In this document: one piece after another, positions 1 through 64,000 of the stretch
How the letters are laid out: every line of letters begins with the position of its first letter
Numbering within the stretch: position 1 is the stretch's first letter
Assembly: GCA_964537265.1 (NCBI GenBank)
Contig: CAZHZE010000002.1
Span: 21,395-85,394, forward strand
Source of the DNA: an uncultured Gammaproteobacteria bacterium
Lineage (GTDB): Bacteria > Patescibacteriota > Patescibacteriia > Patescibacteriales > GWC2-42-12
DNA: 64,000 bases
Direction of reading: 5' to 3'
The notes under the pieces: generated by a model
Database searches by the model: none
The model's input: only the letters and a program-made list of their open reading frames with translations
What the model was told of the DNA's origin: nothing
Translations under genes and position numbers: made by a program

Positions 1-131
1 TAGAACAATATAAAGGTAACGACGCCGTGGTTGAAAGAGTAAAGAGCCATGCCTATCATAATTATGTAGAAAATAATTTAACCGGAAAAAGGGTTGTAGA
101 AAAGTTAAGAGAGTGGAATATAATTAAATAA
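1..131 (+). CDS. 3' end of an upstream CDS (5'-truncated by window edge), product unknown
   Basis: Frame 3 is open from the window edge to TAA at 129-131 (...EQYKGNDAVVERVKSHAYHNYVENNLTGKRVVEKLREWNIIK*). It is absent from the ORF track because it has no start in the window. Confidence 0.4.
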   Translation, partial: EQYKGNDAVVERVKSHAYHNYVENNLTGKRVVEKLREWNIIK

Positions 132-138
132 AAATTTT

Positions 139-615
139 ATGTCTGTTTTGGCTGTCAACAAGCGAGCAAATTTTGATTATGACATCCAAGAGACTTATGA
201 AGCCGGCTTGGTATTATTAGGCTATGAAGTAAAATCAGTAAAAACCGGCCATGTAAGCCTTAAAGGCAGTTATGTAACTTTTAAGAAAGTTAAAAATAAA
301 AGTTTGCCAGAAGCTTATTTAACTAATGCGCATATTCCTTTATATAAGCACGCCGGTAAGATTGCTAATTATGATCCGACTAGACCTATAAAATTACTTT
401 TAAAAAAGAAAGAAATTTCTTATTTATTGGGGAAAAAAGATGAACAAGGCTTGACATTGGTGCCGATTAAAATATATACTAAGCGTAGTTTTATTAAACT
501 GGAATTCGGTGTTGGCAAAGGCAGAAAAAAATATGATAAACGGGAAGTAATAAAGAAAAGAGAGTTGGATAGAAGCATAAGAACATTAACAAAAAGTAGA
601 GTTAAAAATTTATAA
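139..615 (+). CDS. smpB: SsrA-binding protein SmpB
   Basis: 158-aa ORF. The N-terminus NKRANFDYDI..GLVLLGYEVKS..G is typical of SmpB, and it lies immediately upstream of the tmRNA. Confidence 0.93.
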   Translation: MSVLAVNKRANFDYDIQETYEAGLVLLGYEVKSVKTGHVSLKGSYVTFKKVKNKSLPEAYLTNAHIPLYKHAGKIANYDPTRPIKLLLKKKEISYLLGKKDEQGLTLVPIKIYTKRSFIKLEFGVGKGRKKYDKREVIKKRELDRSIRTLTKSRVKNL

Positions 616-678
616 AGTTATAAAGTTCATAAAGTATTTTTACTTTTAACTTTCAACTTTTTACTTTATAACTAATCT

Positions 679-1065
679 GGGGATGCTAGGCATCGATAAT
701 AAAATTTTCTTAAAAACATTCAGAAGCGAGTTTCAAGCAGTCGCTTTAATCACGCTTGAAAATTATAATAAGTGCCAAAAACTTATTAAGCAAAATGACA
801 TTTTCTTGGAAAATGCCAGCTTTTGCTCCTGTTGCCGCTTAATAGCCGCAACCATCCGCCCGGCTTAGCCTAAGGGTCGGATCACGGGTGTCATATTTTA
901 GGCTCGAACAAGCGGTTAGCTTTGACCGGTTGTTTTAAAAATTCAAAGCTGGTTAATTCCGATTTTGTTCGGTTTCTACGGAATTAATGAGATATTAAAT
1001 CGATCTACTCTGTAAATATGTTTTAAGAAATTTATTAGACAGGGGTTCAATTCCCCTCATCTCCA
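679..1065 (+). ncRNA. ssrA: tmRNA (SsrA), one-piece
   Basis: The 5' GGGGAUG (679-685) pairs with CAUCUCC (1058-1064) plus discriminator A, including the G3:U wobble. T-arm is GGGGUUCAAUUCCCC (1042-1056). An internal tag frame ends ..PAFAPVAA, followed by TAA TAG (840-845). smpB is adjacent. Confidence 0.9.
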
Positions 1066-1070
1066 CATAA

Positions 1071-1156
1071 GCCGCGGTGGCGGAACTGGTAGACGCGTTG
1101 GACTTAAAATCCAATTGCACTAATATGCAGTGAGGGTTCGATTCCCTCCCGCGGCA
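1071..1156 (+). tRNA. tRNA-Leu (anticodon UAA)
   Basis: Acceptor GCCGCGG/CCGCGGC, anticodon loop CTTAAAA, long variable arm, T-loop GGTTCGATTCC. Confidence 0.9.
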
Positions 1157-1168
1157 CAAAATTGTTTT

Positions 1169-1240
1169 GCGGGTATCGTATAATGGTTATTATATTACCT
1201 TGCCAAGGTAGAGATACGGGTTCGATTCCCGTTACCCGCT
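1169..1240 (+). tRNA. tRNA-Gly (anticodon GCC)
   Basis: Acceptor GCGGGTA/TACCCGC, anticodon loop TTGCCAA, T-loop GGTTCGATTCC. Confidence 0.9.
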
Positions 1241-1298
1241 CAGATATTTTACTCTTTTTTAAATTGACTTCCCCTCATTTTTATTATAAAATTTAATT

Positions 1299-1856
1299 AT
1301 GAGAAGAGTTTATCGCAGACCAAAACCTGATTTTGAAGAAAAAAGATTTAGAGTTAATCAACAAATCCGCGTGCCGGTGGTTTTTGTTATTGATGAAAAT
1401 GGCGTAGGCGCAGGCGAGATGTCGACCCAGCAAGCTTTAAGAATGGCCGAACAGGCTGGTTTAGATGTTGTAGAGGTTAACCCTAAAGTTCAACCGCCAG
1501 TAGTTAAAATTATGGATTATGGACAGTTTAAATACAAAAAAGAAAAAGAAGCGCAAAAACAGAAAGTAAAACAGAAAAAAGTGGAAATTAAAGGCATTAG
1601 ATTGTCGGTTAGAATTAGTCAGCATGATTTTGATTTTAGATTGGACCAAGCTAAGAGATTTTTAGAAAGAGGCGATAAATTAAAATTAGAATTGATTTTA
1701 AAAGGCCGTGAAAGACAGCATCCAGAAAAAGCCGAGGAGACTATGAAGAGGTTTTATCAAGCTTTAAAAGCTACGCCTAATTTAAATATGGAAATAGAAC
1801 AGGGCTTGACAAAACAGGGTGGAAGGTTTAATATAACATTGATAAATAAACAATAG
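1299..1856 (+). CDS. infC: translation initiation factor IF-3
   Basis: 185 aa with IF-3 N- and C-domain motifs (VFVIDENG.., GIRLSVRISQHDFDFRL). Canonical infC-rpmI-rplT order. Confidence 0.93.
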   Translation: MRRVYRRPKPDFEEKRFRVNQQIRVPVVFVIDENGVGAGEMSTQQALRMAEQAGLDVVEVNPKVQPPVVKIMDYGQFKYKKEKEAQKQKVKQKKVEIKGIRLSVRISQHDFDFRLDQAKRFLERGDKLKLELILKGRERQHPEKAEETMKRFYQALKATPNLNMEIEQGLTKQGGRFNITLINKQ

Positions 1857-1872
1857 CCAAGAATACGAAAAT

Positions 1873-1895
1873 CAGGTATTTTAGCCTGTTTTTTG
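1873..1895 (+). terminator. weak intrinsic terminator/attenuator after infC
   Basis: CAGGU-AUUUUA-GCCUG followed by UUUUUUG. The stem is only 5 bp. Confidence 0.4.
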
Positions 1896-1902
1896 TTTAA
1901 AA

Positions 1903-2025
1903 GGCCTTGAAAACTTTTTTCAAAAAAGTTTTCAATACTTTCAAAAATTAAAAGGTATCAAACAAAAATTTAATAGTGGGCGAAGTCCTACGGCCATTAA
2001 ATTTTTATTTGATTTTATTATAAAT
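1903..2025 (+). repeat. modular intergenic cassette, copy 1 (infC-rpmI spacer)
   Basis: Contains the A/T palindrome GAAAACTTTTTTCAAAAAAGTTTTC, the AATACTTTCAAAAATTAAAAGGTATCAAAC module, and the hairpin AAATTTAATAGT-GGGC-GAA-GTCC-TACG-GCCATTAAATTT. It ends 21 nt before the rpmI ATG. Confidence 0.85.
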
Positions 2026-2229
2026 ATGCCGAAAATAAAAACTCACAAAGCAACAGCTAAACGCTTTAAAGTAACTAGAAATGAAAAGATTTTAAAAAGA
2101 AAAGCCGGACAAGACCATTTTAATTCTCGTGAATCAGGTAATGTTACCAGAAATAAACGCAGAGACATTGGTATTTCTGAGACTGAAAGAAAAGTAATTA
2201 AACAATTAATGCCATATAATTACGCTTAA
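2026..2229 (+). CDS. rpmI: 50S ribosomal protein L35
   Basis: 67 aa, MPKIKTHKATAKRFKVT... Confidence 0.93.
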   Translation: MPKIKTHKATAKRFKVTRNEKILKRKAGQDHFNSRESGNVTRNKRRDIGISETERKVIKQLMPYNYA

Positions 2230-2339
2230 AAACTTTTTTAAAAAAGTTTTTAATATTTTCAAAAATATAATGTATCAAATAAAATTTAATAGCGAACAAA
2301 GTTCTACGGCCATTAAATTTTATTTGATTATAAATAATT
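2226..2339 (+). repeat. modular intergenic cassette, copy 2 (rpmI-rplT spacer)
   Basis: Same three modules as copy 1. The inner hairpin is GAAC-AAA-GTTC (compensated). The cassette includes the rpmI TAA stop. Confidence 0.85.
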
Positions 2340-2687
2340 ATGCCAAGAGTTAAGAGAGCAAAAATACATCTTAAAAAAAGGAGAAATTTACTTAAAAGAG
2401 CCAAAGGCTATAAATGGGGTAGAAAAAATTTAATGCGCGCCGCTTCAACCGCCGTGGTTAAAGCCGGAGTTCGCGCCTATATCGACCGCCGTTTAAAGAA
2501 ACGCGATAATCGCGCCTTATGGCAGATAAAAATCAGCGCTTTTACAAAAGAGCATGGTTTATCTTATTCAAAATTTATTCATTTGTTAAAAGTTAATAAA
2601 ATTGAAATAGATAGAAAAATTTTAGCTGATTTAGCTGTTAACAATAAAAAAGTTTTATCTAAAATTTTAGATAAAATAAAGAAATAA
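2340..2687 (+). CDS. rplT: 50S ribosomal protein L20
   Basis: 115 aa, MPRVKRAKIHLKKRRNLLKRAKGY... Confidence 0.93.
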   Translation: MPRVKRAKIHLKKRRNLLKRAKGYKWGRKNLMRAASTAVVKAGVRAYIDRRLKKRDNRALWQIKISAFTKEHGLSYSKFIHLLKVNKIEIDRKILADLAVNNKKVLSKILDKIKK

Positions 2688-2699
2688 TAAATTGCTTTC

Positions 2700-2921
2700 A
2701 TGAAAAATTTACAAATAGCACAAATTATTATAGCAGTTTTATTGATGGTAGGGATTCTTTTACAGAATCGTGGCGCCGGTTTATCGGGAGTTTTTGGCGG
2801 TACTGGCAATTTTTACCGAACTAAGAGAGGAATAGAAAAAAAATTATTTATTGCCACTATAATTTTAGGCGTTTTATTTTTTTCGGTCTCTTTAGCCATT
2901 ATTTTATTACATAAAGGCTAA
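2700..2921 (+). CDS. secG: preprotein translocase subunit SecG
   Basis: 73 aa with two TM helices flanking LLQNRGAGLSGVFGG, a SecG-like motif. Confidence 0.8.
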   Translation: MKNLQIAQIIIAVLLMVGILLQNRGAGLSGVFGGTGNFYRTKRGIEKKLFIATIILGVLFFSVSLAIILLHKG

Positions 2922-2995
2922 TTTTTAATGCTCAAGGAGGTTTAATTTATAAATATTTTTGTCAGCTTGTAATATAGCGGGCAGATTTTATCAAA

Positions 2996-4939
2996 GTGAA
3001 CTCATTAAGAGATAAAATAATACAATTTTTTAGTAAAATTAAAAATTTTATTTTTAATTTAAGTTTTTCTTGGCAAATTTTAAAGAATATTTTTAATCGC
3101 GATCACAAACAAACCGAGCTAGATAAAAAACTTGTTTTTTCTTTAGCTAAATCAAGGTGGCCAAGCTTAAAACAATTAAAGTATATAAAAAAATATTTAA
3201 ATCCAGCTGAGCGCATAGTAATAAGTTTTTGCTTGGTTATTATTTTTTTCAGCTCGATTTTTTTGGGTGTTAAATTTTATAAAAATCATTTGCAGATTAT
3301 CCCCGTTAATGGCGGAGATTATATTGAAGGAGTTACCGGCACCATAAAATATGTTAATCCTTTATATTCAAGCGTTAGTGATTTAAATAGCGATTTAGCT
3401 GAGTTAATTTATTCTTCATTATTTAAAAAAAATGGCAAAGATGGGTTAGCTAATGATTTAGCCGAGAGTTATGAAATAAGTAAAGATGGAAAAACCTATA
3501 TAATAAAAATTCGTTCAGACGCAATTTGGTCAGACGGCAGCCAGCTAACCATTGATGATATAATTTTTACTTTTGAAGCTATAAAAGATATCAGATATAA
3601 ATCTCCGTTAAGAGATTCTTTCGCTGGGGTAGAAATTGAAAAAATTGATGATAAGACTATAAAATTTATTTTGTCCGAACCATATGCCGCTTTTTTAAAT
3701 TTGTTAACCTTTGGAATTTTACCACAAAATCTTTGGCAACAAATTGAACCAAATTCGGCTAGTTTAGCCGAACTAAATTTAAAGCCAGTCGGCTCGGGAA
3801 AATATAAATTTAAATCATTGGTTAAAGATAAATCCGGGAATATTAAAACTTATACTTTAGTGCGTAATGAAAATTATTACAGCGATAAGCCTTTTATTGA
3901 CACCATTATTTTTAAGCTCTTTGCTAATTCCCAGGAGGCTATTTTAGCTTTAAATAATAATTTAATAAATGGCGTAAGCTATTTATTAGAACAAGATAAA
4001 AGCCAGGTGGCCTCACAAGATTCTTTAAACTTCTATAATTTAAATTATTCTAAAATTTCAGCAATATTTTTAAATACTAAGTCTAATACGGCTTTGGCTG
4101 ATAAAAAAATTCGTCAAGCCTTAGCTTATGCAATTGATAAACATAGTTTAATTGATGAAGTTTTAGGAGGAAATGCCCGTATTATAGATAGCCCAATTTT
4201 ACCGGATAGTTTTGCTTATTATAAAGATATTAAAAAGTATGATTATAATGTAGCTACTTCCAGCCGCTTATTAAATGAAGCTGGCTGGAAAATAGTTGAG
4301 CTGACTTCCGCAGACCTAGAACAAGCGAATAAGGATTTGTCCTCTAAAGATGAAGCTATTAAAAAACAGGCTGAAGCTAAAATTAAAATGGGCGTTGGCA
4401 AATGGCTTTCAAAAGATAAAAATTATTTAGCCATAACTTTAACTACTGTTGATAATCCAGAATATAGCAAGGTGGCTGAGATAGTCGCTAGATTTTGGAA
4501 AAATATTAATATAAAAACAGAAATTAATTTAGTTGCTCCTAACCAAATTCAAAATAATATTATAAAGTCAAGAAATTTTGACGCTTTGATTTACGGGGAA
4601 ATAACCGGTGCTGACCCAGACCCTTATGTTTTTTGGCATTCTTCACAAATTGGACAATCTGGTTTAAATATAGCTGATTATGGCAATAAAGAAGTTGACA
4701 AGTTGTTAGAAGACGGGCGTTTAAATATAGATATAAAAATTCGTCAAGAAAAATACAAAAAATTTCAAGAAATTATTGTTGATGAAGAGCCAGCTATATT
4801 TTTATACAGCCCAAACTATATTTATGTCCAATCAAAAAAAATTAAAGGTTTTAATGTTCAAAATATTATTTCACCGACTGATCGTCTCAGTAATATCGGC
4901 CAGTGGTATATAAATACCGGTAAAAAACTTATTTGGTAA
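2996..4939 (+). CDS. solute-binding protein, family 5 (OppA/DppA-like), membrane-anchored
   Basis: 647 aa (GTG start in the track). N-terminal TM segment followed by a peptide/nickel SBP-like sequence. No permease or ATPase genes are adjacent. Confidence 0.75.
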   Translation: MNSLRDKIIQFFSKIKNFIFNLSFSWQILKNIFNRDHKQTELDKKLVFSLAKSRWPSLKQLKYIKKYLNPAERIVISFCLVIIFFSSIFLGVKFYKNHLQIIPVNGGDYIEGVTGTIKYVNPLYSSVSDLNSDLAELIYSSLFKKNGKDGLANDLAESYEISKDGKTYIIKIRSDAIWSDGSQLTIDDIIFTFEAIKDIRYKSPLRDSFAGVEIEKIDDKTIKFILSEPYAAFLNLLTFGILPQNLWQQIEPNSASLAELNLKPVGSGKYKFKSLVKDKSGNIKTYTLVRNENYYSDKPFIDTIIFKLFANSQEAILALNNNLINGVSYLLEQDKSQVASQDSLNFYNLNYSKISAIFLNTKSNTALADKKIRQALAYAIDKHSLIDEVLGGNARIIDSPILPDSFAYYKDIKKYDYNVATSSRLLNEAGWKIVELTSADLEQANKDLSSKDEAIKKQAEAKIKMGVGKWLSKDKNYLAITLTTVDNPEYSKVAEIVARFWKNINIKTEINLVAPNQIQNNIIKSRNFDALIYGEITGADPDPYVFWHSSQIGQSGLNIADYGNKEVDKLLEDGRLNIDIKIRQEKYKKFQEIIVDEEPAIFLYSPNYIYVQSKKIKGFNVQNIISPTDRLSNIGQWYINTGKKLIW

Positions 4940-5005
4940 TATTACTATAAATCTTTAGCTTATTAGCTAGTATTCTTAATTGCTTCATCAATTATAAAAT
5001 TAGTT

Positions 5006-5089
5006 GCCGAAGTGGCGAAATTGGTAGACGCACTAGCTTCAGGAGCTAGCGGAGGCAACTCCATGGAGGTTCGAATCCTCTCTTCGGCA
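5006..5089 (+). tRNA. tRNA-Leu (anticodon CAG)
   Basis: Acceptor GCCGAAG/CTTCGGC, anticodon loop TTCAGGA, long variable arm, T-loop GGTTCGAATCC. Confidence 0.9.
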
Positions 5090-5109
5090 CAATTAATATA
5101 AATAAAAAT

Positions 5110-6912
5110 ATGATAACAAAATATAAACCAAGAAATAGAAGGCATCAGATGCCTGTTGCTAAAACTAGTGCGAATTTAACGCATAAAAGTTTTGAGCGCC
5201 CAGTAGTCAAAACAAGCGCTACTGCTGTAATAGAAAATAAATTAAAAGTTATAGTTTTAGGCGGGCTTGAAGAAGTCGGTCGCAATATGACTGTGCTTGA
5301 ATATGATGGAGAAATAATAATTATTGATATGGGTATACAGTTTCCAGAAGAAGATATGCCTGGCATCGATTATATTATTCCTAATATCAATTATTTAGAG
5401 AATAAAACTAAAATGATTAAAGGCATAATTATTACCCATGGCCATATGGATCATATTGGAGCTATTCCTCATTTAATGTCTAGGCTTGGTAACCCGCCAA
5501 TGTTTATGGGCAAGTTAACCGCCGGCATAGTTAGAAAAAGAGCAGAAGAGTTTAATAAATGCCCTAAATTAAATATTTCAGAAATAAATGAAACTTCAAA
5601 ATTGCAGTTAGGAAAATTTTTTAGAGTTGAAACTTTAAGAGTTAATCATTCTATACCTGATTGTTTTGCCGTTATTGTTCATACTCCCCTAGGAGCAATT
5701 ATTCATACCGGTGATTTTAAAATAGATTATTCTCCAGTTAATGATAAGCCGGCTGATTTAAATCGCATTGCTCAAATCGGCGGGCAAGGCGTATTGCTTT
5801 TAATGTCTGATTCCACTGATTCTACTCATCCCGGTTATCAAATCTCCGAATCTTCCATCGGAGATGAAATGAGTAAAATTTTTGAAAAGTTAGAAGGCAG
5901 AATTATTATTGGCACTTTTGCTTCTCAATTAAGCCGTGTGCAGAAACTTTTTGATTTAGCGGAAAAATTTGGTCGTAGAATAAATTTACAGGGCCGTACT
6001 ATGAATGACAATGTAGAAATCGCTCACCAAATTGGTTATCTTAAATTCAATCCTAAAATTTTAGTTGAAGATCGAGAATTAGATCGTTTGCCTGATAATA
6101 AAATTATTATTTTGGGTACCGGCGCGCAAGGCGAAAATAATGCCTTCTTAAGCAGAGTAGTTAATAATGAACATCGCAGCATAAATTTAAAGCCGGGTGA
6201 TACCGTTATTTTTTCTTCATCAGTAATTCCCGGGAATGAACGCAGTATTCAAACTTTAATGGATATGATGGTTAGACAAGGAGCTAAAGTTATAAATTAC
6301 GAAATGATGGATGTCCATGCTGGTGGTCACGCCAAACAAGAAGATTTAAAATTAATGATGCGTTTAATTAAACCAGAATATTTTATGCCAATTGAAGGCA
6401 ACCATTACATGTTGCGCGCGCAGGCTGAATTGGCCGAACAGGTTGGTACGCCAAAAAATAAAATATTTGTGGCTGATAATGGGCAAATTGTAGAATTTCA
6501 CAAAATTTCTAGCGGAGAAGTTATTGGCAAACTTACTAAAGAAAAAGTTTTAACTGATTATGTTATGGTTGATGGTTTGGGCGTAGGTGATGTTTCTAAC
6601 ATTGTTTTACGCGATCGTCGAGTTATGGCTGAAGATGGCATGATTGTTGTTATTGCCACTATTGATGCTAAAACAGGCGATACGATTGGCAATCCAGATA
6701 TTATTTCCCGAGGTTTTGTATATATGAAAGAAAACAAAGAATTAATACAAAAGACTAGAATGAAAGTTAAGAAGATAGTAAAAGATCATAATCCGCGCAC
6801 GCCAGCTGACGACGATTATATTAAAAATAAAATCAGAAATGATGTTGGGCAATTTCTTTTTAGCCAGACTAAACGTCGTCCGATGGTTTTACCGGTGGTT
6901 ATAAAAGTTTAA
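5110..6912 (+). CDS. rnj: ribonuclease J (metallo-beta-lactamase / beta-CASP)
   Basis: 600 aa. HGHMDHIGA motif, beta-CASP region and RNase J C-terminal domain. Confidence 0.9.
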   Translation: MITKYKPRNRRHQMPVAKTSANLTHKSFERPVVKTSATAVIENKLKVIVLGGLEEVGRNMTVLEYDGEIIIIDMGIQFPEEDMPGIDYIIPNINYLENKTKMIKGIIITHGHMDHIGAIPHLMSRLGNPPMFMGKLTAGIVRKRAEEFNKCPKLNISEINETSKLQLGKFFRVETLRVNHSIPDCFAVIVHTPLGAIIHTGDFKIDYSPVNDKPADLNRIAQIGGQGVLLLMSDSTDSTHPGYQISESSIGDEMSKIFEKLEGRIIIGTFASQLSRVQKLFDLAEKFGRRINLQGRTMNDNVEIAHQIGYLKFNPKILVEDRELDRLPDNKIIILGTGAQGENNAFLSRVVNNEHRSINLKPGDTVIFSSSVIPGNERSIQTLMDMMVRQGAKVINYEMMDVHAGGHAKQEDLKLMMRLIKPEYFMPIEGNHYMLRAQAELAEQVGTPKNKIFVADNGQIVEFHKISSGEVIGKLTKEKVLTDYVMVDGLGVGDVSNIVLRDRRVMAEDGMIVVIATIDAKTGDTIGNPDIISRGFVYMKENKELIQKTRMKVKKIVKDHNPRTPADDDYIKNKIRNDVGQFLFSQTKRRPMVLPVVIKV

Positions 6913-6933
6913 AATTAATAAATATTTTTAAAA

Positions 6934-6966
6934 AAGAAGGCATAATAAATAGGCCTTCTTTTTTAA
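6934..6966 (+). terminator. intrinsic terminator after rnj
   Basis: AGAAGGC-loop-GCCTTCT followed by TTTTTT. Confidence 0.75.
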
Positions 6967-6974
6967 TTTTATGT

Positions 6975-7003
6975 TTGACTAAACGATGTTAAGATGCTAT
7001 TAT
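6975..7003 (+). promoter_or_regulatory. sigma70-type promoter (TTGACT-17-TATTAT)
   Basis: TTGACT at 6975-6980, 17-nt spacer, TATTAT at 6998-7003. Lies upstream of the M23 peptidase gene. Confidence 0.55.
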
Positions 7004-7064
7004 AATGATGTTATTTTAATAAATTAATATTAAATATATTACTAGAAATTTTAAAAAAATATCG

Positions 7065-8399
7065 GTGAATTCACTGATATTTTTAGTAAAATTTTTTATC
7101 TTTTTGAAGAGGTTATTAACCGCTTTTTTTGTTAATATAATACTAAAACCAATTATATTTATTTTAAAATTTATATTTTATAAAATTTTAGTTAAATTAT
7201 ATTTATTTTATTTTTCTATTATAAATCGTTTAGGATTATTTGATAAAATAAGAAGTAGATCCACCTCTTTTTTTTCTAACCAAAGATTACTTCATATAAG
7301 TGTTGGTTTATTAACTGTATTTTTTATTATTTTTAATTTAACCCAAAAAACTCAAGCCATAGCTCCGGACGAGATTGCTGGCAAAACATTTTTATCAGAA
7401 ATATTCTCTAATGAATTTGGTGAAAATGAAGAATTAATAGAAGAGTATTTTGACGAGGAACAAACCATAACTCCAATTCAACAGACTTATTTAGATAATC
7501 TAACCGCTTTTAAATCTCAGCCAACGGCAGAAATGATAATCCCAGAAGATATGGGATATGATCTAGAGGATGTTATTCAAAACGGTGACGCTTTAATTAA
7601 AAAAGATACCGCCTCTACAAATAATAAAATAATTCGTCCTAGAGAAGGAATTGTTGATTATATAGTAAAAACTGGTGATACAATTAGCACAATTGCTGCC
7701 AGCTTTGGAATTAGCGTTAATACAATTTTGTGGGAGAATAACCTCAACGCTTATAGCTTAATTAGGCCGGGCAATAAGTTAGTTATTTTGCCTGTTAGCG
7801 GAGTTTCTCATCAGGTTGCTAAAGGAGATACTTTACTATCCATAGCCTCTAAATATGGGGTAGATTCTAATAAAATTATGGAAGTAAATAAATTGGCTAA
7901 TGCAGAGATGCTTTCTTCAGGTCAAAAATTAATTATTCCTGGTGGCAAAAAAAATTATTATGCCAGCAATTCAGCAAGCAGCGCTTCTAATATTTCCCTA
8001 AAAAATTTATTTAAGCCGGAAAATCTTAAATCAACAGCTAGCAATAAATTGGCTTGGCCGACTGTCGGCGCTAGAATTACTCAATATTATTCTTGGAGAC
8101 ATTATGCTATTGATATAGCCAATAAAATTGGCACGCCAATTTATGCTTGCGATTCTGGCGTAATTGAAGTGGCTGGTTGGGGCAAGGGTTATGGCAATCA
8201 AATTGTTGTAGACCATGGAGGCGGCAGAAAATCTCGCTATGCTCATTTATCAAAATTTTATGTAAAAAAAGGTGATGCGGTTGAAAAAGGAGAGGCTATT
8301 GGAGCTATGGGTTCGACCGGATATTCGACTGGTTCGCATTTACATTTTGAATATATTATTAATGGCGTAAAAACTAATCCTTTAAATTATTTAAAATAA
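7065..8399 (+). CDS. LysM-domain M23 family peptidoglycan endopeptidase
   Basis: 444 aa. N-terminal TM region, two LysM repeats (YIVKTGDTISTIA, HQVAKGDTLLSIA), and a C-terminal M23 motif (..GSTGYSTGSHLHFE). Confidence 0.9.
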   Translation: MNSLIFLVKFFIFLKRLLTAFFVNIILKPIIFILKFIFYKILVKLYLFYFSIINRLGLFDKIRSRSTSFFSNQRLLHISVGLLTVFFIIFNLTQKTQAIAPDEIAGKTFLSEIFSNEFGENEELIEEYFDEEQTITPIQQTYLDNLTAFKSQPTAEMIIPEDMGYDLEDVIQNGDALIKKDTASTNNKIIRPREGIVDYIVKTGDTISTIAASFGISVNTILWENNLNAYSLIRPGNKLVILPVSGVSHQVAKGDTLLSIASKYGVDSNKIMEVNKLANAEMLSSGQKLIIPGGKKNYYASNSASSASNISLKNLFKPENLKSTASNKLAWPTVGARITQYYSWRHYAIDIANKIGTPIYACDSGVIEVAGWGKGYGNQIVVDHGGGRKSRYAHLSKFYVKKGDAVEKGEAIGAMGSTGYSTGSHLHFEYIINGVKTNPLNYLK

Positions 8400-8519
8400 C
8401 CTTTAAAAACTTTTTCAAAAAAGTTTTTAATATTTTCAAAAAATATAAGGTATCAAATTAAAATTTAATAGCGGGCAAAGCCCTACGGCCATTAAATTTT
8501 TATTTAATTATATAAAATT
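8399..8519 (+). repeat. modular intergenic cassette, copy 3
   Basis: AACCTTTAAAAAC, the A/T palindrome, AATATTTTCAAAAAATATAAGGTATCAAAT, and the hairpin at 8461-8499 (AAATTTAATAGC-GGGC-AAA-GCCC-TACG-GCCATTAAATTT). Confidence 0.85.
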
Positions 8520-8774
8520 ATGTATATTTTATTTGGTTTTATTGTTTTAGCGATTGGTGCAGCGATAGTTATTAAATCCGAGGCTATGCTGAATTCTTTC
8601 GGCAGAATAGATTTTTTTGAACGTCATCTTGGAGCCGATGGCGGGTCAAGATTAGGTTATAAATTAATAGGTATGATTATTATTTTTATAGGCATATTAA
8701 TTATGACTAATATGATAGGAGGATTTTTAGAATGGATATTATGGCCAATTTTACGTTATAATAAAATTCAGTAA
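8520..8774 (+). CDS. small membrane protein, unknown function
   Basis: 84 aa with 3 predicted hydrophobic helices. Sits directly behind cassette copy 3. Confidence 0.6.
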   Translation: MYILFGFIVLAIGAAIVIKSEAMLNSFGRIDFFERHLGADGGSRLGYKLIGMIIIFIGILIMTNMIGGFLEWILWPILRYNKIQ

Positions 8775-8780
8775 ATAATT

Positions 8781-8853
8781 GGGCTGATAGCTCAGCTGGT
8801 AGAGCACCGCGTTTGCAACGCGGGGGTCTGGGGTTCGAATCCCCATCAGTCCA
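8781..8853 (+). tRNA. tRNA-Ala (anticodon UGC)
   Basis: GGGCTGA acceptor with the G3:U70 identity pair, anticodon loop TTTGCAA, T-loop GGTTCGAATCC. Confidence 0.92.
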
Positions 8854-8857
8854 CTCT

Positions 8858-9298
8858 ATGTTTTTACCAACTCATTTAGTTGCCGGTATGATTATTGGTA
8901 AAATAACCGGCAATTATAGTATCTCAATTTTAAGCTCTATAGTCATGGATTTAGATCATTTATTTGCTTATTACCGAGCTGGTATTCTTTTTAATTTTAA
9001 AAAGTTATTTAATATGGTTACCAGCAGATCTAACGACGTCATGCCGCAAAGAAATTTTTTTCATAATATATTTTTTTGTTTTTTAGTTTCAATATTGTTT
9101 TTAGCTATAAATTTTTCTGGCGGTTTAATTTTTTTCTTTGCTTATATTTTCCATTTATTTTTAGACTCATTAGATAATTCAAATTATTATCCAATGTATC
9201 CTAATAAAAAGATAAGGCTGCATGGTCCGATAAAATATTTTTCTAAGCAAGAAGTTTTTATTGCGTTTATTTTACTTTTAATTTTTTTTATCATTTAA
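8858..9298 (+). CDS. multi-pass membrane protein, possibly membrane-bound metal-dependent hydrolase (YdjM/DUF457-like)
   Basis: The track start at 8813 overlaps tRNA-Ala, so I trimmed to the first ATG after the tRNA (MFLPTHLVAG..). Hydrophobic with conserved His/Asp (DLDHLF, HLFLD). Confidence 0.55.
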   Translation: MFLPTHLVAGMIIGKITGNYSISILSSIVMDLDHLFAYYRAGILFNFKKLFNMVTSRSNDVMPQRNFFHNIFFCFLVSILFLAINFSGGLIFFFAYIFHLFLDSLDNSNYYPMYPNKKIRLHGPIKYFSKQEVFIAFILLLIFFII

Positions 9299-9301
9299 AA
9301 T

Positions 9302-12109
9302 ATGGTTGCTGGTAAACAAAAATTTATGATAATTGACGGCAACGCGTTGATCCATCGCAGTTTTCACGCTTTGCCGCCCTTAACTACAAAAAATGGAGAA
9401 ATTGTTAATGCGGTTTATGGTTTTACCACCGTTTTAATTAAGGCTTTGCGCGAATTTAGGCCAGAATATGTAGCTTTAACTTTGGATCGAAAAGAAAAAA
9501 CTTTCCGCCATAAACAATTTAAAGATTATAAAGCCACTCGTGTTAAAGCGCCAGATGAATTATATGAGCAAATTCCTAGAGTAAAAGAAATTGCGGAAAA
9601 TTTTAATATTCCGATTTTTGAACTGGCCGGTTTTGAAGCAGATGATTTAATTGGCACCTTGGCTAATAAAGTTGATGGCAAAGTTGAAAAAATAATCGTT
9701 ACCGGTGATATGGATACTATGCAGTTAATTAATGATCATACTAAAGTTTTTACCATGAAACGCGGTTTAACCGATTCTATGATTTATGATGAGAAAGGGG
9801 TTGAAGGAAGATATGGCTTAATACCTGAACAGATGATTGATTTTAAAGCTTTGCGCGGCGATCCATCTGATAATATTCCTGGCGTAAAAGGCATTGGTGA
9901 AAAGACGGCTACCGAACTTTTACAAAATTTTAAAACTCTAGACGGAGTTTATAAAAATATAAAATCTAAAAAAATAAAAGACCGCATTCGTGAATTGCTA
10001 ATACAGCATAAAAATAATGCTTATATGAGCAAAGAATTAGCTACTATAAAATGTGATGTTCCAATTAAATTTGATTTAAACGAGGCTCGTTTCGGGCAAT
10101 TTAATCAAGAAAAATTAGCTAAACTTTTTAATGAATTGGAATTTCGTTCGCTTTTACCAAGGTTGCAGGGGTTAGCGCAAGAGGCTGAAAAAAGATTAAT
10201 AAAAACCGCTGATCATGAACAGATTGATAAATTTAAGAGGAATTTAGAATTATTTAAATATGAGTTAGTTGATAATAATAAAAAATTTGATAATTTTTTA
10301 AAAAAATTGCAGGCACAAAAAGAATTTACTTTTGATACGGAAACAGCTAACTTTAATCCGGTAACAGCTGATTTATTGGGCATAAGTTTTAGTTGGAAAA
10401 CTGGTGAAGCATATTATATTAATTTTCAATTACGAATTAAAAATTACGAATTAAAAAATGCTGATTTGTTCAACTATAAGGAAAAAAAGCATGAAAAAGG
10501 GTTTGATAATGATTGGTTGAGCAAGCTAAAGCCAATTTTTGAAAACGAAAAAATAAAAAAATATGGTCATAACATAAAATTTGATATTGAAGTTATGGCC
10601 AGCCAAGGAATAAATATTAAAGGTGTGGTCGCTGATTCTATGATTGCCTCCTATCTTTTAAATCCCGGCAGCCGTCAGCATAATTTAGACGCGGTTACTT
10701 TTAGTGAATTTAACCATGTTAAAATTTCTAAAGAAGATTTATTGGGCAAAGGCAAAGATAAAATAGTTTTTTCTGAAGTACCGGTTGAAAGACTTTATAA
10801 TTATTCCTGCGAGGACGCTGATTTTACTAATCGCTTGATAAAAAAATTAATACCAGAATTAAAGACGCAGAAATTAATTAAATTATTTGAAGAAATGGAA
10901 ATGCCACTTGTTCTAGTTCTGGCTATTATGGAAATTAACGGCATTAAAATAGATAAAGAATTTTTAAGCGCCATGGGTAAATCGGTCAATAGAAAGATTG
11001 CACAGCTAACAAAAAAAATTCATGATTTAGCCGGCACGGAATTTAACATAAATTCTACCCAGCAATTAAGAGAAATTTTATTTGATAAACTGGCTATACC
11101 GGCTATGGGCATTACTAAAAATAAAACCGGACTTTCTACTGGCGCTGAAGAATTAGCCAAATTAAAAGGCCAGCATCCAATTATTGATTTAATTCAGGAA
11201 TATCGTGAATTAGTTAAATTATCCACGACTTATATTGAGGCTTTGCCCGAATTAATTAATAAAAAAACTGGCCGTTTGCACACCAGTTTTAACCAGACTG
11301 TAACGGCTACCGGACGTTTATCATCAACCGAACCTAATATGCAAAATATACCGATTCGCACTGAGCTAGGTCGGGAAATTCGTAAGTCTTTTATCGCCGA
11401 TAAAGGCTATAAATTATTAAGTTTAGATTATTCCCAAATTGAATTGCGTCTGGCCGCCCATATGTCTGGCGATAAAAAAATGATTAAAGCCTTTAAACAA
11501 GGCGAAGATATTCACACGGCCACAGCCGCGGAAATAAATCGGATTAAATTAGAGGATGTTACTTCGGAAATGCGCCGGGAAGCTAAGGCGGTAAATTTTG
11601 GTATTTTATATGGCCAAGGGCCGCACGGTTTATCACAGGGCGCGGATATTCCCTACGCCAGGGCCAAAGAATTTATTGATAAATATTTTTCTGTTTATAA
11701 AGATGTTAAAAAATTTGTTGATGAAACTATTGAGATGGCCAGAGAAAAAGGCTATACTGAAACTTTATTCGGCCGGCGTAGAATTTTACCGGAAATAAAT
11801 TCCTCGGTGATGCAAGTTAGAAAGGCGGCTGAGCGCATGGCAATTAATACTCCGCTTCAAGGCACGGCCGCGGATATTATCAAAGTGGCCATGGTAGAGG
11901 TTCAAAAAATGATAGATAAAGAATATGGGCAGGATGTAAAAATGCTTTTACAAGTTCATGACGAATTAGTTTTTGAAGCAAAAAAAGGTTTAGCTGAAAA
12001 TGCGGCTGAAAAAATTAAAAATATTATGGAAGAAGTAATAGAATTAAAAGTGCCGATTGTAGTTGATGCTAGTATTGGAGATAATTGGGGGGAGATGAAA
12101 AACCTTTAA
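9302..12109 (+). CDS. polA: DNA polymerase I
   Basis: 935 aa. 5'-nuclease domain (IIDGNALIHRSFHA), 3'-5' exo-like domain, and pol motifs (LLSLDYSQIELR, QVHDELVFE). Confidence 0.96.
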   Translation: MVAGKQKFMIIDGNALIHRSFHALPPLTTKNGEIVNAVYGFTTVLIKALREFRPEYVALTLDRKEKTFRHKQFKDYKATRVKAPDELYEQIPRVKEIAENFNIPIFELAGFEADDLIGTLANKVDGKVEKIIVTGDMDTMQLINDHTKVFTMKRGLTDSMIYDEKGVEGRYGLIPEQMIDFKALRGDPSDNIPGVKGIGEKTATELLQNFKTLDGVYKNIKSKKIKDRIRELLIQHKNNAYMSKELATIKCDVPIKFDLNEARFGQFNQEKLAKLFNELEFRSLLPRLQGLAQEAEKRLIKTADHEQIDKFKRNLELFKYELVDNNKKFDNFLKKLQAQKEFTFDTETANFNPVTADLLGISFSWKTGEAYYINFQLRIKNYELKNADLFNYKEKKHEKGFDNDWLSKLKPIFENEKIKKYGHNIKFDIEVMASQGINIKGVVADSMIASYLLNPGSRQHNLDAVTFSEFNHVKISKEDLLGKGKDKIVFSEVPVERLYNYSCEDADFTNRLIKKLIPELKTQKLIKLFEEMEMPLVLVLAIMEINGIKIDKEFLSAMGKSVNRKIAQLTKKIHDLAGTEFNINSTQQLREILFDKLAIPAMGITKNKTGLSTGAEELAKLKGQHPIIDLIQEYRELVKLSTTYIEALPELINKKTGRLHTSFNQTVTATGRLSSTEPNMQNIPIRTELGREIRKSFIADKGYKLLSLDYSQIELRLAAHMSGDKKMIKAFKQGEDIHTATAAEINRIKLEDVTSEMRREAKAVNFGILYGQGPHGLSQGADIPYARAKEFIDKYFSVYKDVKKFVDETIEMAREKGYTETLFGRRRILPEINSSVMQVRKAAERMAINTPLQGTAADIIKVAMVEVQKMIDKEYGQDVKMLLQVHDELVFEAKKGLAENAAEKIKNIMEEVIELKVPIVVDASIGDNWGEMKNL

Positions 12110-12219
12110 AAACTTTTTTAAAAAAGTTTTTAATATTTTCAAAAAATATAAGGTATTAAATAAAAATTTTATAGCGGGCAAAGCCCTGCGGCTATAAAAT
12201 TTATATTTGATGTAATTTT
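12101..12219 (+). repeat. modular intergenic cassette, copy 4 (overlaps polA stop)
   Basis: AACCTTTAAAAAC contains the last polA codons and the TAA stop. Palindrome at 12108-12131. Hairpin at 12164-12202 with a compensated outer stem (TATAGC/GCTATA). Confidence 0.85.
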
Positions 12220-13500
12220 ATGAATCTAAAGGATTTACAAAACAAAAAAATTGCTATTTTAGGTCTAGGTTTAGAGAATACAGCCTTGGTTAAGTATATA
12301 TTAAAACATAATATTAAATGCGAAATTACTGTTTGTGACAAGCGCACGGAAATAAAAAGTAAGTTGCCGGTTAGTTGGCAATTAGGGAAAAACTATAATA
12401 AAAATTTAGAGAAATTTGATATTCTATTTCGCGCACCAGGTTGGCCGATAAATGAAGTTAAAAGTAAAAAGTTAAAAGTTGAAAGTATAAATTCTCCAAT
12501 GAGATTATTTTTTGATTTATGCCCGACTAAAAATATTATCGGTGTAACCGGAACTAAAGGCAAGGGCACTACTTCTAGTTTGATTTACGAAATTTTAAAA
12601 ATTGCCGGTAAACGAGTTTGGTTGGGCGGGAATATCGGCATAGCGCCATTTAAATTTATAGATAAAATTAAAAAAACCGATTGGGTGGTTTTAGAATTAT
12701 CATCTTTTCAACTTGAAGATATGACCGTTAGTCCGCATATTTCAGTAATTACTAATTTTTATTCTGAACATTTAGCGCCGGCTGATCCTAATAACCCGAA
12801 CTTTCATAAATCACTTAATGATTATAAGAAGGCTAAGATGAATATTATTAAATATCAGGAGAAAGGCAATTGGACGGTATTGAATCATCAATTAAGAACC
12901 ACAAACTACAAATTAAAAAGTAAAAAAATATATTTTAAGAAATCGGAATTACTTTCAAAATTAATTGGTGAACATAATAAAGAAAATATCGGCGCGGCCG
13001 TAGAAGTAGCAAAAATTGTCGGCATTAAATCTGAAATAATAAAAAAAGCCGTAGCTAATTTTAAGGGTTTAGAACATCGTTTAGAATTTGTTAAAGAAGT
13101 TAAAGGTGTAAAATATTATGACGATAGTTTTGCTACTACGCCAGAAGCGGCTATTATTGCGTTAAAATCTTTTAACCAGCCAGTAATTATTTTACTTGGG
13201 GGAGCTGATAAAGGATCTGATTTTAAGAAGTTAGCCAAAGAAGTAAAAAAGCGATGCAAGTTTATAGTTTTGATAAATGGTAAAGCTACGCCGCAGATAA
13301 AAAAACAGCTTTTAAAAGCTGGATATGGAAGAAATAAAATAAAACAAGCGAATAATATTGAAGAGATAGTAAAGATTGCTAGGTCAAAAGCGGCGGCTGG
13401 AGATGTTGTATTATTATCAACGGCTTGCGCTAGCTTCGGTATATTTAAAAATTATAAAGAAAGAGGGAATTTATTTAAAAAACAAGTAAAAAAATTATAA
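12220..13500 (+). CDS. murD: UDP-N-acetylmuramoylalanine--D-glutamate ligase
   Basis: 426 aa. N-terminal Rossmann-like GLGLEN, P-loop GVTGTKGKGTTSS, Mur ligase C-domain. Confidence 0.88.
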   Translation: MNLKDLQNKKIAILGLGLENTALVKYILKHNIKCEITVCDKRTEIKSKLPVSWQLGKNYNKNLEKFDILFRAPGWPINEVKSKKLKVESINSPMRLFFDLCPTKNIIGVTGTKGKGTTSSLIYEILKIAGKRVWLGGNIGIAPFKFIDKIKKTDWVVLELSSFQLEDMTVSPHISVITNFYSEHLAPADPNNPNFHKSLNDYKKAKMNIIKYQEKGNWTVLNHQLRTTNYKLKSKKIYFKKSELLSKLIGEHNKENIGAAVEVAKIVGIKSEIIKKAVANFKGLEHRLEFVKEVKGVKYYDDSFATTPEAAIIALKSFNQPVIILLGGADKGSDFKKLAKEVKKRCKFIVLINGKATPQIKKQLLKAGYGRNKIKQANNIEEIVKIARSKAAAGDVVLLSTACASFGIFKNYKERGNLFKKQVKKL

Positions 13501-13501
13501 T

Positions 13502-13528
13502 AAAACAAAGCCATCACAGCTTTGTTTT
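13502..13528. terminator. bidirectional hairpin terminator between murD and the LysW-like gene
   Basis: AAAACAAAGC-CATCACA-GCTTTGTTTT. Confidence 0.6.
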
Positions 13529-13561
13529 AAAGCATTGAATAAATTAACTAGTTATTAACAT

Positions 13562-13738
13562 TTAATCGTTTTCGCCTTCTTCGTCCTGCTGTTCCTGAAG
13601 CGGATCTAGCTGTAATGGTTGCAGAGTAACGATTTCCAGCTCGGCGCCGCAGTTTAAGCAAGTAACTAAATCTTTTTCCGAAGCTTCTTCTTCAATTATA
13701 ATGTCGCTTAAACAGATCGGGCATTGAGTTGTTTGCAT
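13562..13738 (-). CDS. LysW-like zinc-ribbon small acidic protein (58 aa)
   Basis: Not in the ORF track (<60 aa). Sequence MQTTQCPICLSDIIIEEEASEKDLVTCLNCGAELEIVTLQPLQLDPLQEQQDEEGEND*. CPxC..CxxC ribbon plus acidic tail. Has its own TTGTAA-17-TATTAT promoter. Confidence 0.6.
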   Translation of the reverse strand: MQTTQCPICLSDIIIEEEASEKDLVTCLNCGAELEIVTLQPLQLDPLQEQQDEEGEND

Positions 13739-13777
13739 AGGTTGAACTTGTTTTTTAATAGTTATTAACCTAATATA

Positions 13778-13806
13778 ATAATAGCAAAAAAATAACCATT
13801 TTACAA
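13778..13806 (-). promoter_or_regulatory. sigma70-type promoter (TTGTAA-17-TATTAT) for the LysW-like ORF
   Basis: Read on the minus strand: -35 at 13801-13806, -10 at 13778-13783. Confidence 0.5.
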
Positions 13807-13810
13807 CATT

Positions 13811-14845
13811 ATGATAATTTTTCTTTACGGCCAGGATAGTTTTCGCAGCCGTTTAAAATTAAATGAATTAAAAGAAAAATACCTGCGCGAAGTTGATAAG
13901 TCGGGCAGTGGTTTAGAAATTATTGACGGAATTAAAGCTAATTTTTCTGAAATTACTGCAGCTATTAGCCCTTCTTCATTATTATCAAAAAAGCGTTTAG
14001 TTATTATTGAAAATATTTTTATTAATAAAGATAAAACTATTTTTGAAAAATTATTTGAGTATTTTAATAATAAAAAATTAGCGGACAATATTATTATTTT
14101 TTGGGAAGAAAATATTAAAATTAAAAAAGCTAAAAATGCCCAAACGCCGATGCTTATAGATTCAAGTGGGAAAGAAAAAGCTTTATTAAAAAAGCCGGCG
14201 GAGTTTTTTAAATTTTTAGCCGGTCAAAAATATGCTTATAGTTTTAATGTATTAAGTAACACTGAGGCGGCTATTTGGGTTAAAAAACAAACGGCTTTGC
14301 GTGGCGGAAAAATTGGAGTAAAAGCCGCTGAAATATTAGTTGGCTTAGTCGGTAATGATGGTTGGCAGATCAATAATGAGTTAGATAAACTAATAAGTTA
14401 TAAAATGGCCGGACAGCTAACTAAAGATAGCGCTGAGATAGAAGTCGATGATGTTAAAAAATTAGTAAGAGGAAATTTTAGTGATAACATTTTTGCTTTA
14501 ACCGATGCTTTAAGTTTAAAAAACAAAGTTTTAGCCGCTAGGCTTTTAGATGAGCAGGTTGAAGCTGGCTTAAGCGACGGCTATTTATTAAATATGTTCG
14601 TGAGACAAGTTAAAATTTTATTGCAGATTAAACAAGCGCTTGAATCAGGTTTAAGCCCGCGCCAAATAGCCAGTCATTTAAAAATTCATCCCTTCGTTGC
14701 GCAAAAAGGTATAGAGCAGGCGCGCTATTTCACTTTGCCTGTTTTAAAAAATATTTTAAACAATTTGGTAAAAATTGATTATAATGTTAAATCCGGGAGA
14801 GGCGATTATCTAACTGGCCTAAATATTCTTATCGCTAAATTATAA
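13811..14845 (+). CDS. holA: DNA polymerase III subunit delta
   Basis: 344 aa. N-terminal MIIFLYGQDSFRSR.. and an overall HolA-like layout. Confidence 0.8.
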   Translation: MIIFLYGQDSFRSRLKLNELKEKYLREVDKSGSGLEIIDGIKANFSEITAAISPSSLLSKKRLVIIENIFINKDKTIFEKLFEYFNNKKLADNIIIFWEENIKIKKAKNAQTPMLIDSSGKEKALLKKPAEFFKFLAGQKYAYSFNVLSNTEAAIWVKKQTALRGGKIGVKAAEILVGLVGNDGWQINNELDKLISYKMAGQLTKDSAEIEVDDVKKLVRGNFSDNIFALTDALSLKNKVLAARLLDEQVEAGLSDGYLLNMFVRQVKILLQIKQALESGLSPRQIASHLKIHPFVAQKGIEQARYFTLPVLKNILNNLVKIDYNVKSGRGDYLTGLNILIAKL

Positions 14846-14866
14846 TTTTTGTTTATAAAGCATAAT

Positions 14867-14890
14867 AAAAACCCCTTAGAAGGGGTTTTT
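14867..14890. terminator. bidirectional terminator (holA / rpsT)
   Basis: AAAAACCCCT-TAGA-AGGGGTTTTT. Confidence 0.8.
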
Positions 14891-14905
14891 ATATTTTAAA
14901 TTTAT

Positions 14906-15172
14906 TTATTTTTTTAAAGATTGATTTAATTTTTTATGCAGTCTGGATTTTTTGCGGTTATTGGTGTTCTTTTTTATTATACCTTTACCAGCCGCTTTAT
15001 CTAAAGCACGTAAAGTTTTTTCTACCAATTCTTTAGCCTTAGGATCTTTAGTTTCAATGGCTTTTCGGCATTTTTTAATTAAATCTTTTAAGTTGTCTTG
15101 GGTTTTTTTATTGCGCATTTGGCGTTTTTTTGATTTGCGCAACTCTTTTTTAGCTGATGCTGTATTTGGCAT
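14906..15172 (-). CDS. rpsT: 30S ribosomal protein S20
   Basis: 88 aa, MPNTASAKKELRKSKKRQMRNK... Confidence 0.92.
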   Translation of the reverse strand: MPNTASAKKELRKSKKRQMRNKKTQDNLKDLIKKCRKAIETKDPKAKELVEKTLRALDKAAGKGIIKKNTNNRKKSRLHKKLNQSLKK

Positions 15173-15211
15173 AAATTACTTTAATTAATTAATTTGTGTG
15201 AGAGATTTTAT

Positions 15212-15240
15212 AATACTAACATACCATTTATTATTTTTCA
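15212..15240 (-). promoter_or_regulatory. sigma70-type promoter (TTGAAA-17-TAGTAT) for rpsT
   Basis: Minus-strand reading: -35 at 15235-15240, -10 at 15212-15217. Confidence 0.5.
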
Positions 15241-15354
15241 AGACTTCTTTATGGTTTGGCTAAAACTTAGTTTATTTATAATTTTTAATTAAAAAAGCTC
15301 CCTGTTTATTTTAGGAAGCTTGTGAGGGAGATTTTTAGAGAAGCTTTTTTTAGT

Positions 15355-15747
15355 TTAAATTTTTAACCCGCCAAAGGGGTTATGGGTTAAATTTTGCTCA
15401 GTGCCAAGGCCCACTAATACATCATAAGCGTTGGCTTCGGAAAGATTTTCTTCCATTTTTGAAATGTGGATTTCATGCCCGGTTGAATTTTTCGGCTCAA
15501 CAAGCATATAAGTAATTTTTTTGTCATTGAGCATAAAAAATGTTTTTGTCCCGGTAACGCTTCCATTGCGGCTCAAACTTTCTTCGACAAACCCAGAAAA
15601 TTTTTTGCCATGTTTTTGTCTTATAAAATTTTTTAATTCTGCGGCCGCCCATTCTTTTCTTTTTGAACTATGGGAGTTAAAGATATCTTCTGGCATGATT
15701 ATGTTTCCGACAATATTTCCTTCAGTAAAAATATTAGACATAAACAT
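15355..15747 (-). CDS. hypothetical protein
   Basis: 130-aa ORF. I recognise no motif. A CTCCCT..AGGGAG hairpin plus T-run lies downstream (15290-15329). Confidence 0.6.
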   Translation of the reverse strand: MFMSNIFTEGNIVGNIIMPEDIFNSHSSKRKEWAAAELKNFIRQKHGKKFSGFVEESLSRNGSVTGTKTFFMLNDKKITYMLVEPKNSTGHEIHISKMEENLSEANAYDVLVGLGTEQNLTHNPFGGLKI

Positions 15748-15855
15748 ATCTTCTTTATTGAATTTTTATTGCATTTTTTAATGAACAGTTTATTATATTA
15801 TAGAATAAACAATTTGTCAATAATTATTAAATCTATGAGTTTGCAGTTTTAATTA

Positions 15856-16674
15856 TTAAACTCTATTTTTCTTTAAAATTTTATAAGCTAAGAAACCTAA
15901 GGATAATAAAATTATTGTGAGGCTAATAAATTGCGGGAAGCGTAAACCAGATAAAATTGGCGTGGTGTCGATGCGAATAAATTCTATAAAAAATCTTAAT
16001 AAAGAATATAAAACAGCGTAAATTATTACGCTTAATATATGGTTAAATTCTAAAAATTTTTGTTTTTTTATTAAACAAATTTGCCAGCAGATAAGAATAA
16101 AAAATATTATTAAATTTCCGATTGATTCATATAAAAAAGTCGGATGAAAATAAGTATAATCAAAATATTGCCAAGGCCTATGAATAATATCTATTGGTAT
16201 GCCCCAGGGTAAATTAGTCGGATAGCCAAATAATTCTTGATTAAAATAATTGCCAAATCGACCAAAAGCTTGCCCTAGCGGTAAAACCGTTGCGGTTATA
16301 GCGGCGAGCTGCCAAAAATTATAATTATATTTTTTCGCGTAAAAATAAAGAGCCAGACCGCCGCCGATTAAGGCGCCATGAATAGCCAGACCGCCTTGCC
16401 AAATTTTAAAAATATCTAAAAGATGATTTGAAAAATAAGACCATTCTAAAATAACATCATAAATTCGCGCGCCGATTATACCGCTAATAATCAGCCAAAA
16501 AGCCAGATCAATTATAATGTCTATTTTTAAATTATATAGCTTAGCTAAATACCAGGCCGCAATAATCGCGGCCACTGCACTTAGCAAAATAAAAAAACCA
16601 TACCAATAAATATTAAATCCATTGAATGAAAATAGAATTGGCGAGGGATTGAATGTATGAAAAAAGTTAACCAT
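15856..16674 (-). CDS. lgt: prolipoprotein diacylglyceryl transferase
   Basis: 272 aa, polytopic. Lgt motifs GIIGARIY, HPTFLYESI. Confidence 0.9.
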   Translation of the reverse strand: MVNFFHTFNPSPILFSFNGFNIYWYGFFILLSAVAAIIAAWYLAKLYNLKIDIIIDLAFWLIISGIIGARIYDVILEWSYFSNHLLDIFKIWQGGLAIHGALIGGGLALYFYAKKYNYNFWQLAAITATVLPLGQAFGRFGNYFNQELFGYPTNLPWGIPIDIIHRPWQYFDYTYFHPTFLYESIGNLIIFFILICWQICLIKKQKFLEFNHILSVIIYAVLYSLLRFFIEFIRIDTTPILSGLRFPQFISLTIILLSLGFLAYKILKKNRV

Positions 16675-16688
16675 GTTAATAAATTATT

Positions 16689-16718
16689 GTCATTCCGGCC
16701 TCAGAGCCGGAATCCAGG
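16689..16718 (-). repeat. GC-rich hairpin element (GTCATTCCGG..CCGGAATCCAGG) in the lgt 5' leader
   Basis: 8-bp stem ATTCCGGC/GCCGGAAT. On the lgt strand it reads CCTGGATTCCGGC-loop-GCCGGAATGAC and ends 14 nt before the ATG. Same family as 48414-48443. Confidence 0.7.
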
Positions 16719-17052
16719 ATTCAGTAGAATAAAATTGGTATTATCTATTTTCTAAGTAAACATTCTAATAAGTTTATTATACATTTTATTAATATAGTTA
16801 TTTGTGACGCTTCGCTAGGACTTACTTTTTATGACTAAAAAGTAAGCAAAAAGTCTCGGGGAGTTCCGATTGGCTATCACGTTGATTGTTATTAGTTCTG
16901 TAAGCAATGTCGCCAACTCCACTCCCCGAACCCCTATAGTGATTTTGAAATATTAACTATAATTTTTTAAACCTGGCCCTAAATTTAATAGGCCAGCAGA
17001 TACAATTTTATAATATATTCTTATTTTCCCCCGAAAGTAAAGTTTAGTCAAA

Positions 17053-17084
17053 TAAAAAAGAGGATCTTATAAAAACGATCCTCT
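17053..17084 (-). terminator. intrinsic terminator after the 17108-17386 gene
   Basis: Minus strand: AGAGGATC-loop-GATCCTCT followed by TTTTTTATTT. Confidence 0.75.
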
Positions 17085-17107
17085 GTTTGCCTTAGTTAAA
17101 AGGGAAA

Positions 17108-17386
17108 TTATTCGTTGGGTTGACAGGTTTTTCCGCTATGTTCTTTTAAAAAGTCATCCCAGTTGACTTCTTCCACTTTTACAAATTTTTTGAACAAGAA
17201 CAGTAATAAAGATGTTATAGCTACGAAACTGATTATGGTTTTTTCCACTACCGACGACCAGAATATCCGGTCATCAGGGCTCGCTTGGTTGAAATAAACA
17301 GTTAATAACATGCCAATAATCAATGAACCGCAAGTTATCACGACAAATACATAAAAAAACACCCAAAACTTAGAACTAGTTTTCAT
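17108..17386 (-). CDS. small two-TM membrane protein, unknown function
   Basis: 92 aa starting MKTSSKFWVFFYVFVV... Locally GC-rich (~45% in hand-counted samples). Confidence 0.6.
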   Translation of the reverse strand: MKTSSKFWVFFYVFVVITCGSLIIGMLLTVYFNQASPDDRIFWSSVVEKTIISFVAITSLLLFLFKKFVKVEEVNWDDFLKEHSGKTCQPNE

Positions 17387-17479
17387 TTTTTTACCATCCT
17401 TTCTTTTATTTTTATTTTAATTTTTTTAAAAGGTCATTAATTAATTACATTTTGCCTTAATTTATAATTTTAGTCAATA

Positions 17480-17516
17480 AAAGAAAACCGGTGATCTAAT
17501 GAAGATTGATCACCGG
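17480..17516 (-). terminator. intrinsic terminator after the 17540-17932 gene
   Basis: Minus strand: CCGGTGATC-loop-GATCACCGG followed by TTTTCTTTT. Confidence 0.75.
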
Positions 17517-17539
17517 CCGGATTTTGCCTGGATGCAGGG

Positions 17540-17932
17540 TTATCTCCAGGCTAGGCTCCTTCTTATTTTGGCTAAAGAACTGAGGTATTTTTCCTTCGCA
17601 ATTTCTGTGAAATATGAAATAAGAAGGCTGATTTTTTTCTTCAGATTTGGATTCTTTGTCCGGTAGGTGTAGACAAAAGATCCAACAGCTGAACCATTCT
17701 TGCGATTGCTGTTCATGACTATGGGTTGTTTTTTGGTTATATCATTTTTTTCTGAAACAAAATAAACGGCGCCGGCAATAGAAAAGAACATAGCTATTAC
17801 AATTGTAGCAATACCTAACGGCGCAATAAATTTGCCATTAATCTGACCCAATAATATGGTCAACACCGATAAAGTTATTATTGAAGAAATTCCTGCTATT
17901 GTAATTTTTTCTCTTGGACTTAAAGTTTTCAT
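17540..17932 (-). CDS. two-TM membrane protein with basic C-terminal tail, unknown function
   Basis: 130 aa starting MKTLSPREKITIAGISSIITL... GC-rich relative to its flanks. Confidence 0.6.
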   Translation of the reverse strand: MKTLSPREKITIAGISSIITLSVLTILLGQINGKFIAPLGIATIVIAMFFSIAGAVYFVSEKNDITKKQPIVMNSNRKNGSAVGSFVYTYRTKNPNLKKKISLLISYFTEIAKEKYLSSLAKIRRSLAWR

Positions 17933-18128
17933 GATTTTTCCTCCTAAAAAATTTTATTTTTATTACCCTGAAACTGCCAATAAATAAAAGTTAAATAGCA
18001 ATTTCAGGGTAATAAATGTTTGAAAAGAGCATAAAAGTATTATTTTAGTATATCATATTTATAATATTTTGTCAAGTTATTAAGATAAAATAAGAGCAGG
18101 TTATTAACCTACTCTTATTAAAAATGGC

Positions 18129-20504
18129 TTATTTTTGCAATTTTTTCTCTGTTTTTAAAATTGCTAAAGTTGTTTTTATCACTGTGTCAGGATTTAATGA
18201 AATACTGTCTATACGGCACTCAACTAACATTTGGGCAAAGTCAGGAAAATCGCTCGGAGCTTGACCGCAAATACCAACTTTTCTTTTAGTTTTTTTACTG
18301 ACCGAAATTAATTGTTTAATCAACATTTTTACAGATTCATTTTTTTCATTGCTGATGCCGGCGATTTTTAAAGTTCCGGCATCACGATCTATACCCATAG
18401 TCAGCTGAGTTAAATCGTTTGAACCAATAGAAAAACCGTCAAAGACTTTGGCAAATTCTTCTGCTAAAATTATGTTAGTTGGAATTTCAGCCATAACATA
18501 AACTTGCAATCCGTTTTTTCCTTGCTTTAGGCCGTTTTTACTCATAATGGAAATAACTTGTTTGCCTTCGTCAATCGTGCGACAAAAAGGAATCATAACT
18601 TTTAAGTTAGTCAAACCCATTTCATCGCGCACTTTTTTGCAAGCCATACATTCTAAAGCAAAGGCCGGCGCAAATTTCGGATCATAATAGCGTGAAGCGC
18701 CGCGCCAGCCGATCATGGGATTTGATTCAATCGGTTCATATTCTTTTCCGCCGATTAAATTAGCATATTCGTTAGTTTTAAAATCAGAAAATCTTATAAT
18801 TACGTCTTTAGGATAAAAGGCAGCGCAAATTATGGCGATACCTTCGGCCAGTTTGTCTATAAAATATTGTTTTTTGTCTTTATAGCCAGCGGTTAATTCG
18901 TCAATTTTCTTTTTAACTTTTTTATCTTTAAGTTTGGCATAATTTAATAAAGCCAGCGGGTGAATTTTTATTTGGTCGTTAATAATAAATTCTTCGCGCG
19001 CTAAGCCTACGCCGTCGTTGGGAATAAAAGAAGATTGAAAAGCAATATCCGGCGAGCCTATATTCATCATGATTTTAGTTTTTGGACGAGTTAAATTTTT
19101 AATGCTAGTTTTATTAATTTTAAACGGCAGTTTTCCTTCATAAACAAAACCCGCATCGCCTTCGGCGCAACTAACTGTTACATTTTGTCCGGTTTTAATT
19201 TTTTTAGAAACATCGCTTGTGCCTACAACACAAGGAATGCCTAATTCGCGAGAAACAATCGCCGCATGGCAGGTACGTCCGCCTTTATCAGTAACGATAG
19301 CCGAAGCGATTTTCATAATCGGCTCCCAATCCGGGTCGGTCATGTCAGTTACTAAAACTTCACCTGGTTTAAATTTAGCAATATCTTTTATATCCATAAT
19401 TCTATTGGCAATTCCGGCGCCTATGCGATTACCTACGCTTTTACCCTCGGAAATAACTCGACCCTTTTTTTCTAGGACATATTCTTCAATTACGCTATAA
19501 TCGCGCACGCTATGGATAGTTTCCGGGCGGGCTTGTATAATATAAAGTTGATTTTCTTGCCCGTCTAAAGCCCATTCGATATCCATGGGTCGGCCATAAT
19601 GTTTTTCTATTTTCATGGCCCAATCGCCTAATTTTGAAACTTGTGCGTCGGTAATTGATTGTTTGTTTTGCTCGTTGGTTGGCACTTTTACATCTTTAAC
19701 CGGATGTTTGGGGTCAGAGCTATAAACCATTTTTATTTTTTTAGTTGAGATAGAATGAGAAATTATTTTTTTAGTTGGTTTAAAAAAGTAAAATTCATCG
19801 GGGTCAACTTTACCCTGAACAATGTTTTCGCCTAAGCCATAAATTGAACTAATTAAAACAACTTTATTAAAGCCTGATTCAGTATCAATAGTAAAAATTA
19901 CGCCCGAGGAGGCCAAATCGGAACGAATCATTTTTTGTACGCCTACCGATAAAGCGATTTTAAAATGGTCAAAACCTTTATCCACGCGATAAGAAATAGC
20001 ACGGTTAGTAAATAATGAAGCAATACATTTTTTTACCGCCAATAACAGCTCAGCTTCCCCAGAAATATTTAAATAAGTTTCTTGTTGTCCGGCAAAACTA
20101 GCATCTGGCAAATCTTCGGCCGTGGCCGAAGAACGAACCGCTACATGAAGATTTTTAGTTTTATAAAATTGAGATAGTTTTTTATAAGCTTCAATAATTT
20201 CTTTACTTAAATCTTTAGGAAAATCAGTAGCCACAATTAATTTTCTGACTTCTGCGCCGCGCTTTACCAAGTCTATAACATTTCTTGTATTTAAACCGCT
20301 AAGAATTTTTTTAATATTTTTTTTAAGGCCAGTACTTTCTAAAAAATAATTATAAGCTTTAGCCGTAGTCGCAAAACCATTGGGCACTTTTATGCCTTGA
20401 CCGGCTAATTTTTTATACATTTCTCCGAGTGAAGCATTTTTTCCTCCGACTTGCGGCACGTCTTTAATATTTGTTTCATTAAAAAATTTAATAAATTTGG
20501 ACAT
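18129..20504 (-). CDS. ppsA: phosphoenolpyruvate synthase (pyruvate, water dikinase)
   Basis: 791 aa. ATP-grasp N-domain, phosphohistidine motif GGRTCHAAIVSRELGIPCVVG, PEP-utilising C-domain. Confidence 0.93.
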   Translation of the reverse strand: MSKFIKFFNETNIKDVPQVGGKNASLGEMYKKLAGQGIKVPNGFATTAKAYNYFLESTGLKKNIKKILSGLNTRNVIDLVKRGAEVRKLIVATDFPKDLSKEIIEAYKKLSQFYKTKNLHVAVRSSATAEDLPDASFAGQQETYLNISGEAELLLAVKKCIASLFTNRAISYRVDKGFDHFKIALSVGVQKMIRSDLASSGVIFTIDTESGFNKVVLISSIYGLGENIVQGKVDPDEFYFFKPTKKIISHSISTKKIKMVYSSDPKHPVKDVKVPTNEQNKQSITDAQVSKLGDWAMKIEKHYGRPMDIEWALDGQENQLYIIQARPETIHSVRDYSVIEEYVLEKKGRVISEGKSVGNRIGAGIANRIMDIKDIAKFKPGEVLVTDMTDPDWEPIMKIASAIVTDKGGRTCHAAIVSRELGIPCVVGTSDVSKKIKTGQNVTVSCAEGDAGFVYEGKLPFKINKTSIKNLTRPKTKIMMNIGSPDIAFQSSFIPNDGVGLAREEFIINDQIKIHPLALLNYAKLKDKKVKKKIDELTAGYKDKKQYFIDKLAEGIAIICAAFYPKDVIIRFSDFKTNEYANLIGGKEYEPIESNPMIGWRGASRYYDPKFAPAFALECMACKKVRDEMGLTNLKVMIPFCRTIDEGKQVISIMSKNGLKQGKNGLQVYVMAEIPTNIILAEEFAKVFDGFSIGSNDLTQLTMGIDRDAGTLKIAGISNEKNESVKMLIKQLISVSKKTKRKVGICGQAPSDFPDFAQMLVECRIDSISLNPDTVIKTTLAILKTEKKLQK

Positions 20505-20514
20505 AAATTAAATT

Positions 20515-20639
20515 GTCATTGCGAGGATAGCCGGCGATGAAGCAATTTCACAAATGATAAATTTGATTGATAAATTATATTTTAATCTAAGCTCATTGTT
20601 TGTGAGATTGCTTCGCTCCTTTTATTCGTTCGCAATGAC
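20515..20639. repeat. ~125-bp imperfect palindromic element (GTCATTGCGA termini)
   Basis: GTCATTGCGA (20515-24) pairs with TCGCAATGAC (20630-39). GAAGCAATTTCACAAA (20539-54) pairs with TTTGTGAGATTGCTTC (20599-614). On the ppsA strand it ends 10 nt before the ATG. Confidence 0.75.
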
Positions 20640-20646
20640 GATATGT

Positions 20647-20964
20647 TTACAGATTAATTTTTTTGCTAAGTTCGTAGATGTAAGGAATTTTCCACCAAGT
20701 TCCTTCCAGGGTTTTTAAAATGCCGATAATAGAGACGACAATAATAGCTAAGCCAAGTAGCCAACCGATTAAAGGAAACCAGGATAAAAAGCTCAAAATA
20801 AATAAAATCAAGCCTTGTTTGGCATGAAATTGGCAGAATTTTGAGTGTTTTTTACCTAAAAGCGGAATTAAAAACAAAATCCAAATATAAGATAAAACCG
20901 CCACGGTTTTATTCTTTTCTATATCTGGGTCTGGCGAAGTTTGCATATTTTTTTCTTCAACCAT
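20647..20964 (-). CDS. small membrane protein (DUF4870/TM-helix family-like)
   Basis: Start trimmed to the internal ATG (MVEEKNMQTS..), because the 5' part of the track ORF covers a + strand TTGACA promoter. Contains the YIWILFLIPLL..HAKQGL motif. Confidence 0.6.
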   Translation of the reverse strand: MVEEKNMQTSPDPDIEKNKTVAVLSYIWILFLIPLLGKKHSKFCQFHAKQGLILFILSFLSWFPLIGWLLGLAIIVVSIIGILKTLEGTWWKIPYIYELSKKINL

Positions 20965-21094
20965 AGTTTTATATTTAATAATTAATATTCTTATTATATA
21001 ATAGCATAATTTTTGATATAATTGAATTACAATTGACAAAAAGCTTTAGATAATTAAAAATGAGAAAATACGCCTTATTATTAAGGCAGTATAA

Positions 21095-21179
21095 GCAGGC
21101 GTGGCGGAATTGGTATACGCGCTAGCCTTAGGAGCTAGTGGATTTATCCATGAGAGTTCAAGTCTCTCCGCCTGCACCA
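21095..21179 (+). tRNA. tRNA-Leu (anticodon UAG), CCA encoded
   Basis: Acceptor GCAGGCG/CGCCTGC, anticodon loop CTTAGGA, long variable arm, T-loop AGTTCAAGTCT, 3' ACCA. Confidence 0.9.
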
Positions 21180-21215
21180 AAAAAACAAATAAAATAATTT
21201 TTTAGGAGGTGCAAT

Positions 21216-21359
21216 ATGAGAGGTAATGCTTCTGGCGTAAGGTGCAAAAATGGCAAAAGGCTTAATCGCGGCAGCAGTTCAATGACAAAAACAAAGGAGG
21301 ATAAAAATAAAAAAACAACATGGCTATTACGTATTGGCAGGGCCGATCAAATCAATTAA
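21216..21359 (+). CDS. small basic protein (47 aa), unknown
   Basis: Not in the track. Strong SD AGGAGG lies 6 nt before the ATG. Sequence MRGNASGVRCKNGKRLNRGSSSMTKTKEDKNKKTTWLLRIGRADQIN*. A terminator follows. Confidence 0.5.
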   Translation: MRGNASGVRCKNGKRLNRGSSSMTKTKEDKNKKTTWLLRIGRADQIN

Positions 21360-21379
21360 TTAAGAAGTATTTGTTTTTT

Positions 21380-21412
21380 AAAATCCCGTCATTTTAATCA
21401 CGGGATTTTTTA
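21380..21412 (+). terminator. intrinsic terminator
   Basis: AAAATCCCGT-loop-ACGGGATTTTTT. Confidence 0.8.
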
Positions 21413-21491
21413 TTTAATAAATTTAAATATAATTCAGTTGAAAACTAATTATATCTTTGCTAATATTAAAGCGTAATTAATTTAAATATTT

Positions 21492-22181
21492 ATGTCTCGT
21501 AAAAAAACTTATGTTATTTCTATCGGCGGTTCTCTAATAGTCCCGCCCGAAGGTGTTGATTGGCATTTTTTAAAAAATTTTCGCAGCTTAATTTTAGAAA
21601 AGATAAAACAGGGCAGCAAGTTTTTTTTAATTGCCGGCGGCGGCAAAACTAGCCGTAATTATGTCGAAGCGGCTTCACGAGTAGTAAAAATTGAACGCGA
21701 TGATTTGGATTGGTTAGGCATTCATGCTACCAGATTAAATGCGCATTTATTAAGAACAATTTTTCGCGATCAAGCTAATCCGGAAATAATAAAAAATCCG
21801 ACTTTTAGGCTATATAGCGAGAAAAATATTATGGTGGCTTCGGGCTGGAAACCGGGTTGGTCGACTGATTATGTCGCTACCATGATAGCGCAGGAATATG
21901 ATGCAAAAACAATTTTAAATTTGTCCAACATTGATTATGTTTATGACAAAGATCCAAATAAACATAAAGACGCGAAAATTAAAACTAAAATGAATTGGGT
22001 TGAATTTAGAAAATTGGTGGGGAATAAATGGTCGCCGAGCTTAAATGCGCCGTTTGATCCGATTGCTTCTAAAAAAGCTCAGGAATTAGGTTTAGAAGTT
22101 ATTATTATGAACGGTAAAAATATAGCCAATTTAAAAAATTGCTTAGAAGGAAAAAAATTTAAAGGTACGGTAATAAAATAA
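21492..22181 (+). CDS. pyrH: UMP kinase, archaeal-type (amino-acid kinase fold)
   Basis: 229 aa. ISIGGSLIVP, LIAGGGKTSRNY, GIHATRLNAHLL, GWKPGWSTDYVA. Confidence 0.8.
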   Translation: MSRKKTYVISIGGSLIVPPEGVDWHFLKNFRSLILEKIKQGSKFFLIAGGGKTSRNYVEAASRVVKIERDDLDWLGIHATRLNAHLLRTIFRDQANPEIIKNPTFRLYSEKNIMVASGWKPGWSTDYVATMIAQEYDAKTILNLSNIDYVYDKDPNKHKDAKIKTKMNWVEFRKLVGNKWSPSLNAPFDPIASKKAQELGLEVIIMNGKNIANLKNCLEGKKFKGTVIK

Positions 22182-22200
22182 TTTATAATAATAAATTTTT

Positions 22201-25200
22201 ATGTGCAAAAAAGGAGGGTTTTTTTATTTGATAAAAATTATTGTAATCCTGGCGTTAGTTGGCGCGGGATTTTTTTGTGCTAAAAAAATTGCTGCCAGCC
22301 AGAGTATTTTAATTAATGAAATTCAAATTTATCCGACTGAAAGCAGATTTATAGAATTATATAACCCTAATGATTTCCCCGTGGATTTAACGGATTGGTA
22401 TTTACAAAGAAAAACGCAGACCGGCAGCAGTTTTACTTCACTTGTTTCTAAAACTTATTTTAATGGTAAATCGATAGGCGCTTACGGGTATTTTTTAATT
22501 TATAGAAGCGCTTTATCTAATAGCGATATTGTTTTAAATACTTTAACTTTAAGTGAAGCTAATACTTTGCAACTAAAAAATTCCGACGGTGATATAGTTG
22601 ATAAAGTCGGTTGGGGCGCGGTTAGCGATTGTGAAGGATCTTGTGCATTATCTCCAACGGAAAATCAAAGTCTCCAAAGAAAGTTTCAGAATAATATTTT
22701 TGTAGACGCCGGCAATAATGCCGAAGATTTTGAAATTAAAAGTTGTCCAAGCCCTAAAGCGCAGGAGGCTATCTGCCAGGATGAAAATTCTAATAATTCT
22801 GGCGATGGAAATAATAATGCTACTTCAACACCAATTATATCAACCGACGAAAATACAGCTACATCAACTAGCCAGTCGGAAAGCGCGTCAGACTCTTCTT
22901 CGGCTGATATGCAAAGTAATAATTTTGGCGATTTAGTAATTAATGAATTGGTATCCGATCCAGCTGATAATGACGTGGAGTGGATAGAAATATACAATAA
23001 AACCAGCCATAATATTGATTTAAGCGGTTGGTGGATTGAAGACGGTAGCAAAACTAAAACTATTTTAAGCGAAGAATTAGGAGTTAGCGGGTCTGATCGT
23101 TATAAAGTTATTGAAAAACCTAATGGAAATTTAAATAATAGCGGAGACATAATAATTTTATATGATTCTACCGGAAAAATAATTGATCAAGTTGTTTATG
23201 GAAATTGGAACGACGGCAATATAGAAGATAACGCGCCGGCAGCGGCAGATCCAGGCAGCACAGCTAGAAAATTTGATGGCAATAATACTTACAATAATTT
23301 TTATGATTTTGATTTTACTTTAAAACCAACCAAAGGTTCAAGCAACATTATCCAAAAAGAAGATGAGACTAGCGCACAAGCTAAAATAGGCTTGGATTTT
23401 AGCAATGATATTTTAATTTCTGAAATATTGCCAAATCCGATCGGCGATGATACTAAACTTGAATTTATAGAAATCTATAATGCCGGTCAAAGAGAAATAA
23501 ATTTAACCGGTTGGAGTTTAAGTAATGAGAATAATAAAAAGGTTAATTTAGAAAAAATTGCTACCAGCACGATTATCAAAGCCGGAGAATATTTGGCTTT
23601 TTACCGGCCACAGACAAAGATAGTTTTATATAATGATCAGGGACAAATAAAATTATTTCAGCCTTTAGCTGAAAAACCATTTATGGAAGTAAATTATAAA
23701 AACGTCAAAGAAGGTCAAAGTTATAATCTGATAAATATAAAAATAATAAATGAATGGGTTTGGAGTGAAACAATTACTCCGGGAGCTGCTAATATTGCCA
23801 AAGCCATAAACCATGCGCCAGAAGCGGAATTTAGTTTGCCTCAAGCAGTTTTAACCGGCCAGCCGATTATTTTTGACAGTTCAGATAGTGCCGATCAGGA
23901 TAATGACAAATTAACATTTAGCTGGGATTTTGGCGATGGATTTAAAAATAATTTAGCTAATCCCGAACATACATATTTAAAAGCTGGAATTTATAAAATT
24001 AAATTAGAAGTTAGCGACGGTCAGACCGCGGTGCAAAAAGAAAAAAGCATAACAGTTGTTAATACGGTTGGAGAATTGCAAAAAATTAATGAATTTAATT
24101 TAGATCTAGAAGCCATTGAAGTTTATAGCGGACTAATAATTAATGAATTTATGCCAAATCCGTCTGGAGCAGATATAAATAATGAATGGATAGAATTTAA
24201 AAATCAAAGTTTAGAGAAGATAGATTTATTAAATTGGCGAATTGAGAATAGCAATGGTAAATATAGGTTTAGCGAAAGTAAAATCATAGAGCCGGGCGCT
24301 TTTTATATTTTAAAAAACAGTCAAAGCAAATTAGCCTTAAAAAATTCCGATGATTTTATAAATTTATATAATAATAAAAATGAATTAGTTGATAGCGTTG
24401 AGTATTTAGACGCAATTGAAAAAGCATCTTACGCGCGCGGCGCTAATAATAAATGGTTTTGGACGACCAAATTGACCCTTGAGCAAGAAAATATTATTAG
24501 TTTATCAGATAATGCATTAGTTCAGGTTTTAGGCTCTAAAATAAGCGCATCCGGCTATATAGAAATTGATTTGGAAAAAGTCAAAGAGCTGGAAATCGGC
24601 AGCCAGGTTAAAATAAAAGGAGTAGTAGCGGTTGAGCCAGGAATTTTAGGCGCGCAATTTTTTTATATTATCAGTTTGCCTATTAATATAGAAGACATGG
24701 TTAATAAGCCGGGTCTGCAAATTTATAATTATAAAAAAGATTTCCCAGTTTTAAGAATTGGCGATTATATAGAAGTAGCTGGAGAATTGGCGCAAACACA
24801 AGGTGAGTTAAGAATAAAAACTAAAAATAAAGACGATATTAAAATATTAGAAGCTAACCAGCAAGCATTATCCTTAGCTTTAAAAGCAGATGAAATCGGC
24901 GAAGGAAATATCGGGCAACTTTTAACTATCAGCGGAGAAATTACCGACAAAAAAAGCACTTCATTATATATTGATGATGGCAGTGATGAAATTTTTGTTT
25001 ATATAAAAAGTAATACCGGCATAAGTCTAAAAGATTTTTCGGTCGGACAAAAAGTTATGGTAACCGGCATTTTATCTAAAACTCAAACCGGCCTTAGATT
25101 ATTGCCACGTTGTCAGGAAGATATTGTTTTAAATAATTCTAATAACGAATTAAATCCCCGAGTTTTAGGCGAAGTAACTTCGTCTGAAGAATGGGATTTG

Positions 25201-25308
25201 GCTAAGCGCGATAAAAAATTAGAACTATTTAAATACTTATTAATTATCTCTAGCGGCGTGATAATTTTATTAACGTTTTTATTTGTTAGAGCTAAAAGAA
25301 AAAGTTAA
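22201..25308 (+). CDS. large surface protein: 4 lamin-tail domains + PKD domain + OB-like modules + C-terminal TM anchor
   Basis: 1035 aa. N-terminal signal/TM. LTD repeats (LINEIQIYP.., LVINELVSDP.., ILISEILPNP.., LIINEFMPNP..). PKD (FSWDFGDG..YKIKLEVSDG). C-terminal hydrophobic helix plus RAKRKS. Confidence 0.85.
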   Translation: MCKKGGFFYLIKIIVILALVGAGFFCAKKIAASQSILINEIQIYPTESRFIELYNPNDFPVDLTDWYLQRKTQTGSSFTSLVSKTYFNGKSIGAYGYFLIYRSALSNSDIVLNTLTLSEANTLQLKNSDGDIVDKVGWGAVSDCEGSCALSPTENQSLQRKFQNNIFVDAGNNAEDFEIKSCPSPKAQEAICQDENSNNSGDGNNNATSTPIISTDENTATSTSQSESASDSSSADMQSNNFGDLVINELVSDPADNDVEWIEIYNKTSHNIDLSGWWIEDGSKTKTILSEELGVSGSDRYKVIEKPNGNLNNSGDIIILYDSTGKIIDQVVYGNWNDGNIEDNAPAAADPGSTARKFDGNNTYNNFYDFDFTLKPTKGSSNIIQKEDETSAQAKIGLDFSNDILISEILPNPIGDDTKLEFIEIYNAGQREINLTGWSLSNENNKKVNLEKIATSTIIKAGEYLAFYRPQTKIVLYNDQGQIKLFQPLAEKPFMEVNYKNVKEGQSYNLINIKIINEWVWSETITPGAANIAKAINHAPEAEFSLPQAVLTGQPIIFDSSDSADQDNDKLTFSWDFGDGFKNNLANPEHTYLKAGIYKIKLEVSDGQTAVQKEKSITVVNTVGELQKINEFNLDLEAIEVYSGLIINEFMPNPSGADINNEWIEFKNQSLEKIDLLNWRIENSNGKYRFSESKIIEPGAFYILKNSQSKLALKNSDDFINLYNNKNELVDSVEYLDAIEKASYARGANNKWFWTTKLTLEQENIISLSDNALVQVLGSKISASGYIEIDLEKVKELEIGSQVKIKGVVAVEPGILGAQFFYIISLPINIEDMVNKPGLQIYNYKKDFPVLRIGDYIEVAGELAQTQGELRIKTKNKDDIKILEANQQALSLALKADEIGEGNIGQLLTISGEITDKKSTSLYIDDGSDEIFVYIKSNTGISLKDFSVGQKVMVTGILSKTQTGLRLLPRCQEDIVLNNSNNELNPRVLGEVTSSEEWDLAKRDKKLELFKYLLIISSGVIILLTFLFVRAKRKS

Positions 25309-25318
25309 TTTTATTAGC

Positions 25319-25347
25319 TTGACATCAGGCAATTTTTTGGTTAATGT
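25319..25347 (+). promoter_or_regulatory. sigma70-type promoter (TTGACA-17-TAATGT)
   Basis: TTGACA at 25319-25324, 17-nt spacer, TAATGT at 25342-25347. Confidence 0.55.
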
Positions 25348-25353
25348 TTAAAT

Positions 25354-25707
25354 AATTTAAACGGAATTAATTGGGATAATTATTAATCTATAACTGTAAA
25401 AAATTTAGTAAACACTATTAATAAGGTCGTGTCCAACACAAGCGGGTGAGAAGGACTATGCGTCATAAAAGATTAATTATTCTATAAATTTTATACGGAG
25501 GTCGTTATACAGCAGTATAAAAAACCAAAAATTCCATACCAACAAAGGAACATAAATGAAGCAATTTTACGGGCAAAAAGCACCTTAAGACAGGGAAAAA
25601 AGTAAGAGTGATTTTATAAACAAAATAGCCCATATTTTATTCCCGATATCTTAAAAATCAAAAAGCAAATTGCTCCCGCTCAAATTAAAATTAGGGCGGG
25701 TTTTTTT
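25354..25707 (+). ncRNA. orphan non-coding transcription unit or long ftsK leader with terminator
   Basis: ~350 nt between the promoter and the CCCGC..GCGGG+T7 terminator (25675-25707). The longest ORFs are 9-10 codons. Contains local hairpins, e.g. TTATAC-AGCA-GTATAA (25505-25520). Confidence 0.4.
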
Positions 25708-25817
25708 ATTGGCAAAATATGTTATAATTAATAATGGCGAAACAGATTGTGAATTTGCCAGTTTATTTTAATTAAAAACTGTCGCGCTCGTTTAGGCGGG
25801 TTGGCGGCAATAAAAAA

Positions 25818-28292
25818 ATGGCTAGACGCAGAAGAAAATTTAACTCATTGGATTATATAAAATTACCTAAAGTCGATATAGACCCTGAAATGAAAAGGGG
25901 TATTTTTATTATTCTTATTTTAGCCTTTGGCGCGATTAGTTTTTTAAGCCTGTTTGGTTTAGCTGAAGGTTTAGGCAAATACTTAGAGCAAGGTATTATA
26001 TTTTTATTTGGTTGGGGTAAATGGTTATTTCCTTTAACTGTTATGGCGCTTGGCTTTTTAATGTATAATCGGGATAAAGATTGGTTTAGAGGAGCAAATT
26101 ATTTAGGTTTATTTATTTTTCTTTTATCTTTTAGCGCTTTTTTACATATTTTAGTCGGGCAGGATAATTGGCAGTCGGCGATAGAACAGGGCGCAGGCGG
26201 TGGTTATATTGGTTACGGCATTCTTAATATTTTTAATAAAATCATGGGTTTTTGGGCTAGTTTGATTGTTGTAGTATGTCTGATTTTAATTTCGTTAATG
26301 CTTATGCTTAACGCCACTTTAGAATCTTTAATCGGCAGAGAAAGTTGGTTTATTAAAATGTTTTATCCAATTAATTTTATCTATAATAAAATTTTTAATA
26401 GAAATAGAAATCAGGAGTTTGAAGATGAATCTGAATTTGACGAGCCTGAGCCAGAAGAAGAGGAAGAAGAAATTATAGAAAGTGAAGATGACGTGCAAGC
26501 TATAAGCGAAGTTCCAGAATTTTTTAAACATAAAGTTAAAAATACTGCTGATGAAAGTGAAGATAAAATCAAAGAAGATAAAACAGCAGCTAAAGGCAGC
26601 GGTTGGAAACAAACTCATGTACAAATTGATTTACCTATAGATTTGTTAAATGCTAAAATTGGCAAACCGACTTCTGGGGATATTAAAAATAACATGATGA
26701 TTATTCAACGCACTTTAGAAAACTTTGGCATTCCGGTAGAAATGGGAGAGGTTAATGTAGGGCCAACCGTAACTCAATATACTTTAAAACCGGCCGAGGG
26801 TATAAAATTAACTAAAATTACTACTTTAAGTAATGATTTAGCCTTGTCTTTAGCCGCTCATCCAATCAGAATTGAAGCGCCAATTCCGGGTAAATCTTTA
26901 GTGGGCGTTGAAGTGCCTAATCAGACTAAGGCGATTGTCGGTTTAAGAGAAGTTTTATCCGGAGATTTATTTAAAAATAGGAAAAACAACGTTATGGTTG
27001 CTTTAGGTAAGGATGTGGCCGGTAAAGTTTGGTTAGACGATTTATCAAAAATGCCTCATTTGCTCGTAGCTGGTGCAACTAATTCCGGCAAATCAGTTTG
27101 TTTAAATGCCATTATTATAAGTTTACTTTATCAAAATAATCCGGATGATTTACGTTTTATTATGGTTGATCCTAAGCGAGTTGAATTACCGGTTTATAAC
27201 GGCATACCTCATCTTTTAACGCCGGTTATTACTGAAGTTGGAAAAACTATCAATGCTTTAAAATGGTGTTTAAATGAGATGGATCGCCGTTTTGAAATTT
27301 TAGCTAAATCAGGGAAAAGAAATATTGCGAGTTATAATGAAATAGGTAAAGAAAAAATGCCATATATTATTTTTATTATTGATGAATTAGCCGATTTAAT
27401 GGTTGCGGCCGGGCGAGACGTGGAAGCTAGTATTATAAGATTAGCGCAGATGGCGCGAGCCGTAGGTATACATTTGATTTTAGCCACACAAAGACCAAGC
27501 GTTGATGTTATTACTGGGTTAATTAAAGCTAATATGCCAGCGCGCATTGCATTTTCCGTGGCTTCGGGCATTGATTCGCGCACTATTTTAGATGCATTAG
27601 GCGCGGAAAAATTATTAGGCCGGGGCGATATGTTGTTTACTACGGCGGAAATTTCTAAGCCAAGAAGATTACAAGGCGCTTTTGTCAGTGATAATGAAAT
27701 TAAAAGAATTGTAAATTATATTAAAGATCGTTCTAATGAACCGCAATACATCGAAGGTATAACCGATCATCAAAAAGTTAAAGGTATCGCCGGCGTTGGT
27801 TTAGCTGGAAGCGGCGAAGATTCGGATGAATTATTTGAGGAAGCTAAAGAATTAATTATTAATTCAGGTAAAGCCTCGGCGTCATATTTGCAGCGTCGTC
27901 TAAGCATCGGTTATGCACGTGCGGCCCGACTTTTAGATTTATTAGAAGAGGCCGGCGTTATAAGCGCTGGCAATGGCGCTAAACCAAGAGAAATCTTGAT
28001 AACCCGTGAGCAGTATGATAATATGATAAACCAAGGAATTAGCGGAGTAAATTTGCATAAACGCGAAGAATCAGTAGCGCCAGATGAATATTTGCCGGAT
28101 GAAGAAGAGGTAGAAGAAGTCTCGGAAGATGAAGTTGATTTAGAAGAAGAAAGCATCGAAGAAGAATCATCTTCACAACAAGATGTTGACGAAGAAGCTG
28201 ATGATGAGGCAGCAGAATTAATGGATGATCCGGCAAAAAATTCCAGCGGCGTAAAATCGCAGGATGACGAAGGAAAATATTTTTCAAGATAA
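25818..28292 (+). CDS. ftsK: DNA translocase FtsK/SpoIIIE
   Basis: 824 aa. N-terminal TM helices, acidic linker, Walker A GATNSGKS, gamma domain SASYLQRRLSIGYARAARLLD, then a long acidic C-tail. Confidence 0.93.
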   Translation: MARRRRKFNSLDYIKLPKVDIDPEMKRGIFIILILAFGAISFLSLFGLAEGLGKYLEQGIIFLFGWGKWLFPLTVMALGFLMYNRDKDWFRGANYLGLFIFLLSFSAFLHILVGQDNWQSAIEQGAGGGYIGYGILNIFNKIMGFWASLIVVVCLILISLMLMLNATLESLIGRESWFIKMFYPINFIYNKIFNRNRNQEFEDESEFDEPEPEEEEEEIIESEDDVQAISEVPEFFKHKVKNTADESEDKIKEDKTAAKGSGWKQTHVQIDLPIDLLNAKIGKPTSGDIKNNMMIIQRTLENFGIPVEMGEVNVGPTVTQYTLKPAEGIKLTKITTLSNDLALSLAAHPIRIEAPIPGKSLVGVEVPNQTKAIVGLREVLSGDLFKNRKNNVMVALGKDVAGKVWLDDLSKMPHLLVAGATNSGKSVCLNAIIISLLYQNNPDDLRFIMVDPKRVELPVYNGIPHLLTPVITEVGKTINALKWCLNEMDRRFEILAKSGKRNIASYNEIGKEKMPYIIFIIDELADLMVAAGRDVEASIIRLAQMARAVGIHLILATQRPSVDVITGLIKANMPARIAFSVASGIDSRTILDALGAEKLLGRGDMLFTTAEISKPRRLQGAFVSDNEIKRIVNYIKDRSNEPQYIEGITDHQKVKGIAGVGLAGSGEDSDELFEEAKELIINSGKASASYLQRRLSIGYARAARLLDLLEEAGVISAGNGAKPREILITREQYDNMINQGISGVNLHKREESVAPDEYLPDEEEVEEVSEDEVDLEEESIEEESSSQQDVDEEADDEAAELMDDPAKNSSGVKSQDDEGKYFSR

Positions 28293-28310
28293 AAATTAAA
28301 AAATAAATTT

Positions 28311-28955
28311 ATGTATATAACTTGGTTAGGACAATCATGTTTTAAATTACAAGACAAAACCGGCTCAGACGGAATAATTTTAGTTACTGATCCATATAAT
28401 GATGCAGGAGGTTTAAAAATGCCGCATTTTGAAGCTGATATCGTGACGGTTTCTCATAATCATGCTGATCACAATAATACCGGCGCTTTGCGTGGCAACC
28501 CTTTTTTAATAAATATGGCTGGTGAATATGAAATTAAAAATGTTTTTGTTGAGGGCGTAGAATCGTGGCATGATGAAAAAAATGGTGATGAAAAAGGCGG
28601 TAATATTATTTATCGGATTGAAATGGAAGATATATCAATTACTCATCTGGGCGACTTAGGCCATGTTTTAGACGCTAAGCAGTTAGAAAAATTAGAAGGC
28701 ACAGACATATTATTAATCCCGGTTGGAGGTAAATATACAATTAATGCTGCTAAGGCAGTTGAAGTTATTTCCCAGATTGAACCGCGCATTGTTATCCCAA
28801 TGCACTATAAAATACCGGGCTTAAAAATAGATATTGACGGTTTAGAAAAATTTGTAAAAGAATTAGGAATTAAGCCAAGAAACGAAGAAAAATTAAAAAT
28901 TACTAAAAAAGATTTGCCGCAGGAAGATATGGAATTAGTAGTGTTGAGCGTATAA
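28311..28955 (+). CDS. metallo-beta-lactamase-fold hydrolase (UPF0173-like)
   Basis: 214 aa. MYITWLGQSCFKLQ.., SHNHADH. Confidence 0.8.
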   Translation: MYITWLGQSCFKLQDKTGSDGIILVTDPYNDAGGLKMPHFEADIVTVSHNHADHNNTGALRGNPFLINMAGEYEIKNVFVEGVESWHDEKNGDEKGGNIIYRIEMEDISITHLGDLGHVLDAKQLEKLEGTDILLIPVGGKYTINAAKAVEVISQIEPRIVIPMHYKIPGLKIDIDGLEKFVKELGIKPRNEEKLKITKKDLPQEDMELVVLSV

Positions 28956-29155
28956 AATTATTTTTTAAAATTTTAAAACATAAAACTCCGTTTAAGCGGA
29001 GTTTTATAGTATCAAATTTATTTAATATTAGCCATAAAAATGTATTTTATAAGACATTATTTTTTGTGGTAAAAAGTGTTTACTTTTTAAAATTTTTTTG
29101 TTATAATTTAAGTAGTTTTAAACTCTTTTAAAGAGTAATTTTTAAGTATTATTTT

Positions 29156-29620
29156 ATGGTAAAAGGGGGGCGAAAAAAATTAAAAGTCAATATAAAAAAC
29201 GATAAGAAAAGTAATAAAAAAACCAGTGAAGAGATTTTAGAAAAAAGAACTAATGAAGATATAGAAATGGAAAAAATAGTTTTTATGCGGATTGGCGTAG
29301 CTTGTTTTATGGTTATTTTTTTTATTGTTTGGATTTTTAATTTAAAATATCAGTTTAAAATTAATTCTAATAATATCAGCAAAAATTCTTTCGATTGGCA
29401 GCAAACCAGAACTGAATTGGATAAAACTTTTAAACAAATTAAAGATGGTATGGCACAAATTAAAGAAACGCAAACGGTTGCACAGAATTCTGCTGCTAGC
29501 GAAACAACCTTAACTAATAAACAGATAGATTCGTTAAAAATAAAGTTAATGAATGAAGTTGTGGCTACAAGTACGATAGCTAGCACAACGGCTACAAGTA
29601 CGATAATTAATATTAAATAA
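29156..29620 (+). CDS. membrane-anchored hypothetical protein
   Basis: 154 aa. Basic N-terminus, one TM helix, Thr/Ser-rich C-terminus. Confidence 0.55.
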   Translation: MVKGGRKKLKVNIKNDKKSNKKTSEEILEKRTNEDIEMEKIVFMRIGVACFMVIFFIVWIFNLKYQFKINSNNISKNSFDWQQTRTELDKTFKQIKDGMAQIKETQTVAQNSAASETTLTNKQIDSLKIKLMNEVVATSTIASTTATSTIINIK

Positions 29621-29632
29621 AAATTTTTATAT

Positions 29633-32368
29633 ATGCCTAAAAAAATATTAAAGTCCTCTTCCACTAAAGCTATGAAGGCCAAGAAGAAAAAAATTAGCTC
29701 ACTTCGCCAGCCAGTCTCACCGAGCCTAAATAAAAAAAGCGAGGTAAAAAAACAACCAGCTAAAAAATTTGAAATTCAAAAATCTAAACTAAAAAAAGAT
29801 ATAGAAATTGAACAAACGGAAAAAAAAGTTGAAGTTGCTTCCGAGGCGATTGAACAACAGGAAGGAAAAAATGGCGTTGGATCAATTGCTAATTTAACGG
29901 TGGTAAAAAAAGAAAAAACTGAATATGGCATAGTAGAGCCGCAGCCGATTAACGATGAAATGCGTAAGTCATATTTGGATTATGCTATGAGCGTAATCGT
30001 TTCTCGAGCTTTACCTGATGTGCGCGATGGTCTTAAACCTGTCCATAGAAGAATTTTATATGCCATGTGGAACATCGGCTTAAGATCAGGAGCAAAATTT
30101 AGAAAATCAGCTACAGTAGTCGGAGAAGTTTTAGGTAAATATCACCCTCATGGCGATAGCGCAGTTTACGATTCCATGGTGAGAATGGCCCAAGATTTTT
30201 CTATGCGTTATACTTTGGTCCGTGGCCAGGGAAATTTTGGCTCTATGGATGGAGATAGCGCCGCGGCTATGCGTTATACTGAGGCTAAATTATCTTCTAT
30301 TTCTGAGGAATTATTATTTGATATTGAAAAAAATACTGTTGATTTTATTCCTAATTTTGATGGCTCACATCAGGAACCTCGCGTTCTGCCGGCTAAACTT
30401 CCTAATTTACTTTTAAACGGAACAATGGGCATAGCCGTGGGCATGGCTACTAATATTCCGCCGCATAATTTAAAAGAATTAGCCGATGCCATAATTTATT
30501 TGATTGGCAAGCCAGATGCTACGGTTGAAGATTTAATGCAGTTTGTTAAAGGTCCTGATTTTCCGACTGGCGGCGTGATTTATAATCAAAAAGATATTTT
30601 ACAGGCCTATGCCACGGGTAAAGGAGGCATTGTTATGCGCGGCGTGGCTGAAGTTGTAGAAAGTAAAAATGGCACATTTCAAATAGTTATTTCCGAAATA
30701 CCTTACCAAGTTAACAAAGCGGCTTTGGTTGAAAAAATTGCTGAGTTAGTAAAAGATAAAAAAATAGAGGGCATAAAAGATTTGCGCGATGAATCAGATA
30801 AAGATGGAGTGCGCGTTGTAGTTGATTTAAAAAAAGATGCCTATCCTAAAAAGATTTTAAACAGTTTGTTTAAAATGACTCAACTACAGGAAACTTTTCA
30901 TGTTAACATGCTAGCTTTAGTTGATGGCATTCAGCCTAAAGTTTTAACTTTAAAGATGGTTTTAGAAGAATATATCAAACATCGCATAGAAGTAGTGAAA
31001 CGCCGCACTCAATTTGATTTAGATAAAGCTAAAGAGCGCGCTCATATTTTAGAAGGTTTAATGATCGCTTTAAACAATATTGACGCGGTTATTAAAGTAA
31101 TAAAAGCTTCAAAAGATAAAGAAGTAGCCAAAGTTAATTTAATTAAGAAGTTTAAATTATCTGAACGGCAAGCCTTAGCTATTTTGGATATGAAATTATC
31201 CACTTTAGCTAATTTAGAAAGATTAAAAATTGAAAATGAATTAAAAGATAAGCGCGCTCTTATAAAAGAACTAGACGCTATTTTAAAATCAGCAGTTAAA
31301 ATAAAAGATATTATTAAGAAAGAAACAAAAGACTTAACAGAAAAATTTGGTGATGATAGAAAAACTAAAGTTTTAGCGCATGGCGTTAAAGAATTTTCGG
31401 TTGAAGATTTAGTTCCTAATGAAGACGCAGTGGTTATGATGACGCGCGATGGCTATATTAAACGTACGGCCCCGGATACTTTTAAGGTGCAGGGACGTGG
31501 CGGCAAAGGCGTTATAGGGTTAACCACCAAAGAGGAAGATATGGTTGATTTTATGTTTACCACTCTAACTCATAATGATTTATTATTTTTTACTACTAAA
31601 GGTAGAGTTTTTCAGCTTAAGGCCTATGAAATTCCCCAAGCCACTAGGACGGCCAAAGGTACGCCGATAGTTAATTTTTTGCAATTGGCGGGAGGAGAGA
31701 AAGTCACTTCAATTTTGCCTTTAGACAAATTATCTAAAAATAAATATTTATTTTTTGCTACCGAAAAAGGCTTAGTCAAGAAAGTTGAAATAAACGCTTT
31801 TTCAAACGTTAGGCGTTCAGGTTTAATTGCTATTAAAATAAAAGAAGATGATTCTCTTATTTGGGCTAAGCCAACTGACGGCGATGATCATATTGAATTA
31901 GTTACGGCTCAAGGCCAGGCGATTAGATTTAAAGAAAAAGATGTTCGCGATATGGGGCGCAATGCTGCCGGCGTTCGCGGAATTAGATTAAAAAAGAAAG
32001 AAGATACAGTCGTCGGTATGGGTATTATTAAAAATGATAAAGAAAAAATGAAAAAGTTTCAGTTATTAGCCATTTCGGAAAATGGTTTTGGCAAACGCAC
32101 CCCGATTAATTTATATAAAGTTCAAGGCCGGGGTGGGTCAGGAATCAAAACTGCTAAAGTAACTTCTAAAACAGGTAAAATAATTAACGCTTTTGTTGTT
32201 AATGCTGAAGTTATGGCTGAAAAGGATTTGGTTATTATTTCAGAAAAAGGCCAAGTTATAAGATTAAAATTTAAGACAGTCAATCAATTGGGTCGCGATA
32301 CTCAAGGAGTAAGGTTGATGAGATTTAAAGAAAGTTCTGATAAAGTCGCTTGCGTTACTTGGGTCTAA
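29633..32368 (+). CDS. gyrA: DNA gyrase subunit A (with ~100-aa Lys-rich N-terminal extension)
   Basis: 911 aa. [27 protein letters not shown], active-site region AAMRYTEA, C-terminal beta-pinwheel repeats. Confidence 0.95.
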
Positions 32369-32414
32369 AATTTAAAGATAAATTTATTCTATTTATAATT
32401 TAACCCTTAATTAT

Positions 32415-33221
32415 ATGAAGAAAATTTTAATTGTGGAAGACGAACAATTTTTATCTGACATGTACAAAATGAAATTTGAACACGAGGGTTATAAAGCGGT
32501 GGTGGCTAAAGACGGACCGGAGGGTTTAGAATTAGCAAAAAAAGAAAAACCAGATTTAGTGCTTTTAGATTTGGTTTTGCCCGGCATGGATGGTTTTAAG
32601 GTTTTGTCAGAATTAAAAAAAGACTCAGCTACTAAAGGCATAAAAGTATTTATTTTTTCCAATCTCGGCCAGAATAGTGAAATAGAAAAAGGGGAAAAAA
32701 CAGGCGCTGACGGGTATTTTATAAAAGCTAATATGACGCCTAGTCAATTAATGGAAAAGATAAATGGCCTTTTTAATGATAAAAAGGAAATTAAAAAGGA
32801 TAAAAGTACACAGGTTAAAAAAGAAGATGATTATAAAATAGTTGAGAAAAAATCCGCTAGAATTTTATTAATTGAAGATGAGGAAGCGATTATAAATATG
32901 TATCAATTACGTTTTGAAAAAGAAGGTTTACAAATTGAAGTAGCACGCAATGGCGCCTGGGGTCTAAAATTGGCTAAGCAAAAAAAATTTGATGTTATAC
33001 TTTTAGATATGGTTATGCCGGCCATGAATGGCTATGAAGCGATTAAAATTTTAAAGTCTGATGAAAATACTAAAAATTTACCAGTTATAATTTTATCTAA
33101 TAGCGCGCAAGATGGGGACATTAAAAAAGCTAAAAAATTAGGCGCCGCCAACTACTTGTTAAAATCCATGATTACGCCGGCGAAATTAGTCGAGGAAGTT
33201 AAAAAATACTTAATTCTTTAA
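32415..33221 (+). CDS. tandem response-regulator receiver (REC-REC) protein, no output domain
   Basis: 268 aa. Two CheY-like modules (ILIVEDE..LLDLVLPGMDG and LLIEDEE..LLDMVMPAMNG). Confidence 0.85.
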   Translation: MKKILIVEDEQFLSDMYKMKFEHEGYKAVVAKDGPEGLELAKKEKPDLVLLDLVLPGMDGFKVLSELKKDSATKGIKVFIFSNLGQNSEIEKGEKTGADGYFIKANMTPSQLMEKINGLFNDKKEIKKDKSTQVKKEDDYKIVEKKSARILLIEDEEAIINMYQLRFEKEGLQIEVARNGAWGLKLAKQKKFDVILLDMVMPAMNGYEAIKILKSDENTKNLPVIILSNSAQDGDIKKAKKLGAANYLLKSMITPAKLVEEVKKYLIL

Positions 33222-33294
33222 AAATCTTTTTAGAAGGGGTTTTTAATATCCGCCAGCTGGGGAATTAAAAAATATAATATATCAAATAAAAATT

Positions 33295-33471
33295 ATGTCT
33301 GTAAAAATAAATAAGGATTTATGCATCGGTTGCGGAACTTGCGAAGCTTTATGCCCAGCAGTTTTTAAATTAACCGAAGAAGGTAAAGCTAGTGTCATTA
33401 ACGAGGAACAAGCGCCATGCGCTAAAAATGCGGCAGAAAGCTGCCCGACGCAAGCGATAGAAGTAAAATAG
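33295..33471 (+). CDS. small single-cluster ferredoxin (58 aa)
   Basis: Not in the track (<60 aa). Sequence MSVKINKDLCIGCGTCEALCPAVFKLTEEGKASVINEEQAPCAKNAAESCPTQAIEVK*. CxxCxxC...CP motif. A terminator follows. Confidence 0.8.
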   Translation: MSVKINKDLCIGCGTCEALCPAVFKLTEEGKASVINEEQAPCAKNAAESCPTQAIEVK

Positions 33472-33481
33472 TATTAAAGAA

Positions 33482-33508
33482 AACAACCCTGGATAGGGTT
33501 GTTTTTTA
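33482..33508 (+). terminator. intrinsic terminator after ferredoxin
   Basis: AACAACCCT-GGAT-AGGGTTGTT followed by TTTTT. Confidence 0.85.
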
Positions 33509-33540
33509 TTACTTAAGATGATATATTATAATAAATTTTT

Positions 33541-34809
33541 ATGAATTTATATGATATAAAAAAATTAAATATTCCGTCATCGCCTGGTAGCTACCAATTT
33601 TATAATAGCAAAGGTGAAATTATTTATATTGGCAAAGCGGCTAATTTAAAAAGCCGCGTTTTATCTTATTGGCAAAAAAGTGCGAATCATACGCCAGCTA
33701 AAAATAAAATGCTTAAGGAAATAAAAAAAATAAAATTAATTAAAACTGATAGTGAAATAGAGGCTTTGCTTTTGGAAGCTAATCTTATAAAAAAATATCA
33801 GCCATATTACAATGTTCTGTTGCGCGATGACAAAAGATTTTTGTATATTAAAATTTCTTTAGCTGACGAAATCCCCGGAGTTTTTTTAACTAGGACCGTT
33901 GATAAATCAGGAAAGTATTTTGGGCCGTTTACTAGCTCGCAGGCAGCCAAAGAAACTATTCGCGCACTTAGAAAAATTTTTCCTTACTGTAATATGAAAA
34001 AAATGCAGAAACGCCCTTGTTTTTATTATCAAGTTGGCCGTTGTTTGGGAGTTTGCGCTAATAAAATTAACCGGCAAGAATATTTAAAATTAGTAATTAA
34101 GCCGCTTATATTACTTCTAGAAGGAAAAAAGAAAAATGTAGTTAAAAATTTAGAAACAAGAATTAAAAAAATAGAAAAAAGTCATTGCGAAAATGAAGAA
34201 TTGATAAAATTAAAGTATGAACTTAAAAACATTAAGTATGTTTTAGAAAATTCCAGAGTATTGAGCGTGGGAGAAAAATATGCCAATGATGTATTGGAAT
34301 TAACAAAAATTTTAAATTTGCCAAAAATTCCTAAAAGAATAGAAGGTTATGACATAGCTAATATTTTTGGTAAAAACGCCGTTGGGTCAATGGTAGTATT
34401 TAGTGATGGTGAAGTTGATAAAAATCAGTATAGAAAATTTAAAATTAAAGTCGGGCAAGGCCAAGCTAATGATGTTGGTATGTTAAAAGAAATTTTAGAA
34501 AGAAGGTTTAATAATGATTGGCTATTGCCGGATTTAATAATTGTCGATGGTGGCAAGGCGCAATTAAATGCGGCTGGGCAAGTTATAAAAAAAAGAGGGT
34601 TAACAATTCCTCTTATTGCTATTTCCAAAGGAGAGGGTTTAAGATCTGCTTTAGCGGCTGATAAATTATTTTTTCCCGGGGAAAAGAAACCCCTGGTATT
34701 GCCTTTAGCTTCGCCAGCTTTACATTTAATTAAACGAGTACGTGATGAAGCGCACAGATTTGCTATTGGTTATCATAAAAAATTAAGAAGTCGTAGTTTT
34801 ATAAAATAA
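33541..34809 (+). CDS. uvrC: excinuclease ABC subunit C (short form, no C-terminal HhH2 region)
   Basis: 422 aa. GIY-YIG (YQFYNSKGEIIYIGKAANLKSRV), Cys-rich region, C-terminal endonuclease domain (IEGYDIAN..DGGKAQL). Confidence 0.88.
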   Translation: MNLYDIKKLNIPSSPGSYQFYNSKGEIIYIGKAANLKSRVLSYWQKSANHTPAKNKMLKEIKKIKLIKTDSEIEALLLEANLIKKYQPYYNVLLRDDKRFLYIKISLADEIPGVFLTRTVDKSGKYFGPFTSSQAAKETIRALRKIFPYCNMKKMQKRPCFYYQVGRCLGVCANKINRQEYLKLVIKPLILLLEGKKKNVVKNLETRIKKIEKSHCENEELIKLKYELKNIKYVLENSRVLSVGEKYANDVLELTKILNLPKIPKRIEGYDIANIFGKNAVGSMVVFSDGEVDKNQYRKFKIKVGQGQANDVGMLKEILERRFNNDWLLPDLIIVDGGKAQLNAAGQVIKKRGLTIPLIAISKGEGLRSALAADKLFFPGEKKPLVLPLASPALHLIKRVRDEAHRFAIGYHKKLRSRSFIK

Positions 34810-34833
34810 AAACATGATTGATAAAGAATTTAT

Positions 34834-36657
34834 TTATACTATATTTTCATGAAATTCAGCAATAATTTGGCGCGGTGTAATACCGTGTTTTTTGTTATAT
34901 AACTCTTGAAAATTGCGACGGCGCTTAGTTTCATTGATGGCATAGTGCATGGCTGGCGTAACTTTATCGGCGTACATAATAACTTTACCTTCAAGATGGC
35001 GTGCAGCGCGTCCCATAGTCTGGATTAAAGATGTTTCATTGCGTAAAAAACCGGCCATATCAGCATCTAAAATAGCTACGAGCGAAACTTCAGGCAAGTC
35101 CAAACCTTCGCGCAAAAGATTTATGCCAACTAAAACATCATATTTACCTAAACGTAAATCGCGTAAAATATCTACCCGTTCTAAGGTTTCCACCTCGCTA
35201 TGTAAATATTGGACTCTAATATCTTGCTCTCGCAAAAAAATAGTCAACTCTTCGGCCATGCGTTTTGTTAAAGTTGTAACTAAAGTTCTTTGACCCTTAT
35301 TAGTTCTAATTTTTATTTCTTGTATAAGATTTTTAATTTGATCGCTGCTAGGCCTTACTTCAATTTCTGGGTCTAAAAGTCCAGTCGGTCTGATTAATTG
35401 TTCAACTACTTGGCGCGAATTTTTTATTTCATATTCAGATGGTGTGGCGCTAACATAAATAACTCGATTAATTTTTTTATTAAATTCTTCAAAGTTTAAC
35501 GGTCGGTTATCACGAGCGCTAGGCAAGCGAAAACCAAAATCAATTAAAGTTTGTTTGCGCGATTGGTCGCCGGCGTACATACCGCGAATTTGCGGAATTG
35601 TAGCATGTGATTCGTCAATAAATATTAAAAAATCATTGGCGAAAAAATCAACTAATGTTTCTGGCGGCGAGCCGGGCGCGCGGCCCGAGAAATGTCTGGA
35701 ATAATTTTCTATGCCATTACAATATCCAATTTCTTCGATCATTTCTAAATCATAATTAGTTTTTTTCTCTAATCGGTAAGCTTCAACTTCTTTACCTTGT
35801 TTAAGAAGTTCTTTAAGTCTTATTTTTAATTCTTGGCGGATAGTTTTTAAGCCGCGTTTTTGCTTTTCTTCTGGAGTTATAAAATGTTTGGCCGGTAAAA
35901 TTGTTATTTCTTTTAGCTGGTGGCTGTTTTTAGCTTCAAATTGTTCGGCCCAAAGCGGTTGATTTTGTCCGGGCCGGGTATTATAAATTAGAATTTTTTC
36001 AATTTTTTCTCCAAAAACAGATATTTTTATAACACCTTCACCAGTAGCTAGATGAATATCAACATTTTCTCCTTTAACGCGAAAACTGCCACGTTTAAAT
36101 TCTTTATCATCACGCGTATATTGGATTTTTACCAAATTTCTTAAAAGCTGGTTGCGTTTTATTGTTTGCCCAACCTTAAAATGTTGGCTCATAGCCTCAT
36201 AATCGGCTCTTTCTCCTAAACCGTAAATGCAAGAAACGCTGGCTATAATTAAGACATCTTCACGATTTAGTAAAGATTGAGTGGCGGCATGGCGCAAGCG
36301 ATCAATTTCTTCGTTAATAGTTGCTTCTTTTTCTATATAAGTATCGGTTTGCGGAATATAAGCCTCCGGCTGGTAATAATCGTAATAAGAAACAAAATAA
36401 TGTACAGCGTTATCGGGAAAAAATTTTTTAAATTCTCCGTAGAGCTGGGCGGCTAAAGTTTTGTTATGAGAAATTATTAAAGTTGGTTTTTGAATCTTTT
36501 CTATTATTCCGGCCATAGTAAAAGTTTTTCCTGATCCTGTTACGCCTAATAATGTTTGGTCGCGGTAGTTTTTTTTCAGACCGTTAACAAGTTTAGCGAT
36601 GGCTTCGGGCTGATCACCAGTAGGTTTAAATTTACTTTTGAGCAAAAATTTCGGCAT
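34834..36657 (-). CDS. uvrB: excinuclease ABC subunit B (short form)
   Basis: 607 aa. Walker [15 protein letters not shown] box ([11 protein letters not shown]), helicase C motifs. Ends shortly after ..HGITPRQI. Confidence 0.93.
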
Positions 36658-36709
36658 AGCGATTTAATTAAGGTTTTTAACTAACTAAGTATAGCAAAAA
36701 CTAAATAAC

Positions 36710-36738
36710 TTGACAAGATTGTTTAGTTATGATAAACT
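36710..36738 (+). promoter_or_regulatory. sigma70-type promoter (TTGACA-17-TAAACT)
   Basis: TTGACA at 36710-36715, TAAACT at 36733-36738. Confidence 0.55.
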
Positions 36739-36744
36739 ATAAAA

Positions 36745-36892
36745 TCACTTAAAAAACATATAAGAAAGGCCGATTTAAGCGGGTTAGGCACGACAAGCAT
36801 GGGGATCTTCTTATAAGGCATAACATGGTTTACGAACTGTGTTTCGCCTTGTAGAAATTTTCTTGCCTGCCCGCTCAAGTCGGTCTTTTTTT
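36745..36892 (+). ncRNA. ~145-nt small RNA candidate with a 22-bp closing helix and U-tract
   Basis: GGCCGATTTAAGCGGGTTAGGCA (36768-36790) pairs with TGCCTGCCCGCTCAAGTCGGTC (36864-36885), then T8. No ORF. Lies between the divergently oriented uvrB start and the convergent VanW end. Confidence 0.55.
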
Positions 36893-36920
36893 AAAATGCT
36901 TCCTTTTTAGGAAGCATTTT
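36893..36920 (-). terminator. hairpin terminator after the VanW gene
   Basis: AAAATGCTTCC-TTTTTA-GGAAGCATTTT, abutting the stop codon. Confidence 0.7.
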
Positions 36921-38806
36921 TAATTAGTTATAGTTTCTGGCGTTGAAGTTGCAGTAATATTTGCCGTAGAAGTAGCCGTATCGACTGGCGGCGTAGTTAT
37001 TTTTTCTACGCCTAAAAGACAAACTTCTTGCCAAGGTACATAATGAGAAGAAAATCTTTCTTGTTTAATTTCTCCGTTTGAGTAAGTAACTTTATAATCA
37101 AAGTAGGCATCGGCGCCGTTATGGGCATGCTCGGTACATTTTTTTTCACCAGGTTTTAGATCGGTAGTCTCAATTATTTTAGTTGGCGCTGGTTTTACAA
37201 TATTATAAATTGTCGGTTTTGTATTTTCGACTATTCGTCCGTCTTTAGTGCCCCAGAATTCAAAGGAGATATTGTCTCCAGAAAATTTTTGTTGGATTAA
37301 AATGTAATTAGATGTGTCGTTCATAAAACGAAAATCCGGCCAAGGGTCATAAATTGTAGCATCCGTGCCAGCCGGCTCATAATAAGAGACGCGGTAAGAA
37401 TGATTACGGCGCATGGTTATTGGTAGACCACTGTTAATAGCCGCTCTAAATACTGTTGTGCCAATTTGACATAATCCGCCGCCATATTCCGGTATGGTTT
37501 TTCCTTCTTTTATTACTAGCTCCGGCAGATAGCCGGTAGCTCCGCTTACTTCGCCCAGCACTTTTAACAAAGAAAATTCTTCCCCAGGTTTTATTAGAGT
37601 TCCGTTTACTGCATTAGCGCCAATTTTTATATTATGGCGTCGATTTGTCGGTGAACCGGAAAAGTTTGAAGTGCCTACCCCGACAATTTCTTTAATACCA
37701 AAACTATTTATATCGCCAGCGTTAACTAAAACAGACTGAGTTTCAACTATTAATTCAATTGGTTTGCCGCTATTTATTTCGTTTTCAATTTTTTTAAGGC
37801 TAGCCTCTATATTTAATGCTATGCCGTCTTGGCCATTTTGAAACTCACTAACTTTATTGTTGTTAATTTCAAATTTGGCTTCCATCGGCTCTTTATCTAT
37901 TTGTTTAGAAATATTTTCTTTCAGATAAGCGCCAGCTTTCATTTTATCAAAGCCAATATCAATTTTATCAATTCCCAAATCTTTTAACTTTAAGCCAATA
38001 AGCTCAGCTAATTGTTCTTTATTAATAATCCATTGTTTATCGCCATAAATTAAAGTTAGAGGGGCGGCGTTTAAAAAATTTATAGCCTTACTTTCGATAT
38101 TTAGACAATCTTTGGCTAAAATTTTTGGATATTCGGTTATAGTAGAAAGTTTTATCTCCTGATTATTAAGATAGGATAAATTATTAAATATTTTTTTTAT
38201 AACTTCTTCAACATCAATAATTTTTCCTAATTTTTCTTCGGTTATAGAAAATTTATAAAAACCGGAAGTTTGAGTTTTGCTAACAATTAATTTTGCGTCT
38301 TCGGCTGGCTGAAAAATTTCATTAAAACTACTTTTTAATATTTTTTCAATCTGACTTTGGTTTATAGTAATGGGCAATAATATTTTTTTATTGCCCATTA
38401 ATAATAATAATTTTTTTTCTAAATTTATAAAATAATTATTATTTCTAGCATAATTCAAAGCTTTGTTAGCCGCAGAATCGGTATCAAAATCTATAATGCG
38501 AACAGCTAAATCGGCGTTAATTGAAGTGACCACCGGCATAATAGTTGTTTTTTTGCCTTTATATGAAAGTATTATTCCATTTTGGTTTATTTTATTTATT
38601 TCATTATTTATTTCTTCTCTGGCTTGTTCAATGGTTTTGCCGCCTAAATTTAAATTGCCAATAAAAATATGGGGGTAAATTTTACCTTGATAAAGTTTAT
38701 CAAATATTAATAAGCCGCCGGCGGTTAAAACCAGCAAAATAAAAAAAATGATTGCCGAAATAAGCAACCATCGCAGTTTATACATTTTTTTATTAGTCTC
38801 CAACAT
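36920..38806 (-). CDS. VanW/YoaR-family protein, membrane-anchored
   Basis: 628 aa. N-terminal TM, VanW domain motif GGGLCQIGTTVFRAA..RRNHSY. Confidence 0.88.
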   Translation of the reverse strand: MLETNKKMYKLRWLLISAIIFFILLVLTAGGLLIFDKLYQGKIYPHIFIGNLNLGGKTIEQAREEINNEINKINQNGIILSYKGKKTTIMPVVTSINADLAVRIIDFDTDSAANKALNYARNNNYFINLEKKLLLLMGNKKILLPITINQSQIEKILKSSFNEIFQPAEDAKLIVSKTQTSGFYKFSITEEKLGKIIDVEEVIKKIFNNLSYLNNQEIKLSTITEYPKILAKDCLNIESKAINFLNAAPLTLIYGDKQWIINKEQLAELIGLKLKDLGIDKIDIGFDKMKAGAYLKENISKQIDKEPMEAKFEINNNKVSEFQNGQDGIALNIEASLKKIENEINSGKPIELIVETQSVLVNAGDINSFGIKEIVGVGTSNFSGSPTNRRHNIKIGANAVNGTLIKPGEEFSLLKVLGEVSGATGYLPELVIKEGKTIPEYGGGLCQIGTTVFRAAINSGLPITMRRNHSYRVSYYEPAGTDATIYDPWPDFRFMNDTSNYILIQQKFSGDNISFEFWGTKDGRIVENTKPTIYNIVKPAPTKIIETTDLKPGEKKCTEHAHNGADAYFDYKVTYSNGEIKQERFSSHYVPWQEVCLLGVEKITTPPVDTATSTANITATSTPETITN

Positions 38807-38832
38807 CTTCAGGCGGTTAATAATAAAGATAT

Positions 38833-39048
38833 TTAAGAATTTTTAATAATTTCATTAATAATATCTTTGGCTGTTTGCTTGTCTTTTTTTTCTTGTTCAG
38901 CTTCTTCTATAATATTAAAGCTTAAGGCCGAACCCTCATGAATACTATCAGGCAATTTTTTTTTCGGCCAAACAATAGTCGAACCGTCATTTAATACTAA
39001 AACAGCTTTATCTCCTTCAATCCGATCAACAGTTAATTTAATTAACAT
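38833..39048 (-). CDS. DUF3006-like small protein
   Basis: 71 aa, TVDRIEGDKAVLVLNDGS.. Confidence 0.7.
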   Translation of the reverse strand: MLIKLTVDRIEGDKAVLVLNDGSTIVWPKKKLPDSIHEGSALSFNIIEEAEQEKKDKQTAKDIINEIIKNS

Positions 39049-39051
39049 AAA

Positions 39052-39516
39052 TTATTTTTCTTTTACTTTAATGGAAAATTGCTTAGCGCTTTTTGCTTTA
39101 GGTAAAATTACAGTTAAAACGCCATTATCTAAAGACGCCTCAACTTTTTCTACCTCAACCTCTACCGGTAAAATAATAGAACGAGAAAATCCTCCCCAAT
39201 AACATTCTTTAATTAAGTAATTTTCTTCGGAGATTCTTTCTTGGATTTCTCTTCTGCCTCTGATGGTTAGCATGTCATTATTAATAGAGATATCAATATC
39301 GCCGGGTTTAACTCCGGCTATGGTTGATTTTACGATAATATTCTCCGGGCTTTGAAAAACGTCAATAGAAAGTTGACCCTCGTCATAATCGCCACCCAAC
39401 CATTCGCCGTTTGCTATATTTTCTCCTTCTAGAAGTTGTTCAACAATGTCTTTCTCTTCATTTTTTTTATTTTTTTTATCATCTAAACCGGATAATTTTT
39501 TGAAAAAATTTGCCAT
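39052..39516 (-). CDS. Hsp20/alpha-crystallin small heat-shock protein
   Basis: 154 aa. Alpha-crystallin domain (DVFQSPENIIVKS.., LDNGVLTVILPK). Confidence 0.9.
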   Translation of the reverse strand: MANFFKKLSGLDDKKNKKNEEKDIVEQLLEGENIANGEWLGGDYDEGQLSIDVFQSPENIIVKSTIAGVKPGDIDISINNDMLTIRGRREIQERISEENYLIKECYWGGFSRSIILPVEVEVEKVEASLDNGVLTVILPKAKSAKQFSIKVKEK

Positions 39517-39550
39517 ATATTTTTAAAGTTATATCAATATTATAATGTTT

Positions 39551-39579
39551 ATTATAATATTTAACAAGAGTGCATGCAA
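39551..39579 (-). promoter_or_regulatory. sigma70-type promoter (TTGCAT-17-TATAAT) for hsp20
   Basis: Minus strand: -35 at 39574-39579, -10 at 39551-39556. Confidence 0.6.
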
Positions 39580-39604
39580 ATAATTATAATTTTTATTTCT
39601 GATA

Positions 39605-39862
39605 TGAAGTCTGTCAATTCAAGTGGACAACGCAGGACTCGAAGCGCCTCTGTGCTTACCTTGGAGCCGAATTTTCAAAACAGGGTTGGCCTCCACAATA
39701 TTTATTGTCTTTTTGGTGGACCTCTCGCTCACAGGTTGGAACCGAATTATCATAGAAATGATACAGTGGCAAAAAGTAAGAGAGGAATTTGACTTTGTTT
39801 CAGGCAAAAAATCCATAAATCAAGAACTGCTTTATTATATACTGTCAAAATAAAATCGGCAA
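39605..39862 (-). ncRNA. unclassified structured RNA candidate containing a broken tRNA-Val 3'-half copy (includes its TTGCCG-17-TATAAT promoter)
   Basis: Only mutually overlapping ORFs on both strands. Shares TTGTGGAGGCCA, TTCGAGTCCTG and TTGTCCA with the tRNA-Val at 41427-41500. 5'/3' pairing CCUCUCUUAC with GUAAG(CAC)AGAGG, and GUCAAAUUC with GAAUUGAC. Confidence 0.4.
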
Positions 39863-39904
39863 GAGTCTTTGGTGTTTAATATAACATATAACAGATAAGG
39901 CTGT

Positions 39905-39944
39905 TAATAAAATAACGGGCTGTCCTATCGCGGATCAGCCCGTT
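39905..39944 (-). terminator. hairpin terminator after the 39982-40323 gene (possibly bidirectional)
   Basis: AACGGGCTG-13 nt-CAGCCCGTT with T-rich flanks on both strands. Confidence 0.65.
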
Positions 39945-39981
39945 TATCTTTACCTTAAGTGCTAAATAATTTTTGGCAATT

Positions 39982-40323
39982 TTATTTCGATAAGACTTTC
40001 ACCCAGTTTATTGTTTTTTGCTCTCTCACCAAGAATATGCCGCCATATACTCTTGGAAATAATTGTATTTTTACATGATTTCCCAATTTAAGCTCCGATA
40101 AAGTAATCTTGTCCCCGTCGCTGTTGTAGAAGCGTGATTTGTCTTCAAGCTTCAATACATAAGCAGGATCATAAGGACCATCACCTTGAAGAACTATTGC
40201 GTCTTCCCTTATGTCTACAATAGTTCCGATTCTGCTATATTTTAAATAAAAATTAAAAGAAAAAACCAAACCAATTAACACAGAAAGGACTGTATAAATA
40301 ATTCTTTTTAGTATACTTTTCAT
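39982..40323 (-). CDS. membrane-anchored hypothetical protein
   Basis: 113 aa with an N-terminal TM helix. ~43% GC in a hand-counted sample. Confidence 0.6.
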   Translation of the reverse strand: MKSILKRIIYTVLSVLIGLVFSFNFYLKYSRIGTIVDIREDAIVLQGDGPYDPAYVLKLEDKSRFYNSDGDKITLSELKLGNHVKIQLFPRVYGGIFLVREQKTINWVKVLSK

Positions 40324-40337
40324 GATATATTGATTTT

Positions 40338-41075
40338 TTATTTAATAACACAACATTGAGGTAATTTACCATTCGTCTCAAAACTATCTTCAATGGATCC
40401 CAAATCGTTCCAGTCTGATCCACACGCTGTACCATCAGCTTTAATTTGAGTAGCTTTTCCACTTTGTTGTAAACATTTTTCAAATGTAATTTTTGTTTTC
40501 GTATTTGCAGCAGAAAAAGATGTTGGCGTTGCTGCTTGCTTTAAAAAATTAACATAAGTTCCGGAACAATTTTCTCTGATTGTTTTTTCAAATATTCCTT
40601 TCGTAAAAACTTGCTGCATTAAATCATTGCTAAGCTCACAATGTATGGCAAGCCCATTAAAACCAACTGCACCTCCTGAAGCAATAATTTTCCCATCATA
40701 TATGCATTTACTATCTCTTGATCCTGCAATTGTATGTTCAACTTGAAATTTTGTATTGGCATCAAATGATGGATCGTCATAAGAAACAATTCCTTTCGTC
40801 GGAGAACAATTTGCGGCAAGATCATAAAGACATTGTTTTGTTTCTTTGCAATTTGCCACTAGGCAAGTACGATCTTCCCCACAATCAAAAACATTATTAT
40901 TCGCAGCAGCTGTATTATTTTGTTCTTTTGAATTGTTCTGAGTATTAGTTTGCTGATTTTGGGTAGAATCTTTTTGTTGAATTTGTTGATTTGCATTATC
41001 GGTCTGTTTTCCACAACCTGATAACACGACAACTCCTCCTAGTAAAATTACTAAAGTTAGAGTTTTTTTAATCAT
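40338..41075 (-). CDS. Cys-rich lipoprotein, unknown function
   Basis: 245 aa. Lipobox LSGC, Gln/Asn-rich linker, then about 11 Cys. ~45% GC in a hand-counted sample. Confidence 0.7.
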   Translation of the reverse strand: MIKKTLTLVILLGGVVVLSGCGKQTDNANQQIQQKDSTQNQQTNTQNNSKEQNNTAAANNNVFDCGEDRTCLVANCKETKQCLYDLAANCSPTKGIVSYDDPSFDANTKFQVEHTIAGSRDSKCIYDGKIIASGGAVGFNGLAIHCELSNDLMQQVFTKGIFEKTIRENCSGTYVNFLKQAATPTSFSAANTKTKITFEKCLQQSGKATQIKADGTACGSDWNDLGSIEDSFETNGKLPQCCVIK

Positions 41076-41309
41076 ATTTTTATTATTAAGTTAATTACTA
41101 TCGCATTACTTATGCATATATTATAACATGAGAGATTAATTAATACATGGCAAACAAAGTTTCAGCTCGACTTTGCGCGGATTTCAAATTATTTGATTGC
41201 CTCAAAATCCAGCCAAATTCGTTATAATGTAAATATAGGTCAAGTGTACTTCCGCAACTAAATGACCCGAAACACGCTATAATTAGAATAGAGGCAGATT
41301 CTGCGGTTA

Positions 41310-41338
41310 AAACAAAAAACACTATCTGAAAAGATAGT
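41310..41338 (-). terminator. intrinsic terminator downstream of the tRNA pair
   Basis: Minus strand: ACTATCT-TTTC-AGATAGT followed by GTTTTTTGTTTT. Confidence 0.7.
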
Positions 41339-41426
41339 ATCTTAAGTGAGTATTTCTCAAGGGGGTGTTCAAACCCTTACTTAGACCTTGGTAAAGCCAT
41401 TAGTAGGGTATTTAAACATGGATTTG

Positions 41427-41500
41427 TGGACAATACAGGACTCGAACCTGTGGCCTCCACAATGTCAATGTGGCGCTCTAACCAACTGAGCTAATTGTCC
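41427..41500 (-). tRNA. tRNA-Val (anticodon GAC)
   Basis: Reverse complement: GGACAAT..CCACA-TTGACAT-TGTGG..ACAGG-TTCGAGT-CCTGT-ATTGTCC-A. Confidence 0.9.
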
Positions 41501-41518
41501 ATTATATTTATTTTTAGG

Positions 41519-41592
41519 TGCGCGTGGATGGACTTGAACCATCGACCCCCGCCTTATAAGGGCGGTGCTCTAACCAGCTGAGCTACACGCGC
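41519..41592 (-). tRNA. tRNA-Ile (anticodon UAU)
   Basis: Reverse complement: GCGCGTG-TA-GCTC..GAGC-A-CCGCC-CTTATAA-GGCGG-GGGTC-GATGG-TTCAAGT-CCATC-CACGCGC-A. Positions 34-36 are TAT. Confidence 0.85.
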
Positions 41593-41600
41593 TTAAATCT

Positions 41601-41627
41601 AAAAGAAAAAAAGGAGCTAATCCTTTT
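41601..41627 (-). terminator. intrinsic terminator after the DHH gene
   Basis: Minus strand: AAAGGA-TTAGC-TCCTTT followed by TTTTTCTTTT. Confidence 0.5.
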
Positions 41628-41663
41628 TAATAATTTAACATTGTTTTTATGTTTTTTCAAGTG

Positions 41664-42830
41664 CTATAACGGCAATTTGTTTAATTTATCTTGTATAGTT
41701 TCAATAATGGTTTTTTCCGCTTCAATAATGGGTAAATTTATAATTGCCCGAGACAAACTTTTTGTTCCGGTCGGATTAAATTCTTTTATTAAACCTAATG
41801 AATCAATATTTTTTATAGTATAAAGTAATAAGTTTGTTTTATTAATTGATTCGTTAGAACTTTCTTTATTTTCAATGTTTTCATAAATAATGGCGATAAC
41901 TTTAGCCTGGGGAATGCTGACAATCAATTCGTCTATTACATCGGTTAAATCTTTTTCCGAAGAATTAGTTTTTAAAAAGTCAGCTGCTGATAAAGTTGAC
42001 CAAACCAATTTATTATCTAAACTACTAGATAATCTAGCTAAAACTCGCCCCCAAAGTTTTAAGACGTTAATACTTTTAGAGCGATAAAGATTATTAACGA
42101 TTTCTTCGCGTCTGGCGCCTAGCGACATAAGCTGTGAAGCGGTAAGCAAGGCGCGTGGTGTGACATTATTAGTTTTGAAACTTTTAGTTTCCGCGATCAT
42201 GCCGGTTAAAAGGCAAGTGGCTATATTATCATCAATAAAGTCTTGCCCAAAACTTTCCATTAAAGAGAAAACAATTTCCGAGGTTGAAACAGCGGTAAGT
42301 TCAATAAAATCAATTTGACCATAACCTTCATTATTTGAACTATGATCAATATTTATAATTGGAGTATGGTAAAAAAATTCAGTGTCATTGTCATAAATAG
42401 TGCCTAAAGATTCTAAATCCGGAGTATCGATCGTAATAATTAAATCATATTTAAATCCGCTTGCGCCAGAAGTTATATCCGATGAACTAAAAAAACCATC
42501 TTTAGGTGAGATAATAAAATTTAATTGATTTTTTTCTTGGGTATATTTGATTTGGCTTACTTTAGTATTGGTGACGTCTAAAGAAATAATAAATTTTCTT
42601 AAATTATCCAGCTTATGTTTTATTTCAGTATAGCCGGGTAAAAATGAATAAAGTTTATTTAAACTGAATTTTTCCGCTACCACATCAACGTTTTTATCCA
42701 TTTTTTTTAAAAATAAAAATATAGCCAAAGCCGAAGCTACGGCATCGCCGGTCCAAGTTTTTTTGAAAGTAATCAAAATATTTGAAGCTTTCTTAATTTG
42801 TTCAAAAATTTGTTGTTCTTGAGTTAACAT
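41664..42830 (-). CDS. DHH-family phosphoesterase (NrnA-like)
   Basis: 388 aa. DHH/DHHA1 layout (GDAVAS.., NIDHSSNN, GGH-like C-domain). Confidence 0.8.
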   Translation of the reverse strand: MLTQEQQIFEQIKKASNILITFKKTWTGDAVASALAIFLFLKKMDKNVDVVAEKFSLNKLYSFLPGYTEIKHKLDNLRKFIISLDVTNTKVSQIKYTQEKNQLNFIISPKDGFFSSSDITSGASGFKYDLIITIDTPDLESLGTIYDNDTEFFYHTPIINIDHSSNNEGYGQIDFIELTAVSTSEIVFSLMESFGQDFIDDNIATCLLTGMIAETKSFKTNNVTPRALLTASQLMSLGARREEIVNNLYRSKSINVLKLWGRVLARLSSSLDNKLVWSTLSAADFLKTNSSEKDLTDVIDELIVSIPQAKVIAIIYENIENKESSNESINKTNLLLYTIKNIDSLGLIKEFNPTGTKSLSRAIINLPIIEAEKTIIETIQDKLNKLPL

Positions 42831-42931
42831 TTTTTTCTTGCTTTATTAATCGCATGAAGACTATAAGGTAATTAGTAAATATATATCATATTAAATAGGG
42901 TGTCAAGAGAATGAAAATATCTTTATTTTTC

Positions 42932-42960
42932 TTGCAAAATAAGGCTAATTTTGTTATTGT
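42932..42960 (+). promoter_or_regulatory. sigma70-type promoter (TTGCAA-17-TATTGT) for valS
   Basis: TTGCAA at 42932-42937, TATTGT at 42955-42960. Confidence 0.5.
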
Positions 42961-43012
42961 TAAGTTATAAAAACACTGGAAATTTAGTGTTAATTTCAAG
43001 TGAATTTTTAAT

Positions 43013-45628
43013 ATGTCAAACAAAGAATTACCAAAAACATATAATCCGGCTGATTACGAAGATGCGATTTATGCCAAATGGGAAAAATCTGATTTTTTTA
43101 ATCCGGATAATCTTAAAGGCGATCCTTATTCTATAATGATGCCGCCGCCGAATGTTACCGGCGTGCTTCATCTTGGTCATGCTTTAGAAAATTCTTTAAT
43201 GGATGTTATGGCGCGTTATCAAAGAATAAATGGTAAAAAAGTATTATTACTTCCTGGTACTGATCATGCGGCCGTAGCTACGCAGGCTAAAGTAGAAAAA
43301 GTATTAGTTGAGCAGGGTATAAAAAATCCGCGTCAAGAATTAGGCCGGGAAAAGTTGCTAGAAAAAATTCGTGAGTATGCTGAAGAATCTAAATCTACGA
43401 TTTTAAAACAAATTAGAAAAATGGGAACTAGTTGCGACTGGTCGCGATTGGCTTATACTTTTGATGAAAAACGTAGCCAGGCGGTTAATGAAGTTTTTAT
43501 AAAAATGTATAATGATGGATTAATTTATCGCGGCAACCGCGTGGTTAATTGGTCGGTTAAAGGTCAATCAACTTGTTCTGATGATGAGCTCGTGCATGTA
43601 GAAAGGCCAGCTAAATTTTACACTTTTAAATATGCTAAAGATTTTCCTGTTGCCGTAGCTACAACTCGGCCGGAAACTAAGTTAGGCGATACAGCCGTGG
43701 CGGTAAATCCTAATGATAAAAGGTATAAAAAATATATTGGACAAATTTTTACGGTTGATATTGGCGCGGCCAAACCTTTGGAAATAAAATTTATTGCCGA
43801 TGAAGCGGTGGACATGAATTTCGGCACCGGAGCAGTTGGCGTTACGCCGGCGCACAGCATGGTTGATTTTGAAATGTATGAAAAACAAAAAACTAAAGGT
43901 GATCCGATTAATTTAATTCAAGTAATTGACCAAAATGGAAAAATGACCGAAGCCGCTGGGAAAGAGTACGTCGGCCTGTCAGTTTTAGAAGCTCGGGAGA
44001 AATTTATCGCTTGGCTTAAAAAAGAGAAATTATTAGAAAAAGAAGAAGATATTATGCAAAACGTAGGCACTTCTGATCGTTTTAGCGATGCGATTGAAGT
44101 TTTACCTATGACGCAGTGGTTTATTGATGTTAATAAAAAAATTACCGGTAAAGATAAAAGTTTAAAAGATTTAATGCGCGAAGCCGTAACTACCGGGCAT
44201 AATGGAGATAAAAAACAAAAAGTAAAAATTACGCCAGAAAGATTTGAAAAAATATATTTAAATTGGATTGATAATTTGCGCGATTGGTGCATTTCTCGCC
44301 AAATTTGGTGGGGACATAGAATTCCAGTTTGGTATAAAGGTGAAGAAATATTTATTGGCTCTGAGGCGCCAGATGGAAAAGATTGGATCCAAGATGAAGA
44401 CACTTTAGATACTTGGTTTTCTTCAGGTCTTTGGACATTTTCTACTTTGGGTTGGCCAGAAAAAAATTGGGAACAAAATTTTCATCCAACAAGCTGGATG
44501 CAAATGGGTTATGAAATTTTATTTTTTTGGATGGCGCGCATGATTTTAATGTCGACTTATGCTTTAGATCAAATTCCGTTTAGAGACGTTTATATTCATG
44601 GCATGCTAAGAAGCGAATCAGGCAAGAAATTTTCTAAATCATCAGGTAATAATATTGATCCGATTGAAGTTATTTCTAAATTCGGTACTGACGCTTTACG
44701 ACTAAGTTTGATTAGCGGTATTGCTCCGGGCAATGATGCAAAGTTTTATGAAGAAAAAGTTGAGGGCGCGAGAAATATGGTGAATAAGTTATGGAATATT
44801 TCTAGGTATATTTTACCCAATATTGAAAAAGGTGAAATTAATTTTGATGCCGATGAATTAACAATGGCTGAAGATTGGATATTGATAAAATTACATGTTT
44901 TATTTAAAGAAGTAACAGAAGATTTTAATAATTATAATTTTTCATCAGCCGCAGAGAGATTAAGAACATTTACTTGGAACGATTTAGCTGATTGGTATTT
45001 AGAAGCAAATAAATTTGAAAAAACAGAACAAAAAGGAAAAATTTTATATCATATTTTAAGAAATTTATTAATATTATGGCATCCTTTTATTCCTTTTGTA
45101 ACCGAAACAATATGGCGAGAGTTAGGAGAAGATAATTTATTAATAGTTGAAAAATGGCCAAAAATTATTTCAGATAGAATAGAAAATAATTTTGAATTAA
45201 TTAAGGAAGTTATTACAGCAATTCGTAACGCGCGCGCAGAGAATAATGTTGAACCAGCTAAAAAGATTAAGGCAGTAATTTATGCAGGCAACCAAAAAGA
45301 ATTAATTGAATCGCAAGCGCATTTAATTAAAAATTTACGCACGGGGATAAGTGAATTAGAAATTTTAGATAAAGGTGAAAAATTATCCGATGCTATTTAT
45401 GTTGCCGTTGGTGATATTGAAATTTATTTATTAGGCGCGGTTGACGCGGCTAAAGAAAAGATCAGAATAAAAAAAGAAATTGCTAATTTAGAAAAAATAA
45501 TTGCCTCGGCTAAAGTTAGATTGTCTAATAAAGAATTTACGGATAAGGCGCCAGCCGAAATTGTAAAGAAAGAAAAAGAGAAATTAAAAAATTGGCAGGC
45601 AGAATTAAAAAGTTTAAAGAGTAAGTAA
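43013..45628 (+). CDS. valS: valyl-tRNA synthetase
   Basis: 871 aa. HLGHA, KFSKSSGN (KMSKS) and a C-terminal coiled coil. Confidence 0.96.
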   Translation: MSNKELPKTYNPADYEDAIYAKWEKSDFFNPDNLKGDPYSIMMPPPNVTGVLHLGHALENSLMDVMARYQRINGKKVLLLPGTDHAAVATQAKVEKVLVEQGIKNPRQELGREKLLEKIREYAEESKSTILKQIRKMGTSCDWSRLAYTFDEKRSQAVNEVFIKMYNDGLIYRGNRVVNWSVKGQSTCSDDELVHVERPAKFYTFKYAKDFPVAVATTRPETKLGDTAVAVNPNDKRYKKYIGQIFTVDIGAAKPLEIKFIADEAVDMNFGTGAVGVTPAHSMVDFEMYEKQKTKGDPINLIQVIDQNGKMTEAAGKEYVGLSVLEAREKFIAWLKKEKLLEKEEDIMQNVGTSDRFSDAIEVLPMTQWFIDVNKKITGKDKSLKDLMREAVTTGHNGDKKQKVKITPERFEKIYLNWIDNLRDWCISRQIWWGHRIPVWYKGEEIFIGSEAPDGKDWIQDEDTLDTWFSSGLWTFSTLGWPEKNWEQNFHPTSWMQMGYEILFFWMARMILMSTYALDQIPFRDVYIHGMLRSESGKKFSKSSGNNIDPIEVISKFGTDALRLSLISGIAPGNDAKFYEEKVEGARNMVNKLWNISRYILPNIEKGEINFDADELTMAEDWILIKLHVLFKEVTEDFNNYNFSSAAERLRTFTWNDLADWYLEANKFEKTEQKGKILYHILRNLLILWHPFIPFVTETIWRELGEDNLLIVEKWPKIISDRIENNFELIKEVITAIRNARAENNVEPAKKIKAVIYAGNQKELIESQAHLIKNLRTGISELEILDKGEKLSDAIYVAVGDIEIYLLGAVDAAKEKIRIKKEIANLEKIIASAKVRLSNKEFTDKAPAEIVKKEKEKLKNWQAELKSLKSK

Positions 45629-45643
45629 TAAATTAAAAATAAA

Positions 45644-47062
45644 ATGGGAGTAGAAAATAATTTTGGTTTTAGACCAGTTACACACGAAAAGCCGAAGAAA
45701 ATTAAACATATAAAAGAAGAAGGCGGAATAACTCGCCGAGGTTTTTTAAAAGGTATGTTCGCGGTTGCCGGCGCAGTAGTCGTTGGTAAAGGCGTAGATT
45801 ATTTTATTAATAATTTCGGCGATGAAGCCGATAAAGAAGAAAAAGAAAAATCTGAGATTATAGAAGAGCCGACCGAAGAACAAAAAGAAATTGAAACTCA
45901 AGATAGCATATCTTCACAAGAAATTTTAAATTTAGAAAAAGAGGGGCCGATAGAATTTAATTTAAAAACTGTTGAGGCTATAAAAAATAACTGGAAAGAC
46001 AAATATCGCAATAATCCTAAATTAAGAGAAAGTTTTATTAATGCTTATAAAGAAATAGGTTGCTGGCAGCCCTATTTAGAAAAAATATTTGAAAAAAAAG
46101 GCGTGCCTAAAGAATTTATATTTTTAGCTATTCCTGAATCTCATTGGCAACCTAATGCTGTGTCCAGAACCGGCGCGGCCGGACCCTATCAATTTATGCC
46201 GAAAACAGCTAAACTTTATGATTTAAAAGTAAGTATTGATTATGATCAAAGAAAAGATCCGCTAGATAGCGCGCGAGCTTGCGCCGACTTATTGAGCGAT
46301 TTATATAAAGCAACTAAAGATTGGTCGTTGGCATTATCCGGCTATAATGGCGGTTTTATTTGGCAGTATTTAAAAGAATCAAAGGCGGAAAAAGCAGAAG
46401 TTTCTTATGAAGGTTTTTTAAAATTTATTGAGAATAAATTAAATGCGGCTAAAGATGATATTAAAAGTTTAGATAGTTATACTAGAAAAGTTCAAAGAGG
46501 CGATACCTTAGAAAGCATCGCAGCTCAAAGCGATGTTAGCGTGGCTGAGTTAGCTAGTTGTAATAAAATTAGTAATTATAGAAATATAAAAGCAGGCCAA
46601 ATTTTGATTGTGCCTTTTAGTAAAATGAGAAAGCAGGCCATGTTTAATAAGGAAGTCAGCGGTTTTTCGGAAAATTTGAATTATCCGGCTAAGTATTATG
46701 CCATCATGGAATTAATCGAAGAAGGTTTGGCCAAAGAGCAGAAAGATCCGATACATTTTCACATAAAAGAAGTTGAGCCATCAATTCCTAGGTATAATAT
46801 CTATACGGCTAAATATTTTGATAAAAATTTATTTAGAATTGCTAAAAAGCTTAAAATTGATCCTAAAAAATTAGCTGAAGCCAACCCCGAAGCTATTAGA
46901 AATTTAAAGCCAGGATTAAAAATAAAAATACCAAACAAAGTCAATCAAATAACTTTAGCTGATATTGCCAAGGAAACAAGCCAGCCGATTTCTAGATTAG
47001 AATTTTTAAATCCAGCCATAAAGAAAAATGCACCTATCTTAGCTAAACAAGTTAGAGTCTAA
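45644..47062 (+). CDS. lytic transglycosylase (SLT domain) with LysM repeats and a twin-arginine-type signal
   Basis: 472 aa. ITRRGFLKGMFAVAGAVVVG, SLT motif AIPESHW..AAGPYQFMP, LysM (KVQRGDTLESIA..). Confidence 0.85.
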   Translation: MGVENNFGFRPVTHEKPKKIKHIKEEGGITRRGFLKGMFAVAGAVVVGKGVDYFINNFGDEADKEEKEKSEIIEEPTEEQKEIETQDSISSQEILNLEKEGPIEFNLKTVEAIKNNWKDKYRNNPKLRESFINAYKEIGCWQPYLEKIFEKKGVPKEFIFLAIPESHWQPNAVSRTGAAGPYQFMPKTAKLYDLKVSIDYDQRKDPLDSARACADLLSDLYKATKDWSLALSGYNGGFIWQYLKESKAEKAEVSYEGFLKFIENKLNAAKDDIKSLDSYTRKVQRGDTLESIAAQSDVSVAELASCNKISNYRNIKAGQILIVPFSKMRKQAMFNKEVSGFSENLNYPAKYYAIMELIEEGLAKEQKDPIHFHIKEVEPSIPRYNIYTAKYFDKNLFRIAKKLKIDPKKLAEANPEAIRNLKPGLKIKIPNKVNQITLADIAKETSQPISRLEFLNPAIKKNAPILAKQVRV

Positions 47063-47163
47063 TTAATATTCAAAATATAATATATTAAATAAAAATATTC
47101 ACCCCGTTAGATAAAATTTTAATAATTTTAATTTTATTTTTAACATAGGGTGTTTAAAATTAT

Positions 47164-48411
47164 ATGGTAATTAAAAAAAGTGAAATATCTAACGGGGTAA
47201 AAATAACAACCGATAAAAATAAAGTTCAAGAAGTTTTAATGCGCGGAGTGGAAAATATTTATCCTAATCGCGAAATTTTTGAGCGTGTTTTATTATCCGG
47301 AAAAAGAATTAGAATTTATTGCGGTTTTGATCCGAGCGCGCCGGCTTTACATATCGGCAACGCTATTTCTTTAATGAAATTAGGTCAGTTTCAGGAATTA
47401 GGCCATGAAATAATATTTTTAGTCGGCGATTTTACCGGAATGATTGGCGACCCGACTGATAAAACAGCGGCCAGAAAAAAGTTAACCCGCAAAGAAGTTT
47501 TAGCTAATGCAAAAAATTATAAAAAACAGGCCAGCGCTTATATAAAATTTAACGGTGCTAATCCGGCTAAAATAATGTATAACAGTAAATGGCACGATAA
47601 ATTAAGTTTTAAAGATTTAATTGAAGTGACTTCGAATTTTACAGCACAGCAAATGTTTGCCCGCGATATGTTTCAGGAAAGAATAAAAGCGGAAAAGCCG
47701 ATTTATTTGCATGAATTTTTATATCCAGTAGCGCAAGCTTATGATAGCGTAGTTATGGATGTTGATTTAGAGGTCGGCGGAAATGACCAAACTTTCAATA
47801 TGCTTTGTGGCCGCGATTTAATGAGGGCCATGAAAAATAAAGAAAAGTTTGTTTTAACCATGAAATTATTAGTTGATGCTAGTGGTAAAAAAATGGGAAA
47901 AACCGAAGGTAATATCGTAAATTTAGATGAAACCCCGGAAAATATGTATGGGCAGGTTATGTCTTGGCCAGACGGCGTGCTTGAAGCCGGTTTAGAATTA
48001 TGCACTAATTTATCGTCAGCCGAAGTTAAAGGCATGGTTGAACAAATTAAAAAAGGTTTAAATCCGCGTGATATAAAAATGCGTTTGGCCTACGAGATAA
48101 CTAAAATAAATCATGGTGATAAAAAAGCCGCGGCTGCCGAGGAGTATTTTGTAAAAACTGTGCAGAAGAAAGAAGTGCCGGAAGAAATTACAAATTACGA
48201 ATTATCAATTACGAATTGGAAAATAGTAGATCTTTTAGTGGAAGTTAGGTTGGCTGGTAGCAAGGGCGAGGCCAGAAGATTGGTTGAACAAGGCGGAGTA
48301 AAATTAGATGGTAATGTTGTTAAAGATATAAATAAGATAATTAAAATTACTAAAAGTGGTATGTTATTGCAAAAAGGCAAAAGAGGATTTGTTAAAGTAA
48401 CTAAAAAATAA
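47164..48411 (+). CDS. tyrS: tyrosyl-tRNA synthetase
   Basis: 415 aa. HIGN, KMGKT, C-terminal S4 domain (GSKGEARRLVEQGGVKLDG). Confidence 0.95.
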   Translation: MVIKKSEISNGVKITTDKNKVQEVLMRGVENIYPNREIFERVLLSGKRIRIYCGFDPSAPALHIGNAISLMKLGQFQELGHEIIFLVGDFTGMIGDPTDKTAARKKLTRKEVLANAKNYKKQASAYIKFNGANPAKIMYNSKWHDKLSFKDLIEVTSNFTAQQMFARDMFQERIKAEKPIYLHEFLYPVAQAYDSVVMDVDLEVGGNDQTFNMLCGRDLMRAMKNKEKFVLTMKLLVDASGKKMGKTEGNIVNLDETPENMYGQVMSWPDGVLEAGLELCTNLSSAEVKGMVEQIKKGLNPRDIKMRLAYEITKINHGDKKAAAAEEYFVKTVQKKEVPEEITNYELSITNWKIVDLLVEVRLAGSKGEARRLVEQGGVKLDGNVVKDINKIIKITKSGMLLQKGKRGFVKVTKK

Positions 48412-48413
48412 TT

Positions 48414-48443
48414 CTGGATTCCGGATCAAGACCGGAATGACAG
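48414..48443 (+). repeat. GC-rich hairpin element (CTGGATTCCGG..CCGGAATGACAG) in the murI 5' leader
   Basis: 7-bp stem ATTCCGG/CCGGAAT. Ends 11 nt before the murI ATG. Reverse complement of the element at 16689-16718. Confidence 0.7.
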
Positions 48444-48452
48444 CGGAGATTT

Positions 48453-49259
48453 ATGATTGGAGTTTTTGATTCAGGATTTGGCGGCTTAACCGTCTTAAAG
48501 GAATTTTTACGAGTTTTACCTGATTATGATTATATCTATTTAGGCGATAATGCGCGCGCGCCATACGGAAATAAGTCTGATGAAGCGATTTATGAATATA
48601 CAAAACAAGCGGTTGATTTTTTATTTAAACAGGGTTGCGAATTAATAATTATTGCTTGCCACACGGCTTCGTCTAAAGCTTTGCGACGCATTCAACAAGA
48701 ATATTTACTGACAGCCTATCCTGATAAGCGAGTTCTAGGAGTAGTAGTCCCGATTGTTGAAGAAGCTATAAAACTAAGTCGTTATCATAAATTGGGAATA
48801 ATTGGAACAAAAGCCACAATTAACTCCGGCGTTTATAAAAAAGAGTTGGAAAAATTAAGAAACGATTTGGAAATTTATGATCAAGCCTGCCCTTTGCTTG
48901 TACCGTTAGTTGAAGAAGGTTGGATCGGCAAACCAGAAACTAATAAAATTTTAAAAAAATATTTGTTGCCGCTGAAAATTAAAAAAATAGACACTTTAAT
49001 TTTAGGCTGTACCCATTATCCATTAATGATGAAAGATATAGAAAGAATTATAGGAAAAAATGTTAAAGTTATTAATACGGCCGTGGCCGTTGCGGAAAAA
49101 TTAAAAGATTATTTAAAGCGGCACGAAGAAATTGAAAAAAAGTTAGAAAAAAATGGGAAAATAATTTTTTATACAACTGATGAAGTAAATAAATTTAAAG
49201 AATTAGGAAAAAAGCTTTTAGTAAGAGAATTAAAAGATGTTAAAAAAGTTATTTTATAA
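48453..49259 (+). CDS. murI: glutamate racemase
   Basis: 268 aa. IGVFDSGFGGLTV, IACHTAS, GCTHYP. Confidence 0.93.
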   Translation: MIGVFDSGFGGLTVLKEFLRVLPDYDYIYLGDNARAPYGNKSDEAIYEYTKQAVDFLFKQGCELIIIACHTASSKALRRIQQEYLLTAYPDKRVLGVVVPIVEEAIKLSRYHKLGIIGTKATINSGVYKKELEKLRNDLEIYDQACPLLVPLVEEGWIGKPETNKILKKYLLPLKIKKIDTLILGCTHYPLMMKDIERIIGKNVKVINTAVAVAEKLKDYLKRHEEIEKKLEKNGKIIFYTTDEVNKFKELGKKLLVRELKDVKKVIL

Positions 49260-49261
49260 AT

Positions 49262-50989
49262 ATGATTGCTTTAGAAAAAATAAAACAAAATATTGCTGAT
49301 GCGATTAATCAGGCTTTAAAAAAGAAAATAATTAAGGCATCAGATTTAGTTTATCCGCCTAACCCAACATTCGGGGATTTAAGTTTGCCTTGCTTTCATT
49401 TAGCTAAAGAATTAAATAAGACGGCTGTAGAAGTCGGAGAGTTTTTAGTGGGTAAAATTAAAACTAATGATACAGTAATAGCGGTTAAAGCTATTGGGCC
49501 ATTCTTAAACTTTACTTTTAATAAAACTAAGTTAGCACAAGGCGTGATTGAAGAAATATTAAAAAATAAGAATAAATATGGCGTAAATAATGCTGGCCAG
49601 AATAAAAAAGTTATGATTGAGTTTTCTAATGCCAATACGCATAAAGAATATCATGTCGGGCATTTAAGAAATATTTGTTATGGCGATACTATTACTAAAA
49701 TTTTAAACGCCAACGGTTATAAAGCTATGCCAGTTTCTTATATTAATGATTTCGGTATTCATGTGGCAAAAACTTTATGGGCCTTAGAGAAATTTAAGAA
49801 AGACCTCACCCCGGCCCTCTCCTTGGCAATGAGAGGGGGTAATAAAGGGTATTTTTTAGGCAAAGTTTATGTTCGAGCTTGCCAGGAACTAGAAAATAAT
49901 GAAAACGCCAAAACTGAAGTAGGAGAAATTATGAAAAAAATTGAGAGTCGGAAGGGTGGCGAATATAAAATTTGGCAAAAAACCAGAAAATGGAGCATTG
50001 ATGGTTTTAATAAAATTTATAAAGAATTAGGCGTTAAATTCCAGCATACTTTTTATGAAAGCGAAGAAATAGGTAAGGGGTTAGATATGGTAACTAAGCT
50101 TTATGCCGAACATTTTTTAATTAAAAGCCAAGGCGCAGTTATTGCTGATTTAAATAAATATGATTTAGGCATATTAGTTATTTTAAGGGGCGATGGTACG
50201 GCTTTATATCCGGTAGCCGATTTACCGTTAGCCGAGGAAAAATTTAAAAAGTATAAAATTGATAAATCAATTTATGTCGTTGACGTTAGGCAAAGTTTAT
50301 ATTTTAAGCAACTATTTAAGATTTTAGAATTATTGGGTTATAAAAAAGAAATGAAACATTTAGGCTACGAATTTGTTAAATTGCCTGATGGCATGATGTC
50401 GTCTCGTACGGGCAATGTTATAACTTATGAAGATTTACGTTCTTTAGCTTTCAAAAAAGCTGCCAGCGAAACTAAAAAAAGACATAAAAACTGGAGTGAG
50501 AAAAAAGTTAATGAAGTGGCTAATAAATTAATTAATGGAGCCATGAAGTTTGAAATGCTTAAAGTTGGGGCCGGCAAGGTAATTACTTTTGACATTAATC
50601 AGGCCCTACGTTTTGATGGTTATACAGCGGCCTATTTGCAATATACTTGCGCCAGAATAAAAAGTATTATGCGCAAGTCAAACGCTGAAAAGAAAAAAAT
50701 AAAAATCAATTATAAAAATTTAATTAATAAAAAAGAAAATCAATTAATTAATAAATTATCTAAATATCCAGAAATTATTATTACAGCCGGAAAAAATTAT
50801 GACCCTTCGGAGATTGCTAAATATCTATTTGAGTTAGCCCAGGAATTAAACGATTATTATCATGCCGTGCCGGTTTTAAAATCAAAAACAGATGTAAAAA
50901 TTGCTAGATTAGCTCTAATAGATGCTATTAGCCAGGTAATTAAAAATGGTTTAGAAATTTTAGGCATAGAAGTAATGGAGGAAATGTAA
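49262..50989 (+). CDS. argS: arginyl-tRNA synthetase
   Basis: 575 aa. HVGHLRN (HIGH), class I core, C-terminal DALR anticodon-binding domain. Confidence 0.93.
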   Translation: MIALEKIKQNIADAINQALKKKIIKASDLVYPPNPTFGDLSLPCFHLAKELNKTAVEVGEFLVGKIKTNDTVIAVKAIGPFLNFTFNKTKLAQGVIEEILKNKNKYGVNNAGQNKKVMIEFSNANTHKEYHVGHLRNICYGDTITKILNANGYKAMPVSYINDFGIHVAKTLWALEKFKKDLTPALSLAMRGGNKGYFLGKVYVRACQELENNENAKTEVGEIMKKIESRKGGEYKIWQKTRKWSIDGFNKIYKELGVKFQHTFYESEEIGKGLDMVTKLYAEHFLIKSQGAVIADLNKYDLGILVILRGDGTALYPVADLPLAEEKFKKYKIDKSIYVVDVRQSLYFKQLFKILELLGYKKEMKHLGYEFVKLPDGMMSSRTGNVITYEDLRSLAFKKAASETKKRHKNWSEKKVNEVANKLINGAMKFEMLKVGAGKVITFDINQALRFDGYTAAYLQYTCARIKSIMRKSNAEKKKIKINYKNLINKKENQLINKLSKYPEIIITAGKNYDPSEIAKYLFELAQELNDYYHAVPVLKSKTDVKIARLALIDAISQVIKNGLEILGIEVMEEM

Positions 50990-51019
50990 ATTTTTTTATA
51001 CTCATATAATAAAAAATAA

Positions 51020-51640
51020 ATGATAAGTTCAATTATTTTTTTCATAACAAATTTTATAGTTAATGCCATTTCTTCTTTGGGTTATTTAGGTGTTGGCGCT
51101 ATGATGGCGATTGAGAGCGCTTGTATACCTTTGCCTTCGGAAATAATTATGCCGTTTGCCGGATTTTTAGTTGCTCAAGGGAAATTTACTCTTTTAGGCG
51201 TTACTTTAGCCGGAGCATTAGGTTGCGTTGTTGGTTCAATCGTGGCTTACGCGGTTGGAATTTATGGCGGGCGAGCATTTATTGAAAAATACGGAAAATA
51301 CATTTTAATTTCTAATCATGATTTAGAAGTAGCTGATAAATTTTTTAATAAATACGGTTCAAGCGCGATTTTTTTATCACGGCTTTTGCCAGTAGTACGA
51401 ACTTTTATATCTTTACCGGCCGGTATTGCTAAAATGAATTTTTTAAAATTTGTTATTTATACTTTTTTAGGCTCTCTACCTTGGTGCTATGTTTTGGCTT
51501 ATATTGGCAAAAAATTAGGAGATAATTGGGATACACTCGGAGTTTATTTCCATAAGTTTGATGTTGTTATTTTGCTGATTATATTATTTGGGGTAGTTTG
51601 GTATATAAGGAGACATTTAAAACAGGAAAAAATTAATTAA
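51020..51640 (+). CDS. DedA-family membrane protein
   Basis: 206 aa. ..ESACIPLPSEIIMPFAGFL.., SRLLPVVRTFISLPAG. Confidence 0.88.
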   Translation: MISSIIFFITNFIVNAISSLGYLGVGAMMAIESACIPLPSEIIMPFAGFLVAQGKFTLLGVTLAGALGCVVGSIVAYAVGIYGGRAFIEKYGKYILISNHDLEVADKFFNKYGSSAIFLSRLLPVVRTFISLPAGIAKMNFLKFVIYTFLGSLPWCYVLAYIGKKLGDNWDTLGVYFHKFDVVILLIILFGVVWYIRRHLKQEKIN

Positions 51641-51646
51641 TATATT

Positions 51647-53011
51647 ATGGAATTAAATTTAGAGTTTCTATCTATTCAAAATCCCTGGTGGCATAATTCC
51701 AAAAAATCTCTTTACCAGGGAGAAAATTTAAAATTTGATACAAAAATTGAATATTATAATCACCAGGCTTTAAAATGGCGGCCGGCAGTTTTAGATGAAA
51801 TAAATTTTAATAAAGATAATGTTTATTGTTTAAGTGGCGCTAAGGGCGTAGGTAAAACTACGTTATTAAAATTGATGATTAAAAAATTAATTGAAGAAGA
51901 TCATGTTAATCCGGATAATATATTTTTTTATTCCTGCCAAAATTTAGACAGCTTTGAACAACTTAATGAAATGATTAAGTTGTTTTTAAGTTTAAAGGCA
52001 GTAAAAAAACAACGCCATTATATTTTTATTGACGAGATTGCCATGCTAAAAAATTGGCAGAAGGGTATTAATTTTTTAATCAAGGCTAATAAATTAACTA
52101 ATGCGATTGCAGTTCTTTCAGCCTCGTCTTTAACTGAAAATAAGTTTAATAATATAAAAAATATTTTTATAGATAATTTATCTTTTAGCGAATTTGGCAG
52201 TTTAATAAATCCAGAACTCTTTAAAAATTTAGGTGAAGAAAATTATTTACTTAAGCAAAATAAACTAGAATATTATTTAGATATTTATTTTTTGACCGGC
52301 GGTTTTATTTCCGCTATTAACAACTACAAAGAGCATGGTTCAGTCAGGCAAAATATTTATAGCGGTTTTTTACATTGGTTTTTAATCCAAATCGCTAAGT
52401 CAAACAGAGATATAGCTTTAGCTAGGCAAATAATGGAAAGATTGATTTTAAATTTAGGTCAACCGGTTGGCTATCAAACCTTAACTCATAAAACTAAAGC
52501 TAAAACTCATTTAACAGCGGCTGAATATTTAAATATTTTAGAATCAACGCTAGCTATCAAAACGGTTTATCAATCGAATGGCGGAGAAGTGTCTAGCCGC
52601 AAAGCTAAAAAGGTTTATTTTAGGGATCAGTTTATTTTTTGGCTTTTTTATTCTTATATTTATGGTTCGCTTAATTATTATCAATTAGCCCGCGAACGGT
52701 TGCATAATCAAAAAGTTTTTTCTGTTTTAGCCGAAAACGTTGTTTTTAGCCATTTAATTAAAAATAAAGAAAATATAATAACTTATTGGCGAGATAACAT
52801 TAAACAAATAGAAATTAATTTTTTAGTTAAAAAAGGCAAAAAAATTATGCCTATTTTAGTCAGATATAATAAAGAAATCACCAAGTCGGATTTAAATATT
52901 TTTAAACAAGCCGGGTTTAAAAATGGCTTGATTATTAGTAAAGATAAATTAGAAAATAATAACGGCATAAGCATAATGCCGCTTTCTTATTTTTTATTAT
53001 TTTATAGATAG
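51647..53011 (+). CDS. AAA-family ATPase with DUF4143-like C-terminal domain
   Basis: 454 aa. Walker A GAKGVGKTT, Walker B IFIDEI. The C-terminal half resembles the DUF4143 / restriction-endonuclease-like region seen in this family. Confidence 0.75.
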   Translation: MELNLEFLSIQNPWWHNSKKSLYQGENLKFDTKIEYYNHQALKWRPAVLDEINFNKDNVYCLSGAKGVGKTTLLKLMIKKLIEEDHVNPDNIFFYSCQNLDSFEQLNEMIKLFLSLKAVKKQRHYIFIDEIAMLKNWQKGINFLIKANKLTNAIAVLSASSLTENKFNNIKNIFIDNLSFSEFGSLINPELFKNLGEENYLLKQNKLEYYLDIYFLTGGFISAINNYKEHGSVRQNIYSGFLHWFLIQIAKSNRDIALARQIMERLILNLGQPVGYQTLTHKTKAKTHLTAAEYLNILESTLAIKTVYQSNGGEVSSRKAKKVYFRDQFIFWLFYSYIYGSLNYYQLARERLHNQKVFSVLAENVVFSHLIKNKENIITYWRDNIKQIEINFLVKKGKKIMPILVRYNKEITKSDLNIFKQAGFKNGLIISKDKLENNNGISIMPLSYFLLFYR

Positions 53012-53013
53012 TC

Positions 53014-53042
53014 TTGACAAAAATTTATATATAAGGTATTAT
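53014..53042 (+). promoter_or_regulatory. sigma70-type promoter (TTGACA-17-TATTAT)
   Basis: TTGACA at 53014-53019 (3 nt after the ATPase stop), TATTAT at 53037-53042. Confidence 0.6.
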
Positions 53043-53048
53043 GTAATA

Positions 53049-53513
53049 CTATTATGTTCTTTATTTAATGCCGCTGTCGCGCATGCGGGTACATGCGCGT
53101 GAAACTAACCGTCTCTTCAGTGGCATAGGTTGACCCGGTTAATAAAATTCCGGGTCAACTTACTTAATTAAATAAAATTCGGTAATTATTACAATCAGCG
53201 ATAACCCCTTATTAAATTTGATTGTAATATAGCCTTCTGCCAGGCGCGCCGAATTTTAAAGGAGCCTGCTGTAATTTCGTGGCTTGCCCCGGCAAAGGGT
53301 TTCACCACGGTCCTTTCAGCAGCGGGCTCCTTCCCTGAATATTACTGGATTTATAAAAATTTTAAATCCAGACTAAATTTTGAGGGGTCTTTGCTATCTT
53401 CAAGAAGGCATCGCTTCGTCCATCAACGAAACTTTGCTCCACAACTTCTTTTAGCAGAGACTTCTCGCCATAATAAAAACCCCTTTTTCTTTTTAGAAAA
53501 GGGGTTATTTTTT
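53049..53513 (+). ncRNA. ~460-nt highly structured RNA candidate, unclassified
   Basis: No ORF of 60 aa or more on either strand. At least 9 helices, several perfect at 9-10 bp (53129-38/53150-59; 53188-97/53219-28; 53345-53/53363-71; 53261-71/53317-30). Ends in the bidirectional terminator at 53476-53513. Confidence 0.6.
53476..53513. terminator. bidirectional terminator (ncRNA candidate / uvrA)
   Basis: AAAAACCCCTTTT-loop-AAAAGGGGTT with T-runs on both strands. Confidence 0.85.
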
Positions 53514-53514
53514 A

Positions 53515-56376
53515 TTAAAGTATTTTAGACAAATATTGCCCAGTGTATGATTTTTTATTATTAGCAATTTGTCGCGGTGTGCCTTGAGCCACGATTTCTC
53601 CGCCTTTTTCTCCGCCTTCAGGGCCAAGATCTATAATCCAATCGACCGATTTAATTACATCTAAATTATGTTCAATAATTAAAACCGTGTTGCCTTTATC
53701 AACTAATTGATTTAAAACATGGAGAAGTTTTTTAATATCATCAAAATGCAAACCCGTAGTCGGCTCATCAAGTATGTATAAAGTTTTTCCAGTGGCGCGG
53801 CGTGATAATTCGGTGGCTAATTTTACCCTTTGGGCTTCGCCCCCTGATAAAGTAGTGGCTGATTGACCGAGCTTAACATAACTTAATCCGACTTGGTTCA
53901 GGGTAGAAAGTTTTTGCTCAATAGCCGGAATATTTTTAAAGAAATTTAATCCTTCTTCAACCGTCATATTTAAGACATCAGAAATATTTTTTTCTTTATA
54001 ATGAATTTCTAAAGCTTCTTTATTGTAGCGCCGGCCATGGCAGACTTCGCATTCAACATAAATATCAGGCAAAAACTGCATTTCTATTTTTACCATGCCG
54101 TCGCCGCTGCAAGCTTCGCAGCGCCCGCCCGGAACGTTAAAAGAAAATCGTCCAGTTTTATAGCCTCTAATTTTAGCTTCCGGCAACGAGGCGAATAAAT
54201 CGCGAATCGGAGTAAAAGCTCCGGTATAAGTAGCTGGATTGGAGCGTGGGGTGCGGCCGATTGGCGACTGATCAATATTAATTACTTTATCAATATTTTC
54301 CAAGCCTTGAATTTCTTGATGTTTGCCTGGCGCAAGTTTTGCTCGGTAAAGTTTTTGGTTTAAAGCGTTGGCTAAAATATCAGTCATTAGGGTTGATTTA
54401 CCTGACCCGGAAACGCCGGTGATAGCAATAAGTTTTCCTAAAGGAAATTCGACATCAATATTTTTTAAATTATGCTCGCTGGCTTTTACAATTTTTAATT
54501 TTTTTCCGTTGCCGGAGCGGTATTTTTCCGGCGCGGGAATAAATTTTTTACCACTTAAATATTGACCGGTTAAAGATTTGACGTTTTTCTTTATAGCCAA
54601 CGGAGTTCCAGCAGCTACAATTTTACCGCCATGTTCGCCAGCTCCAGGGCCAATATCAACAAGCCAATCAGCTTCCAGCATAGTAGCTTCATCATGCTCA
54701 ACAACTATAACAGTATTTCCTAAGTCGCGCAGTTTTTTAAGCGTGCCGATTAATTTACTGTTATCACGTTGATGTAAACCAATAGACGGTTCGTCTAAAA
54801 TGTAAATTACGCCCATTAAAGCTGAACCAATTTGCGTGGCCAGCCTAATGCGCTGAGCTTCGCCTCCGGATAAAGTGTTAGCCGAACGGCCGAGCGTTAA
54901 ATAATCTAAGCCAACATTGGAAAGAAAATCTAGACGGGCGCAAATTTCTTTTAAAATTTGGGCGGCTATTTTTTTATCGCGAATAGATATTATTTTTGAA
55001 TTAGCTAATTCGCTGAAGAATTTTTTTTCTTGATCAATAGTTTTTGAAGAAATGTCATAAATTGATAAATCGGCAATTTTTACAGCTAGCATCTCCGGTT
55101 TTAAACGTTTTCCAGAGCAAGTCGGGCAAATTAAGACTCGCATATACTGTTCAATTTCTTTTCTGACATAATCAGATTCGGTTTGTTGAAAGCGGCGCTC
55201 TAAATTAGGAATTACGCCCTCAAATTCAGTGGTTAATTCTCCGGAAAAACGGTCGCTTTGGTAATCAACATTATAATTTTTTTCGCCTGAACCATAAAGA
55301 ACTATGTCTAATTGTTTTTTCGTCAGATCTTTAATTGGAGTATTTAAATCAAAACCTTGCGCTTGAGCAACCGTGCCTAAAATACGCATCATCCAGCCTT
55401 GGCTGCCGGCAGTGCTATGAGCCCATGGCCTGATTGCGCCTTGGGCAATGGTTAAATTAGTATTGATAATTAATTTCGGGTCGATTTCTAATTTTGTGCC
55501 TAAACCAGCACAATCAGGGCAAGCGCCATGAGGAGAATTAAAAGAGAAATTACGTGGTTCAAGTTCGGGCAGGCTTATGCCGCATTTAGAACAGGCGGAA
55601 AGTTTTGAAAAAATAGTTTCTTTTAATATTTCCTGCTTGGCTTTTTGCGGAGCCGTAGAAATCATAACTAAACCATTGCCTAATTCCAAAGCTTTTTCTA
55701 CGCTTTCAGTCAATCGCGCCAAATCTTCTTTATTTTTATTTATGGTTAAACGATCAATAACGATTTCTACATTATGTTTTTTTTGTTTGTCTACATTTAA
55801 ATCGCGAATTTCTTCTAAAGGATAAATTATTTTATCATATCTTAAACGCGCATAGCCGGCCTTAGCCACGCTATCTACTAAGCCTTTATGTTCTCCTTTT
55901 TTATCTTTAATTAAAGGAGCTAAAATTATCACATCTTTTTCATTAAAGCCGTCAGTAATTTGTCCGACTATTTCATCGATAGACATGGGTTTAATTTTTT
56001 CTCCGCAAGTTGGGCAATGAGGTATTCCGATACGGGCATAAAGTAAACGCAGATAATCATAAATTTCCGTAATAGTGCCTACGGTTGAACGTGGATTATG
56101 GGTAGTAGATTTTTGATCAATGGAAATGGCCGGTGAAAGTCCATCGATAGAATCAACGTCAGGCTTATTCATTTGACCAATAAATTGTCTGGCATAAGCC
56201 GATAAAGATTCAACATAACGGCGCTGGCCTTCGGCATAAATAGTATCAAAAGCCAAAGAAGATTTTCCCGAGCCAGATAGGCCGGTCAATACAACTAATT
56301 TATCGCGAGGTATTTCTATATCAATATTTTTTAAATTATGAACGCGCGCGCCTTTAATTTTTATATAGTTGGACAT
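53515..56376 (-). CDS. uvrA: excinuclease ABC subunit A
   Basis: 953 aa. Two ABC modules ([18 protein letters not shown]), LSGGEAQR signatures, zinc-finger Cys clusters. Confidence 0.97.
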
Positions 56377-56586
56377 AAGTAAAATATAAGAAGTTAAAAC
56401 AATGCAATCAATTATATACTAAAAAAGCGTTCTTGGCAAGAAGAAATGATAAATAATTTTTAATTGACGAAAAATAAATTTTATGCTAATTTAATATGTT
56501 TAATAGTTCTTTAATAAAAATTTTATTTTTGACTAATTTTAAAAATTAAAATTTATAAAAATAATTTTATATAAGGAGAAGGGGAA

Positions 56587-57258
56587 ATGAAAAATAAATT
56601 TTGTCTGATTGTTTTTTTGGTAGTTATTTTTTTATTTTTTTCTGCAATTTGTCGAGCGGAAGAAGATGTATTTATCGGAAATCTTAATTTAACAGAGGAA
56701 ATTGTCTCACAAGAAAAAAAATTGGCGCAAAAAGAGAATATAAATCTTGCCGCTATAAAAAAATCTAATTTAGAAGCTAAAGATTTTGCGCTTTTTTTAT
56801 GTGGTGGCGTGGCCGGAGCATTATTTCATGAAGGAGGCCATATTTTAGCCGCTCGTTTGCAAGGCGTAGAATTAGATTATGTAGATAGCAGAGGCTGGCT
56901 TATGTTTAGTTCTTCTCCGTCGCAATCTCGAATTATTTCTTTAGGAGGGTTTGGCGCTCAGATATTAAGCCAAGAAGTAATTTTGGGCGCAGATATTATA
57001 AACCCTTTTACTGTGGGATGGGTGGCATTTAATAATGTTAATACTATCGCATATATAATTACGGATAGTGTTGTTAAGGGTGGTCACGGAGATTTCAAAT
57101 TTATGCGCGAAAGCGGCATAAATACGGATGTTGTTAAAGTGGTTCTTCTGGCTTATACTGCTTTCAGCGCTTATAGAGTTTCTAAAAATCCCAAAATTAT
57201 GCCATATTTTGAGATTGCTAAAGATGAGCTTTTTTTCGGCTTAGGCTGGGAATGGTAG
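56587..57258 (+). CDS. secreted/membrane protein with HExxH motif (putative zinc metalloprotease-like)
   Basis: 223 aa. Signal-like N-terminus, FHEGGHILAARLQG, hydrophobic C-half. SD AAGGAG upstream. Confidence 0.6.
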   Translation: MKNKFCLIVFLVVIFLFFSAICRAEEDVFIGNLNLTEEIVSQEKKLAQKENINLAAIKKSNLEAKDFALFLCGGVAGALFHEGGHILAARLQGVELDYVDSRGWLMFSSSPSQSRIISLGGFGAQILSQEVILGADIINPFTVGWVAFNNVNTIAYIITDSVVKGGHGDFKFMRESGINTDVVKVVLLAYTAFSAYRVSKNPKIMPYFEIAKDELFFGLGWEW

Positions 57259-57270
57259 GCGGAATTTTAA

Positions 57271-57313
57271 CCCGGCAATATGCACAATAGATGCTATGTT
57301 GCCGGGCTTTTTT
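57271..57313 (+). terminator. intrinsic terminator
   Basis: CCCGGCAA-20 nt-TTGCCGGG followed by CTTTTTT. Confidence 0.8.
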
Positions 57314-57473
57314 ATAAAATTAGCTTTATTGAAAATTTTTATAAAAAGTGATAGGGTAATTATGCTGGGATTTTCGCCAATTTTCATATTCGTTCTAAAT
57401 TTCCTTGAAATTATAAAATTTATATCTAAAAGAGGAATTGGCCAAAATCCCATATAATTTTTAGTCTTATTTT

Positions 57474-58529
57474 ATGGAAAATTATTTGTTAATTATATTT
57501 TTTGTTGTTTTAATTATTTTTACTGCTATTGTTATTTTTTTTCTAACAAAGCGTAGGGGCGGTGTTGATAATGAGAAGTTAACTATTATGATGGAGAGGT
57601 TGGCGCAATTATCTGAACAAAATAAAGAATTAAGGCAGGCGGTTGATGGAAAATTATCTGAAACTCATCGTGCCACCCAAGTTCAATTTGGTCAAACCGC
57701 AAAAATTATTTCCGAAGTTACAGAAAAGCTTACTAAATTAGACGAAACCAATAAGCAGGTAATTAATTTTTCCGCCCAATTAGCCAGCCTGCAGGATATT
57801 TTGAAAAATCCCAAACAGCGCGGTGTTTTAGGAGAGTATTTTTTAGAAGAAACTTTAAAAAATGTTTTGCCGCCTAATTCTTATCAGATGCAATATGGTT
57901 TTAAAGATGGCACCATAGTTGATGCGGTAGTGTTCGTTAAAGATAAAATTATTCCAGTGGATTCAAAATTCAGTTTAGAAAATTATGAAAAGATTTTAAA
58001 TAGTTCCGATCAAGCAGAAAGAGAAAAATTTGAAAAACTTTTTAAACAGGACTTAAAATTGCGTATTGATGAAACCGCTAAATATGTAAAACCGGGTGAA
58101 AAAACCATGGATTTTGCTTTTATGTTTATTCCTTCTGAAGCGATTTATTATGATTTGTTAATTAATAAAGTAGGAGCAGTACAGATTAACACTCGCGATT
58201 TAATTGAGTATGCTTTTAAAGAAAAGCATGTTATCATCGTTTCGCCGACTTCATTTTTAGCCTATTTACAAACGGTTTTGCAGGGGTTAAGAGCTTTACA
58301 AATTGAAGAAAGCGCTAAAGATATTTTGGTTAATGTACAGAAATTAAGCAAGCATATTTTAAGCTATGAAGATTTTATGAAAAAATTAGGCGTTAGCATG
58401 AGCACGACAGTCAATCATTATAATAATGCTTATAAGGAATTTGGAAAAATCGATAAGGATGTAGTAAAAATTATAGGAACCGATAAAAAAATTGAACCGA
58501 TGTTAATTGATAAGCCTAACATAGAATAA
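57474..58529 (+). CDS. rmuC: DNA recombination protein RmuC
   Basis: 351 aa. N-terminal TM, coiled coil, RmuC nuclease-like core (VVFVKDKIIPVDSKF, MFIPSEAIYY). Confidence 0.9.
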   Translation: MENYLLIIFFVVLIIFTAIVIFFLTKRRGGVDNEKLTIMMERLAQLSEQNKELRQAVDGKLSETHRATQVQFGQTAKIISEVTEKLTKLDETNKQVINFSAQLASLQDILKNPKQRGVLGEYFLEETLKNVLPPNSYQMQYGFKDGTIVDAVVFVKDKIIPVDSKFSLENYEKILNSSDQAEREKFEKLFKQDLKLRIDETAKYVKPGEKTMDFAFMFIPSEAIYYDLLINKVGAVQINTRDLIEYAFKEKHVIIVSPTSFLAYLQTVLQGLRALQIEESAKDILVNVQKLSKHILSYEDFMKKLGVSMSTTVNHYNNAYKEFGKIDKDVVKIIGTDKKIEPMLIDKPNIE

Positions 58530-58532
58530 TTT

Positions 58533-59471
58533 ATGTTAGAAAACATAAATAATAAAGTAGTCCTAAAGGAGGCGATCATTAAAGTGATTGCTTTTTTTGA
58601 CATATTTAATTATCCATTAACCGTAAGGGAAATTTGGTTTAATCTAAGCGTTAGATGCGAATTAAATGAAGTTATGGAAGTTTTAAACAGCATAGAAAAA
58701 ATTAGTTATTTTAACGGTTTTTATTTTTTAGCCGGCCAAGGAAAAAATGTTACCGAAAGACTAAATCGTTATAGTTTTGCCGACAGAAAATTTAAACGCG
58801 CTATTTTAGTGGCTAAAATTTTTAGGTTTATTCCTTGGATAAAAATGATCGCCATCGGCAATTTATTAGGCGCTCATAATTTAAAAGACGATAGCGACAT
58901 AGATTTTTTTATTGTTACCGAAGATAAGCAAATTTGGTTAACTAGATTTTTTTGCGCTAGCATCGCTAAGCTTTTAGGTTTGCGTCCGCGTCCAGAAAAA
59001 TCGCGTGATAAAATTTGCTTAAGTTTTTATGTCAGCGACAAAGCTATGGATCTTAAAAATTTAATGTTTAATTATAGCGGAGTTGATAATAAAGACATTT
59101 ATTTTATTTATTGGTTAGCCGGTCTGACTCCGATTTTTGAAATCGGAGATGCTTATAATAAATTTCTTGAAGTAAATTCATGGATAAAAGAATATTTACC
59201 TAATTGGCAGCCGGCTAATGTTTCTGACAAAAGAAAAGTCAAGCCGTTTTTATCTGAATTTTACCATGACTTAATTAGTTTATTTATAGGCGGTTTAGAG
59301 CCGCAATTTAAGAGCCTACAATTAAAATGGCTGCCGGCGCAATTAAAAATTTTAATGGATCAGCCAGACAGCCGTGTAGTCATTAATAATCAAGTTATAA
59401 AAATGCACGCTAACGACAGGCGAGAAGAATATAAAAGTAAATTTGAGCAAAAAATAAGAGGTTTAAACTAA
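58533..59471 (+). CDS. hypothetical protein with nucleotidyltransferase-like core
   Basis: 312 aa. G..(x)..DSDIDFFIV resembles a Pol-beta-type NTase motif. N-terminal region is winged-helix-like. Confidence 0.55.
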   Translation: MLENINNKVVLKEAIIKVIAFFDIFNYPLTVREIWFNLSVRCELNEVMEVLNSIEKISYFNGFYFLAGQGKNVTERLNRYSFADRKFKRAILVAKIFRFIPWIKMIAIGNLLGAHNLKDDSDIDFFIVTEDKQIWLTRFFCASIAKLLGLRPRPEKSRDKICLSFYVSDKAMDLKNLMFNYSGVDNKDIYFIYWLAGLTPIFEIGDAYNKFLEVNSWIKEYLPNWQPANVSDKRKVKPFLSEFYHDLISLFIGGLEPQFKSLQLKWLPAQLKILMDQPDSRVVINNQVIKMHANDRREEYKSKFEQKIRGLN

Positions 59472-59474
59472 AAT

Positions 59475-60818
59475 ATGAAATATTTATCTAAAATTATTGA
59501 ATATGGCTTGTATATATTGGTGTTTTTACTGCCTATCCAGACAAGATGGATTATTAGCCCAGGATTAAACGAATATCAAACTTTTAGTTTGTATGGAGTG
59601 GATATATTATTAGTTTTATTATTAGCGTTGTTTGTTATTAGCAGATTATTTTCTAGTTATAGTCAGACCGCCGAGCAGGAAGGCTTTTTAGGCAATGAAA
59701 AATGGGGTAAATGGCTTACGTCCGGTTTATTTTTAATTTTAGTTTTTTCCGTCTTGTCGGCGGGTAATAAATCATTAGCTTTATATAAATTTAGTTGGTT
59801 AATTTTAGGAGTAGGGTTGTTTTGGCTAATAAATAGCGTCGGCTATAATAAATTAAAGTTAATTTATTCATTTTTATTCGGAATTTTTTTACAGGCGATT
59901 TTAGGCATTTGGCAGTTTTTAGTTCAAAATAGTTTTTCTAATAAATGGTTGGGTTTAGCTTATCATGATCCGGCTCAATTAGGCGCTTCGGTTGTTGAGT
60001 TTATCGCCAAAGACGGAGTAGGCGAACGCTGGCTTAGAGCTTACGGCGGTTTTGATCATCCGAATATTTTAGGTGGAGTATTGGCTATAGCCTTATTAAT
60101 TTTAATATCAGAGATTATTATTAATCAGGTTTTTAATTATAAATTTTTAAAATTAATAAATTGGATTTTTTTGGGCACATTTTCCGTAGCTTTATTTTTT
60201 ACTTTTTCGCGCGCGGCCTGGCTGGCATTTTTTGTCGGCGTGTTAATTATTTTAGCCGGCTTTACATTTAAACATAATTTAAAAGCGCAGAAAGAAATAC
60301 TCTCAGCTATTTTAATCTCTGGAATTTTAATTGGTGTTTTATTTTTTCAATACAATGAGTTGGTGGCAACTAGAATGTTGAATGATTCACGCTTAGAACA
60401 AAAATCAAAAATCGAGAGAATAACTTCTTATCAAGAAGCTTTGAGTATGATAAAAAAATATCCGCTGGCTGGCGTGGGTTTAGGAAACTATACTTTAGCT
60501 TTAAAAAAAATAGTTCCAAATCAAGAAAATTTTTATTATCAACCAGCGCATAATATTTTTCTATTAGTCTTTGCCGAGTCAGGGTTTTTAGGCTGGCTAT
60601 TATTTATGGGGCTAATTTTATATTTAGCCTTTTTTATTTTTTTTAGAAGCGAAAAATACAAAGATAAAATAACCAAAATATCTATATTAGTTGGCTTGGT
60701 TATTTTAATGTTTTTTGATCATTGGCTTTGGAGTCTGCATTTCGGCATTTTATTTTTATGGTTGATTTTAAGTTTGGTGTCAGATAAAAAAATTGATAAA
60801 AAATTATTGTCTAATTAG
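59475..60818 (+). CDS. O-antigen ligase/polymerase-family membrane protein
   Basis: 447 aa, about 10 TM helices. Wzy_C-like FSRAAWLAF and H-containing loop (QPAHNIFL). Confidence 0.85.
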   Translation: MKYLSKIIEYGLYILVFLLPIQTRWIISPGLNEYQTFSLYGVDILLVLLLALFVISRLFSSYSQTAEQEGFLGNEKWGKWLTSGLFLILVFSVLSAGNKSLALYKFSWLILGVGLFWLINSVGYNKLKLIYSFLFGIFLQAILGIWQFLVQNSFSNKWLGLAYHDPAQLGASVVEFIAKDGVGERWLRAYGGFDHPNILGGVLAIALLILISEIIINQVFNYKFLKLINWIFLGTFSVALFFTFSRAAWLAFFVGVLIILAGFTFKHNLKAQKEILSAILISGILIGVLFFQYNELVATRMLNDSRLEQKSKIERITSYQEALSMIKKYPLAGVGLGNYTLALKKIVPNQENFYYQPAHNIFLLVFAESGFLGWLLFMGLILYLAFFIFFRSEKYKDKITKISILVGLVILMFFDHWLWSLHFGILFLWLILSLVSDKKIDKKLLSN

Positions 60819-61100
60819 AATCCATATTTTCTTTTTGGCTGGTTAAATCATAATCTTCTGTGGATAAATCAGCTAAAATATGTTTTAACGATTCGTCTCT
60901 TAGTGGGCGATTTTTTATTTGCTATATTAACCTGTTTTATTATTAAAAATTTATACAAAAAATATGTTTTAAATTTTTAACTAAAATAAGAGAAAAAAAC
61001 ACACAATCATGATCAAATTAATGTTTAAAGAATATTTATATATTAAAAAATTCGTTTAATTTATTTATTTTAAAATATATTATAATTTTTAGCATTTTTA

Positions 61101-61109
61101 TGGTATAAT
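61101..61109 (+). promoter_or_regulatory. extended -10 promoter element (TGgTATAAT)
   Basis: TGGTATAAT lies in an extremely AT-rich spacer, 118 nt upstream of the 61227 ATG. Confidence 0.4.
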
Positions 61110-61226
61110 ATAAACATAAAATTTGATAAGCATTTGATAATAGCAATAGTAAGTTTGCCCTAAAATTAAATAAATAAATTAAATATATAGTTTGAGCTTT
61201 TAATAAGCTCAAAACGATACATCCCC

Positions 61227-64000
61227 ATGCGTCGTTTACAATCTGATAATTATAAAAAGTTAGTGCCTCTTAAAAGGATAGCCGAAGCCAGTTCTTATAG
61301 TTTGGGCTATGTTTCTATTTTGGTGCAAAGAAAGAAGCTCAAGGCTAAAAAAATTGGCAACAAATATTATTCAACGCAAGAATGGTTCAATCAATATTTA
61401 GAACTCCATGCGCGAGACGAAAAACGAATAACCTCGGAAATGACGAAAGATTTGCCGTTAGACATTTCAGAAAGCCAGTTAGACAAGAAACTAGATGAAT
61501 CCAATAAAGCAAAAAATTATATTGATAGCTTAGTTGAACAAGCGGTTGAAGAAAAAATAAATTTATTTGAGAAAAAAATATTTTCCGAAAGAAAAAGTGG
61601 CATTAAAAATTCTTATATAACCCCTAGCGGTCAATTAAAAACCGAAGAAAAAAATTTAGCTGAAATTTTAAATAGCGCCATTGATGTTCCCGAAGCAAGA
61701 CTGATCGCTGACTTTATTGAACCAGAAATAAGATTAGGAGTTAAATGGCAAAAAAATTTGCATCAAGAAACAAAAGATTTTTTAGCCCAGCAAAAGCAAG
61801 CCGTTAAAAAAAATAACGTCTTTAATAGAAAAGAAAAGGCAATTAATTTATTAGAAAAAACAAACAAAATATTTTTACCCGTTGCTTTATTGGCGAGCGA
61901 AAATTTAAAAGGACTAAAAAAATTATTTGATTTAGCTAAAAATAAATTTTTAATTTTAGGCGCTTATTTTATAAAGGCTATTTCTAATAGCATAAAAGCA
62001 GTTGATAATTTTTTCTCTGAAGTTAAAACGCTAATCAAAGAAAAAATAAAACCGAATTTATTTTTTAAAACTAGATATTTAAAAACCGCTGTTGCAACTT
62101 TAATTATAATTTTAGCTTTAGTTTCTTTAGCTTCTCTAAAGCAAACCGCTATCTTTAACCAAAACACTAAAAGAATTTTTAATAATATAGCCGCGCAGAT
62201 AGACAAACCGCTAGATAATTTTAAAAAACTTTTCATTAACAATAGCCATGTAATCCCGGGAGAGTCTTTAGTAAAAAATAGCAAGAACTCTTTAGATAGT
62301 TTATTTTTAAATTTAGCCGATCAAACAAGGTCGGCTAGTTTAAGTTTGGAAAATAATATTAGCTACCGTAATAAAGTTTTAGCTAGAAGGTTAGGTAGTA
62401 TAAAAAATCAAGTTTTATTTATAGTTGGTTTTTGGCAGGATAAATATGAAAATAATATTAGCCAGCCAGTTGGGTTAATCGGCAACCAATTTTTTAGCTT
62501 AAAGACAACTTTAAATATTTTACCTGATAAAATTTCTAATTTTAGTAAAGGAAGTTTGGCGGTTTTACATAGTTTTATAAATTATCAAGGCGAGTCAATC
62601 GGCGATATAGCTTATTTAATTCAAGAAAAATTTAACATTTTTTATTTGCCAGCGCAGACAAATAAAATCAGCCAAACAAAAGGCAGGGTTGCTGGAGTTT
62701 CTGAAGCTGCTCCGGCTTTTTCTTCTCCGATTCCGCGCCTTTTAGCTTTGGCCGATATAACTTCCCGACGCGGCCAGCAGGTTATTAGTAACACAAAATA
62801 TAATACAGTAGCGGTTTTAGAGGGCGTAGCTGATAAGCAAAAATCTTTATCTTTGGATTTAGGAAAAAAATTAGCCAGACTTACTTTATCTGCGGCTAAG
62901 GGAGTTGGTTTTGTATCGCAGAGTAGCCAAGACAAATTAGCGCAAGCCGAAGATACAATTAATCAGACAAATAGTTCAATTCAAGAATATAATAACAATG
63001 GAAAAAAATATTTAACTTTTGAGGCCAATCGTTCTTTATGGTCTATTTACAACCTATATTCAAAATTTATTGATAAAATTTTGCCAGATCAAATAAAAGA
63101 AAAATATGCGAAATATTATTTTGTCCCCCAAGAGGATCAAAATAATAAATCAGATAATAAAATTAGCGCACAACAGCAAATAGTTGTAGAAAAGCCGATA
63201 AAGCAAACCGCGATTATTCAAAGTAGCCCGCAACTTAGCAATTCAATTAAAAATTTATCTATCTCTGACAATACCGCTATCGGCGGGGCTTTAAATGTTA
63301 GCGGCCCGGTTAGTTTTAAAGATAATTTAACGGTTGTCGGCCAAAGCGAATTTTTAAACGATGTATTAGTACATACTTCTCTAACAGTTAAAGATCTAAT
63401 AATCACCGGTTCAATTAAATTTGCCGGTTCCACCATAACCGGCTGGCCATTAGCTACCAGTACGCAAATAACTTACAACAATACTATTATTAACAGCACT
63501 GTTTCAGCCGGCCATACTGAAGTCCCAAGCCTAGGCTCTACCGGCCCGGTCGGTTCGCAAAGCCTATCGGCCGGAGAAGGCGGATTAACCGTTGGCGGTG
63601 ATACTCATTTAAACGGCGAAAATGTTTTAATCGCCGGAGCGGTTGATTTAAATAATTTGTTAGACATAGATCACAATGGCTTAGCTTTAAGCATCGGCGA
63701 CGGCACTACTGATACTTTTACGGTTAATACCAGCGATGATATAGTTACTATCGCCGCCACTTTAAACCATACCGGTGTCTCTCAATTTACCGGCGATATG
63801 GATTTAAACGGCGCCCTGGATTTAGACGTAGCTTCAACTTCAGCTTTGACTGTGGGTGACGGCGCTAATAACAATATCAATATTGATACTATTAATGACA
63901 TTTTAACTTTCGGTAATAGTTCAACTACGGACCAAATGATTTTAAATATTAAGGATTTAACTCTTAATTCCGCCAGTTCCACTACGGCTTTAACCGTCAG
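61227..64000 (+). CDS. giant protein (3'-truncated by window): N-terminal excisionase-type HTH, TM helix, long extracytoplasmic region ending in beta-helix/fibre-like repeats
   Basis: Missing from the ORF track because there is no stop in the window. I read the frame (positions = 0 mod 3) codon by codon from ATG 61227 to 64000 and found no stop (>924 aa). The four minus-strand track ORFs in this region are shadows of it. Confidence 0.85.
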   Translation, partial: MRRLQSDNYKKLVPLKRIAEASSYSLGYVSILVQRKKLKAKKIGNKYYSTQEWFNQYLELHARDEKRITSEMTKDLPLDISESQLDKKLDESNKAKNYIDSLVEQAVEEKINLFEKKIFSERKSGIKNSYITPSGQLKTEEKNLAEILNSAIDVPEARLIADFIEPEIRLGVKWQKNLHQETKDFLAQQKQAVKKNNVFNRKEKAINLLEKTNKIFLPVALLASENLKGLKKLFDLAKNKFLILGAYFIKAISNSIKAVDNFFSEVKTLIKEKIKPNLFFKTRYLKTAVATLIIILALVSLASLKQTAIFNQNTKRIFNNIAAQIDKPLDNFKKLFINNSHVIPGESLVKNSKNSLDSLFLNLADQTRSASLSLENNISYRNKVLARRLGSIKNQVLFIVGFWQDKYENNISQPVGLIGNQFFSLKTTLNILPDKISNFSKGSLAVLHSFINYQGESIGDIAYLIQEKFNIFYLPAQTNKISQTKGRVAGVSEAAPAFSSPIPRLLALADITSRRGQQVISNTKYNTVAVLEGVADKQKSLSLDLGKKLARLTLSAAKGVGFVSQSSQDKLAQAEDTINQTNSSIQEYNNNGKKYLTFEANRSLWSIYNLYSKFIDKILPDQIKEKYAKYYFVPQEDQNNKSDNKISAQQQIVVEKPIKQTAIIQSSPQLSNSIKNLSISDNTAIGGALNVSGPVSFKDNLTVVGQSEFLNDVLVHTSLTVKDLIITGSIKFAGSTITGWPLATSTQITYNNTIINSTVSAGHTEVPSLGSTGPVGSQSLSAGEGGLTVGGDTHLNGENVLIAGAVDLNNLLDIDHNGLALSIGDGTTDTFTVNTSDDIVTIAATLNHTGVSQFTGDMDLNGALDLDVASTSALTVGDGANNNINIDTINDILTFGNSSTTDQMILNIKDLTLNSASSTTALTV

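Follow-up and report, generated by a model that had tools for sequence, protein, structure and literature searches.

The minus-strand locus at positions 39623-39752 of the window, i.e., the whole analysed stretch of 64,000 nucleotides, very likely represents a pair of non-functional tRNA-Val gene-copy remnants located at an insertion and replacement hotspot and not a gene, as deduced from sequence comparisons. The locus itself is of an ordinary kind, namely a tRNA-gene remnant. Its recognition prevents the annotation of a spurious small-RNA gene in a reduced genome. Moreover, the context tells more than the locus, since the hotspot features nested tRNA genes, hairpin inserts and GIY-YIG cassettes in relatives. 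Within this clade, essential tRNA genes at the hotspot have time and again been interrupted, nested and replaced, and recombination has collapsed them again; the cargo varies by genome. The preliminary description of the locus had offered two options, a decayed tRNA duplicate or a structured tRNA-derived RNA that has taken on a new function. The former is in line with the results presented here, while the latter finds no support in them.

Layout of the Remnant Locus and Its Match to tRNA-Val(GAC)

Three collinear blocks of tRNA-Val(GAC) were identified on the minus strand between positions 39699 and 39623, showing the order of the tRNA and including an insert of 43 nt between them (Table 1). 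The 5' block, ATTGTGGAGGCCA (39699-39687), is identical to positions 41463-41451 of the intact tRNA-Val(GAC) at all 13 positions, and the 3' part, TTCGAGTCCTG-CG-TTGTCCAC (39643-39623), matches tRNA-Val positions 41446-41426 at 19 of 21 positions. A single occurrence of the pattern TTGTGGAGGCCA-N43-TTCGAGTCCTG-NN-TTGTCCA was obtained for the window, and 100 dinucleotide shuffles yielded none. Regarding positions 39699-39623, collinear identity on the same strand, as expected for the remnant of a tRNA gene, accordingly exceeds chance, and the three blocks noticed in the preliminary description were confirmed. Furthermore, the remnant sequence was reproduced exactly by independent assemblies from three sequencing runs. 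Partial copies of the window's other six tRNAs and of its tmRNA were searched across the window, and none were found. The GC content at the locus amounts to 0.425 vs. approximately 0.3 in the surroundings, in agreement with the GC-richer character initially ascribed to it.

The 5' acceptor strand, the D arm and the T-stem 5' strand are absent from the remnant; lack of a matching 5' acceptor strand had been noted before and was corroborated on reading the minus strand. Replacement of the T-stem 5' strand by an insert was likewise recovered, its length being 43 nt (39686-39644) instead of the approximately 45 nt given previously. The anticodon loop had been described as expanded to 18 nt. Enclosure of this stretch by CCAC and GTGG was observed, but the ‘loop’ measures 19 nt and is partly or largely made up of a junction shared with the related locus L041. 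The motif GACAAT (GACAAU in the RNA) within this ‘loop’ was considered as a 5' acceptor strand and rejected, since the same junction follows the intact tRNA-Val in L041; GACAAT derives from the anticodon-loop region.

Upstream of these blocks, a second and shorter remnant consists of a partial duplicate of the insert. Local alignment of remnant 1 with positions 39677-39647 yielded a score of 31 vs. 16.4 ± 3.2 for shuffled sequences, and 2 of 500 shuffles reached a score of 31. The internal repeat extends over 33 aligned columns, and a 13-mer repeat was confirmed, showing that the direct repeat reported earlier is real and longer than claimed. A full tandem unit of 75 nt was rejected as statistical support was obtained for approximately 32 nt only and Tandem Repeats Finder reported nothing at this site. 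Positions 39721-39678 match L041 (346-389) with 93% identity over 44 nt. Within this region, TCCACC (39720-39715, minus strand) corresponds in position to the 3' end (GTCCACC) of the intact tRNA-Val called by ARAGORN in L041, and it seems to be what is left of the 3' terminus of an upstream tRNA-Val copy that has since been destroyed. Points going beyond the preliminary description are the membership of the insert in a recurrent family, the nature of the upstream ‘direct repeat’ as a second partial insert copy and the presence of approximately 1.7 kb of lineage-specific DNA between the remnant and the live tRNA-Val.

Table 1. Coordinates of features at the tRNA-Val remnant locus and in its neighbourhood within the window.
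Feature	Position	Strand	Sequence and remarks
Conserved hsp20 promoter block	39526..39572	-	CTTGTTAAATATTATAATAAACATTATAATATT; downstream of the remnant; 83-96% identity, ~30 related loci
Remnant 2, 3' block	39623..39643	-	TTCGAGTCCTGCGTTGTCCAC; T-loop, T-stem 3' strand, acceptor 3' strand, discriminator and one further base
43-nt insert (insB)	39644..39686	-	ACCCTGTTTTGAAAATTCGGCTCCAAGGTAAGCACAGAGGCGC; in place of the T-stem 5' strand
Remnant 2, 5' block	39687..39699	-	ATTGTGGAGGCCA; anticodon-stem 3' strand, variable loop and first T-stem base
Junction	39700..39720	-	TCCACC, then AAAAAGACAATAAAT; matches L041
Remnant 1, partial insert duplicate	39721..39752	-	TGATAATTCGGTTCCAACCTGTGAGCGAGAGG
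Lineage-specific DNA	39753..41426	-	ORFs of 60, 245 and 113 aa; promoter-like site at 39834-39862
Intact tRNA-Val(GAC)	41427..41500	-	Source type of the remnant blocks; ARAGORN and Rfam (74.9 bits)
Intact tRNA-Ile(UAU)	41519..41592	-	Syntenic partner of tRNA-Val; ARAGORN and Rfam

Occurrence of the Remnant in Related Genomes

The window was assigned to a Falkowbacteria-like member of the Patescibacteria. Related loci were retrieved by means of the neighbouring VanW-domain protein (26 loci in MAGs of Patescibacteria, most of which bear the label Candidatus Falkowbacteria or Parcubacteria), the Hsp20 protein (80 further metagenome loci) and exact-protein look-up (several more), resulting in a comparison set of about 110 loci. 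The common order comprises a DHH-family gene, tRNA-Ile(UAU), tRNA-Val(GAC), hsp20, a DUF3006 gene, a VanW gene and uvrB, and the tRNA-Ile/tRNA-Val pair was found upstream of hsp20 in most relatives. At least 14 loci are free of the remnant, e.g., L033, L050, L034/L045, L052, L038, L056, L049, L042, L067, L023, L026 and L027, and here the 3' end of tRNA-Val is located 44-85 nt before the hsp20 start codon (ATG). At these loci, the promoter block CTTGTTAAATATTRTAATAAAYATTATAAT directly follows tRNA-Val. This block is conserved in approximately 30 loci, with positions 39572-39526 as its equivalent in the window. The live tRNA-Val of the window equals that of the remnant-free locus L033 over all 74 nt, as compared by eye.

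Homologues of the remnant were detected in only four of the related loci, namely L030, L004, L041 and L059. L030 represents the same species as the window (Hsp20 99% identical; approximately 0.5% divergence overall). In L004, L041 and L059, the intact tRNA-Val is followed 12-17 nt further on by a homologous remnant harbouring the same insert. In L004, the homologue of positions 39693-39623 is located 14 nt after the intact tRNA-Val and shows 84.5% identity over 71 nt. The junction in L041 is composed of GTCCACC, which ends the intact tRNA-Val, followed by AATAAGACAATAAATAT and TGTGGAGGTCA plus insert. The remnant of L059 has the structure GGAGGTCA-insert-TTCGAGCCCTGTATTGTCCACC, and its GTCCACC abuts the hsp20 promoter in the same way as the tRNA does in remnant-free genomes. 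This finding indicates that the remnant derives from the 3' part of a former tRNA-Val, which has kept its original position next to hsp20.

To assess constraint, the window was compared with L030. The remnant (39699-39623) differs at 6 of 77 sites, compared to 19 of 1375 third-codon positions of hsp20, DUF3006, VanW and uvrB and 2 of 358 sites in other intergenic DNA. Divergence of the remnant is higher than that of third-codon sites (Fisher p=0.0014) and of other intergenic DNA (p=0.0005). Upstream of position 39720, the two sequences are unalignable (14 differences at 22 sites). Hence, signs of purifying selection are lacking (6/77 vs. 19/1375) and presence is patchy, the remnant being absent in at least 14 relatives, as is characteristic of a pseudogene. 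For two of the six changes, L030 is nearer to the T-arm sequence of the relatives' tRNA-Val (GAGCCCTGT), which suggests gene conversion. The raised divergence may represent a recombination or gene-conversion patch instead of neutral decay and, for this reason, shows lack of conservation and not lack of use.

The 43-nt Insert Belongs to a Recurrent Family

The aligned family inserts begin with CCCYG, are rich in T in the middle and end in GGCACCGAGGMGC, to which the T-loop sequence TTCRAG is joined. The insert site is located between the variable loop and the T-loop, where four bases of the T-stem 5' strand were replaced. Members of the family were found in dead tRNA-Val copies of the window, L030, L004, L041 and L059 and, at the same tRNA position, in dead tRNA-Ile copies of L031/L032, L059 and L078. 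Within approximately 0.7 Mb of related DNA, the insert motif is essentially confined to dead tRNA-Val and tRNA-Ile copies. Since one insert family occupies an identical position in two tRNA types, the arrangement is regarded as recurrent site-specific insertion and not as random decay. Furthermore, the insert cannot be a simple intron since it removes the T-stem 5' strand. Ordinary tRNA pseudogenes share with the locus the loss of the cloverleaf, the lack of a detector call and fast change; unlike them, the locus carries a specific insert that recurs at one site in two tRNA species and several genomes.

Pairing of the CCCYG start of the insert with its CNGAGG end was dismissed as the differences between the window and L004, inspected by eye, are non-compensating. 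Convincing conserved pairing inside the insert was looked for in the aligned inserts and was not found. A scan of viral contigs for the insert end plus T-loop (GCACMGAGGMGCTTCRAGYCC) yielded four matches, which all originate from one GC-rich phage coding region and were attributed to chance.

Insertion Hotspot between tRNA-Ile, tRNA-Val and hsp20

The segment of approximately 1.7 kb separating the remnants from the live tRNA-Val is lineage-specific. For positions 41426-39722, neither DNA nor protein matches were obtained among the about 110 related loci, and the three ORFs of 60, 245 and 113 aa encoded in this segment lack Pfam domains. Genes for an integrase, transposase or homing endonuclease were not found in the 1.7-kb segment, and neither a recombinase nor an integrase was recognised in the equivalent intervals of relatives. 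Likewise, tblastn searches of the window with four GIY-YIG proteins from relatives detected nothing below E=0.2, so that neither a GIY-YIG homing-endonuclease cassette nor its remnant was recognised there. Public unitigs identical to the window break at position 41483, inside tRNA-Val, and at positions 39879-39908, with overlaps of 30 nt. These breaks, featuring overlaps of the type produced by graph branches, are weakly consistent with structural variation among co-occurring strains.

In relatives, the interval encodes an AbiEii toxin in L011, a Bro-N protein in L005, a methyltransferase in L110 and a HAD hydrolase together with a GIY-YIG protein in L085. The different cargo per genome characterises the tRNA-Ile/tRNA-Val/hsp20 junction as a general insertion hotspot. 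Moreover, additional tRNA-Ile or tRNA-Val fragments of at least 12 nt outside called genes were observed in at least 20 related loci. A complete new tRNA-Ile resides in the anticodon loop of the old one, after position 35, in L031, L079/L080 and L101/L102. The flanks of the nested tRNA-Ile are inverted repeats (CCCCGTCAAATT/AATTTGACGGGG, CCCCGTTAAATT/AATTTAACGGGG and CCCTGTTAAAT/ATTTAACAGGG), changes in which are compensatory between lineages.

The old tRNA-Val of L035 was interrupted by three precise inserts: the D-loop contains a 23-nt hairpin, the junction between anticodon stem and loop a 20-nt palindrome, and the third, stem-flanked insert of approximately 190 nt bears a new tRNA-Val. After removal of the three inserts, the outer copy represents an ARAGORN-valid tRNA-Val(GAC). 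In L031, a close relative of L035, the same outer tRNA-Val copy shows point changes, and the joined outer tRNA-Ile of L079 and L101 is recognised only as tRNA-??? with a two-base (ta) anticodon. These results indicate that the outer copies decay. Comparison of L032 with L031 revealed a deletion fusing the new tRNA-Val to the old 3' remnant. Recombination between copies can thus collapse nested structures, which would account for the patchy distribution. ORFs of the GIY-YIG type (PF01541, E-values from 1e-11 to 1e-19) are located between old fragments and new tRNAs in L013, L024, L085 and L089. Rfam searches of 12 related loci returned tRNAs and rRNAs only, and no introns or ribozymes. Furthermore, the tRNA-Val 3' half recurs in L074 as an exact 45-nt copy approximately 48 nt after the gene, and repeats of 21-22 nt extending from the T-loop to the 3' end of tRNA-Val are present in L007 and L012.

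Is the Remnant an Attachment-Site Scar?

Fragments of tRNA genes are known as att-type direct repeats flanking genomic islands and integrative elements (Reiter 1989; Williams 2002). An attR-type scar is an unlikely explanation for the window locus. In that case, a tyrosine-integrase island would have entered the 3' half of tRNA-Val, restoring the gene and displacing the native 3' half, and the 1.7-kb segment would be what remains of the island after decay, comparable to a cis-mobilizable element or a product of tandem accretion. As in att-type arrangements, the remnant is a partial 3' copy that is located downstream of the intact gene and shares its orientation, begins in the anticodon arm and is separated from tRNA-Val by lineage-specific DNA. 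Its junctions are located at the anticodon-loop and T-loop regions, which are reportedly the usual crossover sites of integrases in tRNA genes (Williams 2002), and the repeats of the tRNA-Val 3' part in L074, L007 and L012 are of the corresponding kind. An island of this kind would nevertheless be expected to encode an integrase or recombinase, of which neither a gene nor a clear remnant was found in the window segment, nor a gene in the corresponding intervals of relatives. Moreover, the repeat does not run contiguously to the 3' end of the tRNA but is split by the 43-nt insert. As this insert recurs in two tRNAs, a single crossover does not explain the arrangement. The shorter tandem second remnant is a further difference, and in L004, L041 and L059 the remnant succeeds the tRNA after 12-17 nt without any island.

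In Streptococcus thermophilus, ICESt1/CIME exemplify cis-mobilizable elements and tandem accretion at att sites within tRNA genes. Successive att-like remnants, short cargo without recombination genes and reuse of the site are common to this system and the window. In contrast, the window repeats are degenerate and interrupted, and no sign of remaining mobilisability was found.

Evaluation of the Locus as a Functional RNA

ARAGORN predicted eight tRNA and tmRNA genes in the window and none at the remnant. Rfam searches of the whole window at the gathering threshold gave no match on the remnant, and the same applies to searches of positions 39300-40200 at E<=10 with lax filters, the tRNA and intron models included. 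Upstream of the remnant, weak chance matches at E<=10 were noticed, e.g., group-II-D1D4-4 (E=0.05) inside or after the 113-aa ORF. The proposed transcript of 236 nt shows a minimum free energy (MFE) corresponding to z=0.05 relative to shuffled sequences. Sequences capable of the flank pairings put forward in the preliminary description are present, but the MFE structure uses other pairings. RNAalifold, applied to three alignable homologues only and therefore a weak test, predicted no compensatory pairs and several broken ones, with a covariation term of +0.79. Thus, the remnant has neither the cloverleaf nor the detector call of a functional tRNA gene. Concerning a structured RNA, neither a covariance-model match nor excess stability with covariation, the latter as far as three homologues can indicate, was observed. 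A tRNA gene containing a group I intron is likewise not in accordance with the data, as no Intron_gpI match was obtained at E<=10 and the exons are incomplete.

The checks with ARAGORN and Rfam and for covariation proposed along with the initial reading thus provided no call and no compensatory pairs. Among its remaining elements, the TTGCCG-17-TATAAT site exists and matches at 10 of 12 positions. The AT-rich 900 nt around it comprise nine promoter-like sites vs. 3.5 ± 2.0 expected, and the proposed promoter is therefore not distinctive. The three mutually overlapping ORFs are also present, without a match in the Pfam search.

A tRNA-derived small RNA gene that acquired a new function and is transcribed from its own promoter (39862-39834) appears improbable on these sequence data. 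The promoter-like site, the GC content above that of the surroundings, the identity to L004 and the conservation of the insert ends in several species would be compatible with such a gene. Identity to L004 roughly equals that of the functional tRNA-Val between both genomes, by eye, and could reflect constraint instead of shared origin or repeated insertion; the same could apply to conservation of the insert ends across species and two tRNA types. Opposed to such a gene are the lack of an Rfam or tRNA call, the unremarkable folding energy and the missing compensatory pairs. Furthermore, the search of relatives recovered the remnant itself in L030, L004, L041 and L059, but the promoter-like site and the 5' two-fifths of the locus are absent from L004, L041 and L059, and the 5' part (39720-39862) is unalignable even with L030. 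Many close relatives do without the remnant, and its divergence exceeds that of third-codon positions.

It is highly improbable that the locus still functions as an interrupted or split tRNA-Val from whose RNA the inserts would be excised like introns. Group I introns at position 35/36 of tRNA-Asn and tRNA-Asp in Patescibacteria were described to conceal these genes from standard annotation tools (PMC13011429). The present case resembles them in concerning the same phylum and interrupted tRNA genes that are missed by such tools, and nested tRNA-Ile inserts of relatives likewise follow anticodon position 35. The outer tRNA-Val of L035, valid after removal of its inserts, also fits this explanation. 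In contrast to these introns, a group I signature is missing and the inserts are hairpins of 20-130 nt or carry a whole tRNA. The ‘exons’ in the window lack essential parts (5' acceptor strand, D arm and T-stem 5' strand), intron families were unmatched at E<=10 in the window and absent from the 12 related loci, and an intact tRNA-Val(GAC) is already available 1.8 kb away. Moreover, outer copies in relatives are disabled, as illustrated by the tRNA-Ile of L079/L101.

A cis-regulatory leader of hsp20 (RNA thermometer or attenuator), suggested by the position of the remnant upstream of hsp20 on the same strand and by the ability of CCUCUCUUAC to pair with either GUGAGCGAGAGG or GUAAGCACAGAGG, is scarcely credible, since the conserved hsp20 promoter (39572-39526) is located downstream of the remnant, which accordingly does not lie between promoter and start codon, since remnant-free relatives keep this block right after tRNA-Val, so that hsp20 expression does not require the remnant, and since the 5' partner region is not conserved.

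Proposed Origin of the Remnants and Their Wider Context

For the pair of tRNA-Val remnants, a course of events is proposed, the first steps of which can be read from the data. The ancestral order would have been DHH gene, tRNA-Ile(UAU) and tRNA-Val(GAC), directly followed by the hsp20 promoter. In some lineages, an insert of approximately 40 nt appears to have inactivated the tRNA-Val copy beside hsp20, an intact tRNA-Val being present just upstream. In the window lineage, part of the insert was apparently duplicated, resulting in remnant 1, and between the live tRNA-Val and the remnants there is now a stretch of unrelated DNA (approximately 1.7 kb) containing three small ORFs. The remnants change fast between near-identical strains. 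Further steps are more conjectural. The insert may represent one end of a small mobile element targeting tRNA loops, or else a miniature version derived from it. Likeness of the remnant to the tRNA-Val of its own genome is probably due to common descent plus gene conversion between copies. Entry of the 1.7-kb DNA could be ascribed to site-specific recombination or recombination between homologous flanks at a hotspot with differing cargo. Possible makers of the remnants include a loop-targeting mobile insert, a nuclease cassette, integrase-type recombination and exchange via flank homology.

Free-standing GIY-YIG homing endonuclease genes occur in tRNA gene clusters, e.g., SegB of phage T4. A similar arrangement was encountered in relatives only (L013, L024, L085 and L089), where the GIY-YIG ORF resides between an old fragment and a new intact tRNA-Ile or tRNA-Val; the window differs in lacking a GIY-YIG gene or remnant. 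By analogy, the layout in these four relatives would be the expected product of a putative nuclease cassette carrying a replacement tRNA. SegB is mentioned in PMC13096335.

It is tentatively suggested that the 43-nt insert and its relatives were left behind by small mobile elements of a hitherto undescribed family in Falkowbacteria-like Patescibacteria, which would target tRNA-Ile and tRNA-Val loops and bring a replacement tRNA. GC-rich palindromic hairpins in D and anticodon loops may be related to this family, as may the stem-flanked cassettes through which an old tRNA-Ile or tRNA-Val has received a new one, in some cases along with a GIY-YIG nuclease gene. If so, the window locus would be the fossil of two such rounds. 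Inserts acting as mobile elements with replacement tRNAs would constitute a compact selfish element that is hard to lose and a source of tRNA-gene annotation errors in Patescibacteria.

Nested and interrupted tRNA genes at related loci

Within the related loci, complete tRNA genes were observed inside or beside interrupted earlier copies (see the table). In six loci, the anticodon loop of an older tRNA-Ile holds a complete new tRNA-Ile(UAU), inserted after position 35. The nested genes are enclosed on both sides by inverted repeats of 11–15 nt, which show compensatory changes between lineages. A more complex arrangement was found for the outer tRNA-Val of L035, which is interrupted by a D-loop hairpin, a stem-flanked insert with a new tRNA-Val inside it, and a 20-nt palindrome. 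Once joined, the pieces of this outer gene form a tRNA-Val(GAC) that is accepted by ARAGORN. The GC-rich palindrome of L035 (CCTGCCTGCCGGCAGGCAGG) recurs in nearly identical form in L079 (CCTGCCTGCCGCAGGCAGG). Since it occupies differing positions within dead tRNA genes of distantly related genomes, it is suggested to represent a small mobile palindromic element.

Furthermore, at four loci a small GIY-YIG nuclease ORF is flanked on one side by a fragment of an old tRNA-Ile or tRNA-Val and on the other by a new intact tRNA. This layout is the one that would be expected for a homing cassette bearing a replacement tRNA.

Arrays and chimeras of tRNA-Val were also observed. In L006, tRNA-Val(GAC) is followed by tandem units of approximately 79 nt resembling tRNA-Val with a UAC anticodon loop, in which the D-arm and the acceptor junction are broken; ARAGORN returned no call for these units. 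The stored record masks some of the array with Ns. Two contigs encoding identical Hsp20 proteins (L032 and L031) are set apart by a deletion joining the 5' part of the new tRNA-Val to the old 3' remnant. The resulting chimeric tRNA-Val, featuring a mismatched acceptor stem, reflects either real recombination or assembly collapse.

Cargo between the tRNA genes and hsp20

The tRNA-to-hsp20 junction is a general insertion hotspot, and its cargo varies by genome, including toxin, Bro-N, methyltransferase and hydrolase genes. In the window, the 1.7-kb segment between the live tRNA-Val and the tRNA-Val remnants encodes three lineage-specific ORFs of 60, 245 and 113 aa, for which neither Pfam domains nor homologues in the approximately 110 related loci were found. 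The 245-aa product is Cys-rich and, like the 113-aa product, carries a hydrophobic segment at its N-terminus. Where the 113-aa ORF ends, and across a terminator-like hairpin, Rfam gives a weak hit to group-II-D1D4-4 that falls below threshold and is probably due to chance. Public unitigs identical to the window stop at 41483 and at 39879–39908, with overlaps of 30 nt. Such ends suggest that the assembly graph branches at these points, and hence that strains differ structurally around the 1.7-kb segment.

Features of the related loci (L numbers; Patescibacteria or metagenome contigs) and of the window
Feature	Location	Strand	Remarks
GIY-YIG ORFs (PF01541)	L013:201-479; L024:~5700-5915; L085:2332-2607; L089:~2946-3212
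Outer tRNA-Val	L035:3067-3360		three precise inserts
Palindrome	L035:3296-3315; L079:3060-3078
Nested tRNA-Ile(UAU)	L031:3380-3640; L079:2995-3290; L101:3000-3200		likewise L032, L080, L102
AbiEii toxin gene, partner ORF	L011:4317-5646
Bro-N domain gene	L005:3206-4066
Methyltransferase gene	L110:361-1143
HAD hydrolase gene	L085:1606-2229
Tandem units	L006:5513-5770
Contigs differing by deletion	L032:1693-1767; L031:3770-3945
Three ORFs	window 39982-41322
group-II-D1D4-4 match	window 39908-40008	minus	19.8 bits, E=0.05
hsp20 promoter block	window 39526-39572	minus	strongly conserved in ~30 related loci
12-nt tandem repeat	window 39538-39563
tRNA-Ile	window 41519-41592
tmRNA	window 679-1068

Promoter of hsp20 and other RNA genes

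Besides -35 and -10 elements, the conserved hsp20 promoter block, which includes a 12-nt tandem repeat (TATTATAATATT), could contain a heat-shock operator.

At this locus, the tRNA-Ile of the window, like that of most relatives, carries the anticodon UAU. In bacteria, AUA is usually read by a lysidine-modified CAU tRNA, and a UAU-anticodon tRNA-Ile is an uncommon means of doing so. Moreover, the window encodes a tmRNA whose predicted tag peptide (AKNLLSKMTFSWKMPAFAPVAA) is unusually long; tRNA-Leu and tRNA-Gly directly follow this tmRNA.

Follow-up and report, generated by a model that had tools for sequence, protein, structure and literature searches.

The spacer between an ATPase gene and uvrA very probably contains a separately transcribed gene for a highly structured RNA of a new clade-specific family in Patescibacteria

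Introduction

What is encoded at positions 53014-53513 of the window (the whole 64-kb stretch of DNA analysed here), between a gene for an AAA_14/DUF4143 ATPase and a convergent uvrA gene? CPR/Patescibacteria genomes are tiny, and to our knowledge almost no ncRNAs have been characterised in them besides the universal ones. No description of an RNA of the present kind was found in the literature on DUF4143, on PDC-S01 or on CPR ncRNAs. We consider it very probable that the region is an independently transcribed gene for a structured RNA of a new clade-specific family. The fuller statement, in which this RNA gene belongs to a modular, clade-restricted family and has a trans-acting, protein-binding role, is one that we favour only slightly.

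A predicted non-coding transcription unit between the ATPase gene and uvrA

Judged from its sequence, 53014-53513 is organised like a transcription unit and is non-coding. Transcription from a sigma-70-type promoter would yield an RNA of about 464 nt, with an intrinsic terminator that also serves the convergent uvrA gene as its end point. The features of the locus are the following:

51647-53011, + strand: gene for the AAA_14 + DUF4143 (PD-(D/E)XK) ATPase (Pfam AAA_14 3.3e-17, DUF4143 2.5e-15)
52963-52981, + strand: terminator-like hairpin with T-rich tail in the last ATPase codons (terminator scan)
53014-53042, + strand: sigma-70-type promoter TTGACA-17-TATTAT, 11/12 consensus match
53050-53513, + strand: inferred non-coding transcript of about 464 nt, ending at the terminator U-tract
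53478-53513, usable on both strands: putative intrinsic terminator with a 10-bp G+C-rich stem and T-run (+ strand scan)
53515-56376, - strand: uvrA, the convergent context gene (Pfam UvrA domains)

The promoter had been noticed in the initial annotation and is indeed present, beginning 3 nt beyond the ATPase stop at 53011; it is one of seven sites with at least 11/12 matches on both strands of the 64-kb window. Its -35 box and spacing are kept across all RNA-bearing relatives, TTGACA being invariant in 8 spacers. The transcript start was placed about 7 nt past the -10 box. At the other end, the scan of the + strand finds a hairpin at 53478-53506 followed by a T-run. Read on the - strand, this 10-bp hairpin precedes TTTTTATTAT, directly past the uvrA stop (53515), and the A/T runs flanking the stem on either side make the bidirectional use proposed earlier plausible; the scan itself does not list the - strand terminator, the loop being beyond its limit, and the - strand tail was read directly. 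As the terminator ends 1 nt from the uvrA stop and the next gene is convergent, the earlier claim that the region cannot be a leader for any gene holds, and a riboswitch or other cis-regulatory leader, which would need a co-oriented downstream gene, was rejected.

The hairpin at 52963-52981 suggests that the ATPase mRNA ends ahead of the RNA gene; in the related locus L188, too, a distinct terminator separates the ATPase gene from the RNA promoter. The RNA region is GC-enriched, as had been noted for it relative to other spacers (0.39-0.43 versus 0.17-0.24 in the spacer upstream of uvrA). Pfam confirms the AAA_14+DUF4143 ATPase and UvrA on the two flanks and identifies among the neighbours a racemase, ArgRS, a VTT-domain protein, an unknown 223-aa protein and RmuC.

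The claim that no ORF reaches 60 aa also stands, but the longest ORF had been given as 21 codons, which is true only for ATG starts (21 aa); from a TTG start, one of 45 aa runs from 53391 to 53528. The sole reading frame common to the window and its closest relative, L046, is 19 versus 31 aa long, with 3 non-synonymous to 1 synonymous changes and a shifted stop, and sits in a helix with compensatory changes. A small-protein gene was rejected on these grounds, no small ORF being conserved.

The region was also compared with known RNAs, a check that the initial annotation had proposed. The scan used all 4227 models of Rfam 15 at the gathering score and, for the region, also at E<=10. No family reaches its gathering score in the window RNA, nor the gathering or permissive thresholds in 18 related loci; the best sub-threshold match, PyrR, reaches 27 bits, its gathering score being 54, and is terminator-driven noise. 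Covariance models of OLE, ROOL, GOLLD, HEARO/omega RNA, raiA and other large Rfam ncRNAs match neither the window RNA nor its relatives. The RNase P models (RF00010/RF00011/RF00373) give no match to the window RNA at E<=10 and none in relatives, and the SRP RNA, 6S RNA and tmRNA models give none to the window RNA, in line with the earlier failure to find RNase P and SRP signatures by eye. The tmRNA of the window is located elsewhere (679-1068, Rfam), and the window RNA contains no tRNA-like or tmRNA-like module.

Fold and domains

The minimum free energy (MFE) of the RNA is -171.7 kcal/mol versus -106.8 +/- 4.9 for 100 dinucleotide shuffles (z = -13.3), none of which is equally stable. Together with the signals above, this bears out the earlier description of a stand-alone non-coding RNA that is highly structured and has a promoter and a terminator to itself, and the helices listed at that time are all found in the MFE fold. 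In the proposed structure the transcript ends would pair and the rest would fold into six helical domains (D1-D6):

53050-53056, + strand: closing helix, 5' strand (UAUUAUG), pairing with 53469-53475 (MFE helix list)
53068-53126, + strand: D1, 9-bp outer helix around an 8-bp hairpin at 53078-53099
53127-53161, + strand: D2, 12-bp hairpin
53173-53258, + strand: D3, 11-bp outer helix around a 12-bp hairpin at 53187-53229 and a small hairpin at 53232-53245, part of the conserved core
53259-53332, + strand: D4, 14-bp outer helix (AAGGAGCCUGCUGU / GCAGCGGGCUCCUU), inner helix at 53277-53310 and C/U-rich internal loop (GUCCUUUCA)
53345-53371, + strand: D5, 9-bp hairpin
53381-53467, + strand: D6, 16-bp outer helix and inner helices
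53469-53475, + strand: closing helix, 3' strand (CAUAAUA) (MFE helix list)

Pairing of the 5' and 3' ends through the closing helix is only weakly indicated by the fold because this helix is AU-rich; the leader also pairs with the pre-terminator tail in L046 and L188. The domain sequences are mutually unrelated, with no direct-repeat family within 53014-53513, and the hairpins have no repeat copies elsewhere in the 64-kb window, on which account a REP/MITE-like repeat was rejected. Folding of the opposite strand is stable as well (z = -10.5). G-U pairs are more numerous on the + strand than on the opposite one (13 versus 7 in the window, 17 versus 7 in L046), and the L046 RNA reaches -203 kcal/mol versus -174 on its opposite strand.

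Conservation and compensatory changes in the closest relative

A homologue occurs in L046, with a conserved core and peripheral hairpins that are replaced in sequence yet still paired; its fold is likewise stable (z = -11.1). The same RNA is present in two independent assemblies, L046 from NCBI and L177 from JGI. Nucleotide identity between the window and L046 is 87% in D3+D4, 82% in D6 and 48% in D1+D2, and the third codon positions of the flanking genes, taken as a neutral proxy, are 65-67% identical (the UvrA protein is 94% identical between the two). In D6, a 23-nt stretch (CUUUGCUCCACAACUUCUUUUAG) is invariant. By these identities, the D3, D4 and D6 core is under purifying selection, its unpaired nucleotides included.

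Outside the core the pairing persists where the sequence does not. Both helices of D1 pair in both species despite the replaced sequence. At the position of D2, L046 has a 13-bp hairpin of different sequence in which, in structural register, 6/11 pairs are double-changed and none is broken, and at that of D5 an 8-bp hairpin, also of different sequence, with 4/8 pairs double-changed and none broken. The terminator is likewise a different-sequence hairpin in the same place, with compensatory changes. Over 116 consensus pairs, 16 double and 19 single compensated changes were counted, versus 1-2 doubles in slid controls, the consensus structure being derived from the same sequences on which it was scored. 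In the replaced hairpins in structural register there are 23 double changes and 0 broken among 42 pairs. When the window-only MFE structure is projected onto L046 with a plain MAFFT alignment, 29 pairs seem to be broken; they fall in the replaced hairpins, for which that alignment is out of register. Homologues with compensatory changes, which the initial annotation had suggested looking for, thus exist, and both conservation and covariation are present. As read from the changes and the strand asymmetry, the structure appears to be kept by selection on the promoter-defined strand.

A modular RNA family in the ATPase-uvrA slot

The RNA had been called an orphan, a description that does not hold, since a family of 7 distinct RNAs occupies the same syntenic slot. 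Beyond L046, five relatives carry shorter or different RNAs of about 130-480 nt there, and the family as a whole ranges from about 130 to 560 nt. Its members have in common the promoter, a 5' leader of about 30 nt and one covarying helix (D4), and we therefore regard them as one modular, rapidly diverging family. The leader follows the pattern UUUAAAU..UGAUCUUUU, that of the window being the most diverged of the set. D4 is the sole domain present in every member, and a pyrimidine-rich unpaired tract (CCUCCU, CCUUUC or CUCUUC) lies just 5' of its closing strand in 7/7 RNAs. The window RNA has both the promoter and a D4-type helix with the C/U-rich tract. A long terminal hairpin equivalent to D6 is found in L186, L092 and L188. 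The folds of the other members have z = -4.6 to -5.9.

With R1, a covariance model of D4, all 7 distinct RNAs score 52-70 bits and nothing else is hit at E<0.001; the window RNA obtains 59.7 bits (E 3.8e-12), and a search of 882 kb of related loci plus the window returned the training sequences only. Family-wide, the D4 helix is 85.7% paired versus 44-64% in slid controls, with 14 double-changed cells versus 2-9, counts that rest on 2 distinct window-type sequences and 7 distinct family members in everything searched and lie below R-scape-grade statistics.

On this sequence evidence, the family is best described as a new, clade-restricted and module-built RNA family of one Falkowbacteria-like (Patescibacteria/CPR) sub-clade, in which domains other than the leader and D4 (and mostly the D6-like hairpin too) have been gained, lost or replaced between members. 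In searches that covered related genomic loci, the viral, phage and plasmid collections and, with one pattern scan, metagenomes, it was found only in the ATPase-uvrA slot of this sub-clade. Blastn of the window and L188 RNAs gave no match in phages and plasmids, and scans of viral contigs with four conserved blocks gave chance k-mer matches only, which failed the blastn/nhmmer and covariance-model checks. The metagenome scan, which used a single 18-mer (TTGCTCCACAACTTCTTT) and could miss diverged copies elsewhere, gave 89 matches; only L177, with the same sequence as L046, is real.

The slot itself varies, the ATPase-uvrA spacer measuring -9 to 1069 nt among relatives. DUF559 endonuclease insertions occur in L096 and a palindromic insertion is present in L188; contigs end at the slot in L186, L187, L190 and L191.

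Relationship with the neighbouring ATPase

The ATPase had been credited with a nuclease-like domain, which agrees with the classification of DUF4143 as PD-(D/E)XK (PMC3424549). Its residues 44-451 match PDC-S01 of PADLOC (PDLC04787) over the full length (E 3.5e-28), a single-gene defence candidate proposed by guilt-by-embedding, with no RNA partner and experimentally unvalidated (PMC12988326). The RNA could be half of a two-part system with this PDC-S01-like ATPase/nuclease, with which it would co-diversify as a regulator, antitoxin, sensor decoy or guide. Several observations agree with such a system. The promoter starts no more than about 100 nt from the ATPase stop in 8/8 RNA-bearing or remnant loci, the ATPase belongs to a candidate defence family, and it is the fastest-evolving gene of the block (70% aa identity versus 80-94% for neighbours). 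Moreover, the RNA turns over fast between sub-families while being constrained within one, and the slot resembles a variable island by the insertions in L096 and L188 and the four contig ends.

The distribution of the two genes points the other way. Orthologous ATPases, 67-73% identical, occur in relatives with or without the RNA: in L002, L090, L091, L093 and L094 the ATPase is intact and the spacer of -9 to 60 nt contains no RNA, while L095 keeps a promoter and leader remnant only. In the ATPase tree the RNA-less loci are interspersed among the RNA-bearing ones, so the RNA was lost at least 2-3 times while the ATPase gene was kept; given this repeated loss, the RNA gene is accessory. The more distant ATPase-uvrA pairs of L027, L038 and L040 have gaps of only -4 to 39 nt. 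Since all RNA-bearing loci lie in one conserved synteny block, their adjacency to the ATPase gene amounts to one evolutionary event only. In addition, the two genes form separate units, the ATPase gene carrying a terminator-like hairpin and the RNA gene a promoter of its own, and PDC-S01 is described without an RNA partner.

The two-component proposal made for this locus is consequently not sustained, and we judge such a system unlikely. If it were true, the RNA would give a first functional handle on a widespread, unvalidated candidate defence gene, a link that the evidence does not favour. A stronger form, an RNA-protein defence or toxin-control module in which the hypervariable RNA regulates, senses for or guides the nuclease and RNA-less lineages are degenerate or rewired, is improbable; with it, one of the commonest candidate defence genes in prokaryotes would obtain a first RNA partner.

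Other explanations

A base-pairing sRNA or sponge, whose C/U-rich tracts (such as that of D4) would anneal to mRNAs, at ribosome-binding sites for instance, or titrate another RNA, is quite unlikely. It would agree with the separate promoter and terminator, with the unpaired pyrimidine-rich tract in all seven RNAs and with a dispensable, fast-evolving gene, as for many sRNAs. Against it, SD-like motifs precede only 4/35 long ORFs, so that an anti-Shine-Dalgarno seed would have few targets in an organism that rarely uses SD, and such a seed was rejected. No antisense target was found within the 64-kb window, where extended complementarity is limited to terminator-like matches. Moreover, at about 460 nt with most bases in 9-16-bp helices the RNA is unlike known seed-type sRNAs, and a search for a Csr/Rsm-like motif repeated in its loops found none.

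The region might also be functionless or act at the DNA or transcription level, as a stack of terminators or insulators, as DNA palindromes or as the decaying remnant of an inserted element. It sits between convergent genes, where hairpins accumulate, in a spacer of very variable length (-9 to 1069 nt); the RNA has been lost repeatedly, and the opposite strand folds well too. Nevertheless, identity in the core reaches 82-87% versus about 66% for the neutral proxy, the near-consensus promoter is kept in 8 lineages, both the G-U pair counts and the folding energies are strand-biased, and compensatory changes preserve hairpins even where their sequence was replaced. The hairpins are not repeated in the window and no similarity exists in the phage, plasmid or viral collections. 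This explanation has a low probability.

Finally, a very divergent RNase P, SRP or 6S RNA missed by the Rfam models in CPR is barely credible, for in spite of the stable-RNA-like traits (strong promoter, paired ends, GC enrichment) and of a string in L092 (GGGGAAAGUCCGC) that resembles the RNase P P4 strand, no such model matches at E<=10, nor in relatives, the P4-like string pairs locally with GGCUUUCC in a simple hairpin, and a universal single-copy RNA would not tolerate, at its ancestral locus, a size of 130-560 nt and absence from several close relatives.

Possible role of the RNA

We therefore return to the structured RNA of a clade-specific family. We tentatively propose that it is stable and acts in trans, as a protein-binding RNA or RNP scaffold, a step we regard as possible and slightly short of even. 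The conserved core would be the recognition surface, the replaceable hairpins D1, D2 and D5 would be structural or stabilising modules, and the protein partner would itself be lineage-specific or fast-evolving. Given the frequent loss of the RNA gene, any function would be dispensable. Helices that are long and near-perfect, with no recurrent loop motif, offer no positive hint of a protein partner. An RNA of about 460 nt, strongly promoted and under purifying selection, indicates that genomes as reduced as these still devote resources to structured RNAs specific to a lineage.

Comparison with known RNA systems

RNase P RNA is similar in length and shares the strong promoter, paired termini and multi-helix architecture, and L092 contains a string like GGAAAGUCC. 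Unlike RNase P RNA, the window RNA matches no model and has no long-range P4 helix, both strands of which (GGAAAGUCC and ACAGAA..GGCUUA) are absent from it, and its family is size-variable and dispensable; in L092, GGGGAAAGUCC pairs with GGCUUUCC about 50 nt downstream.

ToxI and the retron msr/msd are also structured RNAs beside a nuclease or ATPase of a candidate defence family and diversify rapidly. ToxI, a type III antitoxin, has tandem direct repeats of about 36 nt, whereas the window RNA has none, and a ToxI-like RNA was rejected for want of a direct-repeat family in 53014-53513. Retrons have an adjacent reverse transcriptase, a gene not found by Pfam among the neighbours, and a retron ncRNA was rejected for this reason. 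The window RNA differs from both by lying downstream of the protein gene as its own transcription unit, and the ATPase gene persists without it in several lineages.

CsrB/RsmZ resemble the family in their separate promoter and terminator, hairpin modules that vary in number between relatives, poor sequence conservation, a fixed position and dispensability, but their repeated GGA-type loop motif is missing from it. A k-mer survey of the unpaired regions of the 7 family members returned AU-rich k-mers only, and a CsrB/Rsm-type sponge was rejected. No CsrA-like gene was identified by Pfam in the neighbourhood.

OLE, ROOL, GOLLD and raiA are also alike in being stand-alone, non-coding RNAs of several hundred nt with many helices and GC enrichment in an AT-rich genome, although the window RNA matches none of their covariance models. 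They are spread over broad phyla and have conserved junction or loop nucleotides, whereas the window family belongs to one narrow CPR sub-clade and combines long near-perfect helices with a fast turnover of sequences and domains. It also differs from them in its unstable size, and with its members of 130-560 nt built around one helix it would constitute a compact natural series for following the gain, loss and replacement of RNA domains over short distances.

A stand-alone structured RNA gene

The ATPase gene and the convergent uvrA are separated by a predicted independent transcription unit, with the following features.

Features of the RNA gene and its flanks
51647-53011, + strand, AAA_14/DUF4143 ATPase gene, whose stop bounds the RNA region on the left
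53014-53042, + strand, promoter TTGACA-17-TATTAT (score 11/12)
53050-53513, + strand, inferred transcript with helical domains D1 (53068-53126), D2 (53127-53161), D3 (53173-53258), D4 (53259-53332), D5 (53345-53371) and D6 (53381-53467)
53478-53506, + strand, intrinsic terminator hairpin of the RNA unit, followed by a T-run
53515-56376, - strand, uvrA, whose stop bounds the RNA region on the right

The consensus promoter reported after the ATPase stop in the initial annotation is thus present; seven sites in the 64-kb window, both strands included, score as high, another of them being uvrA's own promoter. The strong terminator was described as bidirectional and, since TTTTTATTAT trails the same hairpin on the opposite strand, it could plausibly serve uvrA as well. 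As argued initially, the unit is the leader of no gene, cis-regulation being excluded by geometry. The region holds no ORF of 60 aa or more, as claimed, but the longest has 45 aa (TTG start) rather than 21 codons. The 464-nt transcript folds at -171.7 kcal/mol versus -106.8 +/- 4.9 in dinucleotide shuffles (z = -13.3), every helix listed earlier is recovered in the MFE structure, and the GC enrichment is confirmed (0.39-0.43 versus 0.17-0.24 in nearby spacer). The RNA fits no Rfam family: an Rfam 15 scan of the window gave no family at threshold in this region and terminator-driven noise only at E of 10 or less, and ARAGORN found nothing there. Its hairpins have no further copies anywhere in the window. 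A terminator-like hairpin with a T-rich tail also lies at 52963-52981, inside the final ~50 nt of the ATPase reading frame, whose C-terminal codons (…MPLSYFLLFYR) therefore double as a terminator.

Selection on structure and core sequence

Retrieval by UvrA similarity assigns the window to the Falkowbacteria-like Patescibacteria. Among 80 uvrA loci compared, similarity to the RNA is recognizable only in the closest relative, L046 (UvrA 94% identical), where ATPase, promoter, RNA and convergent uvrA are arranged identically and the RNA is ~100 nt longer (fold z = -11.1). The core is conserved and the periphery replaced, with nucleotide identities of 87% in D3 and D4, 82% in D6 (including an invariant 23-nt stretch) and only 48% in D1 and D2; for comparison, identity at third codon positions is 65-67% in the uvrA, ATPase and VTT genes. 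RNAalifold gave 116 common pairs, with compensated changes that are double in 16 cases and single in 19, versus 1-2 doubles in slid-partner controls, the percentage paired being inflated because the structure was derived from the two sequences scored. In structural register, of the 42 pairs of the replaced hairpins (D1, D2, D5 and terminator), 18 are identical, one differs on one side, 23 differ on both, and none is broken; the 29 "broken" pairs that appear when the window-only MFE is simply transferred onto a MAFFT alignment fall in these hairpins, which are out of register there. Both G-U pairs (13 versus 7 in the window, 17 versus 7 in L046) and folding energy (-203 versus -174 kcal/mol in L046) favour the promoter-defined strand over its opposite, and the sole reading frame common to both copies shows three non-synonymous versus one synonymous change and a different stop. 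Together, these comparisons argue that the molecule is an RNA of the + strand, selected for structure and for core sequence.

Relatives in the same intergenic slot

The block racemase-ArgRS-VTT-ATPase followed by convergent uvrA is conserved on the contigs of ATPase homologues, with an ATPase-uvrA spacer of -9 to 1069 nt. Further RNA units occupy this slot in L001 and L189 (~130-170 nt, fold z = -5.9), L092 (~220 nt, z = -4.6), L186 and the identical L187 (~230 nt, z = -5.5) and L188 (~480 nt, z = -5.4). None is similar to the window RNA by blastn, and none matched an Rfam family. The slot RNAs nevertheless have in common the TTGACA promoter just 3' of the ATPase stop, a leader of ~30 nt (UUUAAAU..UGAUCUUUU), a terminator and one helix equivalent to D4, whose 3' strand (CCUYUCAGCARCRGGCUYUCC) is preceded by an unpaired C/U-rich tract. 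Pairing in this helix reaches 85.7% over the seven distinct RNAs, versus 44-64% in slid controls, with 14 double-changed cells versus 2-9, a covariation support that is moderate because of the few sequences and the purine- or pyrimidine-rich strands. A D4 covariance model gives all seven 52-70 bits; searched against the window and 882 kb from related loci, it has no other match at E<0.001. The minimal form (L001, L189) consists of leader, D4 and terminator; in most other members a long D6-like terminal hairpin is also present, and the window and L046 further add D1-D3 and D5. The RNA is thus no orphan, and its homologues carry compensatory changes.

A metagenome scan with one invariant 18-mer returned 89 matches, of which L177 alone is real and identical in sequence to L046. 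Four viral-contig scans gave chance k-mer matches only, and blastn against phage and plasmid collections found nothing. An exact 20-mer of D6 (GCTCCACAACTTCTTTTAG) occurs without further similarity in eight related IMG/VR viral contigs (L081-L088), a coincidence counted several times because one phage family is represented redundantly. So far, the family appears confined to the ATPase-uvrA slot of one sub-clade.

Insertions were also observed in this block. In L188 (rest of the spacer, 3950-4416), a near-perfect AT-rich inverted repeat of ~100 nt (4064-4162), 3' of the RNA terminator, gives spurious miRNA-precursor matches on both strands, with more GC-rich hairpins beyond; it looks like a MITE-like insertion, indicating that the slot accepts insertions. 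DUF559 (Vsr-like endonuclease) genes interrupt the otherwise conserved block between ATPase and uvrA in L096 (4420-5422, accompanied by a 103-aa ORF and a GC-rich palindromic repeat present twice, ACAAATCCCCCGC...GACCCCTTTATTAAAG) and between ArgRS and VTT in L191 (967-1338). Contigs end at or within ~400 nt past the ATPase gene in 4 of ~15 independent assemblies (L186, L187, L190, L191), which could be due to differences among strains or to repeats at this site. Finally, the L092 RNA includes, within 4411-4492, a string that mimics the P4 strand of RNase P (GGGGAAAGUCCGC). Its partner is local (GGCUUUCC) and the two form a simple hairpin, so the string could mislead string-based RNase P searches.

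Other elements in the window

An element of ~120 nt is present in four copies, 80-100% identical (1896-2018, 2215-2321, 8391-8513, 12094-12216). Besides a perfect palindrome (AAAAACTTTTTT/AAAAAAGTTTTT), every copy contains a stretch resembling a promoter and a hairpin that covaries (AAUAGCGGGCAAAGCCCUACGGCCAUU). The copies lie upstream of rplT (L20, 2340; two in tandem), an 84-aa ORF (8520) and a Mur ligase gene (12220). The element has no Rfam match and looks like a shared operator/leader of a regulon. A tmRNA gene (679-1068) is directly followed by two tRNA genes (1071-1156, 1169-1240), with a near-consensus promoter ahead at 451.

Possible role and relation to the ATPase

The reading left after exclusions is that of a dispensable, stable, trans-acting structured RNA. 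The core (D3, D4, D6) is sequence-constrained even at unpaired positions and the peripheral hairpins in shape only, which fits a specific partner, restricted to the lineage and most simply a protein, that recognizes the core; we propose this step tentatively, at somewhat less than even likelihood.

The adjacent ATPase is one candidate for such a partner, although an improbable one. Over its whole length it matches PDC-S01 (E 3.5e-28), a PADLOC candidate defence family that combines an ATPase and a PD-(D/E)XK nuclease in one protein; this single-gene candidate rests on "guilt-by-embedding" and is unvalidated (PMC12988326). DUF4143 is assigned to the PD-(D/E)XK class (PMC3424549). The ATPase is also the fastest-evolving gene of the block (70% amino acid identity to L046, versus 80% for ArgRS, 82% for VTT and 94% for UvrA). 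All RNA homologues adjoin it, yet within one shared synteny block, so that adjacency represents a single evolutionary event and no evidence of a functional link. Moreover, orthologous, equally similar ATPases persist at five RNA-less loci (L002, L090, L091, L093, L094), L095 retains promoter and leader alone, and the more distant ATPase-uvrA pairs L027, L038 and L040 have no RNA between the two genes. As RNA-less loci are scattered among RNA-bearing ones in an ATPase NJ tree, the RNA gene was present in the ancestor of the sub-clade, and at least 2-3 losses have since occurred with the ATPase kept. The two-component system suggested initially is thus disfavoured.

An anti-Shine-Dalgarno role of the C/U tract is unlikely: an SD-like motif lies within 20 nt upstream of only 4 of the 35 ORFs of >=150 aa in the whole window, for example the 223-aa ORF at 56587 (AAGGAGAAGGGG), the remaining long ORFs having plain AT-rich leaders, and the organism is almost without Shine-Dalgarno sequences. 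Covariance models and the repeated loss both speak against a housekeeping RNA. The recurrent loop motif by which Csr-like sponges are defined is absent, and a search of the window for antisense targets came up empty.

For now, narrow distribution, dispensability and a still hypothetical function limit the significance of the RNA. What stands out is a large RNA in a reduced CPR genome, with a modular architecture that changes rapidly. The feature is real and represents an RNA family that is new but of a well-known general type, the stand-alone structured bacterial ncRNAs.
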